Part shown: positions 1-64,000 of the stretch, one piece after another
Numbering within the stretch: position 1 is the first letter of the stretch
How the letters are laid out: each line of letters starts with the position of its first letter
NCBI GenBank assembly: GCA_000002445.1
Contig: CM000207.1
Location: 320,001 to 384,000 of the forward strand
Length of the DNA stretch: 64,000 bases
Reading direction: 5' to 3'
Source of the DNA: Trypanosoma brucei
Lineage: Eukaryota
The notes under the pieces: model-generated
Seen by the model: the letters and a program-made list of their open reading frames with translations, nothing else
Told to the model about the DNA's origin: nothing
Databases searched by the model: none
Position numbers and translations under genes: made by a program

Positions 1-265
1 ACTTCCTTAAGGCCCTATATTATTTCTGAGCATGGCACAACGCCTCTGCAGCCCTTCACTAGTTCATGCATCCCTCTTCCTCCCTTGGAAGGCCTTGTTA
101 TTTCAATGTGCCGATATCCTAACCCTAACAGTAACGGACGGATAAGAAAGCATAAAATATGAAATTTCTGCCGCAATATACATGTGAGATGACGGAAAAT
201 AAACGGATTGTTTATCATTAAAGTTGAAATTGAGTGATAAACTCATAAAAAGAGTTTAAAAGAAA

Positions 266-724
266 TTAGCATAGCAATAATAATGATAAAAATAGTGGAA
301 GTTTGGACAACCAAAGGGTGTGTCTTTGAATGTACGTCGCAGATGGCACGCCACAATGTCCCAGTCTATCGAATTGCTCTTGGAGATGTTTGAAATACTC
401 GTTTTCACTTACTCTGTCGTTGGTCTCGAGGAGGGCGGTTGCTTCAACAAAAAGTAGGTCAAGCGTTGTGTAAAACTCACGCGCCCTCTGAGTGAGCTTC
501 CCTGTCTGGAGCGTCACCACTCGTTTGGATGTTCTGTTGCCGCTGCTTTTTTCTCTGGCATTGGCCAACGTGTGACCGAAGCGTTCGAGGAGCTCCGCGA
601 CGGTGCACAGGACGGACAACGAATTGTTGCTCTCTTTGGATCCGCCGTCTTGGGCAGCGAGAACCTGCCCGCTGCCAAGCGAAAGCTCAAGAACAAGTTC
701 CCAGAGAAACCCAAGTCTGCTCAC
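266..724 (-). pseudogene. 152-codon minus-strand ORF with no in-frame ATG (its first codon is GTG). Probably a gene fragment or non-coding.
   Basis: Plus 722-724 is cac, so the start is GTG, and the translation has no internal Met. The ORF is in the same orientation as the downstream unit. I recognise no family. Confidence 0.15.
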
Positions 725-879
725 ATCTTATAGAATGCTTAAATACTGAATCAAGGGAATTTAAACAACTAGGGAAAGGACGAAAAGGCGATTAATAACC
801 GTACCTACTTTTATCACGGATATGAAAGATCTCACTGCTCCTTTCCATCAAGGACATTGTCAGTTGATACGAGCAGATA

Positions 880-3100
880 AAACTTAATTCACCCAAACTA
901 GCGAATTACTACTGTAGTGTGGACCGGTAAACCACCAAAAATCAGCAAATCCCGAATAAATGTTACAAAGTTCCCCCAATGTTACAACAGCGGTCGCAAA
1001 CGAACCCGCAGTGACAATGGCCAACACACACACACCCTCAATTTTTTGACAACATTGTCCATAATGTAATCCAACAAAGGAGGGCATGGTTGGTTTCGTC
1101 AAAACTACAAAAGTTCTTAACCCTAACAAACTGGACAATCACACACAACGAGGCACAGTAAACTACCGAACCCCCTAGGTACCACAAGGAGAAAAGCGAA
1201 TCGCGACCACCACCAACGAACATTGCAGTCCGATCACACTAATCGGTCATAAACAGGCAATTAACCTCTGTGAATGACACTCTTATATCGCGCAGCTGCT
1301 CAGACATTCTAACTCACGCAGACCCCGAAAACATCCCAAACTACAGCAACAGCATATTTCAACAGAGATTAACTTCCCGCAACTATTCGAATGAACGTCT
1401 TCAAGCTTCCAGCACAGCCTCACCAAAATGTACTCCAAATACATCACTGAACAAAGACACCAGGATGTACACAAACATCCAAATAGTAAATTACAATTTA
1501 AAAGAAACCGTACACCACAGCTCAATATACAAATCTCAGAGAGGGAAAAAGTTGCAAAGGCGGCTGCTTCAAGACAAAAAAAAAAGAAGCCAAAAACAAA
1601 GACAAAACCTACTAAAGCTGGTGGCGGTGACATGACTAGCAAAAACAACAACAAAGAAACACAAAGATAACACCATTCAGCAAGGGAAGCAGCAGCTGTA
1701 CCGCAGCAGCAAAATAAAGTCAGGACAAGGTGTAGTGACTCCTAGAAATGCCAACAAAAACAAGCCTTTACCCAGAAAGGGTAAGCCAGATAGTAATTGC
1801 AGGTATATCTTCATAACGTAGGAGTGCATTCCACCACAGCGAAAAGTTCACAGAAACACCCAACATACCTGAAAGTTTAAAAAAATTATCAGCGGGATCC
1901 AGACAACATATAAGTAAAAAGTAAACCAACTGAGAGCAGATACTATACCAACCGGCATCTGCAAAGGTAACCCACAAACCCAAACACTAAACAAGGGCAT
2001 CCCAACACGAATAAAAGCAGATAAAAGGCCCCAAAATAAACAAAAAGCCAGGAAGGGCAGCAGTTCCAACAACCAACAAAAAAAGCTCATACACCAAAAC
2101 CTTAGCTATAGCAAAGGATAGCGAAGCGCATCCAGGCGGAAATGCCACAGCAGCTACGACTCCGGCGAAGAAACACAACAACGTAGGCAGCAGGACCCAC
2201 TACCCGAAGGGTGCGGAGTAATCCCTACACTGGAAACATGAAAAAAAGCTAAAAAAACAGTCCCGTACGTCTTGCTGCTGCCACGCCTGCCACCCTGCCA
2301 ACACAGAGCAAAACACCGATGCGAACGCAAAAACAGCAAATGCGCAGAGACAAAGGGACCCAAAGAGACCTGACTCACAATAAGGTTGTGGGCTCGACTT
2401 GCACAACCCACGATTCCAACAATACGTCACAGCAGCAATTGAAGTAATGAAAAAAACGCACAAGATGCCACACCAAACATATTTCGTGCGACATAGCATG
2501 TTCCCTAACCTAAACATCAATGACCCAGCCATAGCAGAAGATAAAAGAGAATAAACATAATTATCTACTGCGGATTTGAGACGTTGAAGAACACATCTCT
2601 TCGGCTCAACCACTTCAATACAAAATAAGCAATGCAAACACACAACCCAAATTTACAGACAGAACAGCTGATGTTTAACCCGCTTTGCGTATCAACTGAA
2701 ATCAAAATCTTGGATTTTTCCAATCCCATCCAACGGATTTAGAGGAACATCTCTAACCAGACATGCTGGTCATAATCCTTCTCAGCAGTATCCGCAAAAA
2801 CGCCTGGTGGCAGAAGTAAAAAACTAACAAAAAATGGCGAACCCACCTAGGTTTTAAAAAGTCATCGAAGGTATCAAGAGCAACAAAGATAATCACAACA
2901 AAAGAATTAACTTTAAACAGACAGGTAAGAAAGCAAAAGAACAACTTCATGGTAATAATAGCACTATCACGAACAAAGGGTCTCTTTTAGAAATGCTGCA
3001 CCGCATAACCCACGTGTACGAAAACACGACACTCACTTTCAAAAAAGCTACAAATACTAAGCAATAAAGGAAGCGGAAGTAATCAACATAAAATTACTGA
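880..3100. other. A ~2.2-kb strand-skewed block, C+A-rich on the plus strand and G+T-rich on the minus strand, with no intact gene.
   Basis: Plus-strand composition is visibly dominated by a and c (acaa, caaa, ccac motifs). The minus strand yields multiple short hydrophobic ORFs in all three frames (884-1138, 1283-1654, 1848-2090, 1987-2181, 2200-2643, 2753-2950), but none has a convincing ATG or continuity. Confidence 0.5.
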
Positions 3101-3204
3101 AAGCAAAAAGCAAAAAAAATATTGTTATTCATGTCAGGCCCTTCGTTCCCTCAGTTTATCAACAACACAGTGGGGATTTTTTCCAATCCACAGCACAATA
3201 CCCT

Positions 3205-3477
3205 TCAACTCGAGAGTGGTATCAATACCACGAGTTCTTCACTCAAAAACGCTTTGCACTCATCAAGATCCAATTCCTCCAACCCCTTCAAAGTTTCTAG
3301 ACTCCTCAAACCTCCTAATATCTCACAGTTGCGCGGGTTCAGCTTCTTCAACTTAGTCAAATTCTTGGTTACATCAACATTTGAAATTCCTTTGCAACCT
3401 GATAGATCCAGTTCCTCAAGGGCCACCGAACCACGCAACACCACCAAACTGTTCAAATTCACCCCGCATCCAGACAA
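3205..3477 (-). pseudogene. Leucine-rich-repeat fragment of the T. brucei ESAG8/LRRP type: an ~24-aa repeat (L..L..L.LS.C..I.dV..L..L) without an ATG.
   Basis: The translation contains VALEELDLSGCKGISNVDVTKNLTKLKKL...LEELDLDEC. Its first codon is TTG (plus 3475-3477 caa). The frame upstream continues an LDLSGC motif but is interrupted by stops. The antisense frames are long and open, as expected for LRR repeats. Confidence 0.4.
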
Positions 3478-6350
3478 ATCCAGCCTTCTCCAGCACCCTC
3501 TCGCGACTCCTCAAACCGTTTATAAATCGACGACTGCCCGTCTATTCAATCACCCCCAAGTTCTCTCGCTATCTGATCCATGTTAATATCCTCAGGTTCC
3601 CTCTAACTTTTCCCAACACCTTAATTACATTGTTGATTTAACGTAAAAGTTAAGGGTTAGCCGGCTTGTAATCTGTCACAGGCTCCCAACACAAGGGACA
3701 TCTCCGAAGTTTCGCGGCACATGCGTGGTAGAACATATTTCTGCAGGGTAAAAGTTCCAGTGTTTCTTCACCTCAGTGGCCTAAACATACCGCGCATATG
3801 CCACATTCGTCGTGAAAAAAAAAAAAGATATCAATACAAGAGAAACCCGCCATGAGTGTATCCTATCAAAGGAAGTGGTTCCACTTAGCCTCCTGTTACG
3901 ACCATTGGGCTCTGATACCGTGATGTGGTGGATGGCATGGCAACGGAAAACCTCGTCTGCACAGCTTCGCTGTTGCACCTTCTTTATGTGCTTAAGCTTC
4001 TCACAAATCGCCACCAGTGCAAAGCTTCCTTTACTTCGCCCTTGGAATGTAATAATAAATGTTTTGTGTTTAGTTGACATCCGCTCGCTTACACTCAAAC
4101 TTTCCCATGCATCAGCCACGGTTGAAGTTGTGTATGTACAACGGGTTTGCGAAATTTACCGCCTCGGTTACGATTTAACGACTGTAGAGGAATAAATAAA
4201 TTATGACACTCGAAAACGGGTCAAACTTTCCTGTTGACTGTTCACAAGGTTTAAACTCTAAATTTTTTTTCGAAACAAAAAAAGCAGCAGGAGCCCGTGA
4301 AATGCTCCTGCTGGACCCTCTCTTACATTTAACTGAGAGAACCGGTTCTTTCGCTTTTTTTCTTTTGAGGTTAATGGAAGGGCTCACATAAGATCAATAT
4401 ATAAACGGTATTAACATCATTGCAATCACCCTTTCGGGTCCATCGACAATAATTCCTATACGAAGTTACGTGATGTCCCTTTAGCATCTCTTTTACAGAT
4501 AACAGTTACAAATTATGGTTTCTCTCCTCATTAGCTCCGTTTACTCCCACAGTTCTTATGAAGGAGTGCACTTTATTTAATCCGATTATCCAGTCATAAC
4601 TGCCTACCCTGACAGTTTGCACAAAAAACGTGTCGCTATGCTCCAATTTGTATATCGAAAATATTGTATTTGTTACAAGCATAATTGTTATTTTAGTTTT
4701 ATTTTTTTTAAAAGAAAAATTTAAAGTATCGCTCATACACATTTTTTTGGATGTTTTTGTTCTTCAACTCCTCTCGGGGAGCCCTACTTTAAGTGTGGAG
4801 CGAAAGTGCTCATGAGTCCCATCCGTCACGATTCCGGAGCAAATGACGGCGCATTAAAGCTGTCGCGCCCAACATGCGGAAAAACACTCCCCAGACGAAA
4901 CGGGTCCTACACTTCACATAAAAAAAAAGATGGACAATTTCCGTCTGATGCAAAAATAAACAAATAATAATCACACACCGACACGGCAACTGCGAAGAAA
5001 TGTTGGTGCACTTTCCGTGGACAGCAGACTGTAAAGGAGTATTTGTGCAGTATAAATATGTTCTCTTGGAGACAACTTGCATGGTTTCTCCTCGTGGAAG
5101 AAAAAAATACTTCCAAATACCACCACTCTCTCCTCAGTGAGTGAAGAAACCGCACACCAATTCCCCATTTTTATCACATTTTCTTCACTCTCCGGGAGGA
5201 TTCTCCGAAACAAACATTATGCAAAATTACTGTTGTAACGAACAAAAGGAGATTTTAAATAAATAAAGCATCCTCTAACTGCGTGCAAAGCAGTTACGGA
5301 GAGGTAAAGGATGTAAAAGTAACAAGAATTTATGTCAAAAAGAATTGCTAAGCGGTGTTTATGGGGGTGCGCCTAATTGAGGGAACTTCCCGTTTAGTTT
5401 GCATTACACCGCACCCCAACAACGTTACAAGAAATATATACATCCCGTGCCAGAAGGCAGTGCATGTAAATGAAAGGAATCCTCAGTCCTACTTAATAGC
5501 GGCATCTATAATATCGGATGTGTCTCGCAGCTTCGGTTAATGACCGCGGAAAGTGATGGCAAAGTCCCACAACAACATGGGAAGAAAGAAAAGTTATACT
5601 TATGTTGAGGAATGAGTGGAGATTAACGGTATGATTCTTGTCTCTTAGCGCAAGTCGTGTTGGTGATTTCGCATGCATCAAACCACCCGAGGGCAAGTGG
5701 CGCAATTACAAAACCATCATAAAGGAGTGTCGTGTCATTCTAACTTTTACTGCTTGATGGGGGGAAAAAAAAGAGGTAGGTGCAAAAGCGACATCAAAAT
5801 AGGATACGATACATCTCCTTTTCATCCATTTAGATTTTCTCGCTACCAATTTAGCCAGTAAACGTTTGTGTAAAACGAAACCACGCCTCTCAGTTATTTC
5901 CTCACATTGCTACAACTTTAGTAGTTGCACGAACTTCTAGTGATTATAAGGGAGGGGGAAGGAAATTTATACTGAACAAAAGGCATTTTCTCCTGCCTCC
6001 GACGCGGTGTCAGTGTATGGGTGGGAATGGTCTTCCTTCCGTCACTCAATGGCAGCAGCTGACGTTAGGGGAAAACAACAAACCCAATAAAAAAGAAAAG
6101 TTAAATGTGGATGATCAACAAACGGCTCAACTGTAAAAAACAGCAAACTGATAGTCGTATAATAATGTCACTTCTCTAAGTTTCTGTTTCCCTGCTCCCC
6201 CTTTTTTTTTTCGCTTATATTGAATTCTCTTCATTTCATCTTACTCTATCATCTTTGCATACGTTCGGTATTTCATCTCATCCTTTAGAGCCTCTCTCCC
6301 CCTCTTTCCTCTCCCCCCCCCCAATTGCAGAGGGAGCATAATATATTCTA

Positions 6351-8831
6351 CTACTGTGGCTGCTTTACTTCCTCTGCCACGACACCGATTTTAACGGGGT
6401 AAATGAGCTCAACCAACTTATCCCAAGTTACTGCCCGAGTGTTCTCCATGTTCCCGTACTCACTACGTGTGCAAAGGATCATATCTGCCTCGGTTAAGTT
6501 GCTCTCAACTGTGGCACCGCCCTCCACAATGATGAGGTTCGCCGTGTTGAGATGTCTGGACGAAACAAAACCCTCACTGAATCCAATACGTTTCCGTGCG
6601 ATCGGCAGTTTCACATGTCGGAAACCATACGACAATTCATCAAGCCACATTTTTTGTTTCGTTGACTCATGTACGTATGCCTCGGGAAGTATCCAACACC
6701 CGCGCACAAGAGCTGTCAAGAGTTTTACTGTTAACTGCCCGTTGGTGACTAAGTGGGTTAAATTCGTGGGGACCGGTGAGTTGGATTTACACTCGGCAAC
6801 TGTGGCGTACGGAAGCTTGTGAATTTTCTCAAGTAACTCCGTTCCGTCAAAACCGCTGATTGTAAAAACACGTTGCTCGACGGATCGGCTCCTCTTCGCT
6901 TGCTTACTGGCGGATGGAGGCACATTAGCCGATTGTATGCCCCGAAGGCACACGTTCCCACCTCCAAAATGAAGAGACACGGGCGAATGCGAAGCGTTCC
7001 GCACCGAGCGGCGGAACTCCTCATCCAGTCGCTTCTCAAGCAGGGAACATCTACTCGTGACGGCAGCGAGCTCGATTTCCATATTCTCCGCCCTCTTGCA
7101 CATGGTAAGATACTTGACGCGCAGTTGCTCCAGCTGTTTATCAGTTTGAGATGCCTGTTCGACGGCATGCTGCAGACGCTTCCTATCACACTCCGCTTCC
7201 TCTAGCTTGGATCGAAGATCAGACATATTTGTGATTGCTTCTGTCTCATATTTCATTTTTTCTTGCCTTACAGCGGACAGCTCACTCTCAGTTTGCATCA
7301 ACTTCACTTGCGCCGCGGCCAACTTTTCCTTCAATTCCAGCATATCCTGTGAATAAACAGTTTCAGTCAAATCGTACTGTTGCTGCAAGTGCTGAGTGCG
7401 CTCCTCAGCCTGAAGGAGTTCGCTGCGGGCGGTTTCAAGTTTATCCACCGCAGAGGCGCGGTCACGCTCAGCGGCTTGCAGGGCATTCCTCATCGTGATG
7501 TTCTCACTTTCCAGATGGCTTAGTTGCTCTTCACGCTGCACTATTAGTGCTGCGGCTGCGGATAATTCTTCCGCTGCCTTCACTGCTTGGCGCTTCAAAA
7601 AGGATGTTTCTTCTTCCAAAGACACCCTCCCATTCTTTGCTTCCCGAATGAGAATTTCGGATTCCTGTTGCTGCTGGCATAAAGCAAGGTGGTGTTGGTC
7701 CCGGATACTCCTTAACTCCTTTTCGTGTTCTTGGGTCATTTGTTTAGCCTCAGCTTCGAGCATGCGAACACGGTGTTGTAGATTTGTGATCTCCTCCGAA
7801 AAAGAACCGGATTTTCCCTTGAAGACCTTCAACTCCTCACGGAGCTCATCAATGATTTCTTCCTTGGATGAAATTATCTTCTTCATGCGGTCGTTATTCG
7901 TCGCCATTAGGGAGTCAAGAGCTTCACTTTGGGAGCGCTCAGTCTTCTCGACAAAGATCTTGTGCATGTTTTCCAATTCTGCATAACGAGTCGTGCACGA
8001 TTCCAGGGAGCGTTGGAGTTCGTCACATTTGGCTTGGGTGGACTTAATATTGGCACGAAGGAGTTCATTCTCCCTACCCAGACGGCAGGCTTCTTCACGA
8101 CTCTTCACGTTGCTTTCGTCTAGTGCCTCGATATCTTCCGTTAGTTTGGTTATTTGCTCGCGCATGAACTCCGTACGGCCACTGCCTTCAACTTCCGAGC
8201 GCCCTTCCACCTCTGCTAACTGACGGCAGTGCTCTTCTTTCATAGCTTCCAACTGCTGTTTGAGGAACTCCTTGTCTCTACTGCTTTGAGAAATCGATTT
8301 TTCCAACTGCGCCTCTGAGTTTCGCCGTGCTTTGGCCTCCTTTTCAGCTTTGGCCTCTGCTTCGTCAAGTTGCTCCTTAAGAGTTCTCGCGTATTCACGC
8401 GTTGTTTGTAACTCCTGCTGTGTTTGTACGAGCTCAAACCGCACAATTTCTAATTCTCGCTGGTTACCGGACCACCTTAACTGCTCACGCTTCAGTTGAG
8501 CGATACGCGCTCGCAACTCATCTATTTCATGAAGCGACGCAAAACTTGCATTCGACACCGACTGCCTGCACGAAGCTCGTTGAGAAGTACTGTGAATAAA
8601 TCGCGCTGAGGAGGGACCTGAACTCCCTCCCAATTCTTCCACCTCCTTTGCCATGCCTTCTCCCACCATCAGCAACTCCCCGGGTCTCGAATTCTCGTCC
8701 GTCTCAACCCCTCCTCCAGTGGCTTCCGGTATGGGATCGGCGAGGTGAATACTCTTTTGCAGCCAAAGGCTGTCCGACTCACTGATGCTCATTGAATCAA
8801 TGCACTTACATTTAAACACATGCGTTGCCAT
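6351..8831 (-). CDS. Coiled-coil protein (826 aa) with two BRCT-like regions at the C-terminus.
   Basis: ATG confirmed (plus 8829-8831 cat). The central ~500 aa have heptad-rich E/K/Q/L coiled-coil composition. The C-terminal VFTISGFDG...LTHLVTNGQ.TVKLLTALVRGCWILPEAYVHES matches the BRCT pattern (F.G...THLV...T.K...A...G..IV...W), followed by a second weaker BRCT-like block. A polypyrimidine tract on the coding strand abuts the ATG. Confidence 0.7.
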   Translation of the reverse strand: MATHVFKCKCIDSMSISESDSLWLQKSIHLADPIPEATGGGVETDENSRPGELLMVGEGMAKEVEELGGSSGPSSARFIHSTSQRASCRQSVSNASFASLHEIDELRARIAQLKREQLRWSGNQRELEIVRFELVQTQQELQTTREYARTLKEQLDEAEAKAEKEAKARRNSEAQLEKSISQSSRDKEFLKQQLEAMKEEHCRQLAEVEGRSEVEGSGRTEFMREQITKLTEDIEALDESNVKSREEACRLGRENELLRANIKSTQAKCDELQRSLESCTTRYAELENMHKIFVEKTERSQSEALDSLMATNNDRMKKIISSKEEIIDELREELKVFKGKSGSFSEEITNLQHRVRMLEAEAKQMTQEHEKELRSIRDQHHLALCQQQQESEILIREAKNGRVSLEEETSFLKRQAVKAAEELSAAAALIVQREEQLSHLESENITMRNALQAAERDRASAVDKLETARSELLQAEERTQHLQQQYDLTETVYSQDMLELKEKLAAAQVKLMQTESELSAVRQEKMKYETEAITNMSDLRSKLEEAECDRKRLQHAVEQASQTDKQLEQLRVKYLTMCKRAENMEIELAAVTSRCSLLEKRLDEEFRRSVRNASHSPVSLHFGGGNVCLRGIQSANVPPSASKQAKRSRSVEQRVFTISGFDGTELLEKIHKLPYATVAECKSNSPVPTNLTHLVTNGQLTVKLLTALVRGCWILPEAYVHESTKQKMWLDELSYGFRHVKLPIARKRIGFSEGFVSSRHLNTANLIIVEGGATVESNLTEADMILCTRSEYGNMENTRAVTWDKLVELIYPVKIGVVAEEVKQPQ

Positions 8832-9259
8832 AGAGAAGGAAAGAGAAAGCAGTTAGGATAGCATGCATTCACAACGAATAGTGCCGCAACACGAGTGAAA
8901 CATGTATGTTACCACCAGTGATGCGGCGGTTACAAGTGCAAGTTTCGGTGGGGTGACACTTACATGAGAAACAAAAGACATATATTTTTTTTGTTGTTGC
9001 TTTTGTTGTTGTTGTTGTGCCGTGGGAACACCAGTTAATCATTTATAGTTACGCTGCATAGGAAAACACGCACAAGCATAATATGCCGGTGCATATTAAG
9101 AGACCTTGACACACCATGCAAACCTACTACCACAATAATACCTACCATCCCATGTGCGCAATAATGAATACAGAAAGACGAAAATCGAGTGAGGGGGAGT
9201 GGAAGAAATAATGGAGCGAAGGTAAACGCGAAGGTTTACCATTATTTTTTTTTTTCGCT

Positions 9260-10873
9260 CTACGCACTGGGGTGCATGACCTGTTTCACCATTTTTGTGA
9301 AGAGCCATAGTTGCGACTCCTCCACAGGGGTAGTTGAGCCCCTTGTTATCAGTTCATGAATCCGTGGCCTCTGTTCATTTTCGGAACCATGTGAAGAAAA
9401 CGAACTTGGAACGCAGAAAGTGACACCGTATTTTTTCAACATGGAAGGATCCGCCTGCACTTGCTCAAATATGGCATTCCATGTCTTTATGTCCCCTTGA
9501 CGAATGACGTGGACATAGTATGTGTCTGCCCTCCGCTGTAGCTCTTCTTGGTCACGCAAATAAAGTGGTAGTATTTCCTCAGATGCGTCGGTATCGACGA
9601 AGAAGCTCGTGCGCTCATCATATGGGGCAAATATGTCTTTCGAAAAATGTGTGGGAGAAAACTTACCCTTCTCCCGTGAGAGATCTTGTGAACCCACACC
9701 GGCTACCTCCAATTTTTTGATACTCTCCAAACGCCGAACTCGTCCACCCAACGCTGCCGATTTATCATTAAGGAGTCGAAGAAACTCCGAAACATTTGCT
9801 GAAGTTACCTTCATATGAATACCATTGGGAACAAGTTCAACCAACTTACCACCACGTGGCACACTAAAGGTTAGGTTCTGTTGTGCGATTGCTGGGCCAA
9901 AGATGTGACCATTTTTGATTGCCTCCACTTTCGCTTGGAATTCAGCTTCTGATACCACGACACCAATGAGGGTGGCATCCACTGGATTGGGTTGTTGTAA
10001 CATTATCTCGGAGGGTGAGGGATATTTTTTGACGGCACCGATGTTGGAGTTAAGAAGGTCACTATCCGCAGTGGAGGGAGGGGAAAAGAGTTGATCAAAT
10101 CGCTCTTTTTTGGCGTCAGAAGCACAAACCGCAACCGCAGCACCTTTAGGACGACTGCCGTGCCTGGTGTTTACATCGCAGTGCCGTGCCATTGTTGAAA
10201 TTTCTGTCACACGGGCATTGCGGTACCGTTGTATTTTCTCCAAGTACATTGGTATATCATCGTAGCTCACATTAATCGTAGATCCATTCTCAATGAGCTC
10301 ATGGACGGTGCCATCAGGTAGTGGTGCCACCCACTTCAAGTCTGCCTTCTCGAAATCCTCCCGGTTATGCGTGAGGAGGGCGTCAAGTTGACTAAAAAAA
10401 TCCCTGTTTGATGTTGGAGAAAGCAGCACCTGCGGTTGCTCGGTAGCATATAAGGCGTGGTTTCCAGTTCCTTTATCCCCCACAATTGGAACAGGCGCAG
10501 ATCGCTTCGAAGCTTCCTTGAAACTTAACGATGGTGCGCTGTTTTTTCTCTGGATTTGATCACTGATAAAGTCCATTGCCGTCTGTCCCAAATTCACTTC
10601 GCAGATGTCAGCAACAGTAAAAAGAGACACCGCCAGCCGACCAATTAAAGTTCTCACTTCCTCCTGTTCGAATCGAGATAGTGAGAGAGCGCCTTCACCC
10701 TGTTCTGCAAGATTAGACAACTCGCCTACACCCGACATCATTTGCAGTAATAAACGGCATAAGGATTCATTATTTGCGTTGATACCCATTAACTCCATTC
10801 GCTTCCTGTTTTCAGTGACAATGTCTTCAATAACTAGCATTCGCCTTGGTTGGGAGGCATCTCTGAATACCAT
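9260..10873 (-). CDS. Conserved hypothetical protein (537 aa).
   Basis: A long ATG-initiated ORF (plus 10871-10873 cat) in the unit orientation. No confident domain. Two segments weakly resemble the HECT N-lobe (..PNG..I.VT..N..EY..L), but the catalytic Cys region is absent. Confidence 0.7.
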   Translation of the reverse strand: MVFRDASQPRRMLVIEDIVTENRKRMELMGINANNESLCRLLLQMMSGVGELSNLAEQGEGALSLSRFEQEEVRTLIGRLAVSLFTVADICEVNLGQTAMDFISDQIQRKNSAPSLSFKEASKRSAPVPIVGDKGTGNHALYATEQPQVLLSPTSNRDFFSQLDALLTHNREDFEKADLKWVAPLPDGTVHELIENGSTINVSYDDIPMYLEKIQRYRNARVTEISTMARHCDVNTRHGSRPKGAAVAVCASDAKKERFDQLFSPPSTADSDLLNSNIGAVKKYPSPSEIMLQQPNPVDATLIGVVVSEAEFQAKVEAIKNGHIFGPAIAQQNLTFSVPRGGKLVELVPNGIHMKVTSANVSEFLRLLNDKSAALGGRVRRLESIKKLEVAGVGSQDLSREKGKFSPTHFSKDIFAPYDERTSFFVDTDASEEILPLYLRDQEELQRRADTYYVHVIRQGDIKTWNAIFEQVQADPSMLKKYGVTFCVPSSFSSHGSENEQRPRIHELITRGSTTPVEESQLWLFTKMVKQVMHPSA

Positions 10874-11381
10874 CGCTGGAAGTTATTTCTTTTAGCCGTC
10901 ACCGTATGATGGGGTGTTTTACTTAGATGATGCCAGAAACCTCGTGTAATTCGTCCATATAAATATAAATATATATATATATATTAATGAAAGTGGTGAA
11001 ATTAAGAAGGTGGTATAAGAGAGAAGGGGGAAAGAAGTATAAGCAGGAGGTTTTAAAATGCCAACTAAAAAAAAAAAAGGAAATAAAAAGGGAGGGCATT
11101 GAATTGCCCTCCGTATCACTGATCCGGAAAAAATATTAGAGAGATGAGCACCTGAATAACACCAGCAAACCAGCAACCAGAAAAAAAAACAACAAAACAA
11201 ATGAAAGATGGAGTCTCCCAAAACCCTCTTTTGAACAGATGGGCAGAACGGGAGAATCCCTGCAACTCCTAAAAAGAAAAAAACTGCAGACACTCGCCCC
11301 AACGAGCAACAGCGGTTCCCAAAAGCAAATAAAACCACAAGCTGATATCCCTTTTTTAAAAAAAGAAAAGAAAAAAAGACG

Positions 11382-12395
11382 TTACGGTGTGGGAACCGAG
11401 TTGCCAATTGCTGCATCCCAATACTGTTGGACGAAATCATCAACCGCTGAACTTCCAGCCCCACATTCGAGTCGCAACCCACTCAAACGGCAACGCGGCA
11501 CATCATCTCTCCGGTTGTCGGGAGGGATAATGCAAGTTGATGACAGGTTGTCAAAAAAAGAAAGCAACTCCACCATTAAAGGAGAGACACTTACTTGCAA
11601 ATCTTCGGCACATCTGTGATGAAGCGTGGAGCGAGCAACAACTAACAACCGCATAACCTTCTCGTGATTTTGCATTTCCTTCTCACTACCAACAATAACC
11701 GAGTAGTTGTGGCGCATGGTAGACTGCATTGCATTCCTATCCAAGAAAAAATCCTCTTGAGGAGTGCCAGTGGATGCTACTTGAATACAATATCGACACA
11801 CGTCTGTAAGTGCACTCAACAATAACGCCTCCGATTCGGTACTAGCTGTTGTTGAAACAGCTTTACTATATTCTTCCGTAGCAGTTCGAATAAGTTCGGC
11901 AAGATCCTCCACCAAATTCAGCCTGGAGAGCACAAAACGTACTCCACCTTGACTCTCCACCCACTGATGGACGTATTGACGGAGAGCGGCAGCCATTGGT
12001 GGTGATCTTAAAGCAGGAAACGTATTTATATGTTTAAATGTTACAAGGAAACCAGCAAGGGCCGCTGTTGCAAGTAAGGTGGTATGAGTTTCTTCACCCT
12101 TTCCTGCTGCTACAAGCTGAAGAACGTCACGTACCGTTTGAAGTATTACTCCAATTTCGTACCACCGTGGAAATTCTTCGTTCAAAAGTTTCTCTAAAAG
12201 TTGCTGTCGCCTCCGCAAATGCACAATGCAAAACGTTGTAATTGCTTTCTCTTGCAATGTCGAGTCTGAATCCACTTTTTCTCCATTAGCAACACTGCCC
12301 AACAGAGTTACAGTTAGTCCAGACGCCGCACAAGGAGATAATAAAGAGGGAGAGGAATTCTCCACAGGCTCACCTGAAGAATCGGCTGAGTTCAT
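11382..12395 (-). CDS. Hypothetical protein (337 aa).
   Basis: ATG-initiated ORF (plus 12393-12395 cat) in the unit orientation. No recognisable motif. Confidence 0.65.
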   Translation of the reverse strand: MNSADSSGEPVENSSPSLLSPCAASGLTVTLLGSVANGEKVDSDSTLQEKAITTFCIVHLRRRQQLLEKLLNEEFPRWYEIGVILQTVRDVLQLVAAGKGEETHTTLLATAALAGFLVTFKHINTFPALRSPPMAAALRQYVHQWVESQGGVRFVLSRLNLVEDLAELIRTATEEYSKAVSTTASTESEALLLSALTDVCRYCIQVASTGTPQEDFFLDRNAMQSTMRHNYSVIVGSEKEMQNHEKVMRLLVVARSTLHHRCAEDLQVSVSPLMVELLSFFDNLSSTCIIPPDNRRDDVPRCRLSGLRLECGAGSSAVDDFVQQYWDAAIGNSVPTP

Positions 12396-13855
12396 TTTTT
12401 ATCGTGTTGGCTACGTGGGGCCCAAATTACGCCACGCAGGCCGTACAGGTGCCTCAGTATAACTAATCTTCACGCACCTGAACAATGAAACCAAAAATAA
12501 TAAAAAGAAAACGAAAACCGGAAACACCGACAAAGCAAAAAAACAAACAAACAAACCATTCAACAGAAAAATAAAGTCAGCAACATGAGGGAAAGGGGGA
12601 AAAAAGAATACTTACATCAATGACACTAACAGCGGTAGCAACAGCCGCTGGTGCAAATAATGAGGCATAAAGTAATTGCACCACGGCAGAAAAACACCAA
12701 AGCCAACTTATTCAACTGGATGCGTGCAAGTGTAGCAAATGATACCTCACTCAAACGCCTGTCCGTCGCCTTCGGCCTCGAGCAGCGGTACGATTTCCTG
12801 TAGTTGCTGCAATATTGACGCCGCCAGTGATACCGGTTGTGGTTTCATTGAACACAACGCCATGCAAATTTCCCACCACATGTTTTCCTTTTGTGCTGAC
12901 AAAATCCAACGGCTGTGCTAAACCAATACTTGCGCTTCGCAGCATTCGTGGGTTAAATGTATTGGCATCAGCTTCCATACTAAAGAGTAACTTGCTTAAA
13001 AGATGAAGTAGCATAAGGTGATGTGAGATATAAACAGCGGAGAGGGAAAGGAGTAATAACTCACGCGAGCAGAAAATAAAGTGCTGAAAGACACGGCAAC
13101 AACAGGTTAAGAAGAACGAATTAAGATGCGTATGTAAACGGTAGTTGCTGAGCGCGTTTGCACAGACGGAGTCGCAGCGACATGAACCGAAGTCCTGCCG
13201 TTTCCAACTACGTCATAGAGTCGGTGCGGAAGCAATTCCTCGTTCGTGTTAAAAGAACAACAACAAAAAAAAGAACCGAGGGTATCGAAATCAACTCCAA
13301 ACTTGATAATTCCAACAACATTCTGCGATCATACATACATTAACCAACTCTTGTATTGTATGGGGTGGGGGAGGGCATACCTGGCGCAGCTTATGCTCAT
13401 GACGAAACTTAAAGTGAAGAGTTATTTCTTAACTTAGTGTTCGCAGTACCGGACATCACACATTGGGATATGGTGGAGCCAACAAACATAAAGTGGATTT
13501 AGTATGCTCTAAAGTGGCATATTTCTCTATCTTCGAACAATAACAACTACATGTGGTAACTTGAAATGAACGAAACTTGGTGAAGAAATAAAAAGTACAT
13601 AAACGATGAAATTCTCCTTGTTAGCAAAAGAAAAAGGGTGCAGAGGATTATTAGACAATTTCAAGAGTTTGCAGAACAGGGTTCAATAATTTGCTTACAA
13701 TAGTTATAATTACGATTACGGTTAGTCAACGTCTTTTTTCTTTTCGCCATACGGTACGCACAAGCAAGCACCTCACAATGCACATCATTCACCTTTAACT
13801 CCATCCACTAACGAAACTAAGAAACATTTCTTGCTCTCATGAAATTTGAGTACCC

Positions 13856-15139
13856 TCATCGAGGAATGTCACCCCTCTGACGAACCTCAATGGGATAACT
13901 CTGTACGGAGGGATAATCGTATAACATCTTATGGTCCTCAAGTTTTGTCTTTCCGCTCCAGAGATCCACAGAACTAGGATCAATACCCTTCTCAGCTGCA
14001 AGCTCATTTTTCAGCTCCCACACATGCTTCATGGGGTCAACCATTTTTCGATACGCGTTGGGGTAAGGGTCATGAGCAATTCCCGACTCTGTAGTATTGT
14101 TTTGCTGTTGGTACTGCCTCTGGTTGGTGTGGGAATTATTCGATGGCATTCGGGGTTGGTGTTTATTCATTTCCAAATCAAGGGGTTTCTTACTTGTAGA
14201 GCCCGCTTGAATACCTGGTGGAATCCTTCCTGACAGCACATCCCTATACCTCTGCCGTAGTGACTGAGCGTCGAGGCAGTCAGAGAAATTCACACCCTTT
14301 TCGTACAATTCCTTTGTAATATCAGTTATTTTCATCGTATCCGCTGGACTCTCCTGGGGTTCTACCTCCACTTCAATTGTTTCCACCTCAATCTCCTCCA
14401 CGCATTTCCCCTGCGTCTCATGATTCCTCGAAGCCATATCCTCAGTAGGCATTACACGCTCCGCTTCAACCTTTTCAACTGCAGGAGCGCCGCCACTCAA
14501 CACCTCAACAATTTTGGGTGGCTCCACATCAAAGTCACTCCCCTCACCACGCGTTTCATCCTTTTCCGATTCCATAACTGGTGTTTCTGTAGAGCACGGA
14601 GGAGAGGCAAATGAAGCAGGTTTTGTTGCTGCTTCCGTCCCCCATATGAGGCGAAGAAGGGCATCGGCTTCTGCTTGAATGGAACGGGCCTCGTTTTGAA
14701 GATTCGTTAAGCGAGACGTGTACGCTTTTAGGGAGGCGGAGAGGGTAGTGCATTTTCCTTTAAAAGATTCGTCGTCGATATTAGCGCGTTTGAGACCTTC
14801 TTGAAGTGAACGCATTGCGGTGCGGGAGGCATCATTCATATCCGCCAAATCAAGTCCTTGTCCTTTGCATTCCTCCTTGAGAGCTCCAAGTTGCTTCGTT
14901 AGAGTGTCACGCGCTTCGCTCGCAAGGTTCAGTAATCGCAGACTACAGCAATAACTGCGGAGGGCATCGCCGCGCTTGAGCCTCCGGAATAACATTGGAC
15001 CGTCTAATGTGTGGTGAAGCCACCAAATCTCAGTTGCTAGTCCACGGAAATATACCTTTCCAAGTGGAGGTAATTCTGTTTTCAGTGTCTCACAAGAAGT
15101 GGATAGGCAGGGGGAAAAAAAAGGTCTCACTAATGACAT
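13856..15139 (-). CDS. Protein with a ubiquitin-like domain at its C-terminus (427 aa).
   Basis: ATG confirmed. The C-terminal ~70 aa (HVWELKNELAAEKGIDPSSVDLWSGKTKLEDHKMLYDYPSVQSYPIEVRQRG) fit the ubiquitin beta-grasp pattern (G.DP..VDL...GK.LED.K.L.DY.I.....I.V). The N-terminus is helical and the middle is acidic. Confidence 0.7.
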   Translation of the reverse strand: MSLVRPFFSPCLSTSCETLKTELPPLGKVYFRGLATEIWWLHHTLDGPMLFRRLKRGDALRSYCCSLRLLNLASEARDTLTKQLGALKEECKGQGLDLADMNDASRTAMRSLQEGLKRANIDDESFKGKCTTLSASLKAYTSRLTNLQNEARSIQAEADALLRLIWGTEAATKPASFASPPCSTETPVMESEKDETRGEGSDFDVEPPKIVEVLSGGAPAVEKVEAERVMPTEDMASRNHETQGKCVEEIEVETIEVEVEPQESPADTMKITDITKELYEKGVNFSDCLDAQSLRQRYRDVLSGRIPPGIQAGSTSKKPLDLEMNKHQPRMPSNNSHTNQRQYQQQNNTTESGIAHDPYPNAYRKMVDPMKHVWELKNELAAEKGIDPSSVDLWSGKTKLEDHKMLYDYPSVQSYPIEVRQRGDIPR

Positions 15140-15470
15140 AAAATGTTCCCCCCCCCCGCATTAATGGAAGTGAAGAAGGAAATACGCACGATGAATCGGA
15201 TAAAGTATTGCCATAACGCACTACAAACCGGAGGGAGGAGAAGGGTAAACCAGCATCACCTTAGGAAGGCAATTAGGTCCCCACTTTACCACTTACACTC
15301 AATTTTAACACCGTGATTATTGTCTCACGTTTTTAAATACCGACTATATTCTCAAGGAAGAGAAAATAATGGAACGGCACATGCTAATCTCGGGGAAGAG
15401 GCATCCTGAACCGGCAAATCACACATCCCCTTGCTCAGTTGAGTACTGATGTCAACACCGGCTTCTCCAA

Positions 15471-15719
15471 TCAAGCAATCACAACATCACGCACGCCATT
15501 GAGTGCGTTGCATCGCAAAAGAAAAGCATGGCGTTCCTCCTCATTGCAAATAATACGCACCGTTAACGAACACGTGGGACATTCCGCAACAACTGAGCCC
15601 TTCGCGAACTCACTTAGGGAGAGTTCAAATAGATCACCGCAAGGACATGGGTAACGCAACTTGCCGTCCTCCAGTAACATGTCGGAGAGGGCAACTTCTT
15701 CATAAGGTGCGGCGTGCAT
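15471..15719 (-). CDS. DPH3: DPH3/KTI11-like CSL zinc-finger protein for diphthamide biosynthesis, with a short C-terminal extension.
   Basis: MHAAPYEEVALSDMLLEDGKLRYPCPCGDLFELSLSEFAKGSVVAECPTCSLTVRI is the CSL zinc-finger signature (YPCPCGD...CPxCSL). The ORF-track start at 15818 is non-ATG; the first in-frame ATG is at 15719. Confidence 0.75.
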   Translation of the reverse strand: MHAAPYEEVALSDMLLEDGKLRYPCPCGDLFELSLSEFAKGSVVAECPTCSLTVRIICNEEERHAFLLRCNALNGVRDVVIA

Positions 15720-16100
15720 CTTCTTATTCCCACTTATCCTGCTTTGGAAACCGTTAAGGCAACTTTCTTCTTCCCTCCTGTGTACAACTGTATGCGAATG
15801 ATTGCCAGGTACACACACGCACCACTTTTCCCCCTTTGAGAAAAAAGTTTTCTTTTTGAAAGGGAGGGGAAATAGAGAGGAGTGTAGAGGTCAAAGAAAG
15901 AAGCAAGCAAAAAATAAAATAAAATAAAATGGAACGGAAGCGATTAACCAACCGTCGAGAGAAACCAAGCTGCATCCAGAATATCAACTTCTTTATCGTA
16001 GTTTGCCTCCCTTTCCTTCCCTGGTTTATTTACGCCTTTGTAGACCAAAATACACGGTGGGTTACGAGAAACGGGTTATCGTTAAAGAAACAAAATTCCA

Positions 16101-17471
16101 TTAGTTCCTGTACGCCGTTTCCATCTTGATCTTAGGATCGACTTCTAGTTGCTGGGCACTATATGACCAGTTAGCCAACCAACGCTGAAACCACACCAAA
16201 CTTAGCGAGGGAATCACACTCAACATTCCGTTACGCAGCCACGTATGTGAGAGTGAAGTGAAGCGACGAGCCCTCCGCGACTGACGAATATACCCCTCAA
16301 TGCGGTCACGCCGCACTGTTTCGAATTGCCTAAATGCGTACTCAAACCCTGCGTCATTGCATAAAGGTACGTCAACCAGAGAGGTTGATAACAAAGCGGC
16401 GTCCTCCACACAGAGAGAGGCATCTTGTGCCAAGAAGGAAGGCAATGAGGCATGAGCTGCCTCGCCAATAAGAACAGCACGTTTGTTGTACCACCGTGGC
16501 ATCACAGGTACTTCCACAAGCTCGGAAGGTATCGCCAATTCTGCACGAGAAAGTGTATTCGTTATATCACCACCAAAGGATGCGAATTCCCGCCGCAACA
16601 AACTGCGGTAAACCTCTCGTAATTCAATGGGGTCCATCTCTTTGCTCACATCAACAATTTCTGTTGGAGGGTCATACAGCGTGGCTGAGAAGGCAAAGTG
16701 TCTCCTTCCATCCCACTGAAGAGGAATGCAAGACAATACGCGCCTCTTCCCCCAAACCTCAGCGGGAGACTCACCTGTAGGCCACGGCTCGTCGCCAAGT
16801 TCCACATACCCGTCCACTTGTGTCATCCCCAGTGTTCGACAGCTCGTGCCAATGTACTCATCTGGGTAAAGTAACTTACGAACTGTACTGTGTCCACCGT
16901 CGGCTCCAACAACCACGTCACCCCACTCGGTTTGCCCATTATCAAGTACTACGTGTACGCCGCCCTTAATGCCATCATGTGGTCTCAGATCCACTACATT
17001 GGCATTGAAGCGTATTTCCTGCACGTATTTGCGTAAAATACTTCGAAGATAATCCGCACTAAACGTTGTACGTAGTGGTACACAGCCAAGATCCTGTTTT
17101 AGTTCCTCAGCTAAGCGACGTGATACGGTTGAATCGCTGTTAGCTGGTGGGGCCGTACTAAGTGGCACACAGTCCTCTTGACCAAGCGCCTGTAGTTGCA
17201 CCACCCTATTTCGTACCCTCAAAAGCCATTGCAAGCGCTCGTTCTGTATACCGAAGTGGCTCTCGGAAATTGCATCACCAGTGTAGAATCCGTCATCCAA
17301 CTCGAATGCTTTAAAGCAACTGAGTGCGTTAGCATAAAGTGTATAAGGTGGCTGGTACGTCGCCCGTAAAAACGGCGACTGCTCAAGCACTACACAATCG
17401 ATATTGATACGGCGCAGGAAAGCTGCGAGCGATAAACCAGATAAACCTGCACCAACGATGACAACACGCAT
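16101..17471 (-). CDS. FAD-dependent monooxygenase of the PHBH/UbiH/COQ6/salicylate-hydroxylase fold.
   Basis: An N-terminal Rossmann motif VVIVGAGLSGLSLAAFL (GxGxxG) and the FAD/substrate motif LIGEAAHASLPSFLAQDASLCVEDAALL (GDAAH...DA..L type). The track start at 17477 is GTG; the ATG is at 17471 (MRVVIVGAG). Confidence 0.85.
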   Translation of the reverse strand: MRVVIVGAGLSGLSLAAFLRRINIDCVVLEQSPFLRATYQPPYTLYANALSCFKAFELDDGFYTGDAISESHFGIQNERLQWLLRVRNRVVQLQALGQEDCVPLSTAPPANSDSTVSRRLAEELKQDLGCVPLRTTFSADYLRSILRKYVQEIRFNANVVDLRPHDGIKGGVHVVLDNGQTEWGDVVVGADGGHSTVRKLLYPDEYIGTSCRTLGMTQVDGYVELGDEPWPTGESPAEVWGKRRVLSCIPLQWDGRRHFAFSATLYDPPTEIVDVSKEMDPIELREVYRSLLRREFASFGGDITNTLSRAELAIPSELVEVPVMPRWYNKRAVLIGEAAHASLPSFLAQDASLCVEDAALLSTSLVDVPLCNDAGFEYAFRQFETVRRDRIEGYIRQSRRARRFTSLSHTWLRNGMLSVIPSLSLVWFQRWLANWSYSAQQLEVDPKIKMETAYRN

Positions 17472-17773
17472 AGCCACCCTCTTCCGTCAAAACTTAGAGA
17501 TGAACAGCAGTATAGTGAGGAAGAGAGGAGGTGCGTAAGCAGTGCATACATTAATTTTCATTATTGGGTAGAATCAAAAGTGCCACCACAGCTCCACAGA
17601 TGACCAGAATGTGCTTAATATAACCCCTTCACATAGGGAGAATATACCTACCACAATCTCAGTTGAGGTGTCACTCTTTAAAGTAAATGGCGCAGAAGTT
17701 ACCGCAGGGGGCACAAGGTTCTCAACAACCGGATGCAGATTTCTCCAGCGCCCTCTTCCTCACGTACAGTTCA

Positions 17774-19615
17774 TCACTCCTCCCATAATCCACCACTGTA
17801 GAAGGCACCCGCTTCACTCATTGTATGCTTATCTGGTGCCTCATCAACTTTACTGTCAGCCAGCTCCGCCTCTACCTCAGTCACTTCTACCGTCTCCGCA
17901 GGTTTTGCTTCCTCACACACGTCAACATCACTCGCTTTATCAAGACCTTCACACACTTCGTCCGCGACATTAATTGCCGTCTCACAATTATCAGCGTCAC
18001 CGGAAAGTTCTGCCTGTGTGGACTCTTGCTGTGCCCCCGCCTCAGCCCTATTGCTCCCCTGCTGCACCCCGCAACACCCTTGTTGCGACTCACGCACCAA
18101 ACTGCAGCTTTCCATTACCTTTCTCGCGAGCACAATTCCCGTGGCAAGTGAAGAGCGCTCGTCACTTAAAGACTCGGAAACAGGAAGGGTCAATTGTATG
18201 CCTGGGTTCCCTATCAACGCAATGGAGGCGCTGTTACCGTCCAGGCTGATCAGTTTCCATCCAAAAAGTTGACACAGCGAGCTGCTCCTTTGCATGGTTT
18301 CCTGAAGCAGGGACCTCCGTACCTCCTCCAAAAGCGAGTTAAACACGGCACTGTCCTGCGGTCTGTCAATCGAACGCACAGCCAATTCATACCGTCTCTT
18401 CCATTCCAATACTTCGCTTTTATAACTCTCTGCTGCACGGCGTAGAGACGCCACTTGTTCATCCGCCTGTAACTGCCTCGCCAATAGAGTTTTAAAGCCT
18501 TCGTCAGACGTTCTCTGTCTCTTACGCTCCGGGCCTGTTTCCGAAACACTGTGATAAAATAGTCCCTGCCCCTCTGCATGCCTTTGGTGCTCGTCACGAA
18601 GTCGCTTCAGTTCTCGACTCAACTCCGACAGTTTTTCGACGTCCCGGGCCAGCGTTTCAATTGTAGACCCGTCGCCGCCCGCACAGTTACGATTTATTTC
18701 ACGGGAAAGAAGTAACTCACGCCCCTCAGCAACTACCAGGCGCTGATTGAAGCATTCTTCCTGCGTGATGAGGTACGCCCTGAGGGCTTCCGCACTACTT
18801 ACAACATTTTGCCTTCGTTCGCTTCGAAGAGCCAACAACTCATTGTAGAGAGGAATAATACTATCCACACCTTCTTTGTTCAGCACCAACCGCACCTCTG
18901 CCGTGCTATCCTGTAGTTTGCATAACTCTTCCTTAATATTACCAACCGCCTCTGTTTCGCATTGCAACGGTTCTGGCGCTAGGGACAAAGGTCTACCGGA
19001 AGGAGCTCTGTAGGTAGTATCCGCCTCTGAAGAAGTTGGTGTTGCAACAAATGCAGTGTTCAACCCGATTTTAGCACCTGTTAGATCTAGTTCACTGAAA
19101 ACCTGGCGCGTCCTCTCCATGGAATGTTGGATTGCGCCGAGCCACTCCGGTTCGTCATCCATGTAAGCGGCTGCAGAAGAGTCCGTCAATGCTTCCTTCA
19201 CGTGCCCTGAAGGCGGTGGGCGCCTGGCCAATTCCAAGAGTCGTTGTGACAGGTTCAGAAGTGTGAGGTTGCCAGAAGAAGTTATTTGTCCCTCAACATC
19301 GTTACAAGCGCCTTGTGAAAGTTTGTTTTGGTAAGTCGAACCAGTAACTGAGTGGAAGAGCTCGGCGACAACGCCGGTCAACCGTCCAATTGCATCCGAT
19401 TCCAAAATTTCCTCGGTGTTCGTGCCCGTGTCAATTTGCATACGCGATGCCTGTGCGAAGCTACAAGCGTTAGCATCTGAAGTTCGAGTTAAGCCAGCCT
19501 GGTTTCCTACTATATCCGCACCACTGCCCGCTGTGGATGAATAGGAAGAGTCACGTGGTGATGACGAGGAATGCGAATCTTCTATCACGTATACGTCACT
19601 GCTATTGCTGGACAT
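17774..19615 (-). CDS. Hypothetical Ser-rich / coiled-coil protein (~613 aa from the ATG at 19615; the ORF stays open to 19867).
   Basis: The long ORF is open to 19867, but that codon is GTG. In-frame ATGs sit at 19750 and 19615. The 19620-19750 segment is a pyrimidine tract on the coding strand (probable 5'UTR and trans-splice signal), so MSSNSSDVYVIEDSH... at 19615 is the favoured start. Confidence 0.65.
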   Translation of the reverse strand: MSSNSSDVYVIEDSHSSSSPRDSSYSSTAGSGADIVGNQAGLTRTSDANACSFAQASRMQIDTGTNTEEILESDAIGRLTGVVAELFHSVTGSTYQNKLSQGACNDVEGQITSSGNLTLLNLSQRLLELARRPPPSGHVKEALTDSSAAAYMDDEPEWLGAIQHSMERTRQVFSELDLTGAKIGLNTAFVATPTSSEADTTYRAPSGRPLSLAPEPLQCETEAVGNIKEELCKLQDSTAEVRLVLNKEGVDSIIPLYNELLALRSERRQNVVSSAEALRAYLITQEECFNQRLVVAEGRELLLSREINRNCAGGDGSTIETLARDVEKLSELSRELKRLRDEHQRHAEGQGLFYHSVSETGPERKRQRTSDEGFKTLLARQLQADEQVASLRRAAESYKSEVLEWKRRYELAVRSIDRPQDSAVFNSLLEEVRRSLLQETMQRSSSLCQLFGWKLISLDGNSASIALIGNPGIQLTLPVSESLSDERSSLATGIVLARKVMESCSLVRESQQGCCGVQQGSNRAEAGAQQESTQAELSGDADNCETAINVADEVCEGLDKASDVDVCEEAKPAETVEVTEVEAELADSKVDEAPDKHTMSEAGAFYSGGLWEE

Positions 19616-20113
19616 CGACCTAACTTTCTCCTTCCCTTTTCTAATTGTAAATTTCTTCACACACATTTTTTTTTTACAATAGAAGGGAATGCAGCAACAA
19701 AATCTGGAAGTGGTTGACAAGACCCTCAAACAAGCAGGAAAACAAGACATGTTTTCAGAAAGGGAAATCGTTTCGTTCTGCTGTGAGGTGGAAGGGGAAC
19801 TGTACGCGTAAAATATATAAATAATAGCCAAACATTCACAAACTTTGCCGTCACTACCATACACCACTCATTAGAACCACTTCCGTTCACTTCAAGGATG
19901 TCCACTGAAGTGAACTGCACAAACTCATCCCGTAAATAGCACTAAAGCCTTCCTTACCCGTTGTGTGACAACGAAACACAACCCGTCACATTCCCATCGT
20001 CGGGTTTGCCATACAATTTTATTCTCAAAAATATCCAACAGAGACACAAGCAGGCAACATCAAATCAATCGCTGCGCGCAAAACGAAACGCGTGATATGC
20101 GTTCTTGCAAATG

Positions 20114-21040
20114 TTATGGTGGGGCATGAGACTGAGAAACGTCACCAACATGCAACTTATCATCAACACCTGAAATTCCTTGCGCCGTGCTACACCTAAA
20201 CTCACTTTGCTCATTTAGAAGCTGCATAACACGCTCCCACCGTTTTCTGTTTTCATCTGCTTGAGACCGCAGACCGGAAGATCCCAACTCTGTTATCACT
20301 TCATCTCCCCCGTCACCGCGTCCCAGCTTATGGGACAGCGATTGATCGAACGGCCGCTGCAGATCGGATTGCCGAACAATAAACTGCTGGTGCGTTTCAC
20401 TGATATTCCATGGAGGGCTGTGATGGACCTTATTACCTTCATGCGTTCCATGAACATCTACCAACTGCGCCGATGACTGAGCGTGCCATTTAACCACACG
20501 CCGTTTGTCCCTTTCCACATCTTCAAGAGTTATATTATCCCAACGACTGTCACGAGCACGTTGTAAAACCACCTTCAACTCTTCGAACGGATCGCATGGC
20601 ACCACCTCTCGGGTCCGCCACACGTACAGCGCTTTCGCATCATCGTAGTGGGCAGTGGCACTGAATTTTACATAACACCCCGGTGACACTTTCAAAGTAT
20701 TGGATGATTTCTCCTTTCTGCAAACATCGCTCACTTGCGGACCAGTCCCGCCAGACGAAGTCAATGGGAACCAAACGCTCACACATTCCTCGTTGGAGGG
20801 AGAGAGGGGCGCAGCCGCGTCCATGGGCAGTTGAGATGTCCCTGATTTATCGGTGAAGGAGGCTCGAAACCACGAGGCTGGTGGGGATAACATCAACAGA
20901 AAACCATAGCCGCGCTGCGGGAAAACCTTTTCTACAACTCCAATGGCCTGCAGTGGTTGTAAACTGTGAAGGTGACCCACATGACGGAAGAAACATCTCC
21001 CAACGTTCGTAAGCCCCCTTTTAATCCACCGCTGAGTCAT
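20114..21040 (-). CDS. Hypothetical protein (308 aa), possibly with an N-terminal cold-shock / OB-like start.
   Basis: ATG confirmed (plus 21038-21040 cat). IGVVEKVFPQRGYGFLLM weakly resembles the CSD motif G.VKWF...GFGFI. The rest is unrecognised. Confidence 0.6.
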   Translation of the reverse strand: MTQRWIKRGLTNVGRCFFRHVGHLHSLQPLQAIGVVEKVFPQRGYGFLLMLSPPASWFRASFTDKSGTSQLPMDAAAPLSPSNEECVSVWFPLTSSGGTGPQVSDVCRKEKSSNTLKVSPGCYVKFSATAHYDDAKALYVWRTREVVPCDPFEELKVVLQRARDSRWDNITLEDVERDKRRVVKWHAQSSAQLVDVHGTHEGNKVHHSPPWNISETHQQFIVRQSDLQRPFDQSLSHKLGRGDGGDEVITELGSSGLRSQADENRKRWERVMQLLNEQSEFRCSTAQGISGVDDKLHVGDVSQSHAPP

Positions 21041-21336
21041 TTCTGCCTAACTGTTGGTACACACATGCAATAAAACGGCAGACGTAGTGGGACAAGACGT
21101 CACGATATTAAGTAGTTAAATAACAGCAGCTACCGTCGAAAGCACTATCTGGCACTTTCACGCGATAACGCTCAAAGCGGAGGAGCCAGTGACAATTTTC
21201 CTGAAATAATACGTGGTAGAACCCACTGCAACAAGTCCAAATCACAATCTTAAGCATATATATATATATATATATATTTACTGGAAAACGACAAATCTGA
21301 TATCAATTATAACTTTAGTCGGCAAGAAAATATCGA

Positions 21337-21711
21337 TCACACGGCATCCAACCGCAACCACGAGCAGCAGCCAAGGCGACTTTTTTGTTGAGCCGCTGCT
21401 CCATCAAAGTATCCCGCGTAAAGACTTTTCACCTCTTGGCAAGATGTGTTAACCTCGGCTTCAGTTACAACATATCTCCCTAGTAAACGAAATATATCGG
21501 CATCAACAGAGGCTTGATCAGCATCTAAAGATCGTAATATGCAGTACGTCAGTGCTTTCTCCTGCAAAGCATTTGAGAAGTAATGAGGTAAGCCACACAT
21601 CCCTCCATCAACAACTAATAAATCATGTGGGATTTTCTTCAGAGGCAGTGATGCGGAATATGGCGCATGCGACGGCAACTCTTTAGTGGCCCCAAGACAA
21701 ACCATTCCCAT
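21337..21711 (-). CDS. Small hypothetical protein (~124 aa).
   Basis: The track start is GTG; the ATG is at 21711 (MGMVCLGATKELP...). I recognise no confident fold. Confidence 0.45.
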   Translation of the reverse strand: MGMVCLGATKELPSHAPYSASLPLKKIPHDLLVVDGGMCGLPHYFSNALQEKALTYCILRSLDADQASVDADIFRLLGRYVVTEAEVNTSCQEVKSLYAGYFDGAAAQQKSRLGCCSWLRLDAV

Positions 21712-21881
21712 CACTAAACTTCTACGACCTACGACGTAAAGTCGAAAAAATTATGATATTTACAATAACCAGAGAAAACAGTTATTTTCCACTTGAACAA
21801 ATGTTCCCCTCAACAAACCAAAGTCGCAAACAACAATAAACATACCATTATAAACAATTATAGAAAGCTACAAACTCACAA

Positions 21882-21931
21882 AATAATAATAATAATAACA
21901 ATAGTAATAATAATAATTATTATTATTATAG
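21882..21931. repeat. (AAT)n/(ATT)n trinucleotide microsatellite.
   Basis: aataataataataataacaatagtaataataataattattattatta, read directly. Confidence 0.85.
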
Positions 21932-22197
21932 TTACGTCGCGCATTTTATATACTAGCACAAACAATTACGGTATCTCGTGCATGAGTAGGTAGAAACTTT
22001 ATGAGAGCGATGGGGAACTAATGCAATTCTTAGTGGATGTTAAGGCAAATACCGCAGAAATCAGCAACCTCAGCCATGCCATCATATTTCCCGCTGCGCA
22101 ACAGTCGAAATAAGAGAAGATAAGCATATAATGATTGTATGATATCATATGAAACACACAATGAGAAACACAGGATAACACACTACACAACTGCAAT

Positions 22198-22228
<31 letters not shown>

Positions 22229-22651
22229 CATTTCCTTATGCAAAAAATAAAATATCATGCACTAAACGAACATAGCATATAAATTGTACCTATATTAGAC
22301 TAATAGGAGGTATGCAACGTCAGAAACCCACTGCAAGCGCACAACTATACATAAGTGGTGTCAAAGATGGCAAACATGAAAAGAGAAGAAATGTGTGAGG
22401 AAGAAGGATATCAAGTTAGTGGACAATATCAAAGGTAAACACAGCACAAAGTAGCCATACCCACAACAACCACAACACAAGACTGAATTACAAAAACAAA
22501 AGCATAAAATTTTAGCCACAGGGTGCGCGGCGGTAATAATCATTTGAGGTTTAGGTTGAAACTTGCTCAACCACTTACCCCACAGATACCAGTTGTACAT
22601 GTATGCTACATTCCCCGTCCCCGAAACTAAAGCGCGCAACGAAGAAAGACA

Positions 22652-25105
22652 TCACGCCTTTACAGAACCATGAAAGAATTGGGTCGAAAAAAGAGCAAAA
22701 AAGAAACCAAAAAGGCGATTATGCCGCTTATCTTCACCAATAGGTTCTCTAGAATCCGCTGCAACATCACTACTGAGTGTTGACCGAGGGCGTGTGAGAT
22801 GTTGCCACACCCACCTTACAGGTTTGAATTCCCGCTCAATTACTAATATCCACTGCCAAATAACAAAAGCAAACACGGGATACATGGGCCACAGTAACTT
22901 TGCCTCAGCAGTGTAGATGGCCTCCATGCCTTCACCAATAATGTAGCTAACAAACTTACCGAGTTGAACGAGCCCAGCGATGCAGGCCACAGATAAAGCA
23001 TCTGCCGCACACCACGACGCGGTAACAGAACAATTCGGGTAAGTAATGGCAAACAGAAATGGAACCAACACCGTAGTAAGAAAACAAACTGTCAAGATGG
23101 TAAACGACCCGGATGTGAGTTCAAACATTGCCATGTCACGAGAGTCAGGTTGCACCACCGAGGCCAAGCCACCCACGTTGTATCGCAAACAAGGTATAAA
23201 CCACATAAGCAACACACACACAGCAGTGGCAGCGCCATTTAACCCACGTAATACAAATCGCATCAAGTCACACTTTTTACCCTTTGATGAATTCGTATCA
23301 AGTTCATCATCTCTTTCTGCTTCAACCACATCATTCTCACTGTGTGATGGTTCCGACGGACTGCACTTCTGATCCAGTCGTACGGAAGTATTACGACGCC
23401 ATAGGTATAAAGCATAGTTTCCGACGAAAATTGTGAGAATTGTAGCGAAGAGGAAACAGTAGAATCCAGGTCGAATGTGCACCTCCGCTATCCCCGATAA
23501 CTCCAAGCCCCCGACCATCACAACCATCGCAAACGTATCAATGAAAGAAAACTTGCCTGTACAGTCAAGTAACCTCACGAATGCATGTTGAGGTTTTCGA
23601 AAACCAAGAGTGCATACAAGGATGCATAACAGTTTCACATATGGATAAACTCCGCTAAAAAAGAAAAAACCGATGGCTAGGTCAACATGTCCAGCTTTGA
23701 AAATTTTGCTGGTGATTTCCATCAAAGAGAGTTGCAACATATTAAATTCACCTCCCACCACAACTGCGGCAGCTGTCGTGCTGTTGGACCACACAAGTAA
23801 GAATGTAGCACTTAGAGTAAGCAACAACAACAGACCATCCTCAGTAAGTGCTCGGCATTGCGAAATCGGTGAACCATCAGCCAGTGTTGCGGGATCCTTT
23901 CGATGTCGGTAGATGCTCCAGCAAATACCCAACGCGAATGCAACAACCGACATACAAAGTGCGGTAAGCCAAAGCGATAGGGGAGGTACATCACGTACTT
24001 CAGCAGCATGAAGCAAGGGAAGGGGTCGTCGCTCCTCCCCAGCAGTACAGTTCGATGCAAGCACAGAGTTAATAAGGCTCTCCACATGTGGAAGCAACAG
24101 ATCTTCCATATTGTTGCCAGCCACCTTGTTTATATCACCAAGACCGACCGTTCTCAAATTCTGCAACAACACAGCATCGGAACACGGTATGGTACAATTT
24201 AGTTTCGCTTCATCACTGCAGCGAACATCCGTCACCACAACATCCATAGACATGGTAAAACTACTCGGAATGTCAACTACTGCATTAGTGACATTCACGG
24301 CAGGAATCATTTGACTAATATTGGCCACAAGACCATCCAGTGAAAGAGCTTTTAGTGCGTCTTCCACAGAAGCCAGTAAAGAGGATATCGCAGGAGATAA
24401 GGCACCATCCTCATACAGAGTCATGTTCACACCGTTCGGCAACGTGAAGTTCGTACGAGTAGCAGTGTCTTCGTGCATTTTCGCACCGAGACGAACACCA
24501 AAAACAACAGGAATATTGTTTACAACATTCGTCACACCCCGGAAAACTGGAGTAGTGTTCAAGACAACAGCGCCATCAACAGGGGGAGGAGCTGGTTTCT
24601 CCGGCTTCACTTCACTTATCACAAATTTATTCCCCAGTAACGGAAGGTGCGCATTGCATAATAGTGTTTCGGATTTTTCTTCAATTATGTACTGCGCAAT
24701 AGGTTTGAACATCTCAAAAAGTTCAAATTTAGGAACCATATTAATGTCATTCACCTTCACATTAAGGCTGCAGCGGTCCACAATGAAGTTTGTAGTAAAA
24801 CAAAGGTCGTCTAACTCCCTTCCGACGGTGATCTCGTTGAGGTGCACAGCCAAGTCAACAGTAATATTGGTTGAAGCAGCCCCCAATTGAATGCCGGCCG
24901 AACACACAACATTGGAAGGTTGGTCTATTTTCACAGAAAGTTGCGAAGAGTTGAGTGTACCACTACCTTCACCGATGCTGACGCGTGAACATGAGGCGTT
25001 ATCCAACTTCACCGTCAAGAAGGATGTCGAAAGACCGGGAAATTCGAGACCCGTCAATAATACCGAGCTCCACCACACGGCAAACAACGGACATGCAGCT
25101 GACAT
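22652..25105 (-). CDS. Polytopic membrane protein (~817 aa). A signal-peptide-like N-terminus and a large lumenal or extracellular N-terminal domain are followed by ~10 hydrophobic segments.
   Basis: The track start at 25156 is GTG; the first ATG at 25105 gives MSAACPLFAVWWSSVLLTG, which is signal-like. Many N-x-S/T sites lie in the first ~400 aa. The second half has multiple 20-aa hydrophobic stretches (e.g. LWLTALCMSVVAFALGICWSIY, LRGLNGAATAVCVLLMWFIPCL). Confidence 0.75.
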   Translation of the reverse strand: MSAACPLFAVWWSSVLLTGLEFPGLSTSFLTVKLDNASCSRVSIGEGSGTLNSSQLSVKIDQPSNVVCSAGIQLGAASTNITVDLAVHLNEITVGRELDDLCFTTNFIVDRCSLNVKVNDINMVPKFELFEMFKPIAQYIIEEKSETLLCNAHLPLLGNKFVISEVKPEKPAPPPVDGAVVLNTTPVFRGVTNVVNNIPVVFGVRLGAKMHEDTATRTNFTLPNGVNMTLYEDGALSPAISSLLASVEDALKALSLDGLVANISQMIPAVNVTNAVVDIPSSFTMSMDVVVTDVRCSDEAKLNCTIPCSDAVLLQNLRTVGLGDINKVAGNNMEDLLLPHVESLINSVLASNCTAGEERRPLPLLHAAEVRDVPPLSLWLTALCMSVVAFALGICWSIYRHRKDPATLADGSPISQCRALTEDGLLLLLTLSATFLLVWSNSTTAAAVVVGGEFNMLQLSLMEITSKIFKAGHVDLAIGFFFFSGVYPYVKLLCILVCTLGFRKPQHAFVRLLDCTGKFSFIDTFAMVVMVGGLELSGIAEVHIRPGFYCFLFATILTIFVGNYALYLWRRNTSVRLDQKCSPSEPSHSENDVVEAERDDELDTNSSKGKKCDLMRFVLRGLNGAATAVCVLLMWFIPCLRYNVGGLASVVQPDSRDMAMFELTSGSFTILTVCFLTTVLVPFLFAITYPNCSVTASWCAADALSVACIAGLVQLGKFVSYIIGEGMEAIYTAEAKLLWPMYPVFAFVIWQWILVIEREFKPVRWVWQHLTRPRSTLSSDVAADSREPIGEDKRHNRLFGFFFALFSTQFFHGSVKA

Positions 25106-25558
25106 TATTGGACAGGAGGTAATCGAGTCAATCCCTTTCCGTGTGTTTACGGACACAGCACAGCCAGATCAAGTGTCTGAATGGCTCTTAACCGAGTGAC
25201 CACACTACTCTCCTTTCGGTTTAAGTGTTCTTCTATAAACGCACAGTTACCTACAGTTACCTAGAGCTCCACTGTAAAACTATTGAACAAAACAAGAAAA
25301 TTGGACAACGCCACACATAAGTGAAGAGAGGTAGGAACCATATAATACAGAAACATCAGAAAGACATTTGAACAGGCATAGGGAATGGGGATATGAAGAA
25401 TACACATATGAACAAAGTTACAAAGGTATTCAGGCACTTAATTCGGTACGATAAGGGAACAAAAGGGTTATTCAATCCTCTGTGCAAGACAGCACCTATT
25501 CGTTACACCTATTACACACTGCACACCGGTGCTTTATAGATTACTGCAATTATTCAGT

Positions 25559-26029
25559 TCAAAGTCTACCTGCACGCTTTGCTCTCGTAGAATCACTTCC
25601 CTTAGTTGCCCTCTTCGCTTTGCTACGTTCATGGCGGGCACGTAACTCAGCGCGCCCAATCGGGTTCTTACGCAACACGTTAAGGGCGATATCACGCACC
25701 TCAGGGGCCACCTTCCCAACAACAGGCACCGCCCGACTGCGCTGCGCATATCTCACAGCCGCCTTCGTATCACCCTCTTTTCTCTTTTTGTGCCGCAAGA
25801 GCAATATGCGTTTTGACACATCGTCTTCCAATACAACAGATGAGGGTGCGACCATTCCTTCAGCAGCCTCCACGGCTACAGCGCTGGCGTGCTCTTCTCC
25901 TTCGCGTACGAGACGAGCAAGGCGCCATCCCTCTTCTATAGACACAACCCGACCAGCAGGCAGTTTTAATCGTGGTTGCAGTACCGTCTGCCGAAGCATC
26001 TGCTTACCTACAATATCACGCAGTGCCAT
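25559..26029 (-). CDS. Basic, Arg/Lys-rich hypothetical protein (~156 aa).
   Basis: The track start at 26086 is TTG; the ATG is at 26029 (MALRDIVGKQMLRQ...). It is highly basic and could be a nucleic-acid-binding or ribosomal-type protein. That is inference only. Confidence 0.45.
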   Translation of the reverse strand: MALRDIVGKQMLRQTVLQPRLKLPAGRVVSIEEGWRLARLVREGEEHASAVAVEAAEGMVAPSSVVLEDDVSKRILLLRHKKRKEGDTKAAVRYAQRSRAVPVVGKVAPEVRDIALNVLRKNPIGRAELRARHERSKAKRATKGSDSTRAKRAGRL

Positions 26030-26500
26030 GTGAATCACACGGTAAACCTTTTTCGTCAGGACAACAGGAAAAAGGGTATGTAACAATAGGTAAAATTTTA
26101 GAGTACTCGCATGCTAAGAGAGTAATACAGAAACATAGTAGGGGAAGTTGACACTTTCATTTATTCAAAACAATGAGGTTGTACCTCGCAAGAATAGGGG
26201 AAATGTCAAGGAAAGTAACCAAACACAAGTCAAAAAACAAAAGACGAATCTTCCTCCTCCACCCAGCAGACGGGAGAGGTCTGGGGTATCAACGAGGGGA
26301 AACAAAAGGAATAAAAGCAATGTCAGTGGACAAATTAAGAGAACGAAGCACAATATAAAATAAAATGGAATAGAATGGAATGGATCGATAACCCAATGAA
26401 AGCACTGCAAACATCCATAGATAACTGTAGGTAGGAAAAAGAAAGGTAACGAGATGTTTGCTCACCACTGTAGTCGGTAGTACACATTAAGTAGGCATGA

Positions 26501-27898
26501 TCACTTGACAATCTTCTGCGATACCCACGAAACAACCTGCTCCACATCAACATGAGGTTTTAGCGACAATAATACTTTGAATAGACCGTTCTCAAGCAAC
26601 TCTTTATCATGCCTCCGCTTGGCAATAAGAACATGCACAAGCAAAAGGGTTTCGAGATCTCCATCAAGCAACTGCCGTAGTTTCGCAACCCATGCTTTGT
26701 CTCCCACACCCTTTTCTGCTACCTGAAGCAATTGTTCCAGCAAATTGGAACCCAGTTTCTCACTGTCAACTGATGCTGCAGCAACCCTTGGTGTAGCTGG
26801 AGTGGCACGTAAAGATTGCCTGCACTTTGGAGAGACATTATGTTTAGGTGAGCCGCTGTCAGGGCGAGGTTGGGGTCGACGTACAGGTGTGACAGGCGAA
26901 ATCCGGCGTATTGGAGACTCCATAATCGCACGCAGTGGAGAAACCTTAGGGGCTTCGCGACACACAGGTATGCCTTTCTCCCGCACGTATGACGTCAGAC
27001 GTGATGCGAATCCCACGAGCAAATCATACGCAGTAGGCCGGCCCCTCTCGTTCTTGCAAAGGCATGCCTCCACAGCGCGTACGAGACACGTTTCGTATCG
27101 CCCTCGCGCTATCTGCCTAAGACAAGGCATAGGGTCCATGTTCAGGATAGCATGGAAAGACTGTTGCTCCGTGTAGTGCTTCTTCCAGAAAGCACGTTGC
27201 CGTGTTAGGAGTTCAAAAAAGGTTGCACCAGCGGAAAATATGTCCGTCTTGCTGCTGTATGCCTCCCCGGCAACAATCTCTGGTGAGCAGTAACAGGGAG
27301 TTCCAACACGCGTCTGTGCAAGTTCCGTCGTCTGCTGCAGCGGACGTGCAAGCCCATAGTCCCCGACAAGGGCCTTCGACACCGACCCCTCCTTGTTGTC
27401 ATTACGAACAAGAAGCAGATTGGCAGGTTTGATGTCGCGGTGAATTATGTGCTGCGCGTGACTGTGGTTCAGTGCTGAGAGTATCTGCAACATTATCATC
27501 ATAGCGAGTTCGTTAGGGACAAACTCCTCACGAAGGGAGTACTCACGAATAAGCCCGTGTAGGTCACCACCATCACAATGTGTCATTGCCAAGCAAACAC
27601 TCCCACAGTGTTCCCCCACACCGCTTTCCACCCAAGCACCTACGTACCGCACAATGAAGGGATGATTCAGCGACCGAATTGCATCAATTTCTTTCAATAT
27701 CATCGCTGCACCGTCAGCTGGAAGTATACCACGTCGCATCACCTTCACAACGAAGCGCTGCGGATATTGAAATGCACTTGCTGTACCAGTTGTACATACA
27801 GGCCTCGCAAGAAAGACGCTTCCGTTTGCACCAGATCCGAGCAGTTCAGCGAGTACAACCTCCCGTCCCAATAAGCACCGTTCGCACACGCCATCCAT
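26501..27898 (-). CDS. Ser/Thr protein kinase, NEK-like.
   Basis: Kinase subdomains are present: the Gly loop LGSGANGSVF, the Lys in FVVKVM, the catalytic loop HRDIKPANLLL, DYG (a DFG variant) in LVGDYGLARP, and GTPCYCSPE. The track start is GTG; the ATG is at 27898 (MDGVCERC...). The ~190-aa C-terminal tail is non-catalytic. Confidence 0.85.
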   Translation of the reverse strand: MDGVCERCLLGREVVLAELLGSGANGSVFLARPVCTTGTASAFQYPQRFVVKVMRRGILPADGAAMILKEIDAIRSLNHPFIVRYVGAWVESGVGEHCGSVCLAMTHCDGGDLHGLIREYSLREEFVPNELAMMIMLQILSALNHSHAQHIIHRDIKPANLLLVRNDNKEGSVSKALVGDYGLARPLQQTTELAQTRVGTPCYCSPEIVAGEAYSSKTDIFSAGATFFELLTRQRAFWKKHYTEQQSFHAILNMDPMPCLRQIARGRYETCLVRAVEACLCKNERGRPTAYDLLVGFASRLTSYVREKGIPVCREAPKVSPLRAIMESPIRRISPVTPVRRPQPRPDSGSPKHNVSPKCRQSLRATPATPRVAAASVDSEKLGSNLLEQLLQVAEKGVGDKAWVAKLRQLLDGDLETLLLVHVLIAKRRHDKELLENGLFKVLLSLKPHVDVEQVVSWVSQKIVK

Positions 27899-28861
27899 CG
27901 CTATAGACACGACGAAACTAAGAAGCTGCGTTACCGGCTGCACACGCTACAGATACAAATACACATACACATACACACGCACACGCACAAGTGCATACGG
28001 AAAATAACAGAGACGAAAAGAAGAAGTTGCACAGTAGGTAATAGCACGCTTTAGCACGTGTTTAAATGCTTAGAGGATAACCGCAAAGAGAGAAAATGCA
28101 TATGGACAGGTGACCAGAAACGCAAAGTCATTGTAATAGCCAAACTCCACAGTGTCACACTAAATTTCCTATAAATTCTTCATAATCCAGCATCCCACAG
28201 TCAACGTGTGTATCGGTCACAAACTCACAGCTGAGGGTTGCAAGAGTGGTTGGTTAAATCCACCAAAAAATATGTGTAAAGATATGGCGGTTTTCTCTTA
28301 ATGAAGAATAGTATATATTTCTCCTGTTTTTTTACTACAATGTTACATCGGACGTACCCGCGATGTGGTGGCTCTGCTTTAATTTTTTTGTGATGTCACA
28401 CTCATACACATAATCTTTCTTTTTTTTTTCTTAGTTGAGGAACAAGAGTTAATTAAGCTTCTATGTGTGTTAGATTTGTCGGTGAATTTTCATACAATTA
28501 TGAGTTTGCTGATTTTTTTTTTCTATGGTTTTCAGCTATGTTTGCCTTCGTGATGATCAATTGGTGGTGGTATGAATATCCAACTCCTTCTTGCTTCTTT
28601 TCCATCCATATTTGCGGTGTATTGTTGTTTTCGTGAAATGCATTAGTACATCCTTTCTCAGTTGCATTTTGATTGGAGAAGGCTGCCACCACCTTTCTTT
28701 CTTTTTTTTTTTCGCGTCCACCAGGTGTAACCGTGAAAATCACCCAACTGCGAAAAGGAGGGGGTTGGCGACTGAAAGCATGACGAAACTGCGCAGTTTA
28801 GATCTCGTTTTTGTTGACTCTATTCTTTTCGTTAGTTGCTATGGCGAAAGGGTTAGGGGAG

Positions 28862-30355
28862 TTAGTAGTTGTTTCCATTTTCCTCTTTTGTAAGTTTGCC
28901 TCCATTCATAGCAATCCATCCTTCACAGCATTCAGATCCACAGCAACATTGAAATGGTGGTGTTGTTTCATCCCTAAATAGACGGTAGTCCATTGTAAGT
29001 TCTTCGCCTCGGGCAATATCACGGGTGGCGTAGAGATTCAAAGACCGATTTGGTCCAAAGTTCATGTTGGGAACACAGGAGTGACTAAATGTGCGCCAAT
29101 TTGTTGGCTCATTATCCCAAAGGGCATAGTAATGACCATCTCCACCAAGTGGCCACGCTTTTTGTGCGAACTGATCATACTCCTCTTTTCCCCTCGTCGC
29201 CTTTACATGAGGTTTTGTGTAAAGACGAACCGACTGCCCCTCTGCTTCAAAAATAGGGGATCCTGCTGATATGTCACGCGTAGCGCACATCCGATACCCC
29301 TGTGCAGGGTTATATACGCAGCGGAACAGAGGTTGCATGCGCTCATTCCGTCTAAGGGCCTCCTTTATCTGAAGCAGAGTAAATTCCCTTTGATTGAAAC
29401 CTGGTGTCAAACGCAAGATCCAATCAGCTGATCCCTCTTGCCCGGGTGGATACATGACGCCGCAGTTAGGGTTAATCTCCAAGAATACAACATCATGTGT
29501 CGACCGGTCGATGCGCACATCCACCCTCCCATATCCTACACCTCCCATCATATGCATAAACGATGTTCGTGCTGTGGAAAGGACTTGTGACAACGCAGGG
29601 TCATCTTCCGGCATAAGACGCCACTCCATTCCCTCATATGTTTCCCACTTCAAATGAAAATGTTTGAAATCTTCACCCTCAGGAAATTGCACCATTACAG
29701 GAGGGAAAACACGAATGCCATCAGGTTGCGTGCTGTCTGCACACACAAGTATCGTCGCCTCATCGCCAACAACGAATTCTTCAACGAGAGCAATTTGATA
29801 CTGTTCAATAAAGCGAGTTACACGACTGTGCAAGCTATCCATGTCATAAACTTTGCACGACTTATCCATTCCAACACTGCTGTAACCGGAAACGTGTTTG
29901 ATTATCAGTGGGAATGAAAGCACCGAACATAATTCACGTATATTGTCACCAGCTTCTAAAACAGCATGTTTGGCCGTTTTTATCCTAAAGTAGTGAGCAA
30001 TCTGCTTCATCTCCGGCTTAGATAATTCGTAGTACTTGGAAACTGCACCAGTAAAGGGTACGTGAAAACTCTCGAGGGCTTGCACGACGTCAACACCCGC
30101 CTTGTCCTCGTCTAAAGCTCCGTCACATTGGTTATAAAAGACATCATACGCGCCTGATTTCACAAGCTGACGTATTTGCCGATATGTCGTTGCCTTTTTA
30201 ATGAACGCAAGATCAAAGACAACTTCGTTTTGGTCTTCTTTTGTGAAGTAATGCTGAGGGGTCTGCACAAGTTCTCCCTCGTATGTTTTTAGCTCGCTGT
30301 CAGATCCCTCGTAGGAACAAACCAAAACACAAACCCGAGTGGGTTTGGCCGGCAT
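28862..30355 (-). CDS. Fusion protein with an N-terminal ATP-grasp (D-Ala-D-Ala-ligase / RimK-like) domain and a C-terminal SET methyltransferase domain with a post-SET Cys cluster.
   Basis: ATG confirmed. ATP-grasp motifs: IIKHVSGYSSVGMDKSCKV, ALVEEFVVGDEATILVC, and GYGRVDVRIDRSTHDVVFLEINPNCGV (compare Ddl GWGRIDV...LLEANTSPG). SET motifs: FSHSCVPN (NHSCxPN), EELTMDY (ELxxDY) and the post-SET CCCGSECC. Confidence 0.85.
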   Translation of the reverse strand: MPAKPTRVCVLVCSYEGSDSELKTYEGELVQTPQHYFTKEDQNEVVFDLAFIKKATTYRQIRQLVKSGAYDVFYNQCDGALDEDKAGVDVVQALESFHVPFTGAVSKYYELSKPEMKQIAHYFRIKTAKHAVLEAGDNIRELCSVLSFPLIIKHVSGYSSVGMDKSCKVYDMDSLHSRVTRFIEQYQIALVEEFVVGDEATILVCADSTQPDGIRVFPPVMVQFPEGEDFKHFHLKWETYEGMEWRLMPEDDPALSQVLSTARTSFMHMMGGVGYGRVDVRIDRSTHDVVFLEINPNCGVMYPPGQEGSADWILRLTPGFNQREFTLLQIKEALRRNERMQPLFRCVYNPAQGYRMCATRDISAGSPIFEAEGQSVRLYTKPHVKATRGKEEYDQFAQKAWPLGGDGHYYALWDNEPTNWRTFSHSCVPNMNFGPNRSLNLYATRDIARGEELTMDYRLFRDETTPPFQCCCGSECCEGWIAMNGGKLTKEENGNNY

Positions 30356-30780
30356 CGCTATCGGTCGTGAAAACTACAACTTTTCTATTTATACGTCTGC
30401 TACAACCACCTGCCCCCTATTTCCCATCTACTCCATATCAAATCAGTGACAACAAAAATGAAGAGTAGTTCATTTTATTTTTATTTTATTTTTACATACC
30501 ATCAAACAGATATGTGAAGCACAGAAGCGAAAATATTGAAATCCAACAGGAATTAATACCACCAAAGCAACGAGTTACAAATCTCCCCGCACTGCTACCA
30601 ACCTTTCGCAATGAGTAGGAGATCAGATGGGAGAACAAAGGGGGCTAAGAACATGAACAATAACATTAAAAATAACATTAAAAGTAACAGCAACAGCAGA
30701 CACCACGAAAAGTTTGTGTAGGCGAAGGCGGAACATTCAGCACCGTCATTCCTTTGCACCTCCTCCTGCACTATTTTTTC

Positions 30781-30822
30781 TTTTTTTTGGGGGGGGAGAA
30801 GAGGAGTCCCCCCAAAAAAAAA
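30781..30822. repeat. Perfect hairpin / inverted repeat T8G8-(11 nt)-C6A9, with a 14-bp stem.
   Basis: ttttttttgggggggg agaagaggagt cccccc aaaaaaaaa is read directly from the sequence. It lies in the intergenic spacer upstream of the ATP-grasp/SET gene. Confidence 0.8.
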
Positions 30823-30881
30823 TCAAAATAATTAATACAGTGCAGTGAATCCAACTGTCATAAGGAACAGAAATCAAAATA

Positions 30882-31100
30882 TCAACGTCTTCTCTCATCT
30901 AAAGTGTCAGTTTCTCTGGAGGTGTCGGGGAGGTCATCGGGAAGAGGTCCTCTTGTAAATATAATGCGTTGAGAATACACGGGCGATATCACATTTCTAA
31001 AAAGCCATAAAATCATGTAACCGAACACCACAAATGGAATGATGTATTCTCGAAGAGCATATACAAGTGGTCCCTCTTCAGGAATCTCTTCAGCTGCCAT
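30882..31100 (-). CDS. Possible small single-pass membrane protein (72 aa).
   Basis: The ATG at 31100 (MAAEEIPEEGPLVYALREYIIPFVVFGYMILWLFRNV...) gives one hydrophobic segment. It is in the unit orientation within a 2-kb spacer. It could be spurious. Confidence 0.25.
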   Translation of the reverse strand: MAAEEIPEEGPLVYALREYIIPFVVFGYMILWLFRNVISPVYSQRIIFTRGPLPDDLPDTSRETDTLDERRR

Positions 31101-31553
31101 CAATGGACCTTAATACGAAGGCTAAATTTTTTTTTAATTATATTTTCTTTCTTGAAACGAAAAAAAAATTTATAACAAAAGGGGATTCAGGCAGCACCGC
31201 GCAGGTACAGCAAAAAGTTGGTGACAAACACGCAATATCCTGAAACTCAAATAAGTAGCGGTTTTTTTTTCAAAAAAAACGACAAATAAACAGAGAGCAT
31301 GATAAAAATAAATAATTAATAATAATAATCTTTTTACAAAAAAGGTAGCAAAAAGAGGGGAAACCTCTTTCCCACGACGGCACTCGTTTGAAGCTTTATA
31401 TGCTCGAAAAATAAAAAAATAAATACGTTCACTGGTTACAAGTAATAGTGTTCATAATAGTGATGCACGCTCTCAGCGAAGGAAAAATAAAAAGAGTAAA
31501 AAAAAGAAAAAAAAAGAAAATTGCAGTAGGAATGGTAAAACCCCAATACATGT

Positions 31554-31811
31554 TTACTCATCAAAACAGATCTGGAAATGTGTAGGCTTGTCTTTTACTG
31601 TTTGCGGTTTAACCAAAACAGTGCGTAACTTTGGGCTCTTAATTAGCGCTTGATGGGCCTCTCGGAGGATCCACGTGCGAAGCGGAAGCCCATCCTCCTC
31701 TGGCGTGTCGCCTATTTTACTTAAGCAGTTGAGAAGCAAATCATCTGTTGCATATTCTTCATTCCTTATGCGATCCAGGGGGATATGTATCTCAATTACT
31801 GCGGGAGCCAT
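31554..31811 (-). CDS. Possible small soluble protein (85 aa).
   Basis: The ATG at 31811 (MAPAVIEIHIPLDRIRNEEYATDDLLLNCLSKIG...) is in the unit orientation. I recognise no family. Confidence 0.25.
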   Translation of the reverse strand: MAPAVIEIHIPLDRIRNEEYATDDLLLNCLSKIGDTPEEDGLPLRTWILREAHQALIKSPKLRTVLVKPQTVKDKPTHFQICFDE

Positions 31812-32334
31812 CGTTGCGTACGTCAAATGATATGCCTCAGCAGTGGAATCGCTTCAATAAAATTTTCTTTGCCTTCCCACTTCAGTTTCTTGGTTGCTAC
31901 TAAGCACACAAACAAAAAAAAAATTTCCTTCGATAAGAGAAGACACAATATTACTCTCCCGTTACACCACCAATAAGAAATCACAATAATTGTACAGGAA
32001 AGAAGAAAAAGAGTGCAAGAGACAGAAATCGGGCAACCATTACGGTGCACCAGGGTAGATATTTTTTTTATAAAAAAAAATAAAAGTAAAACCAATTACG
32101 GACTCCACCGATTGCTGCCATGGAGGTTAACGATTGGGTCCCAACATATCGGAATGTTTTTTCATCACTCGTTATGAATGGTGACATGTTTTGGTGAAGG
32201 CAATGAAAAAAACCAACAGACCAAAGACAAACTTAAAACGATAGCGTATCACCACCCATTGATATCAAATAAGAAAACTAACTTTCTTTTCTTTTTTTGC
32301 CCTTCTCTCCATCTAAAGCCCATACGTCTCCAAC

Positions 32335-34539
32335 TCACCACACTGCCCGATCCACAGAACAGCTACGAGAGCGATAAGCGGGACTTTCTGCACCCTCCTG
32401 CTGCCAAAACGTGGCATAGCGAAGGGCAGCATGACCCATCAATAGTGCATTCTCAATATGCAACTCAGTTAAAGACAACAACTGAGCGAGATTTGAAATG
32501 TTCCGGTGATTAATCACATCCGCCGACCCCCGTGAGAAGTGCTGCATTGCTTCCAATGCCAAACCCTTCCCACCACTGCTTTGCACCTGGATCAAAAGAA
32601 GTTCAGCATACAAGTGGTGTGGAAAAGTATCATCGCACCTGTAAATCTGCTTCGCTCTCAAGACAGACTCTTTCATCGCTGAGACCGCAGCGTCACGTTC
32701 GACTTCCTGGGTGTCTTCATCAAGTAAAAACAACTCACCTCCATCTTGCAATATTTTACAACAGCGCAACAGTGCCTCCACTAGCATGACCTTGGCCTGA
32801 CGCAGGGGTATCGGTAAGTATGGAACATTCTCGGGGTTCCGCTGCCCCACGACAGTGTCATATGTTTTGATAGCCTCCTTCAAGTCTGTGGTTGTCTGCA
32901 GAGCGTAAATAGCTGCGTCATCCATCCACTCCACTTCAGCCGAGGAACTCCCGAACACTTTAACTAAACGCTGCCGAAGTTCCGTGAGTACACGTTTGCC
33001 GTTGAACCCTTCCACCGCAGCAACTAAATGGCAACAGCGGAATACCGTTTGGAGCTCCGCTTTCCGGGCTAGTGGTTGCTGAGGCCAAGGGTTTGCCTCG
33101 TACAGACGGAGTAAATTAGAAACCAGTCGCCAACGCGGCTCTTTAGTAACCAAGTAGCGACTCGAGACTAATTGCAAGCACGCTACCACAGCCGTACGCT
33201 CTAGGCCCTTACCGTCAGTCACCAGTTCCTCAACAAGGGGACCAGCAACGGGGGATATCTTCACGACATTGCGAAAAGATTGTAATAAAATGGTGAGCAC
33301 CTCAGAATGGAGCGACCGCGGTGTATACGTCCCCCTAAATATTGTCCACAATGCCTCCCCATGTGCTGAGTGGCCAGTAGCGTGACATGCAGCAATAACA
33401 AAGGCATACGACTCGGCTGTTGGAACAAGAGAACGAAAAGACATTTGTGTTATTGTCGTGTCCAAATTAGCGAGTAGAGACACTGCCGTTGACCACCTAC
33501 CAGCAGCTGCAACAGCCTTCAACACACCCTCCGCATACGCACAACCTTCCTCGCCTGATACCACCAACTTCGTCTTGGACACTTCGCCACAAACAGAAAG
33601 AGCTTTTTCCCAAACAAACTGCCGGTGCGCTGAGCCAACCGTGCACTGAATACGATGAAACGTGTCTGCACTACGCCACAGAGCATCTAGAGCGTGCGTG
33701 TGTGTTGTCAAGGTTGTATCGTAGCCGGACGCAAGGGTTTCTTGGTACAGTGAAAGTGCATGAATCCATGGTCTAGGTCCTCCAAGTCCCGTCTTGTATC
33801 CGGTCATTAACCCCATCACTCTGTTAGTCATTTCTACGGGTGGGATTATGCTAGGATGCATACTTTTGGCAAAGTTTCTCAAATGCAAGGCAGCGGACCA
33901 TGAAACGTCAAGATGCATTAGATCCGTTAGTGACGTTGCTAAAACAGCCACTCCACTTTTCCGCATCTGAAATTCTACTCTCGCCACCAGTTCATTGTCC
34001 GCACCCTCCTGAGTGAAGCCCAGAAGTTTGTTGAAGGAGGAACCACGCTCCGCCCACCTCTCCGTTGCACGAGCCAAGTAGTTGGTAAAGCTTGTGCGTT
34101 CCTCTTCTGTGAAAGTCGACCATCGCTCATCCGTCGTACCTGTAGAAGCCTCCATTAACTTTTGGAATTCAGTGCGACCAACGCGCTCTTCCACATGGCG
34201 CTGCAGTAAAATGCAGGCGAGTGTCTTGAAGGTAGATGCTGTTGGAGACTCCCCATCTGCGTTTAGCAACACCTGTAGTGCATTCATTGCATCTCCTTTT
34301 GTTTCTGAACGCACAATTGCTCGTTTCACTTGCCGCGTCAAGGGGGTCTCCATCTCACCATTGGAAAGTGATACTCTCAACGTAGCATTTGACTGGATGA
34401 AGGAATCATGAGGCCAAACTGCCGTTAAAGATCCCTTTTTTGATGTTTGGGATGTGGCTGCAAGTGCTCGATGCCATGCTTGTACTTGAGTCCGCCTCCT
34501 CAGTGCACGAGAAAGTTTCTCAGTTACACGTGGTGGCAT
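32335..34539 (-). CDS. Large alpha-helical repeat protein (734 aa) with an Arg-rich N-terminus; possibly mitochondrial and PPR/TPR-like.
   Basis: ATG confirmed (plus 34537-34539 cat). The N-terminus MPPRVTEKLSRALRRRTQVQAWHRALAAT is presequence-like. The composition is helical and Leu/Ala-rich throughout. A (CT)n polypyrimidine tract plus AG lies 17 nt upstream of the ATG. Confidence 0.75.
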   Translation of the reverse strand: MPPRVTEKLSRALRRRTQVQAWHRALAATSQTSKKGSLTAVWPHDSFIQSNATLRVSLSNGEMETPLTRQVKRAIVRSETKGDAMNALQVLLNADGESPTASTFKTLACILLQRHVEERVGRTEFQKLMEASTGTTDERWSTFTEEERTSFTNYLARATERWAERGSSFNKLLGFTQEGADNELVARVEFQMRKSGVAVLATSLTDLMHLDVSWSAALHLRNFAKSMHPSIIPPVEMTNRVMGLMTGYKTGLGGPRPWIHALSLYQETLASGYDTTLTTHTHALDALWRSADTFHRIQCTVGSAHRQFVWEKALSVCGEVSKTKLVVSGEEGCAYAEGVLKAVAAAGRWSTAVSLLANLDTTITQMSFRSLVPTAESYAFVIAACHATGHSAHGEALWTIFRGTYTPRSLHSEVLTILLQSFRNVVKISPVAGPLVEELVTDGKGLERTAVVACLQLVSSRYLVTKEPRWRLVSNLLRLYEANPWPQQPLARKAELQTVFRCCHLVAAVEGFNGKRVLTELRQRLVKVFGSSSAEVEWMDDAAIYALQTTTDLKEAIKTYDTVVGQRNPENVPYLPIPLRQAKVMLVEALLRCCKILQDGGELFLLDEDTQEVERDAAVSAMKESVLRAKQIYRCDDTFPHHLYAELLLIQVQSSGGKGLALEAMQHFSRGSADVINHRNISNLAQLLSLTELHIENALLMGHAALRYATFWQQEGAESPAYRSRSCSVDRAVW

Positions 34540-34556
34540 GCCAGTTCATAAAGGAA

Positions 34557-34614
34557 TTTATGAACTGAGAGAGAAAGAGAGAAAGAGAGAAAGAGAGAGG
34601 GAGAGGGAGAGGGA
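34557..34614 (-). promoter_or_regulatory. A (GA/GAGAAA)n purine microsatellite that is a polypyrimidine tract on the coding strand, followed by AG. This is the probable trans-splice acceptor signal for the 32335-34539 gene.
   Basis: Plus gagagagaaagagagaaagagagaaagagagagggagagggagagggagagacagag. The minus strand reads (CT)n...ctctctcAG, with the ATG at 34539 about 17 nt further on. Confidence 0.5.
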
Positions 34615-35477
34615 GAGACAGAGCTTCAACCCCTCAACCAACTTATCACCCACCGTGAGGTCAAAGGGCAACAGTTGGGACTAAAAACCAACAGTGTCAA
34701 CAAGAAAAAAAAAAGAGTAAGTACGTGAAGGAGGGTAAAAAAAAAAAGAAAAAAAGGAAAAGAGGAAGAAAAACAAAAAAAGAAGGTACGAAAGGACAGC
34801 GTAGTCGCACGAACACTCTCATGTATAATTGGTGGTATTCTTCCCTCTTTTCTTTCACACACAAAAAGTTACCGACCATGTCTCACCTTTTCGCTTTCCA
34901 TTTCGTATCTTTGCGTCTAAACGCATCATTGCGACACTTTTCAAACCCCAAACACAAATTGATTCCTGCAAAGAGTATAAAAGCTAAAACCGCACATGGA
35001 GGTGCTTGTCCGTTCGCGTATCACCACTAATGTACAGGAAAAAAAAATTAAATAGGACGAATATCTGCTAAAGGTAAGTAGAGGAGAGGGGGGGAAAAAA
35101 AAGGAAGATGGGGCTCCTTTTTGCCTTCCTTAAAGGATGATACCAAGAAACTGAAGTCAGTTGACGTAGAAGATTCCGCAACGGATTTTCTTTCTTTAAA
35201 AAAAGGAAAAACCGAAAAAGCCAGAGCGATTTCTGACACATTTTGGACGGAGGAAGGAAATATATTAGAACCATAGGAAGAATGAAAAATACATATAACC
35301 GTGCACACATGTACGCATACACGGGTGATTACTCCCAACTATAAACTGCTGCCTTCTCGCTACAAACTAGTGTAACATAACAAGGGAAAATGAGTACCAT
35401 GTTAGCATGCATTAACTTCGCTCCTTTTTTTATTTTTTTGCAGTATACTCTTTTTAAAATCTTATGTTTGTGCTCCT

Positions 35478-36773
35478 TCAAGTAACTATATGATGCATCG
35501 CACAAATCATATCCCCCAACTTCTCCCGCAGTACCACAGAAGAATCATCCTCCGAAAGATTTTTTTCTACTTCCACCTTTTCTGCCTTTGCATCACCACT
35601 ACTTCCGCCGTGTGAAGCCACACACCATTTTTCAACTGCCTCGTGTATTGCCAATGGTTGCATACGACTAATTGCATTAAAATGATTTGGAGTGCAGGAG
35701 TCATGGGAGGTCGCCATATATTGACGAATATTCATCACGTCCCCATCAATTGCTACCACGGCAGCCATATTTCCATACGTTCCACAGTAATTCGATGCGG
35801 AAAAAACACAAACCACAGCTGGAACTCCCTTCGGGGTGTGACGATACAGTTTGTAACCTCCCGGCTGCGTCTCGTGGCCACGTATGACTGTGCAAAGATT
35901 ATTCGCCTCCAGAAACCGACAAACTGCCTCATAACTGTAGTTGTATGAGCAACCACGTTTGGTATTGAAAACAAACAACTCTTCAGAGGGAGTTGCACAG
36001 TCGGTGTCGTCTCCAAACATGGGATCAGACCAGAGCAAATCGCACATGGGACCCGTCGACGGTGTTTCCCTGAAACGGTTAACAGTGTCAATTTCTCCAA
36101 GATAAGTTAACAATGGCGATAAACCGCCGTGCACACAGAAAAACCTATCATTTACAACACATGAGAGTGGAAAGCAGTCAAACGCTGCCATAATCTCTTC
36201 GTACACCATTGACGAATACTTGCTCTCAATCTCCTGCTTGAAGTTGAAACACGACGTTAGTTGTCGTGATTCGTGATTGCCACGTAGTAGTATGAAGGAA
36301 CGAGGGTACAGTAGCTTAAACGACATGCAGAGGAGTACAATTTCTGCACTAAAATCCCCGCGGTCCACGTAGTCTCCAAGAAAAACATATTGCTGCACGC
36401 TGGGATGACCATTAACTTCTAACAATGTCAGTAAGTCATGAAACTGCCCGTGAAGATCCCCACACACGACAGCAGATCCCTTTAATCGTACAACATTTGG
36501 CTCCTCTTTCATGATTAATGCACAGCGGTGGACAATGTTCAATGCATCCTCTACATGAAGTCGCCATCCTCTCCCAAAATGAACTTTAATATTATCTGCA
36601 AGCGGGGCGCCATCATTATCAAATACCAAATGGTGCGGCAACACGAGAGTCGGAAGTATCTGAGGATTACTGCCGGGAGATTCATCTGCATGAGATTTTT
36701 TCCAAACATATTCCCGTTCCTTCAAACCATCACGCCCACGTGTTAGCTCATGGTGTGAAGCACCACTCGACAT
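35478..36773 (-). CDS. PPP-family Ser/Thr protein phosphatase, calcineurin A (PP2B catalytic subunit)-like.
   Basis: Motifs GDLHGQ, GDYVDRG and LRGNHE are present. A long collinear match to the PP2B catalytic core runs FKQE..KYS....FDC.PL...F.CVHGGLSP...RF.E.P..GPMCDLLWSDP...RGCSY.YSY.AVC.FL..NNL..IRGHE...GY..YR...FSA.NY...Y.N.AAV....VMNIRQ. The C-terminus is short, with no obvious calmodulin-binding or autoinhibitory segment. Confidence 0.9.
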   Translation of the reverse strand: MSSGASHHELTRGRDGLKEREYVWKKSHADESPGSNPQILPTLVLPHHLVFDNDGAPLADNIKVHFGRGWRLHVEDALNIVHRCALIMKEEPNVVRLKGSAVVCGDLHGQFHDLLTLLEVNGHPSVQQYVFLGDYVDRGDFSAEIVLLCMSFKLLYPRSFILLRGNHESRQLTSCFNFKQEIESKYSSMVYEEIMAAFDCFPLSCVVNDRFFCVHGGLSPLLTYLGEIDTVNRFRETPSTGPMCDLLWSDPMFGDDTDCATPSEELFVFNTKRGCSYNYSYEAVCRFLEANNLCTVIRGHETQPGGYKLYRHTPKGVPAVVCVFSASNYCGTYGNMAAVVAIDGDVMNIRQYMATSHDSCTPNHFNAISRMQPLAIHEAVEKWCVASHGGSSGDAKAEKVEVEKNLSEDDSSVVLREKLGDMICAMHHIVT

Positions 36774-37351
36774 CTATAAGGTAACGCAAATAACCCCCGA
36801 GAACAATATATGTTCTTCCTTTTTTTATTGTTTAATAAATAAAAAATGGTAATAATAATAATAATGAACTCTTAAAATAATTTTAAAAAAATAGGATGCA
36901 ACAACCTAAAAAAGTGAAAAAAAAATCTCAGAAAACATAGTGAATTCCCCTAAACACCTGACAATGGGGAAAAACATACAACATCAATTTTTAAAAAAAA
37001 TAAAAGGAAATAATAAAAGAATTTATCACACGTAGGGCACGAAGTCCAAAAAAAAAAAAAGAACCGCAGCGGGATTAACAGGAAAAGATGAAGATTTTGA
37101 AATCAGGAAAGATAAAAAGAAAAAAAAACAGAAACGTCGTGTAAGGAAGACACGACGGCACTATCACAGTACCAACCAACTCCCACCGAAATGTGGAAAA
37201 ACAAAAACAATAACCCGAAAAAAAAAAAGCAACACTACCAACTGAGAAAAGGGATTTTTAAAAAAAAATCCATACCACAATATTTTCTCTCTGCTATGGC
37301 AGATGTTTCTTTCTTCTTCTTCCTTTCTTCTTTTTTTTTTTTCAATGCCAT

Positions 37352-38746
37352 CTAATCGTCATCGTCTGAAGAAGTTTCTTCAAAGGATGGCTCCTCCTCC
37401 TCCTCCTCCTCCTCAGAGTTGGAGTCGGAACTTCCCCGGCGTGGTCTTTTCTTACCCGCTTTCTTAACTGGTTTCACAACCCTCTTAGTTGGTGCTTTCT
37501 TTGCTGAGCCCGAAGTTGTGGGGGCTTTCTTTGATATACTCGACTTTGATACCGAAGGTTTCAGCGTGGGTTTTCCCGGACCACCGCTTCGTGATGGTTT
37601 TGATTGTGAAGCCTTCCGATCCGCCGGACTTATTTTTAAGCACGCCTCCACGTGTTGTCGGTGCCGCGAAACAACCGCCTTCTTACATATTGGGCACTGC
37701 TCCTCCACAATGCATGTGCCAACAAGTGTATGAAGTTCATCCTGAGCATCAGACTCGCCAGCACGCCGGCGTGCCGCACGTTGTGTGCGCTCAACCGCCT
37801 TTTCCCGTTCCGCGCGCTCGCGCCACTCCTCAAGTCCTACCAAATCAATAAGATGCTGATTTACTGGATAATAAGGAAATCCAAACGCCTTCTTGCACGA
37901 GCCACACTTCACTTCAGTGTCGTACATGGTAACATCGTAATCGAAACCACGTTGGCAGTTTGGACAGGCGTGAAGGGCAGTGGCACATCCAAAGCGGCAC
38001 AGACACGTTTCACAATGCACTTTTTTTCCAGCTGGACCCATAAACAATGTGTAATGTTGCTTGGAATCCGGTTCCCAGGAAGTACGACATTGTGGGCAGC
38101 GCACAACAGTACGATTGTAAATACCACCAACTCGTGGCGTGCCTATTAATGCACGATTCGTAGACACAGATGGAGGAACTGCGGATGCAAGAAACATGAA
38201 ATCCTCATTACCCGCATCACTATCAGCAGTATCCTCTCCATTGGTATCTTCATCCTTGTCGCTACTCATGTCGCCCTCGTCATCGCGAAGAACAAAATCA
38301 TCCTCAACTATTGGTTTCGTCCGCTGTGGTATTATCTTTTTGACTGCTTCTTGCTTTTGCAACGTACTCGTGTGTGTTGTCCCTCTGGCTGCGACCTCCA
38401 CCAGTTGCTTTGGTTTCGCTTTCTTTACTCCTCCCTCAACCGTCTTTCTCTTATTCTTTTGTTTTTCCTCCTTTGCTTTTTGCGCCTGAAGGGTTTTGCG
38501 GTATTTCGGGTCTGCCACCTTCTCAAACGCACGTACCAGTTTCTGAAAGACTTCTGTTGCCTTTTCAAACCGGTTCTTTAGTTTATCCGGGTGGAGAATT
38601 CCCGCAAGTCGAATATAATTACGCCTCGCATCTGCAACCGACGTCTCGATAGTCACCACAGGAAGTTCAGGTGCTAATGAAAGTAACTGCAACACCGCCT
38701 CATCAGGACAGTCAAGAACTGACTGCGCAAGAACCACGACGTCCAT
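37352..38746 (-). CDS. J-domain protein with Cys-rich zinc ribbons, a UBZ4-type (C2HC, RAD18-like) zinc finger and a poly-Glu/Asp C-terminal tail.
   Basis: J-domain: ARRNYIRLAGILHPDKL...FQKLVRAFEKVADPKYRKT, with the HPD motif. The middle has several CxxC pairs (CPQCRTSW, CETCLCRFGC, CPNCQRGF, CGSCKKAF). CPICKKAVVSRHRQHVEAC fits C-x2-C-x7-H-x2-H-x3-C, which is UBZ4-like. The C-terminal EEEEEEEE is encoded by the (CTC)n run at 37391-37415. Confidence 0.8.
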   Translation of the reverse strand: MDVVVLAQSVLDCPDEAVLQLLSLAPELPVVTIETSVADARRNYIRLAGILHPDKLKNRFEKATEVFQKLVRAFEKVADPKYRKTLQAQKAKEEKQKNKRKTVEGGVKKAKPKQLVEVAARGTTHTSTLQKQEAVKKIIPQRTKPIVEDDFVLRDDEGDMSSDKDEDTNGEDTADSDAGNEDFMFLASAVPPSVSTNRALIGTPRVGGIYNRTVVRCPQCRTSWEPDSKQHYTLFMGPAGKKVHCETCLCRFGCATALHACPNCQRGFDYDVTMYDTEVKCGSCKKAFGFPYYPVNQHLIDLVGLEEWRERAEREKAVERTQRAARRRAGESDAQDELHTLVGTCIVEEQCPICKKAVVSRHRQHVEACLKISPADRKASQSKPSRSGGPGKPTLKPSVSKSSISKKAPTTSGSAKKAPTKRVVKPVKKAGKKRPRRGSSDSNSEEEEEEEEPSFEETSSDDDD

Positions 38747-40345
38747 TTTTTATCTTGCTAAATTAATATGGTTGTCTGATTGATTAAAATAAGAGATTAG
38801 AAGATCAGTGAGGACCCGTGAAAAAAAAAAAGGAGGGGGAAACAAAAAAAAGAAGACTTCAATAACTCAAGAGATAATGACAATATCAATGGTAAATAAT
38901 ATACACAAATAAACAGAGAGAAGGAAAAGTGTCTGTAGCGTCGTGCATCATTCACACACACTTTTCACTCTTATTTATTTATTTACTTCTTGTTTTCATC
39001 CTTATTCGTTTTATTATTATTATCATTTTTTTTTTTTGCTTGAAGGGCTAACGCATGCATATATATAAATAAACATATATAATCAACAGAAGACACCAAA
39101 TCACAACAACTCAAATAAAAGAAAACAGCCGAGCATTAGGAGAAAGAAAAAGAAAAGTAAAAAAGGAAAAAAGAAAGCAATAAAAATGGGAGTGAAAGCT
39201 GACAACTGAGAGATTTTCGAGCGTCATCCAACAATTTAACTGCAGCACTGCTAATAATTTTATTGTCACTTTCTTTCTTTCTTTCTCTTTTAGTTTCATA
39301 GCTTAAAAGTAAATGCTCACGGTTGTGTTTTACACAAGCAGAAGGAAAGTATTGGAAGTTTATCAAGTGATTCATCGCCAACACCACCGAATGAATAACA
39401 TAAACTATCAGAAAAAAAAAGTGAGAAGGGTTTTAAAAAAAAAAGAAAAAGAAAAAAACACATAAAAAATATAGAAGCTAACAAATCACACAATAATAAG
39501 TAAAACTTTAAAAAAAAAAACAACCTCGCACTCACCACCATACTAAAACAAAACTCAAAACTGCTCTAAAGAGCAGTACCACGCAATTGTCATTATTTTT
39601 ATATTACTAGCAACGTGAAAGCATAATGCTTCGTTGACGTTACAAAGTGGTAACAAAACAAAAGTAATAATGATGACAACGGTAGTGAGGTGAGTAATTT
39701 GGTTTCATTACGATGGTTAAAACGTCATATTCACTTCATCCTATTATCATTATTGTTATCGCAGCCAATGCAATCGGCTCTTGAAGTGGAGAGAAAATCC
39801 CCTCCCCCCCCTCCACACACACACACACGTCATTGCACACGTTAGGGTGGTGGCTGAACAACAACAACAAAAAAAAAAAAAAGAAATAACATAAAAGTGA
39901 GATGAAGCGTGTGAAGAAAGGTGGAAGAAAAAAAAAAAGGAAAAAGACACACATACATATACACATACTTTTCAACAGCTGGTCATTAACTAAGCTCGTT
40001 TCCCCACCCCTTTTACAAACAGACGCGGTGCGAATCCTCATTTCACCCATACGTGGCCATACATCTACTATAAATATATATATATATTTATTTATAAATA
40101 AATGTAATTAAATCTGTATAACTATAAATACGCACGCCACAAAACTGACGAGCTAATACGCTTGAAAAGTAACGAATTAAGAACAAAAAAATATTACATT
40201 TGCGCCACTTTCCCCTGGTCACGTTGCTAAGTTTCCTTTCAGTTTCTTGTTTTTCTCTTCGAACTTCCCGTGCGAGAGAGAGAAAACAAAAGGAGACGTC
40301 ACCAGTCACGACAACAGCACCAAAAAAAAAAAAAGAGAAACGAAG

Positions 40346-41812
40346 TTAGTCCCAGACAACAGACTTCAAGCGGTTCATAAATCCCACTCGACCAAAAGTG
40401 GAACTACCTTTGCGCAGCGCAAGTCCCCTATTTTCCTCATCACTTACCGTTTCAACCTCTATCATATCCCAATGATCACTTAATGGTTCGACATAAACCC
40501 ACTCCTTTACTTCCCTTCGCTCAGTTTCCGTTTGCTTGTGCATATGACGTTGCACAATTTCTACAATAAGGGGAGCCTTCGCTTGTATAAAAGGATGCTC
40601 ACGTATCACCGCAACAGTGGCACGTTCAAATGAGTTTGTTTTCACTAATGACTCCACAAGCGACTTGGCATCATCCGATACATTGGCCCAATGCGGACCG
40701 ACGCAGCGGATGCCTTTCAGCATATTTTGGTAAAGAGAACTAAAGCATCGCGTAGCCACAGGCATATGACCACACAACAAAACATATGCTACAACACCTA
40801 AGCTGTACATATCCGCAAGATGCATCGTCTCTCCCAACGCCTCATACACACGGCGACGTTCCACGACAGCGCGTATATTCTCTGGAGAAGTGTAACCTGC
40901 GGTTCCACAAGGTACAAAAAGTTGTGTTTCGCACTGTTTCACATACTCCGCAAGGCCAAAGTCGATGATCATCACCCTTTTGAAGTCGTGCGAAAGAACG
41001 ATGTTTTCAAGCTTTATATCACGATGCACTATTCCTTTCTTGTGGTAAAGGTAGTCAAGACCTTCTGCCACCTGCAGGACAACATTTGCCACAAGAACTT
41101 CTACGTCGTATTTATATTCCTTAGCTAACCTCCATGCTTGCATGAGCGAACCGCCATCACCTGCTTCCATAACAATAACAAGGTGATGTGGTGTCTGCAA
41201 TACCTCCAATAGTTTTGCAACATTATGATGATCCACATCTTGCATTATTTCCAACTCTGTTACAATTTTCTTCCACGAACGATAGGTCACAACCGATGCT
41301 TTAGTTATTACTTTAAGTGCCACACGCCTTCTACAGGGATAACTCCGGTCTTCGCATTTATACACAGAGCCAAACCCACCTTTACCAATCATAGCTCCCT
41401 CAAAGAATGTTGGGAAGCGGTCTGTTATACTTTCATAATAAACATAATCTCCAACATTGAATTCAGAGAGGGATGTGTAACATGAATGCATGAGTGCGTT
41501 AATGCTGCGGCTGTCGAGAAATGACATAATGAGACGCGCCACGCTTCCATCACGCTTCCCCGTACGTAAGTTACGCAAACTTCTAAACACAGCGGGAAAC
41601 TTGCAGGAGTTGCACCGCCGTAAGCGTCGCCCACCATATGTAGCAGTGCATGGGGCACAATTGTCACAAAATATCCGTCCACACCACTGGCAGTGTTGTT
41701 TACTGACGAGTAGTGAAAACTTCTTGCGGCACAGGCGGTTCTCACAGGCATCTGTTGAGCACCAGTCGCGTCGCTGCTCACCGGGAATTACTAATTCATG
41801 CTCCCCGCGCAT
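40346..41812 (-). CDS. Protein kinase with an N-terminal FYVE-like zinc finger.
   Basis: The track start at 41836 is TTG; the ATG is at 41812 (MRGEHELVI...). The N-terminus WCSTDACENRLCRKKFSLLVSKQHCQWCGRIFCDNCAP is a FYVE-type Cys arrangement that lacks the canonical R(R/K)HHCR basic patch. The kinase core has HRDIKLENIVL, IIDFGLAEY and GTAGYTSPE. Confidence 0.85.
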   Translation of the reverse strand: MRGEHELVIPGEQRRDWCSTDACENRLCRKKFSLLVSKQHCQWCGRIFCDNCAPCTATYGGRRLRRCNSCKFPAVFRSLRNLRTGKRDGSVARLIMSFLDSRSINALMHSCYTSLSEFNVGDYVYYESITDRFPTFFEGAMIGKGGFGSVYKCEDRSYPCRRRVALKVITKASVVTYRSWKKIVTELEIMQDVDHHNVAKLLEVLQTPHHLVIVMEAGDGGSLMQAWRLAKEYKYDVEVLVANVVLQVAEGLDYLYHKKGIVHRDIKLENIVLSHDFKRVMIIDFGLAEYVKQCETQLFVPCGTAGYTSPENIRAVVERRRVYEALGETMHLADMYSLGVVAYVLLCGHMPVATRCFSSLYQNMLKGIRCVGPHWANVSDDAKSLVESLVKTNSFERATVAVIREHPFIQAKAPLIVEIVQRHMHKQTETERREVKEWVYVEPLSDHWDMIEVETVSDEENRGLALRKGSSTFGRVGFMNRLKSVVWD

Positions 41813-41832
41813 GACTGCACAACTTAACACAC

Positions 41833-41868
<36 letters not shown>

Positions 41869-42610
41869 GTAGAAGAAAAAAAAAGAAGAAAAGAAGAAAA
41901 AGGTAACGAAGAAATTACAGAACTGTGGCGTTAGATGTATCATCTCCGATGAGGTCACCACACCCACATGTGAGAAATGTATATGTATATGCAGTACTAA
42001 CGTAACGACACCGAACAAGAAGTAAATTTTTAAAAAGATCACAAGAGACAAAAAACAAAAACAAAAAACAAAAACAAAGGACACACAAAAATAATTTTAC
42101 AGATTGACAACCCGACACCTACATAGACCAAAACTTACCACCCGTTTAACGGAAACCCTCCCCTTCCCTCTCGATAGAATGCACAAGAGGCATCCAAGAC
42201 AGCTGTAGTTAATAAACGATAAGTTAATCGAGACAGACAAAAAAAGAAAAAAAAGAAAACCAAGACGGTAACCCTTCACAAAGGACAATGTATGGCACAA
42301 ATATCCCCCATCTTTTTTTTTTGAAATGTCGTGCGCGTTCTCTAAGGTTGCATAACACAACCGAAACTCGCACAAACCAATAACAGACCATCGGTTCCAA
42401 CAACTCAATGAATACAGTAGACGGATTTTACACTGGAATGTTTGCATGACTTGGAAGTTAGCCACGAAATGACACCGTCGCGACAGAAAATAATAATAAT
42501 AATAAATAATAACACAAATTGACAAGACGCATAATCCCCGCATCGCCCCCGTTTGGCCACCTTCACCCGGGTAAGGCTTCTTCCCCCTTTTCCTATAATT
42601 TACTGTCATA

Positions 42611-43033
42611 TTACAGTTTTCCAATTGCATGGTACCACATACGTTTAATTCCTTGAGGTTCCTCATCTACTGCTTGAAGAGCTGAATCCCCCTCAAGGGC
42701 CTGTCGTACTGCCATATCGTGTCGAGCCCCACATCGTTTCAACTCAGCCATCGGCTCTTTGCAGTTGGAAATTTCAAACATTCCAACCATCATGCACTGG
42801 TGAAGTTTCTCCGCCTCTCCTGCGCAAGCTCCAATAAGGTTAAACTTTCTGTAATCATACAAACCTTCCCCTTGTTTCGCTGTCCAGTCCTTAATACACG
42901 AATAATATCCCAATCGCTGATTCTCACAAGCTCCCTTTGGTCTGTCGGGCCCGTAGTCGAACTCCTTCAAGCACGAGCGCCATAATGTTGCCTCGACTGC
43001 GCAGGGGGCGGGATCCACAACCGGTACTGGCAT
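42611..43033 (-). CDS. Double CHCH-domain protein (four CX9C motifs), NDUFA8-like.
   Basis: CAVEATLWRSC, CENQRLGYYSC, CAGEAEKLHQC and CKEPMAELKRC are four C-x9-C pairs, i.e. two twin-CX9C CHCH folds as in the complex I subunit NDUFA8. ATG confirmed. Confidence 0.75.
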   Translation of the reverse strand: MPVPVVDPAPCAVEATLWRSCLKEFDYGPDRPKGACENQRLGYYSCIKDWTAKQGEGLYDYRKFNLIGACAGEAEKLHQCMMVGMFEISNCKEPMAELKRCGARHDMAVRQALEGDSALQAVDEEPQGIKRMWYHAIGKL

Positions 43034-44403
43034 AATAATACCACAGGTGTGTAGAGTTTCAATATACCCTTCCTTGCAAAATCCGTATGATCATGTTCAC
43101 AGAACCAAAAAATAAATAAATAAATAAATAAAGAGGAAAACAAGCACAATTCACATATTTAATTCCCACACCCAACATGGTGAAAAGAACAGTAGGCGGA
43201 GACTCGTCCTTTCCCGGTTATATACCACAAAGAATAAAAATAAAATACATGTATATTATATATAAATATAAATAGACTCGGCACAACATGCTGGATTGCC
43301 GCATACGCGCACACCCACACCGGATGAAATGGATGAAGGCATAACACGATGTTCCCCCACCTCCTCAAAGGAAAGGAAAGGAAAGGAATCATGAAGGGAT
43401 GAACGAAGAGGAAAAGCAGGAAACAAAAACAAAAACAACAACAACAATATATATATATATATACCTTTCTTCCTTTTCATATCATTCCCTTAGCAGCGCA
43501 AACAGCATTGCGGTGTACAGATCTTCAACTAATCTCATCCTCTGGTCGAGTGACGCGAAATAATCAAAAACAAAAACAAAAAGTGAAATAAAGAATTTTT
43601 TTTCATGATTAAGAGAGCAAGGAAAAAGGGAATGTCCCATACAATTTCTGGGGAATTGTGATTTTGCCGCACCGACCGCTTTTTTTTTCTTTTTATTTTT
43701 TCTTCCTTCCTTCGTTATGCACGCATGTTTTAGTAGTAGCAGGTGACTCTTCAATATTCTAGCAATAACCTCCGTGGTAAACCGTGGGAAAACGGTGGTA
43801 ATGTTAGTTTACGGTGAGGAAAAATGGGGGGGAATAAACGACACAGCCCCTCAATCGTCATGATAAAAATATTAATAAACAAAAAAACATGGTGAAAAAA
43901 AAAATGTGAAGCACCAGTACCGATTAACAAAAAGATATGAATGAGCAAAAAAGAAAAAGAAAGAGAAGAGCAAAAAAAAGGAGAAGGGTGCGAATCTTCG
44001 CAACGATCGCACAATTCAGCAGGCTAAAAGAGACATGACAAAAAAAAAAAAGAAATAAATATACGCTCATATATATATATATATGACGGAACGGTACCAA
44101 CGAATGCCTTGTTTCTCTAGCACAAAAGGTTTGCACCGCGCATATATGGTAATATCATGTGCTGAATAAAAAGATTTCCGCGTGCGAGCACCCGCACAAA
44201 CACACGGAAAGACTCCACACACAAAAAAAAATAATAATAAACACCCAATAAAGTGGTAGATGGAAATATGAGGCCACACACCCAACAGGCGCCCTTTTCA
44301 TCCAAGGAAAATTAACAATAAAATTAACAATAACAACAAAGAAAGAAATGGAAAAGAAAAGCGGTAACGCGCAGTTCATGCCTTATAGTCACACGACAGC
44401 GCA

Positions 44404-47400
44404 TTACCGCAGGTCTTCTGACACCTCCGCAACAGTGTGAGAGTGTCGGTCCTTTATTTTCTTCGACGATGTCCTCTTCTTTGTATGACCGCTGCTTCCT
44501 CTATCCTTTTCATCTGCTCCTATCTCTATTTTTGTCGCACTATTTCGTGATTTTTTGTGCGACATTTTGGTTTGAACAGCGTTGAGGTTGAGTAGGGCTG
44601 CTTTTTCCATTTCTTCTGAGAAAGGGTACTGAATTCCAATTCGGTCTGCCATGGCCATGTACTCCGCTAATTTGTTCTTCATGGGAACAACTTCCCCAGC
44701 AAGCATCTGCAGTTCCGCCTTCAGTTGCTCAACAGAGGCGTCATCACCTCCCTCTTTTTTGCGCAGAGCCTCCCTGGCTTGCCTAAGTTTAGAGCGCAAC
44801 CGTTTGTTCTCTGTCGTGAGCAGTTGCAGCTTTTTATCCGCTCCATCACCATTTACTGTTTTCTCGTCAACAGGGAGAATAGATGCGACTGGTTCAGCGG
44901 CACTCTCCAACTGCTGCTCAAGTTGTTGAATCTTTTCCTGCAACTCTTCCACCTGCCTCTCCAGGTCGTTTGTTGTGTAATCCTGCATTATACGCAGCTT
45001 CTCTGTGAGGTCAGCAATACTTTCCTTCAGCTTCCCATTTTCCTCTTGCAAAACCGATAGTTTGTCGTTAGATTCTTTCAGTTGCGCAGCCAAACTCTCA
45101 GCCTCCCTCTCATTTCCAACACTGCGATATGACGGGCTATCAGCACCGTGCGCCAGTACGTCCACCGCAGGGCCGTCATCAAAGCGAACAAGCGATAAGA
45201 GGTCGGTGTTTGGTTGCTTTTTCTTCTTTCTCCTGACTGGCAATGTAACAGCACCACTGACAATTTGTTCAGCACGCGCTGTTTGCAGCTTTTCTTCAAG
45301 TTGTTCGATGCGCCTACGCATAGCCGCTGCATCATCGTCTAACTTCTTCCTCTCTTCTTCAAACCTTTCATTGACCTCTGCAGAACTTCGTTCCTGCTCC
45401 TCTAACTGCCGATGTGCCTCTTTAAGAGTAACCCTTAACTGATCTACTTGTACACGCAGAGCAGTAACATCCGAATCTTCCGCCGCAGCGGATGAAGCTC
45501 GAGCAGCAACGCCACCGGCGGCTTCTGTGGATTGACGCAATTTGTCAAGTTCGCTTTCGATATGCAACCGCTCTTCTTCGACTTGATGCAACTGGGCACA
45601 CAACCTTCCACTTTCATTCTCGTACCTCTGCCTTTCTTCTGCTATGCGAACCTCCATCTCCAACTCCTTTTCATGCCGAACTGCCTCCAATTGATCATTT
45701 ACAGTTACCATTACACGACGTAGCTCCTCCTTCACGGCCTCCAACTCACTGCTAGTCGCCACTATCGTGGAGAGCAACTTTTCTTCTTGATTAGACTTTT
45801 CCTCCACCAAGCACTGATATTTATTCCTTTCCAGCTCAAGCGCGCGGTACTCATCCGTTAACTTTGCCATCTTCTCGTTGGTATTGGTGCACATCGCGGT
45901 TTCAGAGGCTAGACGCTCGGCAATTAATCCTAATTCAGCGGAGTGAGCAGAGCGAATTTGTTCGTTTTGCCTCAGTTGCTCCTCGTTCTCTGCCTCCAGT
46001 TCGTCAATCGTTTGACGGTACACCAAAAGCTCGGAGGTGAGCCGATCAATATCAGAAACCATTTGTTGGTTTTCGCTTACAAGTCTCGTGTTCTCGACCA
46101 TTACCGAGCGAATATCGTCAGGAACAAAGCTGTTACTCTCTAACTGTGCAGCAACGGTCCCTTCGCTTGCAACTGCGCGCTCACATTCGACTCCGCCAAC
46201 ACTAGTCCTTTGTTCAACACAGGCCCCAACGCCTTTGGTATCGTTAGCACCTCCACACTGCCGCATAACTTCTTCCATACGAAGCTGCAGTTCGTTTAAT
46301 TGGCCTTCGAGTGTAGTATTCTGGCCGCACAGTTTGTTATTTTCTTCCATCAGGCGACACACCTCCACACGAAGTTCCGCGCTTTCTTTCACAAGCGCAG
46401 CAACCTCGTCCTCACGCGACTTAAGAGTTTGCCTCTGGTTGTCTACAGTGTCCTGAAGACTCGCTCTCTCCGAACCCACACGTTGCAAGTCTGCTTGTGT
46501 TTCCCCCAGTTGCACTTTCACAGCTTGTAAAGAGAATTCCAGTGCCGTGCACCGTGCCTCAGTGTCACTTCCCGTATTCTGTCTTTGTGCTTCCTCTAAC
46601 TGAGTGATTTCTTCCCTAGCTTTTAACAATGCTTTTTCCGACTCCTCAGCACAAGAAAGACGCTCTCGTAACGTAGAAACCTCTTGCTGTAGCTCAGCTA
46701 CGCTTGTCTCAAATTGTGGTATTTTTTCTGCTTGCATGCGAGCCCTGTCAAGCTCCAACTGAGCTGCTTCGTAGTCACGAGAAAGCTGATCCCTTTCCAC
46801 CCTCAAGTTGTTGATATCAGTCGTAAGAGTTTCACATTGTGCCTCCAGCCCACGAAGCCGCTCCTCGTCATGTTCTTTTGTGGTTGCGAAGTAGGTTGCT
46901 TCCTCTTTCATTGCGGAAGATAGATCCGTCAGCTTCCCATTTTCTTCAGTAACTTGGGCAAGACGCGACTCCAAGATTGAAATCTTCTCCATTGCAGCCT
47001 CGTGTTGGTGTTGAGCGTCCTCGCAATTTTTGCACGATTTTGGCTCATTCATCGAGGCAGTCAGTAGCGTATCAACATCATAACTGGGTGCAGTCAGTTT
47101 TGCCTCCGCAGAACAACTCTCATTTTGTCTGATCCTATCTTCCAACTCTCTCAGTTTTTCGGTTAATGCCCTGTTCTCGGCTTCCACGTCCTTGTGCATG
47201 CTTGATTCAGTGGCAAGGTTTTCACGCAGATCTTCCAGCTCCTGTTCGTACCGTGTTATCTTGTCATGTAATTCCTGCTGCTTCTGCTCTGCGACGCTGG
47301 CACTGTCACATTCCTCCCTCGACGCTTGAAGCTCCCATTGTTGTTGAGTTAACTCCGCGGTTTTTGCTTGTAGTTCCGCTTGTAGTCGCTGTAGTTGGTC

Positions 47401-49221
47401 CCTCAATTCATCCTCTCGTATGCGATGCCGGTCAACCTCACTTCGTAAATCGTTGAACACCAAACTATTGGCCTCCAGTTCTTCCATACGAAGCTGCAGT
47501 TCGTTTAATTGGCCTTCGAGTGTAGTATTCTGGCCGCACAGTTTGTTATTTTCTTCCATCAGGCGACACACCTCCACACGAAGTTCCGCGCTTTCTTTCA
47601 CAAGCGCAGCAACCTCGTCCTCACGCGACTTAAGAGTTTGCCTCTGGTTGTCTACAGTGTCCTGAAGACTCGCTCTCTCCGAACCCACACGTTGCAAGTC
47701 TGCTTGTGTTTCCCCCAGTTGCACTTTCACAGCTTGTAAAGAGAATTCCAGTGCCGTGCACCGTGCCTCAGTGTCACTTCCCGTATTCTGTCTTTGTGCT
47801 TCCTCTAACTGAGTGATTTCTTCCCTAGCTTTTAACAATGCTTTTTCCGACTCCTCAGCACAAGAAAGACGCTCTCGTAACGTAGAAACCTCTTGCTGTA
47901 GCTCAGCTACGCTTGTCTCAAATTGTGGTATTTTTTCTGCTTGCATGCGAGCCCTGTCAAGCTCCAACTGAGCTGCTTCGTAGTCACGAGAAAGCTGATC
48001 CCTTTCCACCCTCAAGTTGTTGATATCAGTCGTAAGAGTTTCACATTGTGCCTCCAGCCCACGAAGCCGCTCCTCGTCATGTTCTTTTGTGGTTGCGAAG
48101 TAGGTTGCTTCCTCTTTCATTGCGGAAGATAGATCCGTCAGCTTCCCATTTTCTTCAGTAACTTGGGCAAGACGCGACTCCAAGATTGAAATCTTCTCCA
48201 TTGCAGCCTCGTGTTGGTGTTGAGCGTCCTCGCAATTTTTGCACGATTTTGGCTCATTCATCGAGGCAGTCAGTAGCGTATCAACATCATAACTGGGTGC
48301 AGTCAGTTTTGCCTCCGCAGAACAACTCTCATTTTGTCTGATCCTATCTTCCAACTCTCTCAGTTTTTCGGTTAATGCCCTGTTCTCGGCTTCCACGTCC
48401 TTGTGCATGCTTGATTCAGTGGCAAGGTTTTCACGCAGATCTTCCAGCTCCTGTTCGTACCGTGTTATCTTGTCATGTAATTCCTGCTGCTTCTGCTCTG
48501 CGACGCTGGCACTGTCACATTCCTCCCTCGACGCTTGAAGCTCCCATTGTTGTTGAGTTAACTCCGCGGTTTTTGCTTGTAGTTCCGCTTGTAGTCGCTG
48601 TAGTTGGTCCCTCAATTCATCCTCTCGTATGCGATGCCGGTCAACCTCACTTCGTAAATCCCTAAACATAACATTTTTTGATTCATCTTCGTCCTGAGCA
48701 ATACGAACAGTGACTGCAAGTGGACTACGACTTATAACCTCTTGTTGGTCACGCACAACCGCAGAGAGCTTTTGAACGTTGGCGTGCCCCTGCTGGACCT
48801 CCATCAGTAACTTTTGCACTTCGCCATTGGATGAGGTGTGCTGGGCTCGGAAGTCGGTGAATTCCTTGCACAAATTGTCTAATAACTTCTGCAGGTTTTC
48901 CGGCGTGGCTGTCTTTGAGCTTCCAAACAATTTAAACTTATCCCGTTCATAAAGTGCTTTAAGCACAGGTGTTTCGGAAAATATGTTGGTACTATAAGTT
49001 TCACACCTCACTTGCATCTCCGCTACAGTTCCAGAAAGTTTTGCATTCTCATCACATACCTTTGTAAGCACGTCCGTGAGCGACTTATTCTCCCGCTCGA
49101 GTTGCTTAACCCGCTTGACCAGTGCATCGGCCTCTTCAGTGGATTGCACAATTTGTATTGCCTTTACAGGTTGCTGCGCCGTCGGGCCGTTGTCCACATC
49201 GCAGTGTCCGGATGCCTCCAT
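44404..49221 (-). CDS. Giant coiled-coil protein (1605 aa) containing an internal, perfect ~403-aa tandem duplication.
   Basis: ATG confirmed (plus 49219-49221 cat). It has E/Q/L/R/K-rich heptad composition nearly throughout. The block FNDLRSEVDRHRIREDELRDQLQRLQAELQAK...QLNELQLRMEE occurs twice in tandem. Confidence 0.85.
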   Translation of the reverse strand: MEASGHCDVDNGPTAQQPVKAIQIVQSTEEADALVKRVKQLERENKSLTDVLTKVCDENAKLSGTVAEMQVRCETYSTNIFSETPVLKALYERDKFKLFGSSKTATPENLQKLLDNLCKEFTDFRAQHTSSNGEVQKLLMEVQQGHANVQKLSAVVRDQQEVISRSPLAVTVRIAQDEDESKNVMFRDLRSEVDRHRIREDELRDQLQRLQAELQAKTAELTQQQWELQASREECDSASVAEQKQQELHDKITRYEQELEDLRENLATESSMHKDVEAENRALTEKLRELEDRIRQNESCSAEAKLTAPSYDVDTLLTASMNEPKSCKNCEDAQHQHEAAMEKISILESRLAQVTEENGKLTDLSSAMKEEATYFATTKEHDEERLRGLEAQCETLTTDINNLRVERDQLSRDYEAAQLELDRARMQAEKIPQFETSVAELQQEVSTLRERLSCAEESEKALLKAREEITQLEEAQRQNTGSDTEARCTALEFSLQAVKVQLGETQADLQRVGSERASLQDTVDNQRQTLKSREDEVAALVKESAELRVEVCRLMEENNKLCGQNTTLEGQLNELQLRMEELEANSLVFNDLRSEVDRHRIREDELRDQLQRLQAELQAKTAELTQQQWELQASREECDSASVAEQKQQELHDKITRYEQELEDLRENLATESSMHKDVEAENRALTEKLRELEDRIRQNESCSAEAKLTAPSYDVDTLLTASMNEPKSCKNCEDAQHQHEAAMEKISILESRLAQVTEENGKLTDLSSAMKEEATYFATTKEHDEERLRGLEAQCETLTTDINNLRVERDQLSRDYEAAQLELDRARMQAEKIPQFETSVAELQQEVSTLRERLSCAEESEKALLKAREEITQLEEAQRQNTGSDTEARCTALEFSLQAVKVQLGETQADLQRVGSERASLQDTVDNQRQTLKSREDEVAALVKESAELRVEVCRLMEENNKLCGQNTTLEGQLNELQLRMEEVMRQCGGANDTKGVGACVEQRTSVGGVECERAVASEGTVAAQLESNSFVPDDIRSVMVENTRLVSENQQMVSDIDRLTSELLVYRQTIDELEAENEEQLRQNEQIRSAHSAELGLIAERLASETAMCTNTNEKMAKLTDEYRALELERNKYQCLVEEKSNQEEKLLSTIVATSSELEAVKEELRRVMVTVNDQLEAVRHEKELEMEVRIAEERQRYENESGRLCAQLHQVEEERLHIESELDKLRQSTEAAGGVAARASSAAAEDSDVTALRVQVDQLRVTLKEAHRQLEEQERSSAEVNERFEEERKKLDDDAAAMRRRIEQLEEKLQTARAEQIVSGAVTLPVRRKKKKQPNTDLLSLVRFDDGPAVDVLAHGADSPSYRSVGNEREAESLAAQLKESNDKLSVLQEENGKLKESIADLTEKLRIMQDYTTNDLERQVEELQEKIQQLEQQLESAAEPVASILPVDEKTVNGDGADKKLQLLTTENKRLRSKLRQAREALRKKEGGDDASVEQLKAELQMLAGEVVPMKNKLAEYMAMADRIGIQYPFSEEMEKAALLNLNAVQTKMSHKKSRNSATKIEIGADEKDRGSSGHTKKRTSSKKIKDRHSHTVAEVSEDLR
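46270..48660. repeat. Direct tandem duplication with a 1209-bp period. 46270-47451 is repeated, apparently identically, at 47479-48660 (the second copy truncated by ~27 bp), inside the giant coiled-coil CDS.
   Basis: The left junction (ttcttccatacgaagctgcagttcgtttaattggccttcgag at 46270 and 47479) and the right junction (cctcaattcatcctctcgtatgcgatgccggtcaacctcacttcgtaaatc ending at 47451 and 48660) were located by eye. Identical plus-strand ORF translations recur at 46300/47509, 46714/47923 and 47166/48375, consistent with ~100% identity. The period of 1209 = 3 x 403 preserves the frame. Confidence 0.9.
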
Positions 49222-49645
49222 TTGTCTCTACGATGATGGCACCTACCTTTCTATGTTTATTAGAAGATCGGTAGTTATCTTCAACGTATTGTTAGTATTA
49301 TTTTTTTTATATTAAAAAAAAAAAGCGTCGGCGTATGTGCGACGAGGCGTGGTGACGGGTCCAGTCGTCACGTCACTTTGTATGGTTTCTAAATGATGGC
49401 AAGGGCACAATGATGACAACGAGGTATAGAAAAAGACGAACAGAGGATAAAAAAATAATTTAAAACAAAAATTAGAGGGTTGTGTGGATGGCATTTTACG
49501 TACTCACAAACGTTGTCATTGTGACAAGCAAAATTATCGTACGTTTTATGTCCGCAAATGAAAAAGTGAAGTAAGAGTGTGGAGAAGAGGGGAAGAGAAA
49601 AAAATTCCACACCAATAAAAGGAGATAGATAGAGGAACGCCGCGC

Positions 49646-49873
49646 TTACCGGGGAAAGCGTGTGTTGTGTAGTGCAGTGCATTTATCAAATCCCTTCACC
49701 TTTAATTGAGACTTAGGGAGAGTTGTTCCGTGGCCGTTAAACACATATTCCAGTGGACAACACCGATCCCAACAGACTCCACATCGTTCAACCATTTGCT
49801 TTTCATTCCATGCTGCTGTGCAAACGCGGTAAATGCGGCACCGAGACAAATATTCCCAAACCAGCGTGTCCAT
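49646..49873 (-). CDS. Possible small Cys-rich protein (75 aa).
   Basis: The ATG at 49873 (MDTLVWEYLSRCRIYRVCTAAWNEKQMVERCGVCWDRCCPLEY...) is in the unit orientation between two confident genes. Unverified. Confidence 0.2.
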   Translation of the reverse strand: MDTLVWEYLSRCRIYRVCTAAWNEKQMVERCGVCWDRCCPLEYVFNGHGTTLPKSQLKVKGFDKCTALHNTRFPR

Positions 49874-50015
49874 GTAAGAGGGAAGGGATGAAGAAGTAAA
49901 CACTAAACTTAAAGATGAATCACCCTACGATATACAGGGAACTACAAAAAAAAAGGCGGGGGAAAATATGACAATACCGCTTCCACATTCCATGCCTCCT
50001 TTAACACACAACTCC

Positions 50016-50669
50016 TCACTGGCGGCTTCCCGCAGCATCCAGAACCGCCAGATGATACATGCTATCCAGCAGCTGTTGCACATTCACCACCTGCTTGAAA
50101 GCACTCAACGCGGCTGTCAAAGCCATAAAGAACAGAAACGCAGGTTCAGCGATCCCATACACGCCGTACATATATAAGTTTAAGTAGAAAAGTTCCTGTC
50201 CGACGCAAAGTGCACACATAAACGGACGATTTGTATAATAAAGTCGCAGAAGTGAAAAAATACTGCTGCTCACGTCCTTATGACTAGTACGGCCAGCATA
50301 AAGCGACACGTACATGACGCAGAAATGCGAAGAAATATCCAGGAAAACAAGACATGCAAGCGAAGTGGCTCCCCAATGTGGAAGCGGTTGTAATACCTGC
50401 ACAACCACAACAATCAAACCAGCCGTTGACGCCCGATCCGTCAACATATCAAGTATCGCACCAAACTGTGTGCATTGGCCAAACCGTCGCGCTACCATGC
50501 CATCCACCGCGTCCAGCACAAAACCAATGATGTAACAAAATAAAAATGCAATGGGAAAGTGGCCGAGCAAGCAGAAGGAAATCAATGAAAGAATAACGCG
50601 TGTGTAGCCAATGAGGTTAGGGTAAAACAAACATACCTGCAGTGGTGTGGTAGTTTTAGCTTTCGGCAT
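50016..50669 (-). CDS. PIS: CDP-alcohol phosphatidyltransferase; phosphatidylinositol synthase (CDP-DAG-inositol 3-phosphatidyltransferase)-like.
   Basis: LDAVDGMVARRFGQCTQFGAILDMLTDR matches D-x2-DG-x2-AR-x8-G-x3-D-x3-D exactly. The protein is 217 aa with multiple TM segments, the size and topology typical of eukaryotic PI synthases. ATG confirmed. Confidence 0.85.
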   Translation of the reverse strand: MPKAKTTTPLQVCLFYPNLIGYTRVILSLISFCLLGHFPIAFLFCYIIGFVLDAVDGMVARRFGQCTQFGAILDMLTDRASTAGLIVVVVQVLQPLPHWGATSLACLVFLDISSHFCVMYVSLYAGRTSHKDVSSSIFSLLRLYYTNRPFMCALCVGQELFYLNLYMYGVYGIAEPAFLFFMALTAALSAFKQVVNVQQLLDSMYHLAVLDAAGSRQ

Positions 50670-51132
50670 TGGTGCTGCGTTGCTTGCCTATGCCTATGCC
50701 TATGCGTGTGTTTGTGTTTGTGTATCTCCTTCCACCTACGTCAGACGGTAATGCCCCTGTTATTTGACACCGTGTCCACAAGTTTTCTGAAAAAGAAAAA
50801 AAATACTGGCAGAGACCAAAGACAAGTCAGAAAAGGGTTACAAACATACACGTACATGGAACAATTAAATAATTCCACGAACTTAACGACAACAGCGTGA
50901 CAACCCACCCGAAACCTCTTATTTCCCTTTTCTCCAAATCACGACCTTTCGTCATCACTGACATCAGGGACCACAAGAGTCAACAGCACAGTGCTCGACG
51001 CAGAGTGAAGAGAAACACACCGATAATCACATAAGCGGAGACAACACAACACAACACCACGCGACGCTAAAGTGATTATAGAAAAGCGCAACATATCCAT
51101 TCGTCAAAGAAAGAAAAAAAATGCACGGCACA

Positions 51133-51525
51133 CTACATGTCATCCATTCGTTCCTCTTCATCAATAGATGTCCCCTCCCGTCGAATTTCCTCACGCATGG
51201 CCTCCACACTAAATGGACACGCACGATACTTTAGTACTGGGTACCGAAAGTACACGTTCTCCCGTGCAACATGCTTCTTCGCAAGACAGTTGTCGCACAA
51301 CTCGGCATCCGCACCACTAAAGTTGTCAAGAGTACGATGCACTCCGCAAAGTATACACAGACGTTTACAATCAATGCAAACGAGCGACTGCGCGGGGGCG
51401 GTAGCTTTTGAGAAATGTGCTGCGGGAAGCAGACGGGTGCAGCTATTACACCGCAATCGTAAATGCTTCCTGGAAACTAACAGTGCGCCTGTGCGAATAG
51501 TGCAAAAGACAGCAGTACGCCACAT
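51133..51525 (-). CDS. Small Cys-rich (zinc-ribbon-like) hypothetical protein (130 aa).
   Basis: ATG confirmed. CNSCTRL...CIDCKRLCILCGV...CDNC are CxxC pairs. I recognise no family. Confidence 0.5.
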   Translation of the reverse strand: MWRTAVFCTIRTGALLVSRKHLRLRCNSCTRLLPAAHFSKATAPAQSLVCIDCKRLCILCGVHRTLDNFSGADAELCDNCLAKKHVARENVYFRYPVLKYRACPFSVEAMREEIRREGTSIDEEERMDDM

Positions 51526-51553
51526 GAAGTACAGGAGCCTAAATGCTCCCTAG

Positions 51554-51574
51554 ACACACACACACACACACACA
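51554..51574. repeat. (AC)10 microsatellite.
   Basis: Read directly. A compound (AC)8(AT)8 lies at 22198-22229, and a (TG/TATG)n run at 58238-58263. Confidence 0.9.
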
Positions 51575-51729
51575 ATTTCTTTTTCCAGAGGATGAAAACA
51601 ATAAAAATAAAAAATAAAAAAATATATGGATATGCCAACTCCTAGTTTCGCTGCGTCGTCAACTGCCTCAGAAGGAATCGCAAAAATGACGCCAAAAGTA
51701 ACAGTCATTTATTAAATAGAAAAGTACGG

Positions 51730-51733
<4 letters not shown>

Positions 51734-51770
<37 letters not shown>
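51734..51770. repeat. (AT)~18 microsatellite, the longest of many intergenic (TA)n tracts.
   Basis: Read directly. Similar (TA)n runs occur at 10973-10986, 21256-21277, 41837-41867, 43444-43461, 44069-44086, 54072-54087, 56634-56649, 58224-58237, 58438-58452 and 62975-62998. Confidence 0.9.
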
Positions 51771-51777
<7 letters not shown>

Positions 51778-51857
51778 ACGATAAACAAAACGAGCCGATT
51801 CGGCGAAAGCGTGGGTGAAATCCAAAGATAGGTGCTACACGCAAAGACTCGACATCG

Positions 51858-52958
51858 TCAACGAACAAAAGCAATATCACAATGAAGCAACACCACCTGA
51901 TCCTTCATCCTCTGCTCCACACGCCTTTGCACTTCCTTAGCGAAGGACACCGAATCCCCCACAACATCCTCCCAGGCCAAACCCTCCCCATTGAGCTGCC
52001 CGTTCCGTAGTAACTCCTCCAGAACAGCGGGATGCGTACAGGAATATCCTCGTGACAGGATTGCCCGGCGGTACCGCTCCGTCAGTAGCTCCTCCGCAAC
52101 ACTCTGCAAAGTAAGCTCGTATTGAGGGAAAGTACCGTTCTGTGAATAGTTGCGCACTAACGCTGGCCGTACACGCGAGCGAAACAAAAGCCGCGGTTTT
52201 TCAACACAATTTTTACCGTCCCTACCGGAGACGGGTTCGTCATATTTAGAGAAGGAAGGAGTTGCGCTGAGTAACCGCTGGCGGTCGAGTGTGAACCGGT
52301 ACGGATGCAATAGCGGTGCCAAATCCACAACAACAACGGAGTCCGTGGCGTGGAGGTACAACCGAATGCTGTGAATCAGCCAGTTAACTTTTATGTGTTG
52401 CTGTGTGAAGTTAATCCCACGCGTAGGCACCGCAGAGGTGCCACTATCGTTACTACAAGCATCACTAGCAATAGCATTGCTGCTGCTGCTGCAAGTTGCC
52501 ACATCGATCACACACCTCCGGCCCGTCCACCTATTACGAACCACTGCATAATCACATGAAAACGTTTTTCTACGGGCATCCGATTTTGGATCAGGATCCG
52601 TGGTCAAGACGTAACTTTTCGTCGTCATGAACCACACGGTTCCCCCAAAGGCAGCTGCAGAGAGAACTGCGTAAAGACTTAGCATCGCCTTAAGTCTTCC
52701 GAGTGCTGCGGTGGGACCTAACACACGAAACCCCTCCATAAAGCCGTAACCCTTCACACCATACACACCGGTACGTTCGGCAGCGGTGGCGGCTGAAGTT
52801 GAGGACGTCAGTGGTGTCGTGCTCCACGGTAATCTTTCCTTGGTATCATCGCCACCAGATGCAGCAGAATTCGATGATACACTCCGTGCACCGCACATCC
52901 ACGCTGCGCTTATTCGAGCAAGTCCCATAGGCGGGCATCTCCTTGTCAATCCCCACAT
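51858..52958 (-). CDS. Hypothetical protein (~366 aa) with a presequence-like N-terminus and one or two hydrophobic segments.
   Basis: The track start at 53000 is TTG; the ATG is at 52958 (MWGLTRRCPPMGLARISAAWMCGARSVSS...). There is a hydrophobic stretch AMLSLYAVLSAAAFGGTVWFM. Confidence 0.6.
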   Translation of the reverse strand: MWGLTRRCPPMGLARISAAWMCGARSVSSNSAASGGDDTKERLPWSTTPLTSSTSAATAAERTGVYGVKGYGFMEGFRVLGPTAALGRLKAMLSLYAVLSAAAFGGTVWFMTTKSYVLTTDPDPKSDARRKTFSCDYAVVRNRWTGRRCVIDVATCSSSSNAIASDACSNDSGTSAVPTRGINFTQQHIKVNWLIHSIRLYLHATDSVVVVDLAPLLHPYRFTLDRQRLLSATPSFSKYDEPVSGRDGKNCVEKPRLLFRSRVRPALVRNYSQNGTFPQYELTLQSVAEELLTERYRRAILSRGYSCTHPAVLEELLRNGQLNGEGLAWEDVVGDSVSFAKEVQRRVEQRMKDQVVLLHCDIAFVR

Positions 52959-53255
52959 TAAAGTAAGGACTACACCCCTTCCTTGGTGAACAAGCAACAA
53001 AGTAGTTCAGAGACGTAATACACTCCTTGGTACGGATGATGTTCAAAATAGGGCTTCTAGAGTAAAGGGTTACAACACTTTGGGGTAACCTATTCCAGCA
53101 TCACCTGCGGAGGTGGACAAACAGTAATTCATTCATAGAGTCAACGATGCAGTTGAGTGGGGTTACGGTGTTTTTGTCGCTGTCCACACACAGTGAAGAG
53201 ATGTAAGTGATAACAGACGACAACTGGAAAGTGATCATGTTACAACATCGCCGCT

Positions 53256-53990
53256 TCACTCAGATCGGGGGCGCTTCTGCCCTTTCCCCACGTCCTCCAC
53301 TGTTGCATCAGCAGTGCCAACATGTAATGTAACGGTGCGCTTCTCGCCCCCGTTCGCCGCGTCTCTTGTGAAAGAAGTGGGAACAGAGGTTGACTGGTGA
53401 GCATCAGGATCCGCAGGACCATGACTGCTCCCTTTCGTCTTCAATTTATCAACGAGTTGCTTCATTGAGTTGAGATGCAATGTTGACTGCTCCAGTGATT
53501 CCTCAACTTCCCTGAGCGCATGACTCGTGAGCACGCACAACGCCCTTAACTGCCGTAAACACAACCGACGGAGCTTAACACTAACATTTTCCTCCTCTTT
53601 ATCACGTTCAATATCCTCCGCTAGCTCAGCGCGGATCGTTGCTAATCGTCTCTCCCGAGCCTCCTTTGCGGCCTTCGCTTCCTCAATCGCCTTACCATTT
53701 CCCCCAGATGTGATGGCGACTTGCTGAACAACATTAGGAGGTGGTGGCTGATTCGCCACCCACACGGTTACACTGCTAGTAAGGTCACCAAATGCGGTAC
53801 CGCTAAAAGTCAGGGCCGTACTAACGCTGTTTAAGCTGCTGAAAATAACAATAAGACGATCTGCAACATCCCATCCCTCGATTGGCCCACACTTCGTAGC
53901 GAGTAGGCGGACAAAATCCTCGTAAAAGGCGGAAGGACAACCATCCACATAAATCGTCCGGTGAAGTTTACCAACGAGATCAAGTGTCAT
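53256..53990 (-). CDS. Hypothetical protein (~244 aa) with an N-terminal alpha/beta region (possibly RRM-like) and a coiled-coil centre.
   Basis: The track start is TTG; the ATG is at 53990 (MTLDLVGKLHRTIYVDGCPSAFYEDFVRLLATKCGPIEGWDV...). The middle is charged and helical. Confidence 0.55.
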   Translation of the reverse strand: MTLDLVGKLHRTIYVDGCPSAFYEDFVRLLATKCGPIEGWDVADRLIVIFSSLNSVSTALTFSGTAFGDLTSSVTVWVANQPPPPNVVQQVAITSGGNGKAIEEAKAAKEARERRLATIRAELAEDIERDKEEENVSVKLRRLCLRQLRALCVLTSHALREVEESLEQSTLHLNSMKQLVDKLKTKGSSHGPADPDAHQSTSVPTSFTRDAANGGEKRTVTLHVGTADATVEDVGKGQKRPRSE

Positions 53991-54659
53991 GGTAATGGGG
54001 TAACAGTTCAAGCAGTCCAACCACCACAATAATCGTAAACTTTGATGGAACTACGCCTGTCGTCGCGAAGTATACATATATATATATATCAAGTACCGTG
54101 TGAAAGAAGAAACAATAAAATGCAAAGAACTGATGAGCAGCAGAGAAACATTATATAGCAAAGCAGAGGGTATAGCGAATAACATATACACGACCAGAGA
54201 CGCCGAAATTATAAACCGACCACAAAGTGAACAGGCATAATACCATTAAAAAACACACAAAACAGCCGGTGACTAATGTCATAGTAGAAAAAAAAATGAA
54301 AGAAGAAACAGTATGCTACGATAGCGGATGTCGCTTACATCGAATGGCACAGCAATCAGGAACGTTAGGAGGGCACGTAAAAGCATACATGTACTTCCTC
54401 ATAATTGCATATAATCAACAGTTTTTTGTTGTAAGAAAAATATAAAAAATAATAATCTATAAATCCCGCATAAGGTAACAACGCTGAAAAATATGGATTC
54501 ATCGCTTAGCTGTTGTATTCTATTTATCTAACAAGATCCTCTTGTTGCCTCTATGTTAGCCATTTTTTTTTAATTCAAATAAAAACGGCAGTGTACAGCC
54601 CGCCTCTACATCTTCAGCAGACGGGGAAAACAACCACCAGCAACTTCAAAAAAAAAAAG

Positions 54660-56612
54660 CTATCTCACGTCATATGACGACCCTTTATGATGAGAGGGCG
54701 GTGCCGTACCATTCATCATCACACCTGATTTCAAAGTTTTTGGGCGGTTGGAAGCCGCGGCATGCAGGGCGCCGCTACAATTATTGTCGGCATCATCCTC
54801 ATCATCAAAACATAACCTCAAAGCGCAGCTAGCCACTTCATACTCCTCATGATCACTCGGACTGCTGCCCCGGCCGTTAATGCGATGATAGCCGCTAATA
54901 TCACGGCGATATCTTGCGGAGGTAGGCGGCGCAAATGCGAAAGAAGAGTGTGTTGAGGTTCCTAATTGCGCATGATGTTGCCCGGTGGTAGTCCCACTGC
55001 CGTCGCTTGCACTGTTGTGTAACCGAATACCACTGTAACTCACACCATAACTTGATGTCCCAACGTCATCACGACTACACTTCGATGTGGCTGCCGCGGC
55101 TACGACGGGAGTGTGACTGATCGGAGAAGCACTGTGGAGCCACTCACTGTGAGTCTGAGATACGATACTGGGGGTACTTACGTTGCTCAAACTTTGCATG
55201 CATTCTGTTGATCGCAGAGGGCTTATAGTTATGAGGCTTGCGCTCGTACCAGAATAATCATCCACGGGACAACGGACTCTTTCTGTGGTGGCGCGAACTC
55301 GAACAATATCAGAAGCCGAGGGGCAACTCAACGTTGTACTTTTATCCATATCTTTATGGTTGTGGCTGTGGTTGGCGACGCAGTTGGTGCCAGTATGATG
55401 AACCGGCTCCGGAACATTCAACGTGGGTGCTCGGCTGCAGCACCACGACTCTTTTTTCTGCTGAATCCATCGGGTGCCATTTTTGGTTGTGTCAAAACTA
55501 CCTTGGTGTTGTAACACCGGCTCCTCAGCACGTGCTCGGTGCTTACTCTCGATGTAACGGTTGCTTATGCGACAATTACAGTCCCCTCTCATGAACGGGT
55601 GGTTCAACGCCTCCTGGCACGAAAACCGCAAGGCCTCATCCACGCGCAAAAGTCCTTGGAGGAAATGTCGTGCCGTTGGTGACAACTGTGAAGGGTAACG
55701 AATGGCACCGGAGGCAATGCATGAACACACGTCTCGTGCATCTAACATCTCGAAGGGCAGGAAACCGCAAAGCATACGATATGCTACTACACCAACAGCC
55801 CACAAATCAGCTTTGGTAGTGCAACCACGCTTCAGCACTTGTTCAGGTGCTAGATAGTCCAGCGTGCCACAAACCGTATGGCGTCTGCAATACCGAGGGT
55901 CGCTGTTGTTTACGCGCACGGCCCAAGAGAAATCGGCGAGAAGCAGCTTTTCTCCATGAAAAAGGATGTTATCTGGTTTTACATCACGGTGAATAATGTC
56001 CCTCTCGTGCAAAAAAGCCAATGCCGACAGAAGCTGTAGGAGAATGGTACGCACCTTATCATCAGGAAGAGAGGATCTCTGCTCCTTTTCTCTGTAGCAA
56101 TCAAGCAAATCCTGTAGGGTTCCACTATCTGCATATTCTAGCACTAGAACGATCCGCACATCATCCCAAAAGTACGCAAAAAGACGCAGAACATTCTTGT
56201 GGTAGCGCCCAGCGTATTCCTGTAATTCCACTTCACGTTGTAGTTGGTGGGCAAGGCTGTGAAAGCGAATCATATCCTTTGAAATGCATTTGAGGACCAC
56301 AGCGCATTTGCTCTGCTTCTCCCTAGCAAGGTAAACTTTCCCAAAACGGCCTTCGTCAAGTTTTCGTATTATAACAAAATCGTCCAAAGACCACATGGAA
56401 CGGTCCGCTGCGTGGTTCTGATGTTTACCGGGGGAAGGGGTTCGGTTAAATTGAAAACTTGCATCAGATGTCGAAGAAACATTCGCTACGACTGGGGATG
56501 GCGTTTCATCCAACTTAAAAGCTCCCGTGTCGCACCATTTCCCATGGCTGGCAGGAGTTCCTCTCTGCGCGCCGTCGTCACGTAAAGACGGCTCGCACAG
56601 ACGTGTGCTCAT
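54660..56612 (-). CDS. Aurora-family Ser/Thr kinase with an ~75-aa N-terminal and an ~330-aa Ser/Thr-rich C-terminal extension. DFG is replaced by DFS.
   Basis: ATG confirmed. There is a collinear match to the Aurora kinase consensus: FGKVYLAREKQSKCAVVLKCISK, HQLQREVELQ, LRLFAYFWD, HRDVKPDNILF, KLLLADFSWAV, RRHTVCGTLDYLAPE. The activation-loop anchor reads DFS rather than DFG. Confidence 0.85.
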   Translation of the reverse strand: MSTRLCEPSLRDDGAQRGTPASHGKWCDTGAFKLDETPSPVVANVSSTSDASFQFNRTPSPGKHQNHAADRSMWSLDDFVIIRKLDEGRFGKVYLAREKQSKCAVVLKCISKDMIRFHSLAHQLQREVELQEYAGRYHKNVLRLFAYFWDDVRIVLVLEYADSGTLQDLLDCYREKEQRSSLPDDKVRTILLQLLSALAFLHERDIIHRDVKPDNILFHGEKLLLADFSWAVRVNNSDPRYCRRHTVCGTLDYLAPEQVLKRGCTTKADLWAVGVVAYRMLCGFLPFEMLDARDVCSCIASGAIRYPSQLSPTARHFLQGLLRVDEALRFSCQEALNHPFMRGDCNCRISNRYIESKHRARAEEPVLQHQGSFDTTKNGTRWIQQKKESWCCSRAPTLNVPEPVHHTGTNCVANHSHNHKDMDKSTTLSCPSASDIVRVRATTERVRCPVDDYSGTSASLITISPLRSTECMQSLSNVSTPSIVSQTHSEWLHSASPISHTPVVAAAATSKCSRDDVGTSSYGVSYSGIRLHNSASDGSGTTTGQHHAQLGTSTHSSFAFAPPTSARYRRDISGYHRINGRGSSPSDHEEYEVASCALRLCFDDEDDADNNCSGALHAAASNRPKTLKSGVMMNGTAPPSHHKGSSYDVR

Positions 56613-57285
56613 GTATGATCACTATAGCAGGCGAATATATATATATATTTGTGTATAAATATGTGATATATAAAACACCTGAAGGACACAAAAGAAGAAA
56701 CCCTTGTGCCCCCTTCAAAAAAAAAAAAAGAGAAATACTATATATGTTATAACCAATGTCTCCTCCAACGGCCACAAAGATCACTGAAAAAGCAGGGAGG
56801 AGGAAAAAAAAAAGAGAGAGAAACAAAGAAGATGCCAAGGAAAGTAAAAGGAAGTAACAACTCAGAAGCAAAGATAGCACTCGCAACTTGAACAACTTAA
56901 CTCACTCAGCACAAAACTCTTTTTTTTTCTTCAAAAAAAAATGCAACAAGTGAAAAAACAAAACATATATCACTTCTGAGTATCGCGTCACGCGGAGTGC
57001 AACAACACAACTTCATGTTGTTTTGTTTCGCTGTTTTGGTCGCTTCAGCACACACAACTGCCGGCAAGTACCAAATTCCATATCCAACCAAACTGCAAAA
57101 TCACGTGTGCGAAACAAGTACCGGTCGTTAAATTACGAAGGCGAGAAGAGCAAAGAAGTCGCGGAGTTGTAACGTTGCACACTAAAGTGACCGCGTATGT
57201 CCATAAGCAAAGATACCTTCGAAGACTAAGAAAAGAGAACGTCAGAACATCGCTGGTTCGTAGTTATACCCCACGCACCAGTTTC

Positions 57286-58119
57286 TCACTTGGAAATACG
57301 CAGCCGGTTCTCCAGAGCGACAACTTTCGTTTCCAGTTCGTCATTGGCGCGCAGCAAATATAATAGAGCAGGTTCCGCTATCAATTTGTTCAGCGTGTAG
57401 AATTGAGCATCCTGCAAACCGCGTGCCGCCTCTACGGCATCAGCCATCCCACCACATCGCTGACGAACGAGTTCCACAGCCGCCTCCACTTCCGTTCGAA
57501 ACGTTTGCAAAAGCCGGTATGTTATATCAATCACAGGTGGTGATTTGAGCGGCATCTGGGAAATGGGAACAACCTCCAACTCCACCATCTCATGTGTTTC
57601 ACCAGGTCCCGTACGGAAGCAGTGAATAGATGTGGCATTCCGCTGCGTGCTGTCGCAGTAGAAAACACTGAATATGAGACCCACCCATCCACTCTCCAGC
57701 ATTTGGTATGACAGTTGCGAGCGAAGGTCCACGTGCGAGGGATATGGTGTAATACGTGGATGGCTGTGATACCAACCTATAACCCGTGTATGTGTCCCCA
57801 CTAACTCTGTGCAACGCTCTGCTTCCTCACTAGCGCCGGAAAGCACCTCAGGCGCAGTTTCCACACGGTCCGAGCGACGCACGCTGCGCTGCACTACCCA
57901 CGAATCCCACACGTTGGCTTCCTTGTATAAAATAGGGCTGGAACGGAAATCTTCACTTCCAACATCCGAATATGGATCGGAGTCCTTTGCAACACATATT
58001 TCCCCGAGCAGTAAACCCATCACCTCCTCCTGCTCCGTGGAGAATGCATGGGCGTAGCATGCCTGAACAACCGTGTCCGCCACACGGACCTTTTTCAATG
58101 GCGCATGCTTCGCCTCCAT
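57286..58119 (-). CDS. JAMM/MPN+ metalloprotease, BRCC36 (BRCC3)-like K63-deubiquitinase.
   Basis: ATG confirmed. The JAMM motif is present: E in EEVMGLLLGE, then HSHPRITPYPSHVD (H-x-H-x7-S-x2-D). Beyond the motif it is collinear with human BRCC36: ALSTE.EEVMGL..GE ... DRVEISPEQLSAAS.EAERL.EL.G...RV.GWYHSHP.IT..PSHVD.R.Q..YQM...GFVGLIFS.F. Confidence 0.85.
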   Translation of the reverse strand: MEAKHAPLKKVRVADTVVQACYAHAFSTEQEEVMGLLLGEICVAKDSDPYSDVGSEDFRSSPILYKEANVWDSWVVQRSVRRSDRVETAPEVLSGASEEAERCTELVGTHTRVIGWYHSHPRITPYPSHVDLRSQLSYQMLESGWVGLIFSVFYCDSTQRNATSIHCFRTGPGETHEMVELEVVPISQMPLKSPPVIDITYRLLQTFRTEVEAAVELVRQRCGGMADAVEAARGLQDAQFYTLNKLIAEPALLYLLRANDELETKVVALENRLRISK

Positions 58120-59048
58120 GAAGAAGGGAAGTCACACTACGAAACAGGGGGAGAAGGAAAAGAAAATTCGCAGATCCAGACTTCGCATCCACATCGGAAG
58201 CACAACAGAATTTAAAAAAACAAATATATATATATATGTATGTGTGTGTGTATGTATGTATGTATAGAAGAAGAGACGCAGGGATACGGTCAAACAGTTA
58301 TCGATGAACTTATGCACACTGTGCCGAAGATGACACGAGCAAAATCAAACAACTCAGTACAGCAGATGGAAAACCAACGAAATGGCACCGACACACAAGC
58401 GCATGTACATGTAAACACACGCGGAAATTTATACGAAATATATATATATATATGACAATGGGGAAGCCGACTTTTACTCCCTTTTCCTTTGTTTCCTCAT
58501 GTGAAATGATCGAGATGATATCAGCGGTTACGGGGAGTTTGGAGGACAAATAAATAAGTAAGAACAGCAAACTAAAATCACCGACGCGGACAACTACCAA
58601 CACAAAAATATACAGCCCGGTTACACATATGCGTATGCGGAGGCATAGGTACTTGTATAACATGGATGTATGCATATGCACCTGAATGCAAAAAAATGTA
58701 GATATATAGATAAGGATATAGATATAGATATATAAGACTGGAGCAATTAACAACCTAACACACACGCTGCATAGTCACTTCATAAACATTCCACTACGCT
58801 GCAACCACTGGTTCTTGGCACCTCCCATCCTCCTACTCTATATAATTATTCCATCTCCCTTTTTGTACCTTCCTCGTTTTTTATTCCCCTGTATAGTCGA
58901 CATTGTTGCCGTCTATGTCCTCTAAAAAACACCCAAAAACAAGTAACGAAACACCAAATGAAATTTAAAAAAAAACGCACAAGCTGGCGCACATAACCTC
59001 TATGTACAAACTCGTTGGAAAAGAGCTCCACACGTCTCAACTGCATTC

Positions 59049-60854
59049 TTACAATTGGGTTTGTCCAATTGATTGGCATTTACTGAAACCTTGATTCTCT
59101 ATAACTGTGCGGAACAAAGACACTACAGTGTGCTGCGGTAGTTCACCAACAAGCTCCCATACCTGTGGCTCCTCTTGAAGCAGAGTGAAAAAATTTCCCC
59201 CCACATATTTGATGGCACGCTCGTGTAACTCCGGGACCTGATGTTTTGTTGAGTACATGAGCATTCGGAGAGCGTTCTGATAATTAAATGCCTCGTCGGC
59301 CTCTTTTTTTAACTGTCCATCCATACCAAATACGGCATGCATCTTCAGAACAATGGCAACATCCTCCGCCGAAAAGTCGTGTTGAGAATCGATGTGGTGA
59401 GAGTAAATAGCCGCGAGCAGCTTGTGCCATGCGCGTTGAGAAAAGTCAAACTCCTCCGAAGTGAATGACAGCTGAGATGACGGCAATTTGGAGCCCATTG
59501 CCTGTGAGAAAAGAATGCAACGTGAGGCAAGAACAAACCGATGAGCCTTCAGCACAAACTTCTGGGGACCAACAGTTAAATTTATGTCACTGTATTCACC
59601 AGACTCTGCCAACCACGTCAACTGCTTGCTAAGAGTATTCTTTACGGCGGGAATGCAAATTGGCGGCACCGTCTCCTGGCTGCGAAGTATCAGTGACAGT
59701 CGACGGAAGAGGTGACCGGGTATTTCCTCAAACTTCGGGTCTTGAATGAGTGTGTCGTAGTTTTCAAGCAGTGCCGACAAATAGAGTGCATTAAGCACCT
59801 CATCAGCCGCGTTAAATCGCGTCAACGCAATGTTAAGGATATTTTCGGACGTCAGAAGCGGCTCCACGAACCTCACACACAGGCTGCAAAGATCATAGAA
59901 TTCGCAGGCAGCTGCCAGAAGATACAAATCTAAAAGCGCCTCCGCCGACATAACGCCTTGCTCCGGGAGTTCTTCCGTGTATATGTAACGAAGGAAGGCG
60001 GAAAAAACAGCCGACGATACGGAAATGGCAACACTACATCCGGGTTGTAATGGTAGTATTGCAGCTGGAAGGATGGGGCGCATACGGGCAGCCACGATGC
60101 AGCGATGTGCCTTAAAACAACCGCCTTCCACTTCAAATGTCATATCCGCAAGCCCCTCCAGATGCTCGAAAGGGTATAAAAGGGGCGCCCGCAATGGTAT
60201 AGTCAAAGGACTTGGGATGAAGCTATTCCCAGGGGCTTGTGTGAAACGTTGGTTGTTTGAAGGAGAGCGGTGCACACTGCCGTTCACTCGGTCCCCGGCG
60301 TGACCTCTACGAGCGGAAGAATCTGCATCTCGATGTCGATCCACATTTGCAGGACATGGGTTAGAGGAAATGCTGAGGGAGCGCCTCCGCTGCGACTCAT
60401 TTGTATCACAAACCATTAGCAAAACCTCTATATCTATGAAGTAAGCATTGGATGCTTCATCTCGGTAAAGAAACTCACTCTGCGCACCAGTCAGTTGTCG
60501 GAGTGGCACGAAATGATTCACTCCCCACGCGCTACCGGTTTTCTGAAAGGTGCACCTAAATGTGGAACTCTTTGACAACCGTGTGTCCATATAGCACACC
60601 AAAGTTAATTTGAATTGAGCCACTACATGCTGTTGCGTGCAGAGTTGGAGATGTACAGAAAGGTAGGGCTCGTTAGATGGTGGAGCGCAACGCTGCTGAA
60701 GATGCAGCCGCCACAGATGATCCCCAATCCCGAATTTTGGACTGCAGTGAACAGTATCCGTCCTAGCAATTGTTTGTAGGATCTGTACAGGGCAGCTGTA
60801 GCGAAACCGGACGCTGTTGTTCGCAAGTACCTCCACCGTCTCAAGTAGTTCCAT
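59049..60854 (-). CDS. MATH-domain protein with two BTB/POZ domains (SPOP-like architecture, putative cullin-3 substrate adaptor).
   Basis: ATG confirmed. The N-terminus FRYSCPVQ...SPKFGIGDHLWRLHL is MATH-like. DMTFEVEGGCFKAHRCIVAARMRPI and DINLTVGPQKFVLKAHRFVLASRCILF are two BTB cores (D..L.V....F.AHR.VLAA.S..F). Confidence 0.7.
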   Translation of the reverse strand: MELLETVEVLANNSVRFRYSCPVQILQTIARTDTVHCSPKFGIGDHLWRLHLQQRCAPPSNEPYLSVHLQLCTQQHVVAQFKLTLVCYMDTRLSKSSTFRCTFQKTGSAWGVNHFVPLRQLTGAQSEFLYRDEASNAYFIDIEVLLMVCDTNESQRRRSLSISSNPCPANVDRHRDADSSARRGHAGDRVNGSVHRSPSNNQRFTQAPGNSFIPSPLTIPLRAPLLYPFEHLEGLADMTFEVEGGCFKAHRCIVAARMRPILPAAILPLQPGCSVAISVSSAVFSAFLRYIYTEELPEQGVMSAEALLDLYLLAAACEFYDLCSLCVRFVEPLLTSENILNIALTRFNAADEVLNALYLSALLENYDTLIQDPKFEEIPGHLFRRLSLILRSQETVPPICIPAVKNTLSKQLTWLAESGEYSDINLTVGPQKFVLKAHRFVLASRCILFSQAMGSKLPSSQLSFTSEEFDFSQRAWHKLLAAIYSHHIDSQHDFSAEDVAIVLKMHAVFGMDGQLKKEADEAFNYQNALRMLMYSTKHQVPELHERAIKYVGGNFFTLLQEEPQVWELVGELPQHTVVSLFRTVIENQGFSKCQSIGQTQL

Positions 60855-61367
60855 GACTTCTGTGCTCTAGGTACAACAACTCGGAGCAAAGACAAAGAAG
60901 AAAAAAAAAGAGAGGGGGAAGGAAATAAGTAATTGCATACGCACCCCCACGTACAACTTAAATCAGGAAGGTTCACTGCTAGTTAAGACGCTCGTATATA
61001 AAGTTTTCTTTTTTGAAAAAAATATATATATGTATCGTGTACTCCCGCACTCATCCCCTCTACTCACCCCTATCACGCAATCCCACTCTAATATTCTGAC
61101 CCCAAGTAGGGAAAGCTGTATATACAAATTTTCATCTATCCAGATCCATTCAACTTCAGTGACCGATTTGGCAGTAAAATTGCGAAGACAAGGGCATATC
61201 GAACCAAACAGACACACACACAAAAAAAAAAAGAAGAACTTGTAGGACAAAAAAACTGGGGAAGGGTAACAGAAAAACAAAAGCATATAACAGGCTCAAC
61301 TCTACGGAAGAAGTATCGAACTGAAAGGTGTGTTGAACAGGACATGTGCCTTCATAAAGTCCCGTAC

Positions 61368-62765
61368 CTAAGAAGTTACGTCAGCGCAGTTGTCTTTTTC
61401 TGGAAGCGACTCCAGAAGATTTTCGGCAATGGTCCGGAGATGTTCAACTTGCTTCATGATGCGAGAGTAGGCGTTGCCGGTTGCTCGCCCATCAAGCCAT
61501 TCTGACACCTCCCGCAAGCGGTCTGCATACTCACGCTGAGCAACAAACTGTGCATCGCCTGCAAATGTATGTGTAAGCAAAGACAATGGTGTCAACAGCG
61601 TGCGACGCAGCGCCCCTTCGAGATGTGCCACAAACTCCTCAGAGAGACTAAGCTTACATATGTGGTGCATTACGATGGAAACGTTGCTAAACTCCTTCAA
61701 TAGTGAGGCGCAGTTCTCTTGCAACCGCTCAGGTAAATGCTCATGACCGGCGACAGGGTGGCTCGACACAGCGCATGCTTTCGTGAGTATACGTTTCACT
61801 CGCAGCTCGAAAACGTTAGCCCAGCGCCTGCATCCCTCCTCCACACCCGATAATGAATGAGTTTGCCGCAAAGCTTCCCGAGTTTTTTGATATGTAGACA
61901 CGGCAAGTTCAATCCACTCCCGATTTACCTCCATTAGGGCGTCGCGAATCGTCTGGTTCGGTTCTAGCAGTTCACTTCGCTCCAATAACACAAGGAAGTT
62001 GGTGTCCATCACATTTACGTTCGAGGCAAAGGAAGCACAGAATTCTCGAAGGTCTTCCAACGACTTTAACTCCTTCAACGTGGCTATCTGTTCCTGGCAC
62101 CAAAGTAGAAGTTTTTTTTGATCCCTCAGCAAGTCGGAGACGCACTCACGTTGAAGTTGGCGGCGGTGCCTTTCGCGGTTTAAAAGAGCATTAACACGCA
62201 ACTGCATTTTGGCGATCAGCTCTAACTGATCGCGAAGAACGCTAGGAGAAAGTGACGTACTATCTTCCCCTGCGTTATCAAGTTCCATGATAACGGATGT
62301 TGCCGAAGAAGAGAGTGGAGGCCAAAGATCAAATGAACTGTTAATGCCCGCCTCCTGTTGAACGGTGGTGACAATTGTGTACGGGGAACACATTAGTGCA
62401 TTTGATACGCGCTCCCTGTAGTGTGCTAATTCATTATACGCCGCGGCCCATCGGCGAGCCAATCCATTGTGATGCGACTCTCCCAATGTTTTACCGCGGA
62501 GTTGTTGTATCTTCTGCGTCAACTCCTCACGACGGCGTTGAGCTTCAGCGCACCTTGCCTTCGCAGCTGCACGCCGCTCTTCCACAGTTTGTGAAACGAA
62601 GTGTTCCACAAACTGTTTCTGTCTTCTCAACGCCTGCATTTCCGCTTCGGCAAGACGCACATGCGCCTCCAAGGACTCACCACTCGCAGGGTCTAATAAA
62701 TAAATATCATGGCAAAGGCTCCCAATCTCGGCCTTCGCTATAGTTTTCAAGTTGTACCCCGTCAT
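61368..62765 (-). CDS. Hypothetical coiled-coil protein (465 aa).
   Basis: ATG confirmed. Long helical, charged segments; no recognisable catalytic motif. Confidence 0.65.
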   Translation of the reverse strand: MTGYNLKTIAKAEIGSLCHDIYLLDPASGESLEAHVRLAEAEMQALRRQKQFVEHFVSQTVEERRAAAKARCAEAQRRREELTQKIQQLRGKTLGESHHNGLARRWAAAYNELAHYRERVSNALMCSPYTIVTTVQQEAGINSSFDLWPPLSSSATSVIMELDNAGEDSTSLSPSVLRDQLELIAKMQLRVNALLNRERHRRQLQRECVSDLLRDQKKLLLWCQEQIATLKELKSLEDLREFCASFASNVNVMDTNFLVLLERSELLEPNQTIRDALMEVNREWIELAVSTYQKTREALRQTHSLSGVEEGCRRWANVFELRVKRILTKACAVSSHPVAGHEHLPERLQENCASLLKEFSNVSIVMHHICKLSLSEEFVAHLEGALRRTLLTPLSLLTHTFAGDAQFVAQREYADRLREVSEWLDGRATGNAYSRIMKQVEHLRTIAENLLESLPEKDNCADVTS

Positions 62766-62975
62766 TAACTTTAAGTACTTTTCCTTTCCCCTCTACGCTC
62801 TATTACTGGTAGTGCAACTCCACACTGAGGTGCCCGTGCGAAGTGTTGTAAAAAGAACACCTCACACTTGTTAAGCCTCTCACGCACCCAGAAATCGGAA
62901 TGCTTCGTTTAACACCCCACGCGTCTCTTATTTGTACCCTCGGCGTCCCACTAACCAACCTTGAGAATATTGAGA

Positions 62976-63006
<31 letters not shown>

Positions 63007-63452
63007 CTATATGTATATGTCTGTGAGATGGGTAAGATAAGTGACCTGTAAAAAGTATGAATTAGACCAAATTGTAAATAAGAAAGACGAAAATAGAGAA
63101 ACAGGGAAAGCAAAGCTACTGCTACTGCTGTTGTTGTTATTTTGGTGTTCAACACGTGTAATCAACAGACTGGAGTGTTACACGAACGTTAACGTGAAGC
63201 GCACGGGATTCAGGAAACTTGTCACGGCGAGCGTCAACTTGGTAGTGACTCCCCACGCATTAGCACAGCATCAAAATGGGAGGCAACCCCTGACCATATT
63301 ACTCACTGAATGGATGCAAACCACGATGACACACCAAAGTTGTGTAGCCTTTAAACATACACACATAAAGAACTGGTATAAACCGCACCAAATATTATAC
63401 GTGGACTGTGGCTTCATTGTTTTCTTTCCCTTTGCTTCCTCACAGCCACTGT

Positions 63453-64000
63453 TTAAAAGGAAGTATCACTGTTAAAGCAAAGTAAGTTATACCAGTTGCT
63501 GTAACGCGTACAGTCCTCGTATATGTACTGCATAGATGTGCGCATCGTTGGTTGCAGCGCCTCCCTGTGGTATAAGAAAAGGGGCATCACGAACATCCAC
63601 AGCACACCCGAGTACAACCGAAATGCCCAAGGAGGTGGGTGAACAGAGGTTGTAACAGCCAACCTCTCCATTAGAATGAAAAACAACGCACTTAATATGC
63701 GGGAGAGGATGTACATACTCATCTGGACAGTCACAGCACCTTGTTCACCCCAATACAAGCAACCAATAATGAACCCCGCCACCACGCTATGCCAGGGTCG
63801 TTGCCTCCCCTCTACCAAAGCCATTAGCGAGCGGAGCAGCGAAAACGTGAAAGCAGTGGCACCCAGTCGAAGGGCGTGCTGACGCGTGGCATCGAATACG
63901 CGACGGGCAATGACGCTGTACGGTGCGCTACTCCAAACCAAGTTGAGCACAAGGGCATGAGGAGCGCGAATACGAGCGCCGTAGACAAATCCGTTGCGGA
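63453..64000 (-). CDS. C-terminal part of a small polytopic membrane protein, possibly of the Tim17/Tim22/Tim23/PMP24 family. The ORF runs off the window end.
   Basis: The track start at 63950 is GTG and the frame stays open to position 64000, so the true N-terminus lies outside the window. There are 3-4 hydrophobic segments and a Gly-rich GFIIGCLYWGEQG stretch. Confidence 0.45.
   Translation of the reverse strand, partial: RNGFVYGARIRAPHALVLNLVWSSAPYSVIARRVFDATRQHALRLGATAFTFSLLRSLMALVEGRQRPWHSVVAGFIIGCLYWGEQGAVTVQMSMYILSRILSALFFILMERLAVTTSVHPPPWAFRLYSGVLWMFVMPLFLYHREALQPTMRTSMQYIYEDCTRYSNWYNLLCFNSDTSF

What the first reader, a model, noticed from the sequence alone, without database searches (positions are those of the whole stretch)
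28862..30355. ATP-grasp ligase domain fused to a SET methyltransferase domain
The N-terminal ~330 aa carry the three hallmark ATP-grasp segments, including GYGRVDVRIDRSTHDVVFLEINPNCGV (a Ddl/RimK-type nucleotide-binding loop). The C-terminal ~130 aa carry canonical SET motifs (SHSCVPN, EELTMDY) and a post-SET CCCGSECC cluster. A carboxylate-amine/thiol ligase fused to a lysine methyltransferase fold is not an architecture I know from characterised enzymes. It implies either a ligase that recognises a methylated substrate, sequential modification of one protein target, or a SET domain repurposed as a binding module.
Basis: partly seen in the sequence, partly recalled or inferred. Interest (0 to 1): 0.7.

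Follow-up and report, generated by a model that had tools for sequence, protein, structure and literature searches.

The report
Trypanosome SET25: ligase–methyltransferase fusion enzyme
This is a real, single 497-residue Trypanosoma brucei protein (already catalogued as SET25) that joins a D-Ala-D-Ala-ligase-like ATP-dependent ligase to a SET methyltransferase; the fusion is conserved from soil bacteria to trypanosomes, both halves look catalytically active, and its biochemical job has never been determined.

Summary
Window 28862–30355 (minus strand) is one uninterrupted 497-aa ORF. It has a Ddl-type ATP-grasp domain (PF07478, E=4.6e-12) followed by a SET plus post-SET domain (PF00856, E=2.7e-13). 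It is T. brucei Tb927.9.1510, known as SET25, and databases already name it "D-ala D-ala ligase C-terminus/SET domain containing protein". The architecture is therefore not new, but no function has been published. The fusion occurs in all kinetoplastids, in other protists and in many bacteria (201 clusters at E≤1e-30), so it is not an artefact. ATP, Mg2+ and catalytic residues of the ligase are invariant. The SAM-site His, the channel Tyr and the Zn cysteines of the SET domain are invariant or nearly so. The D-Ala-specific residues of true Ddl are replaced, so it is not a D-Ala-D-Ala ligase. The closest solved relative of the SET half is BurB, which methylates free methionine, narrowly ahead of MLL-type histone methyltransferases. 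Published data show cytoplasmic localisation, no chromatin signal and no stable partners. My best reading, held with moderate confidence, is a self-contained bifunctional enzyme that ligates and methylates an amino-acid-derived small molecule. Dual modification of a cytoplasmic protein remains a serious rival. The TREU927 gene model (382 aa) is N-terminally truncated.

The parts
28862..30355 (-). Complete CDS of T. brucei SET25 / Tb927.9.1510 (497 aa plus stop codon at 28862-28864)
   Evidence: ORF list. It is 100% identical over 382 aa to Q38FZ5/XP_803440.1, and identical 497-aa entries exist (SCU68485.1, RHW67323.1).
30011..30355 (-). ATP-grasp N-terminal (substrate-binding) subdomain, aa 1-115. 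It is missing from the TREU927/DAL972 382-aa gene models.
   Evidence: The AF2 model is confident here and Foldseek aligns ~345 columns to whole Ddl chains. It carries family-invariant L11, C77 and T102, and near-invariant K54, D71, N75 and G79. It is 83-85% identical among Trypanosoma species, the best conserved segment.
30008..30010 (-). Met116 codon, used as the start in the TREU927 and DAL972 reference annotations
   Evidence: BLASTP of the window ORF against P0122 aligns query residue 116 to subject residue 1. The sequence read shows the ATG at 30010-30008.
29396..30010 (-). ATP-grasp central and C-terminal (catalytic) subdomains, aa 116-320. Includes K153, S160, E192, E199, the omega-loop F230-K231...K236-W237, R277, D279, R281, E293, N295 and the S309-A310-D311 loop.
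   Evidence: Pfam PF07478. Mapping to E. coli DdlB gives K144, E180, E187, K215, R255, D257, E270 and N272, all invariant in 66 sequences. PDB phmmer and profile hits are to Ddl/VanA.
29456..29536 (-). Motif GYGRVDVRIDRSTHDVVFLEINPNCGV (aa 274-300): catalytic Arg plus the Mg2+-binding D, E and N
   Evidence: Aligned to Ddl GWGRIDxxxD...LLExN. R277, D279, E293 and N295 are invariant.
29327..29395 (-). Long connecting helix (aa ~321-343) joining the ligase to the SET domain
   Evidence: DSSP on the AF2 model shows helix 322-340 with pLDDT >93. The pTM of 0.90 implies a fixed inter-domain arrangement.
28952..29326 (-). SET domain (aa 344-468). Includes G353-Y354, E372, the helical SET-I insert with A400-W401-P402, W413 and W420, SHSCVPN (424-430) and EELTMDY (451-457).
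28910..28951 (-). Post-SET zinc cluster (aa 469-482; C470-x-C472-x4-C477, with C427 as the fourth ligand)
   Evidence: C470, C472 and C477 are invariant in 66 sequences. The segment aligns to the post-SET of BurB and MLL1.
28865..28909 (-). Poorly conserved, predicted disordered C-terminal tail (aa 483-497)
   Evidence: pLDDT is below 50 for aa 486-497 and there is no conservation.
30356..30720 (-). Probable 5' UTR with polypyrimidine tracts followed by AG dinucleotides (candidate trans-splice acceptor region upstream of Met1). This is inference only.
   Evidence: Sequence read. No RNA data were available.

Best explanation
The ORF encodes one polypeptide, T. brucei SET25, that is a self-contained bifunctional enzyme. 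The N-terminal 340 aa are a catalytically competent ATP-grasp carboxylate-amine ligase of the Ddl/VanA structural clade. By analogy with that clade it would activate a carboxylate as an acyl-phosphate using ATP/Mg2+ and have an amine attack it. Its substrate pocket is not that of a D-Ala-D-Ala ligase. The C-terminal 150 aa are a catalytically competent SAM-dependent SET/post-SET methyltransferase. The two activities are coupled on the same substrate, so that one domain's product is the other's substrate. I think the substrate is most likely a cytoplasmic amino-acid-derived small molecule: ligation to an amide or dipeptide, plus N- or S-methylation. I do not think it is a histone. What is shown: a single ORF, both folds, conserved catalytic residues in both halves, conservation of the fusion from bacteria to kinetoplastids, and non-Ddl specificity residues. 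What comes from the literature: cytoplasmic localisation, no ChIP signal and no co-purifying partners. What is inferred: coupling of the two reactions, the small-molecule nature of the substrate, and the order of steps. The substrate's identity is unknown.
Confidence: 0.45

Rival explanations
1. Dual protein-modifying enzyme. The SET domain methylates a lysine of a non-histone, cytoplasmic protein, and the ATP-grasp domain ligates an amino acid to a carboxylate, or to the same lysine region, of that protein. This would be functionally analogous to what was once proposed for TTLL12, or to RimK/TTL-type tailing.
Against: The ligase half belongs to the Ddl/VanA small-molecule clade, not the RimK, LysX or TTL protein-modifying clades. 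No co-purifying protein was found. In bacteria no candidate substrate gene is conserved next to it. BurB shows that compact SET/post-SET domains can take free amino acids.
Confidence: 0.3
2. One half is a pseudo-enzyme or binding module, and only the other half is catalytic.
For: T. brucei has Ser424 where the family consensus (74%) has the Asn of the NHSC SAM-binding motif. The second Gly of the N-terminal GxG motif is Arg355. Several relatives have lost or degraded the SET domain (P0059, P0065, P0072, P0095), and stand-alone ligases exist. The ligase can therefore work without SET.
Against: All ATP/Mg2+ and catalytic ligase residues are invariant. SET H425, the Zn cysteines and E372 are invariant across bacteria, protists and kinetoplastids, and Y457 is 86% conserved. 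BurB itself has Leu-His-Ser-Cys (no Asn) and is active. Both halves are conserved among trypanosomes (ligase 74-85%, SET 54-63% identity).
Confidence: 0.1
3. A chromatin writer: a histone lysine methyltransferase, as its listing among 'putative histone methyltransferases' implies, with the ligase domain as an accessory.
For: It is listed among the 29 SET-domain putative HMTs of T. brucei. The YFP signal was scored as nuclear and cytoplasmic in bloodstream forms. It has SET similarity to MLL/SET1.
Against: There was no specific ChIP-seq signal, no chromatin or other partners in IP-MS, and TrypTag shows cytoplasmic localisation. Orthologous fusions are widespread in bacteria that lack histones.
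Confidence: 0.05
4. Annotation or assembly artefact: two adjacent genes joined by a sequencing error, or an mRNA that is processed into two products.
For: The TREU927 and DAL972 reference models are shorter (382 aa), which shows that annotators disagreed about this locus. No RNA-seq data were available to me.
Against: The shorter model still contains both domains, because it only trims the N-terminus. The ORF is continuous. The same fusion occurs in hundreds of independent sequences, including bacteria, where no splicing is involved. The AF2 model packs the two halves into one body (pTM 0.90).
Confidence: 0.02

Closest known systems
D-alanine--D-alanine ligase (Ddl/VanA family, EC 6.3.2.4; e.g. 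E. coli DdlB, PDB 2DLN/1IOV/4C5A)
   Same: It has the same three-subdomain ATP-grasp fold (Foldseek E~1e-18, TM ~0.8). ATP-binding, Mg2+-binding and transition-state residues are identical (K144, E180, E187, K215, R255, D257, E270 and N272 equivalents). An omega-loop with the catalytic Lys is present. The expected chemistry is therefore the same: an acyl-phosphate intermediate attacked by an amine.
   Different: Sequence identity is only 18-21%. Curated Ddl models score 56-70 bits against cut-offs of 243-246. The D-Ala1 triad E15/S150/Y216 is S18/S159/W237, and His63 is replaced by an invariant Cys77 region. The S281/L282 D-Ala2 loop is replaced by a longer loop with an invariant Ser-Ala-Asp. 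It is fused to a SET domain and occurs in organisms without peptidoglycan.
BurB / MSMT, the SET-domain methionine S-methyltransferase of the DMSP/malleicyprol pathway (PDB 9L4T, 9L4V; PMC12542666)
   Different: Identity is only 26% over 117 aligned residues, and the N-terminal half of the domain is not detectably similar by sequence. BurB is a stand-alone 172-aa tetramer encoded in a biosynthetic cluster (BurI/D/E). Here the SET is fused to a ligase with no conserved neighbours. T. brucei has Thr465 where BurB and the family consensus have Met. Nothing shows that the substrate here is methionine.
MLL/SET1-type histone H3K4 methyltransferase SET domains (e.g. KMT2A, PDB 2W5Y/5F5E)
   Different: There are no WDR5/RbBP5/ASH2L-type partners, no chromatin association and a cytoplasmic location. 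The SET-I insert is distinctive (AWP...W...W, nearly invariant in this family). Bacterial orthologues exist. It is fused to a ligase.
TTLL12 (SET-like + tubulin-tyrosine-ligase-like protein; PMC3520985)
   Same: It is the only studied protein I found that combines a SET-type and an ATP-grasp-type domain in one chain. It is widely conserved in eukaryotes, including trypanosomes.
   Different: The domain order is reversed (SET-like N-terminal, TTL C-terminal). Its ligase is TTL-type and lacks 2 of 6 ATP/Mg2+ motifs. Its SET-like domain is SETD3/4/6-like and lacks a key Asn, and no HMTase activity was detected in vitro; per its abstract it catalyses neither histone methylation nor the tubulin modification. 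Here both domains keep their catalytic residues and belong to different subfamilies, so this is an independent fusion.
Bifunctional small-peptide synthases that fuse an ATP-grasp ligase to a second tailoring or ligating module (e.g. GshF; Ngg of N-acetylglutaminylglutamine amide synthesis). Recalled from general knowledge, not tested here.
   Same: The concept is the same: one polypeptide carries an ATP-grasp amide-bond former plus a second enzyme acting on the same small metabolite. Relatives with two ligase modules (P0071, P0219, P0232) resemble that logic.
   Different: The partner domains differ (GCL or GNAT rather than SET), there is no sequence relationship beyond the ATP-grasp superfamily, and the product here is unknown.

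Membership tests
ATP-grasp superfamily (carboxylate-amine/thiol ligases) | Three-subdomain ATP-grasp fold | tested here: met
   AF2 pLDDT 93. Foldseek hits Ddl structures over ~345 columns with E~1e-18 and target TM 0.72-0.82.
ATP-grasp superfamily (carboxylate-amine/thiol ligases) | Conserved ATP-binding Lys/Glu residues, Mg2+-binding Asp/Glu/Asn and catalytic Arg | tested here: met
   K153, E192, E199, K236, R277, D279, E293 and N295 align to DdlB K144, E180, E187, K215, R255, D257, E270 and N272. All are invariant in 66 sequences.
D-alanine--D-alanine ligase (Ddl, EC 6.3.2.4) | Score above the curated family cut-offs (TIGR01205, NF002378) | tested here: not met
   55.8 bits against 245.65, and 70.4 bits against 243.
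D-alanine--D-alanine ligase (Ddl, EC 6.3.2.4) | D-Ala-binding residues: the Glu15-Ser150-Tyr216 triad, His63 and the Ser281/Leu282 loop | tested here: not met
   Replaced by S18, S159 (67% conserved), W237 (86%), the invariant C77 region, and an enlarged loop with invariant S309-A310-D311. The DdlB sequence was recalled from memory but passed 15 of 15 position checks.
D-alanine--D-alanine ligase (Ddl, EC 6.3.2.4) | D-Ala-D-Ala synthesis for peptidoglycan | not testable with these tools
   No assay was possible. Trypanosomes have no peptidoglycan (established knowledge), which makes this role implausible.
SET-domain (class V) SAM-dependent methyltransferases | Pfam SET model above the gathering threshold, and a SET fold | tested here: met
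SET-domain (class V) SAM-dependent methyltransferases | (N/R)HSCxPN motif: the SAM-contacting His and the Zn-ligand Cys | tested here: met
   SHSCVPN at aa 424-430. H425 is invariant and C427 is present in 65/66. Position 424 is Ser in T. brucei against Asn in 74% of the family, and BurB has Leu there and is active.
SET-domain (class V) SAM-dependent methyltransferases | ELxxDY motif with the substrate-channel Tyr | tested here: met
   EELTMDY at aa 451-457. T454 and D456 are >=90% conserved. Y457 is present in 57/66 and Phe in 6/66.
SET-domain (class V) SAM-dependent methyltransferases | Post-SET CxCx4C zinc cluster | tested here: met
   C470, C472 and C477 are invariant.
SET-domain (class V) SAM-dependent methyltransferases | N-terminal GxG SAM-binding motif | tested here: inconclusive
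   T. brucei has G353-Y354-R355. The first Gly is 77% conserved. The third position is Gly in only 21/66, mostly bacterial members.
SET-domain (class V) SAM-dependent methyltransferases | Methyl transfer from SAM | not testable with these tools
   This needs an enzyme assay.
Histone lysine methyltransferase / chromatin writer | Association with chromatin or with chromatin-factor partners | tested here: not met
   This was not my own experiment. Published data read here report no specific ChIP-seq signal, IP-MS that enriched only SET25 itself, and a cytoplasmic TrypTag signal. Caveat: the N-terminal tag was probably placed at Met116.
Histone lysine methyltransferase / chromatin writer | Methylation of a histone lysine | not tested
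   I found no assay in the literature.
BurB/MSMT methionine S-methyltransferase | Orthology-level similarity over the whole ~170-aa protein | tested here: not met
   Sequence similarity is confined to the C-terminal ~60 residues, and the structural alignment gives 26% identity over 117 residues.
BurB/MSMT methionine S-methyltransferase | Stand-alone enzyme in a gene cluster with the SMM-processing enzymes (BurI/BurD/BurE homologues) | tested here: not met
   It is fused to a ligase. No neighbour family was shared by more than 10 of 80 bacterial loci.
BurB/MSMT methionine S-methyltransferase | S-methylation of free L-methionine | not testable with these tools
   This needs an assay. BurB binds Met through main-chain atoms, so sequence alone cannot decide.
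TTLL12 | N-terminal SETD3/4/6-like SET-like domain followed by a C-terminal TTL-type domain | tested here: not met
   The order is ligase then SET. The ligase matches PF07478 and gave no TTL hit at E<=1. The SET is the canonical post-SET type.

The most novel reading that the evidence does not exclude
The ATP-grasp/SET cassette is a two-step biosynthetic machine for a so far unrecognised methylated amide or dipeptide metabolite, for example an onium-type (betaine- or sulfonium-like) solute or signalling molecule. It would be made in the cytoplasm of all kinetoplastids and in diverse soil and saline bacteria. This would be the second known case, after BurB, of a SET domain working on a free small molecule, and the first in a eukaryote. 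It would also remove 'SET25' from the list of trypanosome chromatin writers.
Probability: 0.35. Interest if true: 0.7.

Novelty: already known. Interest (0 to 1): 0.4.

Why it matters
The architecture itself is already recorded, both in database product names and as SET25 in the 2021 T. brucei chromatin-factor survey, so the finding is a rediscovery. What remains open is the function. The family is conserved in every kinetoplastid examined, including the human pathogens T. brucei, T. cruzi and Leishmania, and it appears absent from mammals (no metazoan appeared among the named hits). It keeps two intact active sites, and no published work addresses what it does. If it makes a methylated small molecule, this would extend SET-domain chemistry beyond protein lysines in eukaryotes. 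It would also reveal an unknown parasite metabolite and pathway, and a possible parasite-specific target. If instead it doubly modifies a cytoplasmic protein, it would be the first catalytically active counterpart of the enigmatic TTLL12 design. There is also a practical point. The reference gene model for Tb927.9.1510 lacks 115 conserved N-terminal residues, so tagging and expression constructs built on that model probably truncate the ligase.

Tried and rejected
(1) I analysed the gene neighbourhoods of 80 bacterial loci by ORF calling and all-against-all BLASTP clustering. No conserved partner emerged: the best neighbour family occurs in 10 of 80 loci, and the stand-alone ligase loci are equally uninformative. 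One individual locus (L001) showed only unrelated genes. The look-up of P0115 found no contig.

(2) NCBIfam gave no curated family, only sub-threshold Ddl models.

(4) The AFDB fold library was unavailable, so I obtained no list of named organisms for the full architecture. Model coordinates cannot be read, so I could not measure the geometry between the two active sites or check whether the SET peptide groove is occluded.

(5) In the literature, I found no paper on Tb927.9.1510 beyond the survey, and nothing on ATP-grasp plus SET other than TTLL12. The Iyer et al. 2009 amidoligase review, which might mention this fusion, is not held.

(6) Large relatives were examined for informative extra domains. 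P0135 (6,220 aa) looks like a merged or read-through gene call and was discarded. P0126 and similar proteins are repeats of the same domains. P0160, P0202 and P0094, which apparently run SET then ligase, may be fragments of tandem arrays, so I did not use them as evidence.

(7) My first DdlB mapping, made with mafft --keeplength, mis-numbered residues and was redone. The alignment of the loop after NPNCG is ambiguous (D311 matches either H280 or S281), so I claim only that the loop is replaced.

(8) I considered the idea that conserved Trp/Phe/Tyr and Asp residues in the ligase pocket form a cage for a methyl-ammonium substrate. I did not pursue it, because it cannot be tested without coordinates.
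Full report
**Observation.** Window 28862–30355 holds a single uninterrupted ORF on the minus strand: ATG start, 497 aa. GYGRVDVRIDRSTHDVVFLEINPNCGV is aa 274–300, SHSCVPN is aa 424–430, EELTMDY is aa 451–457 and CCCGSECC is aa 470–477. Pfam finds both domains above its curated cut-offs in this one chain: Dala_Dala_lig_C (PF07478, aa 130–299, E=4.6e-12) and SET (PF00856, aa 353–457, E=2.7e-13). An AlphaFold2 model built on a 66-sequence alignment is very confident (pLDDT 93.3, pTM 0.90). The high pTM for a two-domain chain implies a fixed arrangement of the halves, which are joined by a long helix (aa 322–340).

**Identity.**
- The protein is 100% identical to Trypanosoma brucei-group entries.
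- It is Tb927.9.1510, UniProt Q38FZ5, named SET25 in the survey of T. brucei chromatin factors by Staneva et al. (PMC8559703).
- Other entries in the same 90% cluster, and orthologues in Leishmania, Novymonas and T. rangeli, already carry names such as "D-ala D-ala ligase C-terminus/SET domain containing protein" or "methyltransferase/D-alanine--D-alanine ligase".
- The survey's domain legend includes "D-ala D-ala ligase".

The architecture is therefore already on record. I found no functional study.

**Gene model.** The TREU927 and DAL972 reference proteins are 382 aa and start at Met116 of this ORF. The missing 115 residues form the N-terminal subdomain of the ATP-grasp fold. They contain family-invariant residues (L11, C77, T102) and are the best conserved part of the protein among trypanosomes, at 83–85% identity. 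Polypyrimidine tracts followed by AG lie upstream of Met1. I conclude that the 497-aa product is the real one. By inference, N-terminal tags designed on the reference model truncate the ligase.

**Distribution.**
- The two-domain fusion is found in all trypanosomatids sampled, in bodonids, in other protists (for example Spongospora) and in many bacteria. The bacterial phyla include Gemmatimonadota, Actinomycetota, Acidobacteriota (Bryobacterales), Rhodothermota/Balneolaceae, Spirochaetota and Chloroflexota, at 36–38% identity.
- An exhaustive HMMER scan of 1.84 billion cluster representatives finds 201 clusters at E≤1e-30.
- A closely related stand-alone ligase (~330 aa, ~60% identical to the bacterial fusion's N-half) occurs in other bacteria.
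- Across 80 bacterial loci no neighbouring gene is conserved, so the unit appears self-sufficient and operon context gives no clue.
- Variants include extra ATP-grasp modules (P0071, P0147, P0219, P0232), fusions of the ligase to a clostripain-family peptidase (P0221, P0222), and members that have lost SET.

**Ligase half.**
- It superposes on D-Ala-D-Ala ligases across all three subdomains (Foldseek E~1e-18, TM ~0.8, 18–21% identity).
- With the family profile, every ATP-grasp structure among the 60 best PDB hits is a Ddl/VanA-type small-molecule ligase.
- No RimK or TTL model matched the T. brucei protein.
- Mapped on E. coli DdlB, the ATP, Mg2+ and catalytic residues are invariant in all 66 sequences. 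The DdlB sequence was recalled from memory and verified at 15 of 15 landmark positions.

| DdlB residue | This protein |
|---|---|
| K144 | K153 |
| E180 | E192 |
| E187 | E199 |
| K215 | K236 |
| R255 | R277 |
| D257 | D279 |
| E270 | E293 |
| N272 | N295 |

- The residues that make Ddl specific for D-alanine are not kept. E15, S150 and Y216 become S18, S159 and W237. The His63 region carries an invariant Cys77. The Ser281/Leu282 loop is replaced by a longer loop with an invariant Ser-Ala-Asp.
- Curated Ddl models score far below threshold, at 56–70 bits against about 245.

It is therefore an active-looking ATP-grasp ligase of the Ddl clade, but not a D-Ala-D-Ala ligase.

**SET half.**
- H425 of the (N)HSCxPN motif is invariant, as are the post-SET cysteines C470, C472 and C477 and residue E372.
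- C427 is present in 65/66. Y457 of ELTMDY is present in 57/66, with Phe in 6. In BurB the equivalent Y124F mutant keeps more than 60% activity.
- T. brucei has Ser at the Asn position of NHSC. BurB has Leu there and is active.

The domain is a canonical, apparently active SET plus post-SET methyltransferase. Its substrate class cannot be read from the fold.

**Published data on SET25.** The survey found no specific ChIP-seq signal. Affinity purification and mass spectrometry enriched only the bait. Localisation was "nuclear and cytoplasmic" for YFP in bloodstream forms and cytoplasmic for both TrypTag tags. These data argue against a chromatin role, with the caveat about the tag position noted above.

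**Interpretation.** Both halves are under purifying selection, with intact catalytic machinery, from bacteria to trypanosomes. The fusion is ancient and is self-contained in bacterial genomes. The best-supported explanation is a bifunctional enzyme whose two reactions act on the same substrate. I favour a small amino-acid-derived substrate, at about 0.45, for these reasons:
- The ligase belongs to the small-molecule Ddl/VanA clade.
- The nearest solved SET relative acts on a free amino acid.
- Bacterial hosts lack histones.
- The trypanosome protein is cytoplasmic and has no detected partners.
- Relatives that stack additional ligase modules look like stepwise assembly systems.

The main rival, at about 0.3, is dual modification of a cytoplasmic protein. 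It is supported by the whole-domain similarity to lysine methyltransferases and by the peptidase fusions. A pseudo-enzyme half (about 0.1), a histone writer (about 0.05) and an artefact (about 0.02) are disfavoured. About 0.08 remains for mechanisms not listed here. The substrates, the product and the order of the two steps remain unknown.

**Comparison and novelty.** The protein is not a member of the Ddl family, because the specificity residues and curated thresholds both fail. It is not a member of BurB/MSMT, because there is no whole-length similarity and no gene cluster. It is not TTLL12, which has the reverse domain order, different subfamilies for both domains, and no detectable activity. 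It works like an ATP-grasp ligase coupled to a SET methyltransferase. Because the gene and its two-domain annotation are already in databases and in a published catalogue, I rate the finding as already known. The function is an open and experimentally tractable question, and I score interest at 0.4. The most novel reading not excluded is a conserved biosynthetic cassette for an unknown methylated metabolite. That would be the first small-molecule SET enzyme in a eukaryote. I give it a probability of about 0.35.

Noticed in passing
window 30008-30355 (minus strand): The TREU927 and DAL972 reference gene models for Tb927.9.1510 start at Met116 and omit 115 N-terminal residues. Those residues are the best conserved part of the protein among trypanosomes (83-85% identity) and form the ligase N-subdomain. 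Constructs or tags built on that model would truncate the enzyme.
   Followed up: partly
window 22652-25156 (minus strand): An 834-aa ORF carries a PqiA (paraquat-inducible protein A) domain (E=5e-13). PqiA is best known as a bacterial inner-membrane component of an MCE-type lipid transport system, which makes it an unusual domain to see in a trypanosome gene.
   Followed up: no
window 1-64000: All 22 ORFs of at least 200 aa lie on the minus strand and GC skew is negative throughout, as expected for a single trypanosomatid polycistronic transcription unit. The neighbours of SET25 are functionally unrelated: a protein kinase at 26501-27943, a metallophosphatase at 35478-36773, a FYVE+kinase at 40346-41836 and an FAD-monooxygenase-like ORF at 16101-17477.
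   Followed up: partly
P0221, P0222 (relatives found): Two relatives fuse the same ATP-grasp ligase (43-46% identical to the T. brucei ligase half) to a Peptidase_C11 (clostripain-family) domain instead of SET. This hints that at least some branches of the ligase family deal with peptide bonds next to basic residues.
   Followed up: partly
P0071, P0147, P0219, P0232 (relatives): These relatives have additional ATP-grasp modules, placed either before or after the ligase-SET unit. Examples are P0071 (ligase-ligase-SET, 844 aa) and P0219 (ligase-SET-ATP-grasp_3, 953 aa).
   Followed up: partly
P0074, P0083, P0093 (Leptomonas pyrrhocoris and relatives): This is a second, divergent paralogue group in some trypanosomatids (named record: Leptomonas pyrrhocoris), about 36-38% identical. 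It has long Ser/Ala/basic-rich N- and C-terminal extensions and a shortened SET-I region that lacks the AWP...W...W signature. It may explain the 'other' (not 1:1:1:1) orthology flag for SET25 in the published table.
   Followed up: no
L055-L081 (24 bacterial loci): Stand-alone ~320-340-aa versions of the ligase occur in Acidobacteriota, Betaproteobacteria, Verrucomicrobiota, Planctomycetota and others. They are about 60% identical to the N-half of the bacterial fusion P0099 and again have no conserved neighbours.
   Followed up: partly
P0135 (6,220 aa; relative found): This giant predicted protein has the ligase-SET unit at residues 5639-6108. It contains long acidic repeats and stretches that look like translated non-coding sequence, so it is probably several genes merged by a gene caller. 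It should not be used as evidence for a megasynthase context.
   Followed up: partly
window ~30775-30825: The intergenic region upstream of SET25 contains an odd block of consecutive homopolymers (T-run, G-run, then C8 followed by A8, read on the minus strand). It lies next to U-rich tracts that could serve trans-splicing or polyadenylation.
   Followed up: no

Follow-up and report, generated by a model that had tools for sequence, protein, structure and literature searches.

Tb927.9.1560 of Trypanosoma brucei, a nucleolar J-domain protein with a Cys8 zinc module and a UBZ-like C2HC finger

Results

Identity of the gene and extent of its family

Within the window (the whole stretch analysed, 64,000 nucleotides of Trypanosoma brucei DNA corresponding to positions 320,001 to 384,000 of contig CM000207.1), the interval 37352..38746 is exactly one open reading frame, according to the list of open reading frames and its translation. 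The frame is complete from ATG to stop, encodes 464 amino acids followed by the stop codon, and lies on the minus strand, as do all the features given below. The plus-strand reading of the same interval was rejected, since its translation is broken by many stops. The product is 100% identical to XP_803444.1 of T. brucei TREU927 (UniProt Q38FZ1), and the C-terminal sequence quoted for Tb927.9.1560 in a localisation study (PMC9659390) ties the reading frame to that gene.

The protein is the orthologue of Leishmania J73 (LmjF26.2520 / LINF_260031000), with which it shares 42-45% identity and the same architecture. J73 has been catalogued as a type III J-protein (PMC4488524, PMC9141911), in entries that record only its J-domain and assign it no function. 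A search of the literature under JDP73, J73, the accessions and the gene identifier returned only two catalogues of J-domain proteins and the localisation paper (PMC9659390), and no paper was found, in the literature searched, on a wider family with the layout J-domain, zinc module and finger. That wider family amounts to 199 matches among 1.84 billion representative proteins, and two members that could be assigned to organisms are from a choanoflagellate and a diatom.

Conservation was judged in two sets of sequences, 19 kinetoplastid orthologues and an alignment of 39 sequences, among them distant relatives with 27-31% identity. A preliminary description of the locus had named a J-domain, four CxxC pairs, a C2HC finger and a poly-acidic tail. 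All are present in the translation, and the conservation of HPD, of the eight cysteines and of the finger residues shows that they are not there by chance. Other members of the family carry something more: when ten distant members were scanned for the SAP domain (PF02037), eight matched, some weakly, with six above the curated cutoff and scores of up to 76 bits. A Pfam scan of the T. brucei protein found no SAP domain. By these sequence comparisons, Tb927.9.1560 is one member of an older eukaryotic family, SAP-bearing in other lineages, and the SAP domains there suggest that the ancestral protein acted on DNA or chromatin.

An N-terminal J-domain

The J-domain extends over residues ~16-90 (38477..38701), as delimited by Pfam DnaJ, by the comparison of a family profile with the PDB, and by AlphaFold2. 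Its Hsp70-activating HPD tripeptide (residues 52-54, 38585..38593) is invariant in the 19 orthologues and kept in nearly all full-length members of the wider family. In the full-length AlphaFold2 model made with the 19 orthologues, residues 1-100 reach pLDDT 84-95, with values over 90 in the J-domain. Helices are predicted at residues 18-22 (I), 37-50 (II), 60-78 (III) and from residue 80 (IV), with HPD between the second and the third, and an additional N-terminal helix, residues 3-12, lies immediately outside the domain.

The J-domain with its HPD motif, as first described, is borne out by profile searches. Pfam PF00226 (DnaJ) scores 25.9 bits against Tb927.9.1560 (E 1.1e-5), 1.9 bits short of its gathering cutoff of 27.8, and 29.5-36.7 bits against the relatives, and the family profile of the N-terminus matched 18 PDB chains, all of them J-domain proteins (best E 8.8e-5). 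When the T. brucei sequence alone was run against the PDB with phmmer, only weak J-domain matches came back. The residues of helices II and III were also checked, and their core is intact, with R41, R42, Y44, R46, F67, A73-F74-E75 and D79-P80 invariant in the 19 orthologues. Judged by its sequence, Tb927.9.1560 is a real J-protein with a divergent J-domain, and it is classed as a class C (type III) J-domain protein. The zinc-finger region of a class A DnaJ was rejected as an account of the CxxC pairs: the knuckles (CPQCRTSW, CETCLCRF, CPNCQRGF and CGSCKKAF) lack GxG, and a Pfam scan found no match to DnaJ_CXXCXGXG or DnaJ_C.

Two predicted zinc ribbons and a long helix

Residues 190-296 (37859..38179) make up a family-specific Cys8 module, in which four CxxC knuckles on predicted beta-hairpins would form two zinc ribbons. 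The pairs are CPQC 217-220, CETC 245-248, CPNC 261-264 and CGSC 281-284. All eight cysteines are invariant or nearly so in the 19 orthologues, the residues of the module are invariant in the 39-sequence alignment, down to 27% identity, and all eight cysteines are retained in 177 of 218 domain copies, most of the remaining copies being truncated where the protein ends. Predicted strands lie on either side of each of the four knuckles, as in a zinc ribbon, in agreement with the zinc ribbons proposed at the outset. The module was modelled confidently only once distant relatives had joined the alignment. Full-length AlphaFold2 with the 19 orthologues left it at pLDDT 38-77, whereas the model of residues 186-385 from the 39-sequence alignment (pLDDT 95.2, pTM 0.73) consists of four beta-hairpin knuckles, a helix of 52 residues and a finger of beta-beta-alpha form. 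The helix, rich in Glu and Arg (residues 297-348, 37703..37858), links the Cys8 module to the finger. It is assigned as helix by DSSP in both models, at pLDDT 89-98, and its charged pattern is conserved in both sets of sequences.

A Foldseek search of the model against the PDB found nothing below E 0.5, and by this measure the Cys8 module is without a solved structural relative. Its sub-threshold Pfam matches are to Zn_ribbon_4, Zn_ribbon_6, IBR_1 and Zn_ribbon_SprT. The IBR_1 match, given below threshold by 17 of 31 members, raises the possibility that a divergent ubiquitin-ligase domain of the RING or IBR kind makes up the module, and that the protein is a chaperone-coupled E3 in which a J-domain has been joined to a RAD18-like cassette. 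The Cys8 profile finds the RNF4 RING as its top PDB match, at a single-domain E of 0.0085; in that alignment knuckle 1 falls on RING ligand pair 1, knuckle 2 on pair 3 and knuckle 3 on pair 4. There are also weak matches to the RINGs of BRE1, BRCA1, TRIM25 and MAT1. The geometry, however, is not that of a RING. Pairs 2 and 3 are separated by 12 residues (C248-C261) as against 2-3 in a RING, the first Cys-Pro is followed by Q, K or R and not by a hydrophobic E2 contact, all four knuckles lie on predicted beta-hairpins, and Foldseek offers no structural match. Moreover, knuckles 3 and 4 have been lost as a unit in one relative, a single case that suggests zinc binding by knuckles 1+2 and 3+4, in sequential and not cross-braced sites. 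The reading as a RING or E3 was rejected on pair spacing, E2-contact residue and hairpin knuckles, and we consider it very improbable.

The C2HC finger and known UBZ fingers

The helix leads into a UBZ4-like C2HC zinc finger of predicted beta-beta-alpha form (residues 349-372, 37631..37702), whose ligands are C351, C354, H365 and C369 and whose sequence at residues 351-369 is CPICKKAVVSRHRQHVEAC. The zinc-binding histidine is H365, not H362. AlphaFold2 places strands at residues 350 and 357 and a helix at 362-371, with pLDDT ~95. The four ligands are invariant family-wide in the 39-sequence alignment, and the 19 orthologues show little or no variation at C351, P352, C354, H365 and C369, while conservation of H362 and of the upstream C345 is confined to the short-finger clade. 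UBZ4 spacing had been claimed for the finger. A C2HC finger is there, but its spacing is Cx2C-x10-H-x3-C, and RAD18 and WRNIP1 have x11, one residue longer.

The reference set of UBZ fingers used for comparison is numbered in agreement with PMC4370504, and its WRNIP1, FAAP20, NEMO and OPTN sequences score 52-83 bits, each with its own Pfam model. When a profile of the T. brucei-type finger was run against 177,635 PDB sequences, the WRNIP1 UBZ came first and the FAAP20 UBZ was also listed. The finger profile of the distant relatives gave full-span matches that include the SLX4 and RAD18 UBZ fingers and the optineurin ZF, the best of them (E 0.02). The E-values are all marginal, 0.02-0.8. A Pfam scan of the finger gave no match to the curated UBZ models zf-WRNIP1_ubi, zf_UBZ and UBZ_FAAP20. 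For calibration, genuine fingers were scored too: the RAD18 peptide falls short of its cutoff, with 25.8 bits against 26.4, and the validated UBZ of Pol kappa matches no curated UBZ model. What the T. brucei finger does match in Pfam is the RNF220 108-133 segment (16.8 bits), Sgf11 (14 bits) and, also weakly, zf_C2HC_14. Genuine UBZ4 peptides match the first two as well, RAD18 with 16.8 and 15.5 bits and Spartan with 16.6 and 16.3 bits, respectively, and WRNIP1 and Pol kappa give such matches too. PF18414, identified as the NEMO/optineurin model by a Pfam scan of the reference peptides, is matched by 6 of 42 relatives and not by the T. brucei finger itself.

Against the UBZ set, hhalign gave the finger a probability of 88-91%. 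This figure must be discounted, because the SAP-type (long-loop) finger profile scores nearly as high against classical C2H2 controls (89.6%) as against UBZ (90.8%). In the case of the T. brucei-type profile, C2H2 fingers match over the CxxC knuckle alone. Of the UBZ4-type finger originally proposed, then, the C2HC ligands, the predicted beta-beta-alpha fold and the nearness to WRNIP1 and FAAP20 stand, and a match to a curated UBZ model does not. A UBZ-type fold is likely; any ubiquitin binding by the finger is putative.

The residues through which known UBZ4 fingers touch ubiquitin give a divided answer. P21-V22 of WRNIP1 contacts Ile44 of ubiquitin, and D37 of WRNIP1 or D221 of RAD18 contacts Arg42; a charged residue at the Pro-hydrophobic pair, it is argued, disrupts the contact with Ile44 (PMC4370504). 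Tb927.9.1560 has the pair, as P352-I353, and CP[L/I/V]C is found in 46 of 56 short-type fingers, against CPRC in 68 of 76 long-type relatives. The aspartate is replaced by Glu367, a conservative change, at a position that varies family-wide: among the short type it is E in 26 of 56 and otherwise L, R, Q, A or T, and among the long type it is R in 31 of 76 and D in only 5. As far as the alignments indicate, the wider family does not conserve the residues that contact ubiquitin. The loop of the short-type finger is 50% basic, with a conserved K/R-S-K-H-R, an invariant H362 and a conserved R363, and such a loop would suit the binding of nucleic acid or of an acidic protein as well. The corresponding loop in SAP-type (long-type) relatives is acidic, 27% D/E.

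Disordered regions and nucleolar localisation

Between the J-domain and the Cys8 module lies a linker, residues 91-189 (38180..38476), Lys-rich and then Asp/Glu/Ser-rich, which is judged disordered from pLDDT, conservation and charge counts. AlphaFold2 with the 19 orthologues gives pLDDT <50 over residues 108-183, and the linker varies in length among those orthologues and is little conserved. Beyond the finger, residues 373-438 (37433..37630) form a basic disordered tail with a net charge of +20, which terminates in the NLS-like KKAGKKRPRRG and contains an RKRRR-type motif conserved in the 19 orthologues. The protein closes with an acidic, Ser-rich end, SSDSNSEEEEEEEEPSFEETSSDDDD, at residues 439-464 (37355..37432). 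Its net charge of -15 justifies the poly-acidic tail of the preliminary description.

In a tagging study, Tb927.9.1560 was nucleolar, nucleolar targeting in T. brucei was found to be driven by positive charge, and deletion of the acidic end of Tb927.9.1560 left its nucleolar localisation in place, with nucleolar partitioning slightly up (PMC9659390). The basic tail is likely the region that targets the protein to the nucleolus or nucleus. This localisation is the only experimental result found on the protein; the literature searched yielded no ubiquitin-binding, interaction or phenotype data.

A nucleolar J-protein with zinc fingers might serve ribosome biogenesis. Yeast Jjj1 and human DNAJC21 combine a J-domain with a zinc finger and act on pre-60S particles. 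By analogy, the zinc ribbons and finger of Tb927.9.1560 may bind rRNA, rDNA or a pre-ribosomal protein, not ubiquitin, and Hsp70 would be recruited to release or fold an assembly factor. Besides the localisation (PMC9659390), this reading can draw on the half-basic finger loop with its conserved K/R-S-K-H-R and invariant H362, on the hhalign comparison, in which the SAP-type finger profile is not told apart from C2H2 fingers that bind nucleic acid, on weak Foldseek matches of the Cys8 module that include the RNA polymerase zinc ribbons of Rpb9, A12.2 and TFS4, and on the nucleic-acid-binding SAP domains of the relatives. A Pfam scan, however, found no zf-C2H2_jaz, U1-type finger or zuotin-homology match, so Tb927.9.1560 is not the Jjj1/DNAJC21 orthologue. 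Furthermore, the best full-span neighbours of the finger by sequence are ubiquitin-binding fingers, and the 27% D/E loop of the SAP-type relatives is unlike a conserved nucleic-acid surface. On balance, the reading is rather unlikely.

The nucleolus also bears on a role in the DNA-damage response, which the preliminary description had put forward. Here a UBZ4 finger, by recognising ubiquitylated PCNA or histones, would draw Hsp70 to lesions during damage or replication stress, in the way that RAD18, WRNIP1 and Spartan are recruited. The UBZ-type similarity of the finger fits this, as does the order of zinc module, finger and SAP in distant relatives, which parallels the RING, UBZ4 and SAP of RAD18. 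The protein, however, resides at steady state in the nucleolus and not at damage sites (PMC9659390), the T. brucei member has no SAP domain, the residue equivalent to RAD18 D221 is not conserved, and a literature search under each identifier used returned nothing on DNA damage. The proposal is not upheld, and we regard such an adaptor as improbable.

Discussion

The reading we prefer, which we would believe and doubt in about equal measure, is that Tb927.9.1560 is a nucleolar class C J-protein whose zinc and finger half reads a partner, likeliest ubiquitin, and whose J-domain triggers nuclear Hsp70. The basic tail would bring the protein to the nucleolus, where the two zinc ribbons, the rigid charged helix of ~50 residues and the UBZ-type C2HC finger would together recognise a specific partner or client. 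The J-domain, on its flexible linker of ~100 residues, would then trigger ATP hydrolysis in nuclear Hsp70, which would clamp the client and remodel or extract it. The least secure step concerns the ligand. The finger would most probably bind ubiquitin, or else a protein of the nucleolus or chromatin that carries it, and this would make Tb927.9.1560 a counterpart of DNAJB2/HSJ1 that reads ubiquitin by a UBZ finger instead of UIMs.

One might extend this to the family as a whole. Perhaps it represents an old combination of a J-domain with a RAD18-like cassette (two-zinc module, helix, UBZ-type finger and, outside the short-finger group, SAP) that couples Hsp70 remodelling to ubiquitin marks on chromatin, the T. 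brucei member being specialised in extracting ubiquitylated proteins from rDNA chromatin or pre-ribosomes of the nucleolus. So wide a generalisation, drawn from sequence, seems to us unlikely.

J-domain proteins confer specificity on Hsp70, and therefore each new recognition module defines a new chaperone job. To our knowledge, J-proteins that read ubiquitin directly do so only through UIMs (DNAJB2). If the UBZ-type finger reads ubiquitin, this nucleolar J-protein would connect Hsp70 with ubiquitin signalling, be it in the production of ribosomes or in the maintenance of rDNA. If it does not, the protein would serve as a warning that UBZ4 spacing should not, by itself, be taken to show ubiquitin binding. 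In either case, the J73 entry, hitherto type III with no other domain, gains a defined architecture, a confident structural model and ligands that can be mutated, and the wider protist family, including its SAP-bearing forms, could be studied in more tractable organisms.

Compared with what was known, the zinc module, the finger and the wider family are absent from the catalogues that list J73. The finger shares with the UBZ4 of RAD18, WRNIP1 and Spartan the C2HC ligands, the CP-hydrophobic-C knuckle, the H-[VL]-acidic-x-C-L end of the helix and the predicted beta-beta-alpha fold. It differs from RAD18 and WRNIP1 in having x10 rather than x11, Glu for Asp and a strongly basic loop, and its host is a J-protein, whereas theirs, like that of Spartan, is a ligase, an ATPase or a protease. 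In NEMO and optineurin, too, a long helix leads straight into a C2HC finger, there ubiquitin-binding and C-terminal, but those proteins have no J-domain and Tb927.9.1560 has no UBAN motif.

Among J-proteins, Tb927.9.1560 is a new version of the theme of a J-domain plus a reader module. Like Jjj1/DNAJC21 and DNAJC9, which are nuclear or nucleolar proteins of class C, it joins an N-terminal J-domain to a dedicated recognition module, and that of Jjj1 directs Hsp70 to ribosomal precursors. The module of DNAJC9 directs Hsp70 to histones (PMC10939069). The recognition modules differ, however, and beyond the J-domain neither protein has any sequence relationship to Tb927.9.1560. DNAJB2/HSJ1 joins a J-domain to ubiquitin-reading UIMs and so couples Hsp70 to ubiquitylated clients (PMC5409130). 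Tb927.9.1560 shares with it the J-domain and a module that reads ubiquitin, here putative, but DNAJB2 is a class B protein, cytosolic or ER-associated, with two helical UIMs, whereas Tb927.9.1560 is nucleolar and has a zinc finger and zinc ribbons in their place.

Gene and locus

The open reading frame at 37352-38746 (minus strand) runs from ATG to stop as a single ORF of 464 amino acids, and its product shows 100% identity to T. brucei TREU927 XP_803444.1 / UniProt Q38FZ1, annotated as "hypothetical protein, conserved". The gene is Tb927.9.1560, since the last 21 residues of the product, SEEEEEEEEPSFEETSSDDDD, match what has been printed as the acidic sequence of that protein (PMC9659390). 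An adjoining CDP-alcohol phosphatidyltransferase ORF is consistent with PIS, Tb927.9.1610. The Leishmania orthologue is J73 (LmjF26.2520 / LINF_260031000), which is entered in two J-protein catalogues as type III with no further feature.

All 22 of the 22 ORFs of at least 200 amino acids in the window (1-64000) lie on the minus strand, and a polypyrimidine tract followed by AG precedes the ATG of Tb927.9.1560, an arrangement in keeping with a trypanosomatid polycistron. The window is a single polycistronic unit of chromosome 9, around Tb927.9.1560-1610, whose contents include three protein kinases, a Metallophos phosphatase and PIS. One of its ORFs (28862-30355, minus strand, 497 aa) is an unusual fusion of ATP-grasp (Dala_Dala_lig_C, 46 bits, residues 130-299) and a C-terminal SET domain (50.7 bits, residues 353-457). 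Another (40346-41836, minus strand) encodes a protein kinase whose N-terminus bears a FYVE-like zinc finger (26.6 bits vs a cutoff of 27.8), and a third (44404-49221, minus strand, 1605 aa) is unannotated apart from a weak Pfam match (E 3.8e-4) to ArAE_2_N, a domain of putative ER transporters with six transmembrane segments.

J-domain

Pfam matches residues 36-84 to DnaJ with an E-value of 1.1e-5 but a score of 25.9 bits against a cutoff of 27.8; the scores of distant relatives exceed that cutoff. A profile made from the N-termini of the orthologues matched 18 PDB sequences, all 18 of them J-domain proteins (best E 8.8e-5). AlphaFold2 models residues 1-100 with a pLDDT of 84-95 and places HPD (residues 52-54, invariant among orthologues) in the loop joining helices 37-50 and 60-78. 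The HPD read in the preliminary description is thus present. The helix II and III residues that it regarded as decisive are kept: helix II has invariant R41, R42, Y44 and R46, and F67, A73-F74-E75 and D79-P80, spread over helices III and IV, are likewise invariant. To judge from sequence and model, the J-domain is divergent yet looks functional.

Zinc-binding half

The four CxxC pairs, the C2HC finger and the poly-acidic end noticed earlier are all present: the pairs at residues 217, 245, 261 and 281 (within the Cys8 module, residues 190-296), the finger CPICKKAVVSRHRQHVEAC at residues 351-369, and the acidic stretch at the C-terminus. The C-terminal half was aligned over 39 sequences from both forms of the family described below, with identities down to 27%. 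Invariant in that alignment are the eight cysteines of the four pairs, M236, Y270, C351, P352, C354, H365 and C369. The ligands of the finger are therefore C2HC, spaced Cx2C-x10-H-x3-C. H362 and C345 are conserved in short-type (T. brucei-like) fingers only.

With the 39-sequence alignment, AlphaFold2 models residues 186-385 at a mean pLDDT of 95.2 (pTM 0.73); with the 19 orthologues alone, the Cys8 region reaches just 38-77. In the model, short strands flank each CxxC, making four hairpin knuckles that are predicted to form two zinc ribbons, together with one short helix (229-236). One continuous helix (297-348) then leads to the finger, composed of strands at 350 and 357 and a helix at 362-371. 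All eight cysteines are kept in 177 of 218 copies of the Cys8 domain, most of the others being cut at the end of the protein. In one relative knuckles 3 and 4 are both missing, which hints that the zinc sites may pair 1+2 and 3+4. No solved structural relative of the two-ribbon module was found.

Wider family

A word-indexed search found 27 proteins, from kinetoplastids only. An exhaustive search of 1.84 billion representative proteins with a profile of residues 190-376 found 199 at E ≤0.001 (136 at ≤1e-10). The family has two architectural forms. The T. brucei-like form runs J-domain, linker, Cys8 module, charged helix, short finger (LxGxC[IV]xxExCP[LI]CxKxVxSKHRxHVxxC) and basic/acidic tail. 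The more distant form runs SAP, J-domain (with HPD, and at the Pfam cutoff in most scanned members), Cys8 module, helix, a longer finger (CPRCG-x12-20-HLxxC[TN]D) and more SAP downstream, with up to three SAP stretches per protein, scoring up to 76 bits. Members of this form include proteins of the choanoflagellate Diaphanoeca grandis and the diatom Chaetoceros neogracile, the others coming from metagenome or run assemblies. The order zinc module, finger, SAP parallels RING, UBZ4, SAP in RAD18, a lead only.

The T. vivax orthologue (P0027, 384 aa), whose linker is enlarged by a large insertion, stops just past the charged helix and lacks the finger and both tails; a truncated gene model may explain this, as may a genuine loss. 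Annotation of family members offers nothing past generic automatic labels, and a large survey of J-protein architectures makes no mention of SAP or UBZ combined with a J-domain. The gene had been catalogued and its localization published; the two-ribbon Cys8 module, the UBZ-type finger and the broader SAP-bearing family are undescribed in the searchable literature.

Is the finger a UBZ4?

Against all PDB sequences, the top match of the kinetoplastid finger profile is the WRNIP1 UBZ (E 0.082), with all four ligands paired and one gap; the FAAP20 UBZ is also among the matches. Full-span matches of the SAP-type profile include the optineurin ZF (E 0.02), SLX4 and the RAD18 UBZ, while its better-ranked matches cover the CPxCG knuckle only.

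Of 18 kinetoplastid fingers scanned against Pfam, 17 match positions 108-133 of the RNF220 model (PF15926) and 6 match Sgf11. Genuine UBZ peptides were scanned as calibration. Those of RAD18, Spartan, WRNIP1 and Pol kappa make the same RNF220 match (13-17 bits), and RAD18, Spartan and WRNIP1 match Sgf11 as well; the RAD18 peptide falls just under the zf-WRNIP1_ubi cutoff, and the validated Pol kappa UBZ matches no UBZ model at all. By this comparison, the T. brucei finger behaves like a divergent UBZ4. The shared match also suggests that RNF220 may itself hold an unannotated UBZ4-like finger. SAP-type fingers match zf_UBZ in 7 of 42 cases and PF18414 (the NEMO/optineurin model) in 6 of 42.

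Profile-profile comparison with a UBZ set gave 88-91% probability, but classical C2H2 fingers, used as a control, gave 63% (knuckle only) with the kinetoplastid profile and 89.6% with the SAP-type, so this test shows a beta-beta-alpha finger, not UBZ specifically.

In the WRNIP1/RAD18 type of ubiquitin binding, Pro21-Val22 of the beta-loop (WRNIP1 numbering) rest on ubiquitin Ile44, and Asp37 of the helix contacts Arg42 (PMC4370504). The equivalents in Tb927.9.1560 are P352-I353 and E367. Short-type fingers carry CP[LIV]C in 46 of 56 cases and Glu at the Asp37 position in 26 of 56; long-type relatives carry CPRC in 68 of 76 and Asp at that position in only 5 of 76. The UBZ4 assignment of the preliminary description thus stands in part: the fold class and closest relatives of the finger are UBZ-type, but it does not reach any curated UBZ family. 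For the T. brucei clade, ubiquitin binding is plausible but unproven.

Within the finger (37631-37702; relatives P0030-P0176), the loop is of opposite charge in the two branches, 50% basic in the short type vs 27% acidic in the long. The short type (Cx2Cx10Hx3C) also has an invariant His (H362) and upstream Cys (C345) of its own.

Localization and possible function

Tb927.9.1560 resides in the nucleolus, and without its acidic end it retains nucleolar targeting, with partitioning slightly increased; positive charge is credited with such targeting in T. brucei (PMC9659390). The net charge of residues 373-438 is +20, and the stretch ends in KKAGKKRPRRG. No further functional data on the protein were found in the literature searched.

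What is established is that the protein has an HPD-bearing J-domain and a conserved half for zinc binding and recognition, and that it resides in the nucleolus. In the proposed mechanism, the basic tail would gather it there, the zinc ribbons and the finger, kept apart by the rigid Glu/Arg-rich helix, would bind a specific partner, and the J-domain, on its flexible linker of about 100 residues, would activate Hsp70 on whatever is bound. Ubiquitin is the leading candidate for the ligand of the finger. The main rival is an interaction with nucleic acid or pre-ribosomes like that of the J-proteins Jjj1/DNAJC21, a reading favored by the nucleolar location, the basic finger loop and the SAP domains of the relatives. 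Two further readings carry little weight: a role in DNA damage, raised in the preliminary description, and an E3-like function of the Cys8 module.

Equipping a J-domain with a dedicated reader module is a familiar design. If ubiquitin is indeed the ligand, the parallel would be DNAJB2, also a J-protein that reads ubiquitin, but through UIMs (PMC5409130) rather than through a putative UBZ-type finger.

Follow-up and report, generated by a model that had tools for sequence, protein, structure and literature searches.

An exact in-frame tandem repeat in a predicted helical rod protein of the Trypanosoma brucei group and its probable maintenance by concerted evolution

Background

Concerted evolution of tandem duplicates, whether by gene conversion or by unequal crossing-over, is a general phenomenon. 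The closest described counterpart of the repeat reported here is found in p197, a protein of the Trypanosoma brucei tripartite attachment complex and its exclusion-zone filament, which contains about 26 nearly identical helical repeats of 175 aa (PMC9546609). These repeats are specific to T. brucei, are absent from orthologues and have proved troublesome for genome assemblies, and experiments have established that the length of p197 sets the distance from the basal body to the outer membrane (PMC9546609).

The repeat described below lies in a gene of T. b. brucei TREU927 whose product is referred to here as TZP182, on grounds given in the next section. TZP182 resembles p197 in possessing near-identical helical repeats that are specific to the T. 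brucei group and centrally placed between conserved ends, but it differs in having, as assembled, two units of 403 aa, in the unique 9-aa linker that separates them and in the inclusion within the unit of a motif conserved among orthologues. There is no sequence relationship between the two proteins, and the role of p197 in setting length rests on experiments, any such role of TZP182 being hypothetical. When compared with duplicates undergoing concerted evolution in general, TZP182 shares the features of copies that are closer within than between genomes and of a single shared junction, but is unlike the usual cases in that just two units are involved and that both are inside one ORF. The repeat is a further example of an event well known in trypanosomes and not a new phenomenon.

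The gene and its neighbourhood

The window analysed is a 64,000-nucleotide stretch of DNA containing 22 ORFs of at least 200 aa, all of which are on the minus strand and 0.3-2 kb apart, with a GC content of around 45%; such an arrangement on one strand is that of a trypanosomatid polycistronic unit. An Rfam search and a tRNA scan of the gene and its region gave nothing significant. The protein encoded by the repeat-bearing gene is, residue for residue, the database protein from T. b. brucei TREU927, chromosome 9, whose accessions are given in Table 1. Its higher-coordinate neighbour (50016-50669, minus strand) encodes a CDP-alcohol phosphatidyltransferase, PIS, which is Tb927.9.1610 (also Tb09.160.0530) and is recorded on the complement strand, so that the repeat-bearing gene should carry the next lower identifier, Tb927.9.1600.

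The names of the TZP series from the transition-zone proteome of Dean et al. 2016 reportedly carry the predicted mass of each protein, and the mass implied by the name TZP182 agrees with the 182,197 Da computed for the window protein. Being a statement of predicted mass only, the name is neutral on a module number higher than the two assembled. An entry in a phosphoproteome supplement equates Tb927.9.1600 with TZP182 and describes it as a conserved hypothetical protein (PMC11408851). The phosphosite S32 listed for Tb927.9.1600 is without a counterpart in the window protein, which has S27, T28 and D32, and because of this mismatch the identification of the repeat-bearing gene as Tb927.9.1600 / TZP182 is held to be very likely, short of proven. 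In the TrypTag source data (Fig. 5i) Tb927.9.1600 is assigned to the flagellar pocket, subcompartment 'ventral'. Searches of the literature by accession, neighbouring identifiers, old identifiers and the name TZP182 found no main-text mention of the gene, Tb927.9.1600 is absent from one further phosphoproteome supplement and the EATRO1125 genome paper has nothing on the repeat-bearing gene. TZP182 is an annotated, cytoskeleton-associated and essentially unstudied protein of the reference genome.

Extent and boundaries of the repeat

Offsetting the window by 1209 nt against itself produces a single unbroken run of 1182 matches, and the claim of the first-pass annotation, made from the DNA letters alone, that one stretch of the gene recurs perfectly in a second was correct to the nucleotide (Table 1). 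The extent of the repeat was set by this offset self-comparison; Tandem Repeats Finder, with a longest period of 500, misses a unit of 1209 nt. Outside the run, identity at the same offset falls to background (0.2-0.4) within about 10 nt on either side. A chance origin for an exact repeat of 1182 bp is impossible. Apart from low-complexity sequence of the intergenic (AT)n type, the 64-kb window holds no further long repeats.

The period of 1209 nt corresponds to 403 codons and the copies are arranged head to tail and in frame within one ORF, the ORF and its translation both bearing out the proposal of a frame-keeping duplication in a protein of 1605 aa. The further proposal of two identical 403-aa modules needs some adjustment, since there are indeed two modules with a 403-aa period, but the part that is identical amounts to 394 aa (188-581 equals 591-984) and the remainder of the period is a unique linker of 9 aa. 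The 27 nt that encode this linker occur once in the window even when up to 3 mismatches are tolerated.

Table 1. Coordinates, in the window, of the repeat-bearing gene and of its parts
Feature	Position	Strand	Basis or remark
Whole gene, 1605 aa, 182.2 kDa, acidic, predicted alpha-helical	44404..49221	-	XP_803449.1/EAN76283.1/Q38FY7
Non-repeated N-terminal region, aa 1-187	48661..49221	-	Holds the best-conserved block, ~aa 41-160
Repeat copy A, N-terminal in the protein (aa 188-581)	47479..48660	-	1182/1182 nt identical to copy B
Linker, sense CTGGAGGCCAATAGTTTGGTGTTCAAC, LEANSLVFN (aa 582-590), duplication junction	47452..47478	-	Unique in the window
Repeat copy B, C-terminal in the protein (aa 591-984)	46270..47451	-	Self-comparison and protein coordinates
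Non-repeated C-terminal part, aa 985-1605 and stop	44404..46269	-	Translation and orthologue alignments

No template for the linker was found within the window, and its similarity to the sequence preceding copy A (13/27 nt) and to that following copy B (10/27) is about that expected by chance. The linker may be either filler DNA introduced at the original junction or the eroded edge of an original unit that was slightly larger. The last residues of the linker, NSLVFN, loosely resemble the residues that precede the module in orthologues (SLV or SLA before DLR). The hexamer GTTATG is present both 9 nt before copy A and directly after copy B.

The predicted protein

E, L, A, Q and R predominate in the composition of TZP182, and searches of Pfam and of PDB sequences with it gave no significant match. 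In a single-sequence AF2 model of aa 150-640 (mean pLDDT 74.6) nearly the whole chain is taken up by helices, of 66, 67, 101, 51 and 155 residues, and one clear break is seen at around aa 305-327; in this model the linker falls within the continuous helix of 155 residues. A score for hydrophobicity at a and d positions, crude and uncalibrated, is raised along most of the protein. Long helices of this kind would fit a rod or coiled-coil protein, and the long protein, described as coiled-coil in the first pass, is predicted to be almost wholly alpha-helical. As 403 mod 7 is 4, it follows arithmetically that a heptad phase could not simply be continued over the junction.

Alignment of ten kinetoplastid orthologues reveals a small number of conserved islands, one N-terminal (~40-160), one inside the module near the motif KALLKAREEITQLEEAQ, one after the module and one at the C-terminus, and the rod outside these islands is poorly conserved. 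The C-terminal part comprises further helical rod, the post-module island LVYRQTIDELEAENEE, a KKKK patch and the terminal motif KLAEYMAMADRIGIQYPF. A search for diverged extra modules elsewhere in the protein found only weak similarity of the coiled-coil type, the best intraprotein match being that between module residues 341-393 and N-terminal residues 23-74 (38% identity, E = 0.002).

Orthologues outside the T. brucei group

When 1.8 billion representatives were searched exhaustively with HMMER, orthologues were found in T. congolense IL3000 (1283 aa), T. cruzi marinkellei (1394 aa), T. grayi, T. vivax, Leishmania and several other kinetoplastids. The Leishmania orthologue, which is on chromosome 26, has 41% identity over aa 23-220, and synteny with the PIS gene is kept in T. 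vivax as well as in T. b. gambiense. In T. congolense both T. brucei copies match one and the same region (approximately residues 211-670) of an orthologue that lacks an internal repeat, a single-module state that is read from a draft assembly. The proteins of T. cruzi marinkellei and T. grayi are colinear with TZP182 through the N-terminal flank and the start of copy A, after which the alignment moves straight on to the last part of copy B and the C-terminal region. The orthologues from Leishmania and the further kinetoplastids likewise have a single module, and colinear alignment of these single-module orthologues reveals an internal repeat in none of them.

The T. vivax orthologue (KAH8618798.1 and KAH8618833.1) has a repeat array of its own of about 1.8 kb, made up of units of 51 bp and 81 bp (17 and 27 aa) with 68-98% matches. 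It is like TZP182 in that the gene is downstream of PIS and that its rod has been lengthened by tandem repetition, but the units are short and imperfect, they occupy another part of the rod and the event was an independent one. The separate expansions in T. vivax and T. brucei mean that tandem expansion is repeatedly open to the rod of this protein.

Comparison within Trypanozoon

For the T. brucei group the comparison covers the three sequences of a 90% cluster, there being no others in the protein collection. The orthologue in T. b. gambiense DAL972 is a 4818-nt gene encoding 1605 aa, is syntenic with that of TREU927, PIS included, and has identical repeat boundaries and an identical 27-nt linker. 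The two genes differ at 44 nt overall. In the non-repeated part there are 19 differences in 2454 nt (0.77%), and in the repeat unit 12 sites (1.0%) differ, each of them altered in both copies and 8 of the 12 changing an amino acid. Copies A and B themselves show no differences in TREU927 and one in DAL972, which is synonymous and confined to copy B, with the proviso that these counts are taken from assemblies and not from reads and that consensus-building across a repeat could mask a few true copy differences. Differences between the copies within a genome (0-1) are therefore fewer than those between the genomes (12). Two of the 19 non-repeat substitutions (window positions 48666 and 48662) are no more than 6 nt from the left boundary of the repeat, for which the post-hoc P is 0.001-0.015; substitutions so placed would be in keeping with conversion tracts whose ends are mutagenic or heterologous, and in the sequences compared they might be taken as a hint of these.

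The third assembly, that of T. equiperdum OVI, has a gap of 10 N exactly at the expected start of copy A. Beyond the gap the contig picks up the last 32 nt of copy A, reads across the linker and contains all of copy B, which amounts to an independent recovery of the junction. The T. equiperdum protein of 1221 aa was considered as a possible copy-number polymorphism and rejected, as the gene model spans the 10-N gap and still holds the linker. Two modules are thus present in both of the assemblies that are resolved across the locus (TREU927 and DAL972), the third being gapped there, and variation in module number between strains, which the first pass described as frequent in proteins of this kind, is not seen between the two.

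Origin and homogenisation of the repeat

The distribution of the junction, which is common to the T. brucei group, together with the single module of the outgroups, places the duplication after the split from T. congolense and before the radiation of the group. The explanation that is considered likely is that there was a single in-frame duplication in the T. brucei-group lineage after that split and that homogenisation between the units followed. A segment of 403 codons from the central helical rod was duplicated in tandem, once, and the units would then have stayed the same, or almost the same, through repeated homologous repair in the form of intragenic gene conversion and/or unequal exchange between sister chromatids or alleles, such that each mutation was either erased or spread to both units. 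Homogenisation of this kind would end where homology ends, leaving the 27-nt junction and the flanks to evolve separately. In the protein the outcome is a rod extended by 403 mostly helical residues, with the conserved ends unaltered and one conserved internal motif doubled; if the added segment formed an uninterrupted coiled coil with a rise of 0.148 nm per residue, the extra length could be up to ~55-60 nm.

Independent evolution of the two copies from a time before the strains diverged would predict at least about 12 differences between them, none of which would be expected to recur in both copies, and the Poisson probability of observing no differences is ~6e-6 (~e^-12). The 12 changes shared by both copies imply that sequence was transferred between the units after the haplotypes had separated, and the sequences compared support the view that the copies are under concerted evolution, which may proceed by gene conversion or by unequal exchange that cycles the locus between two copies and three. 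Alternatively, A and B may already have differed at the 12 sites long ago, the two lineages later settling on opposite variants, for which as few as one conversion per lineage would be enough. The suggestion in the first-pass annotation that ongoing gene conversion lies behind the identity is thus the one favoured by the data, but the possibility of old A/B differences means that the word 'ongoing' is not strictly proven. If unequal exchange is the route, then there should be variants that carry three or more copies, because a one-copy product of such exchange loses the linker and cannot re-expand by homology.

Perfect identity over 1182 bp in TREU927 is also what would be expected of a very recent duplication whose copies have not had time to diverge, and recency had been put forward in the first pass on this basis. 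T. b. gambiense shares the duplication together with its non-templated 27-nt junction, T. equiperdum also has the junction, and the gene has since diverged by ~0.8-1% between TREU927 and DAL972, the 12 sites altered in both copies included. Had the duplication occurred after that divergence, these genomes could not have it in common, and independent events would not remake the junction, so a recent date is highly improbable and that part of the first-pass interpretation has to be given up. The DAL972 assembly, a Sanger assembly ordered against TREU927, is not fully independent of the latter; a DAL972 locus simply copied from the TREU927 reference is countered by the 44 nt differences, and the private DAL972 nucleotide suggests that the copies were assembled separately and not copy-pasted. 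Equally hard to credit is the proposition that the second copy was created by the assembly and that the real gene has one module and encodes 1202 aa. The single-module outgroup orthologues and the shorter annotated protein of T. equiperdum (1221 aa) would agree with it, but the junction, running from the end of the repeat through the unique 27 nt to the start of the repeat with the frame kept, recurs in three assemblies, and a false join would not yield 27 novel in-frame nucleotides. The 1221-aa model, moreover, crosses the 10-N gap and yet contains the linker.

A more substantial concern, though still an unlikely one, and one raised in the first pass as copy-number collapse in the assembly, is that the tandem arrangement is real but that its count is wrong, three or more modules having been collapsed to two by the assemblers. 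A 1.2-kb unit at ~100% identity exceeds the length of Sanger and Illumina reads, the T. equiperdum assembly is broken by a 10-N gap at the start of the repeat, and p197 provides a precedent in which TREU927 shows 3.5 repeats as compared with ~26 by long reads and gels (PMC9546609). An arrangement of the form repeat-linker-repeat-linker-repeat would fit all of the sequences examined. On the other side, exactly two copies are present in two assemblies, and the retention in DAL972 of one paralog-specific nucleotide suggests that separate sets of reads contributed to the two copies. A higher count is compatible with duplication followed by homogenisation and alters only the number of modules, which in T. 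brucei TZP182 is to be read, from the assembled sequences, as at least 2.

Implications

A first implication of the repeat is a caution that the T. brucei reference may give too short a length for TZP182, as it did for p197. Across aa 188-984, short-read mapping, the design of RNAi or CRISPR reagents and the quantification of peptides are ambiguous between the units. The locus also provides a clean two-unit case of concerted evolution within a coding sequence, with an origin that can be dated to after the lineage had parted from T. congolense and before the T. brucei group radiated.

A joint reading of these observations, which is speculative and on present evidence rather improbable, is that the number of 403-aa modules is a length setting, as in a ruler or tether, for a structure peculiar to the T. 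brucei group at the flagellum's base or in the ventral flagellar pocket, that this number varies between isolates and may exceed two, and that the array retains, through homogenisation by gene conversion, its capacity to grow and shrink. Should the length of the rod matter at the flagellar pocket or the transition zone, the lineage-specific extension of ~46 kDa would offer a simple handle with which to test its effect on the structure there.

Edges of the repeat and internal similarity in TZP182

Two of the 19 substitutions that distinguish TREU927 from T. b. gambiense DAL972 outside the repeat lie at window positions 48662 and 48666, no more than 6 nt from the left repeat boundary, where copy A adjoins the N-terminal flank, and they result in the changes F186L and R187M. 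The probability of such clustering at this boundary, computed post hoc, was approximately 0.001-0.015. The pair may be an edge effect of conversion tracts, gene conversion being one of the routes proposed for the homogenisation of copies A and B.

The end of the module (aa 528-580, window 47479-47637) resembles the conserved N-terminal region of the same protein (aa 23-74, window 49000-49155); the two align along 53 aa at 38% identity with an E value of 0.002 (e.g. ENNKLCGQ vs ENAKLSGT). This likeness could reflect an ancient internal similarity or a mere bias of coiled-coil composition.

Identity of the gene and its surroundings

A published phosphosite table gives S32 as a phosphosite of Tb927.9.1600/TZP182, but in the protein encoded at window 44404-49221 this residue is D32, and S27 and T28 precede it. 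Either the table was built on another gene model or on the sequence of another strain, or the link between this protein and the gene ID is imperfect. A Pfam search of the 102-aa ORF annotated in T. b. gambiense between PIS and the repeat gene (see table) yielded no match; if this ORF is also annotated in TREU927, the inferred gene ID would move by one.

In window 1-6350 the longest ORF does not exceed 154 aa and the remainder of the window is dense with minus-strand genes. The AT skew of the first 4000 nt is strongly positive (approximately 0.24). Microsatellites of 15-19 (AT) units recur in intergenic DNA, among them, besides the one tabulated, those at 41837-41867 and 62975-63000.

Features at the repeat locus and in related genomes
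Feature	Sequence	Position	Remarks
10-N scaffold gap	T. equiperdum OVI, CZPT02000754.1	3562-3571	exactly at repeat start
102-aa ORF	T. b. gambiense DAL972 locus	2539-2847	window ~49375-49680
Exact (AT)19	window	51734-51771	flanked by two minus-strand genes
Tandem repeats in rod of syntenic orthologue	T. vivax, GCA_021307395.1 SOPI01000070.1	4675-6445	~1.8 kb

Gene models in other trypanosomes

The annotated T. equiperdum protein SCU67486.1 (1221 aa), in which the N-terminal flank is fused to the final 10 residues of copy A, is an artefact, because its reading frame crosses the 10-N gap. T. congolense IL3000 (models TCIL3000_9_180 and CCC92628.1) has, besides the full-length orthologue, a 258-aa gene model nearly identical to the C-terminus of that orthologue; this second model represents either redundancy in a draft assembly or a partial duplication. 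The T. vivax gene is broken into two models of 1398 and 232 aa, probably through an assembly frameshift. Its array consists of imperfect units of 51 bp and 81 bp, encoding RVRELEAENHTLGEQAQ with or without RADKVAALEQ, and this expansion of the rod is separate in origin from the duplication in T. brucei.
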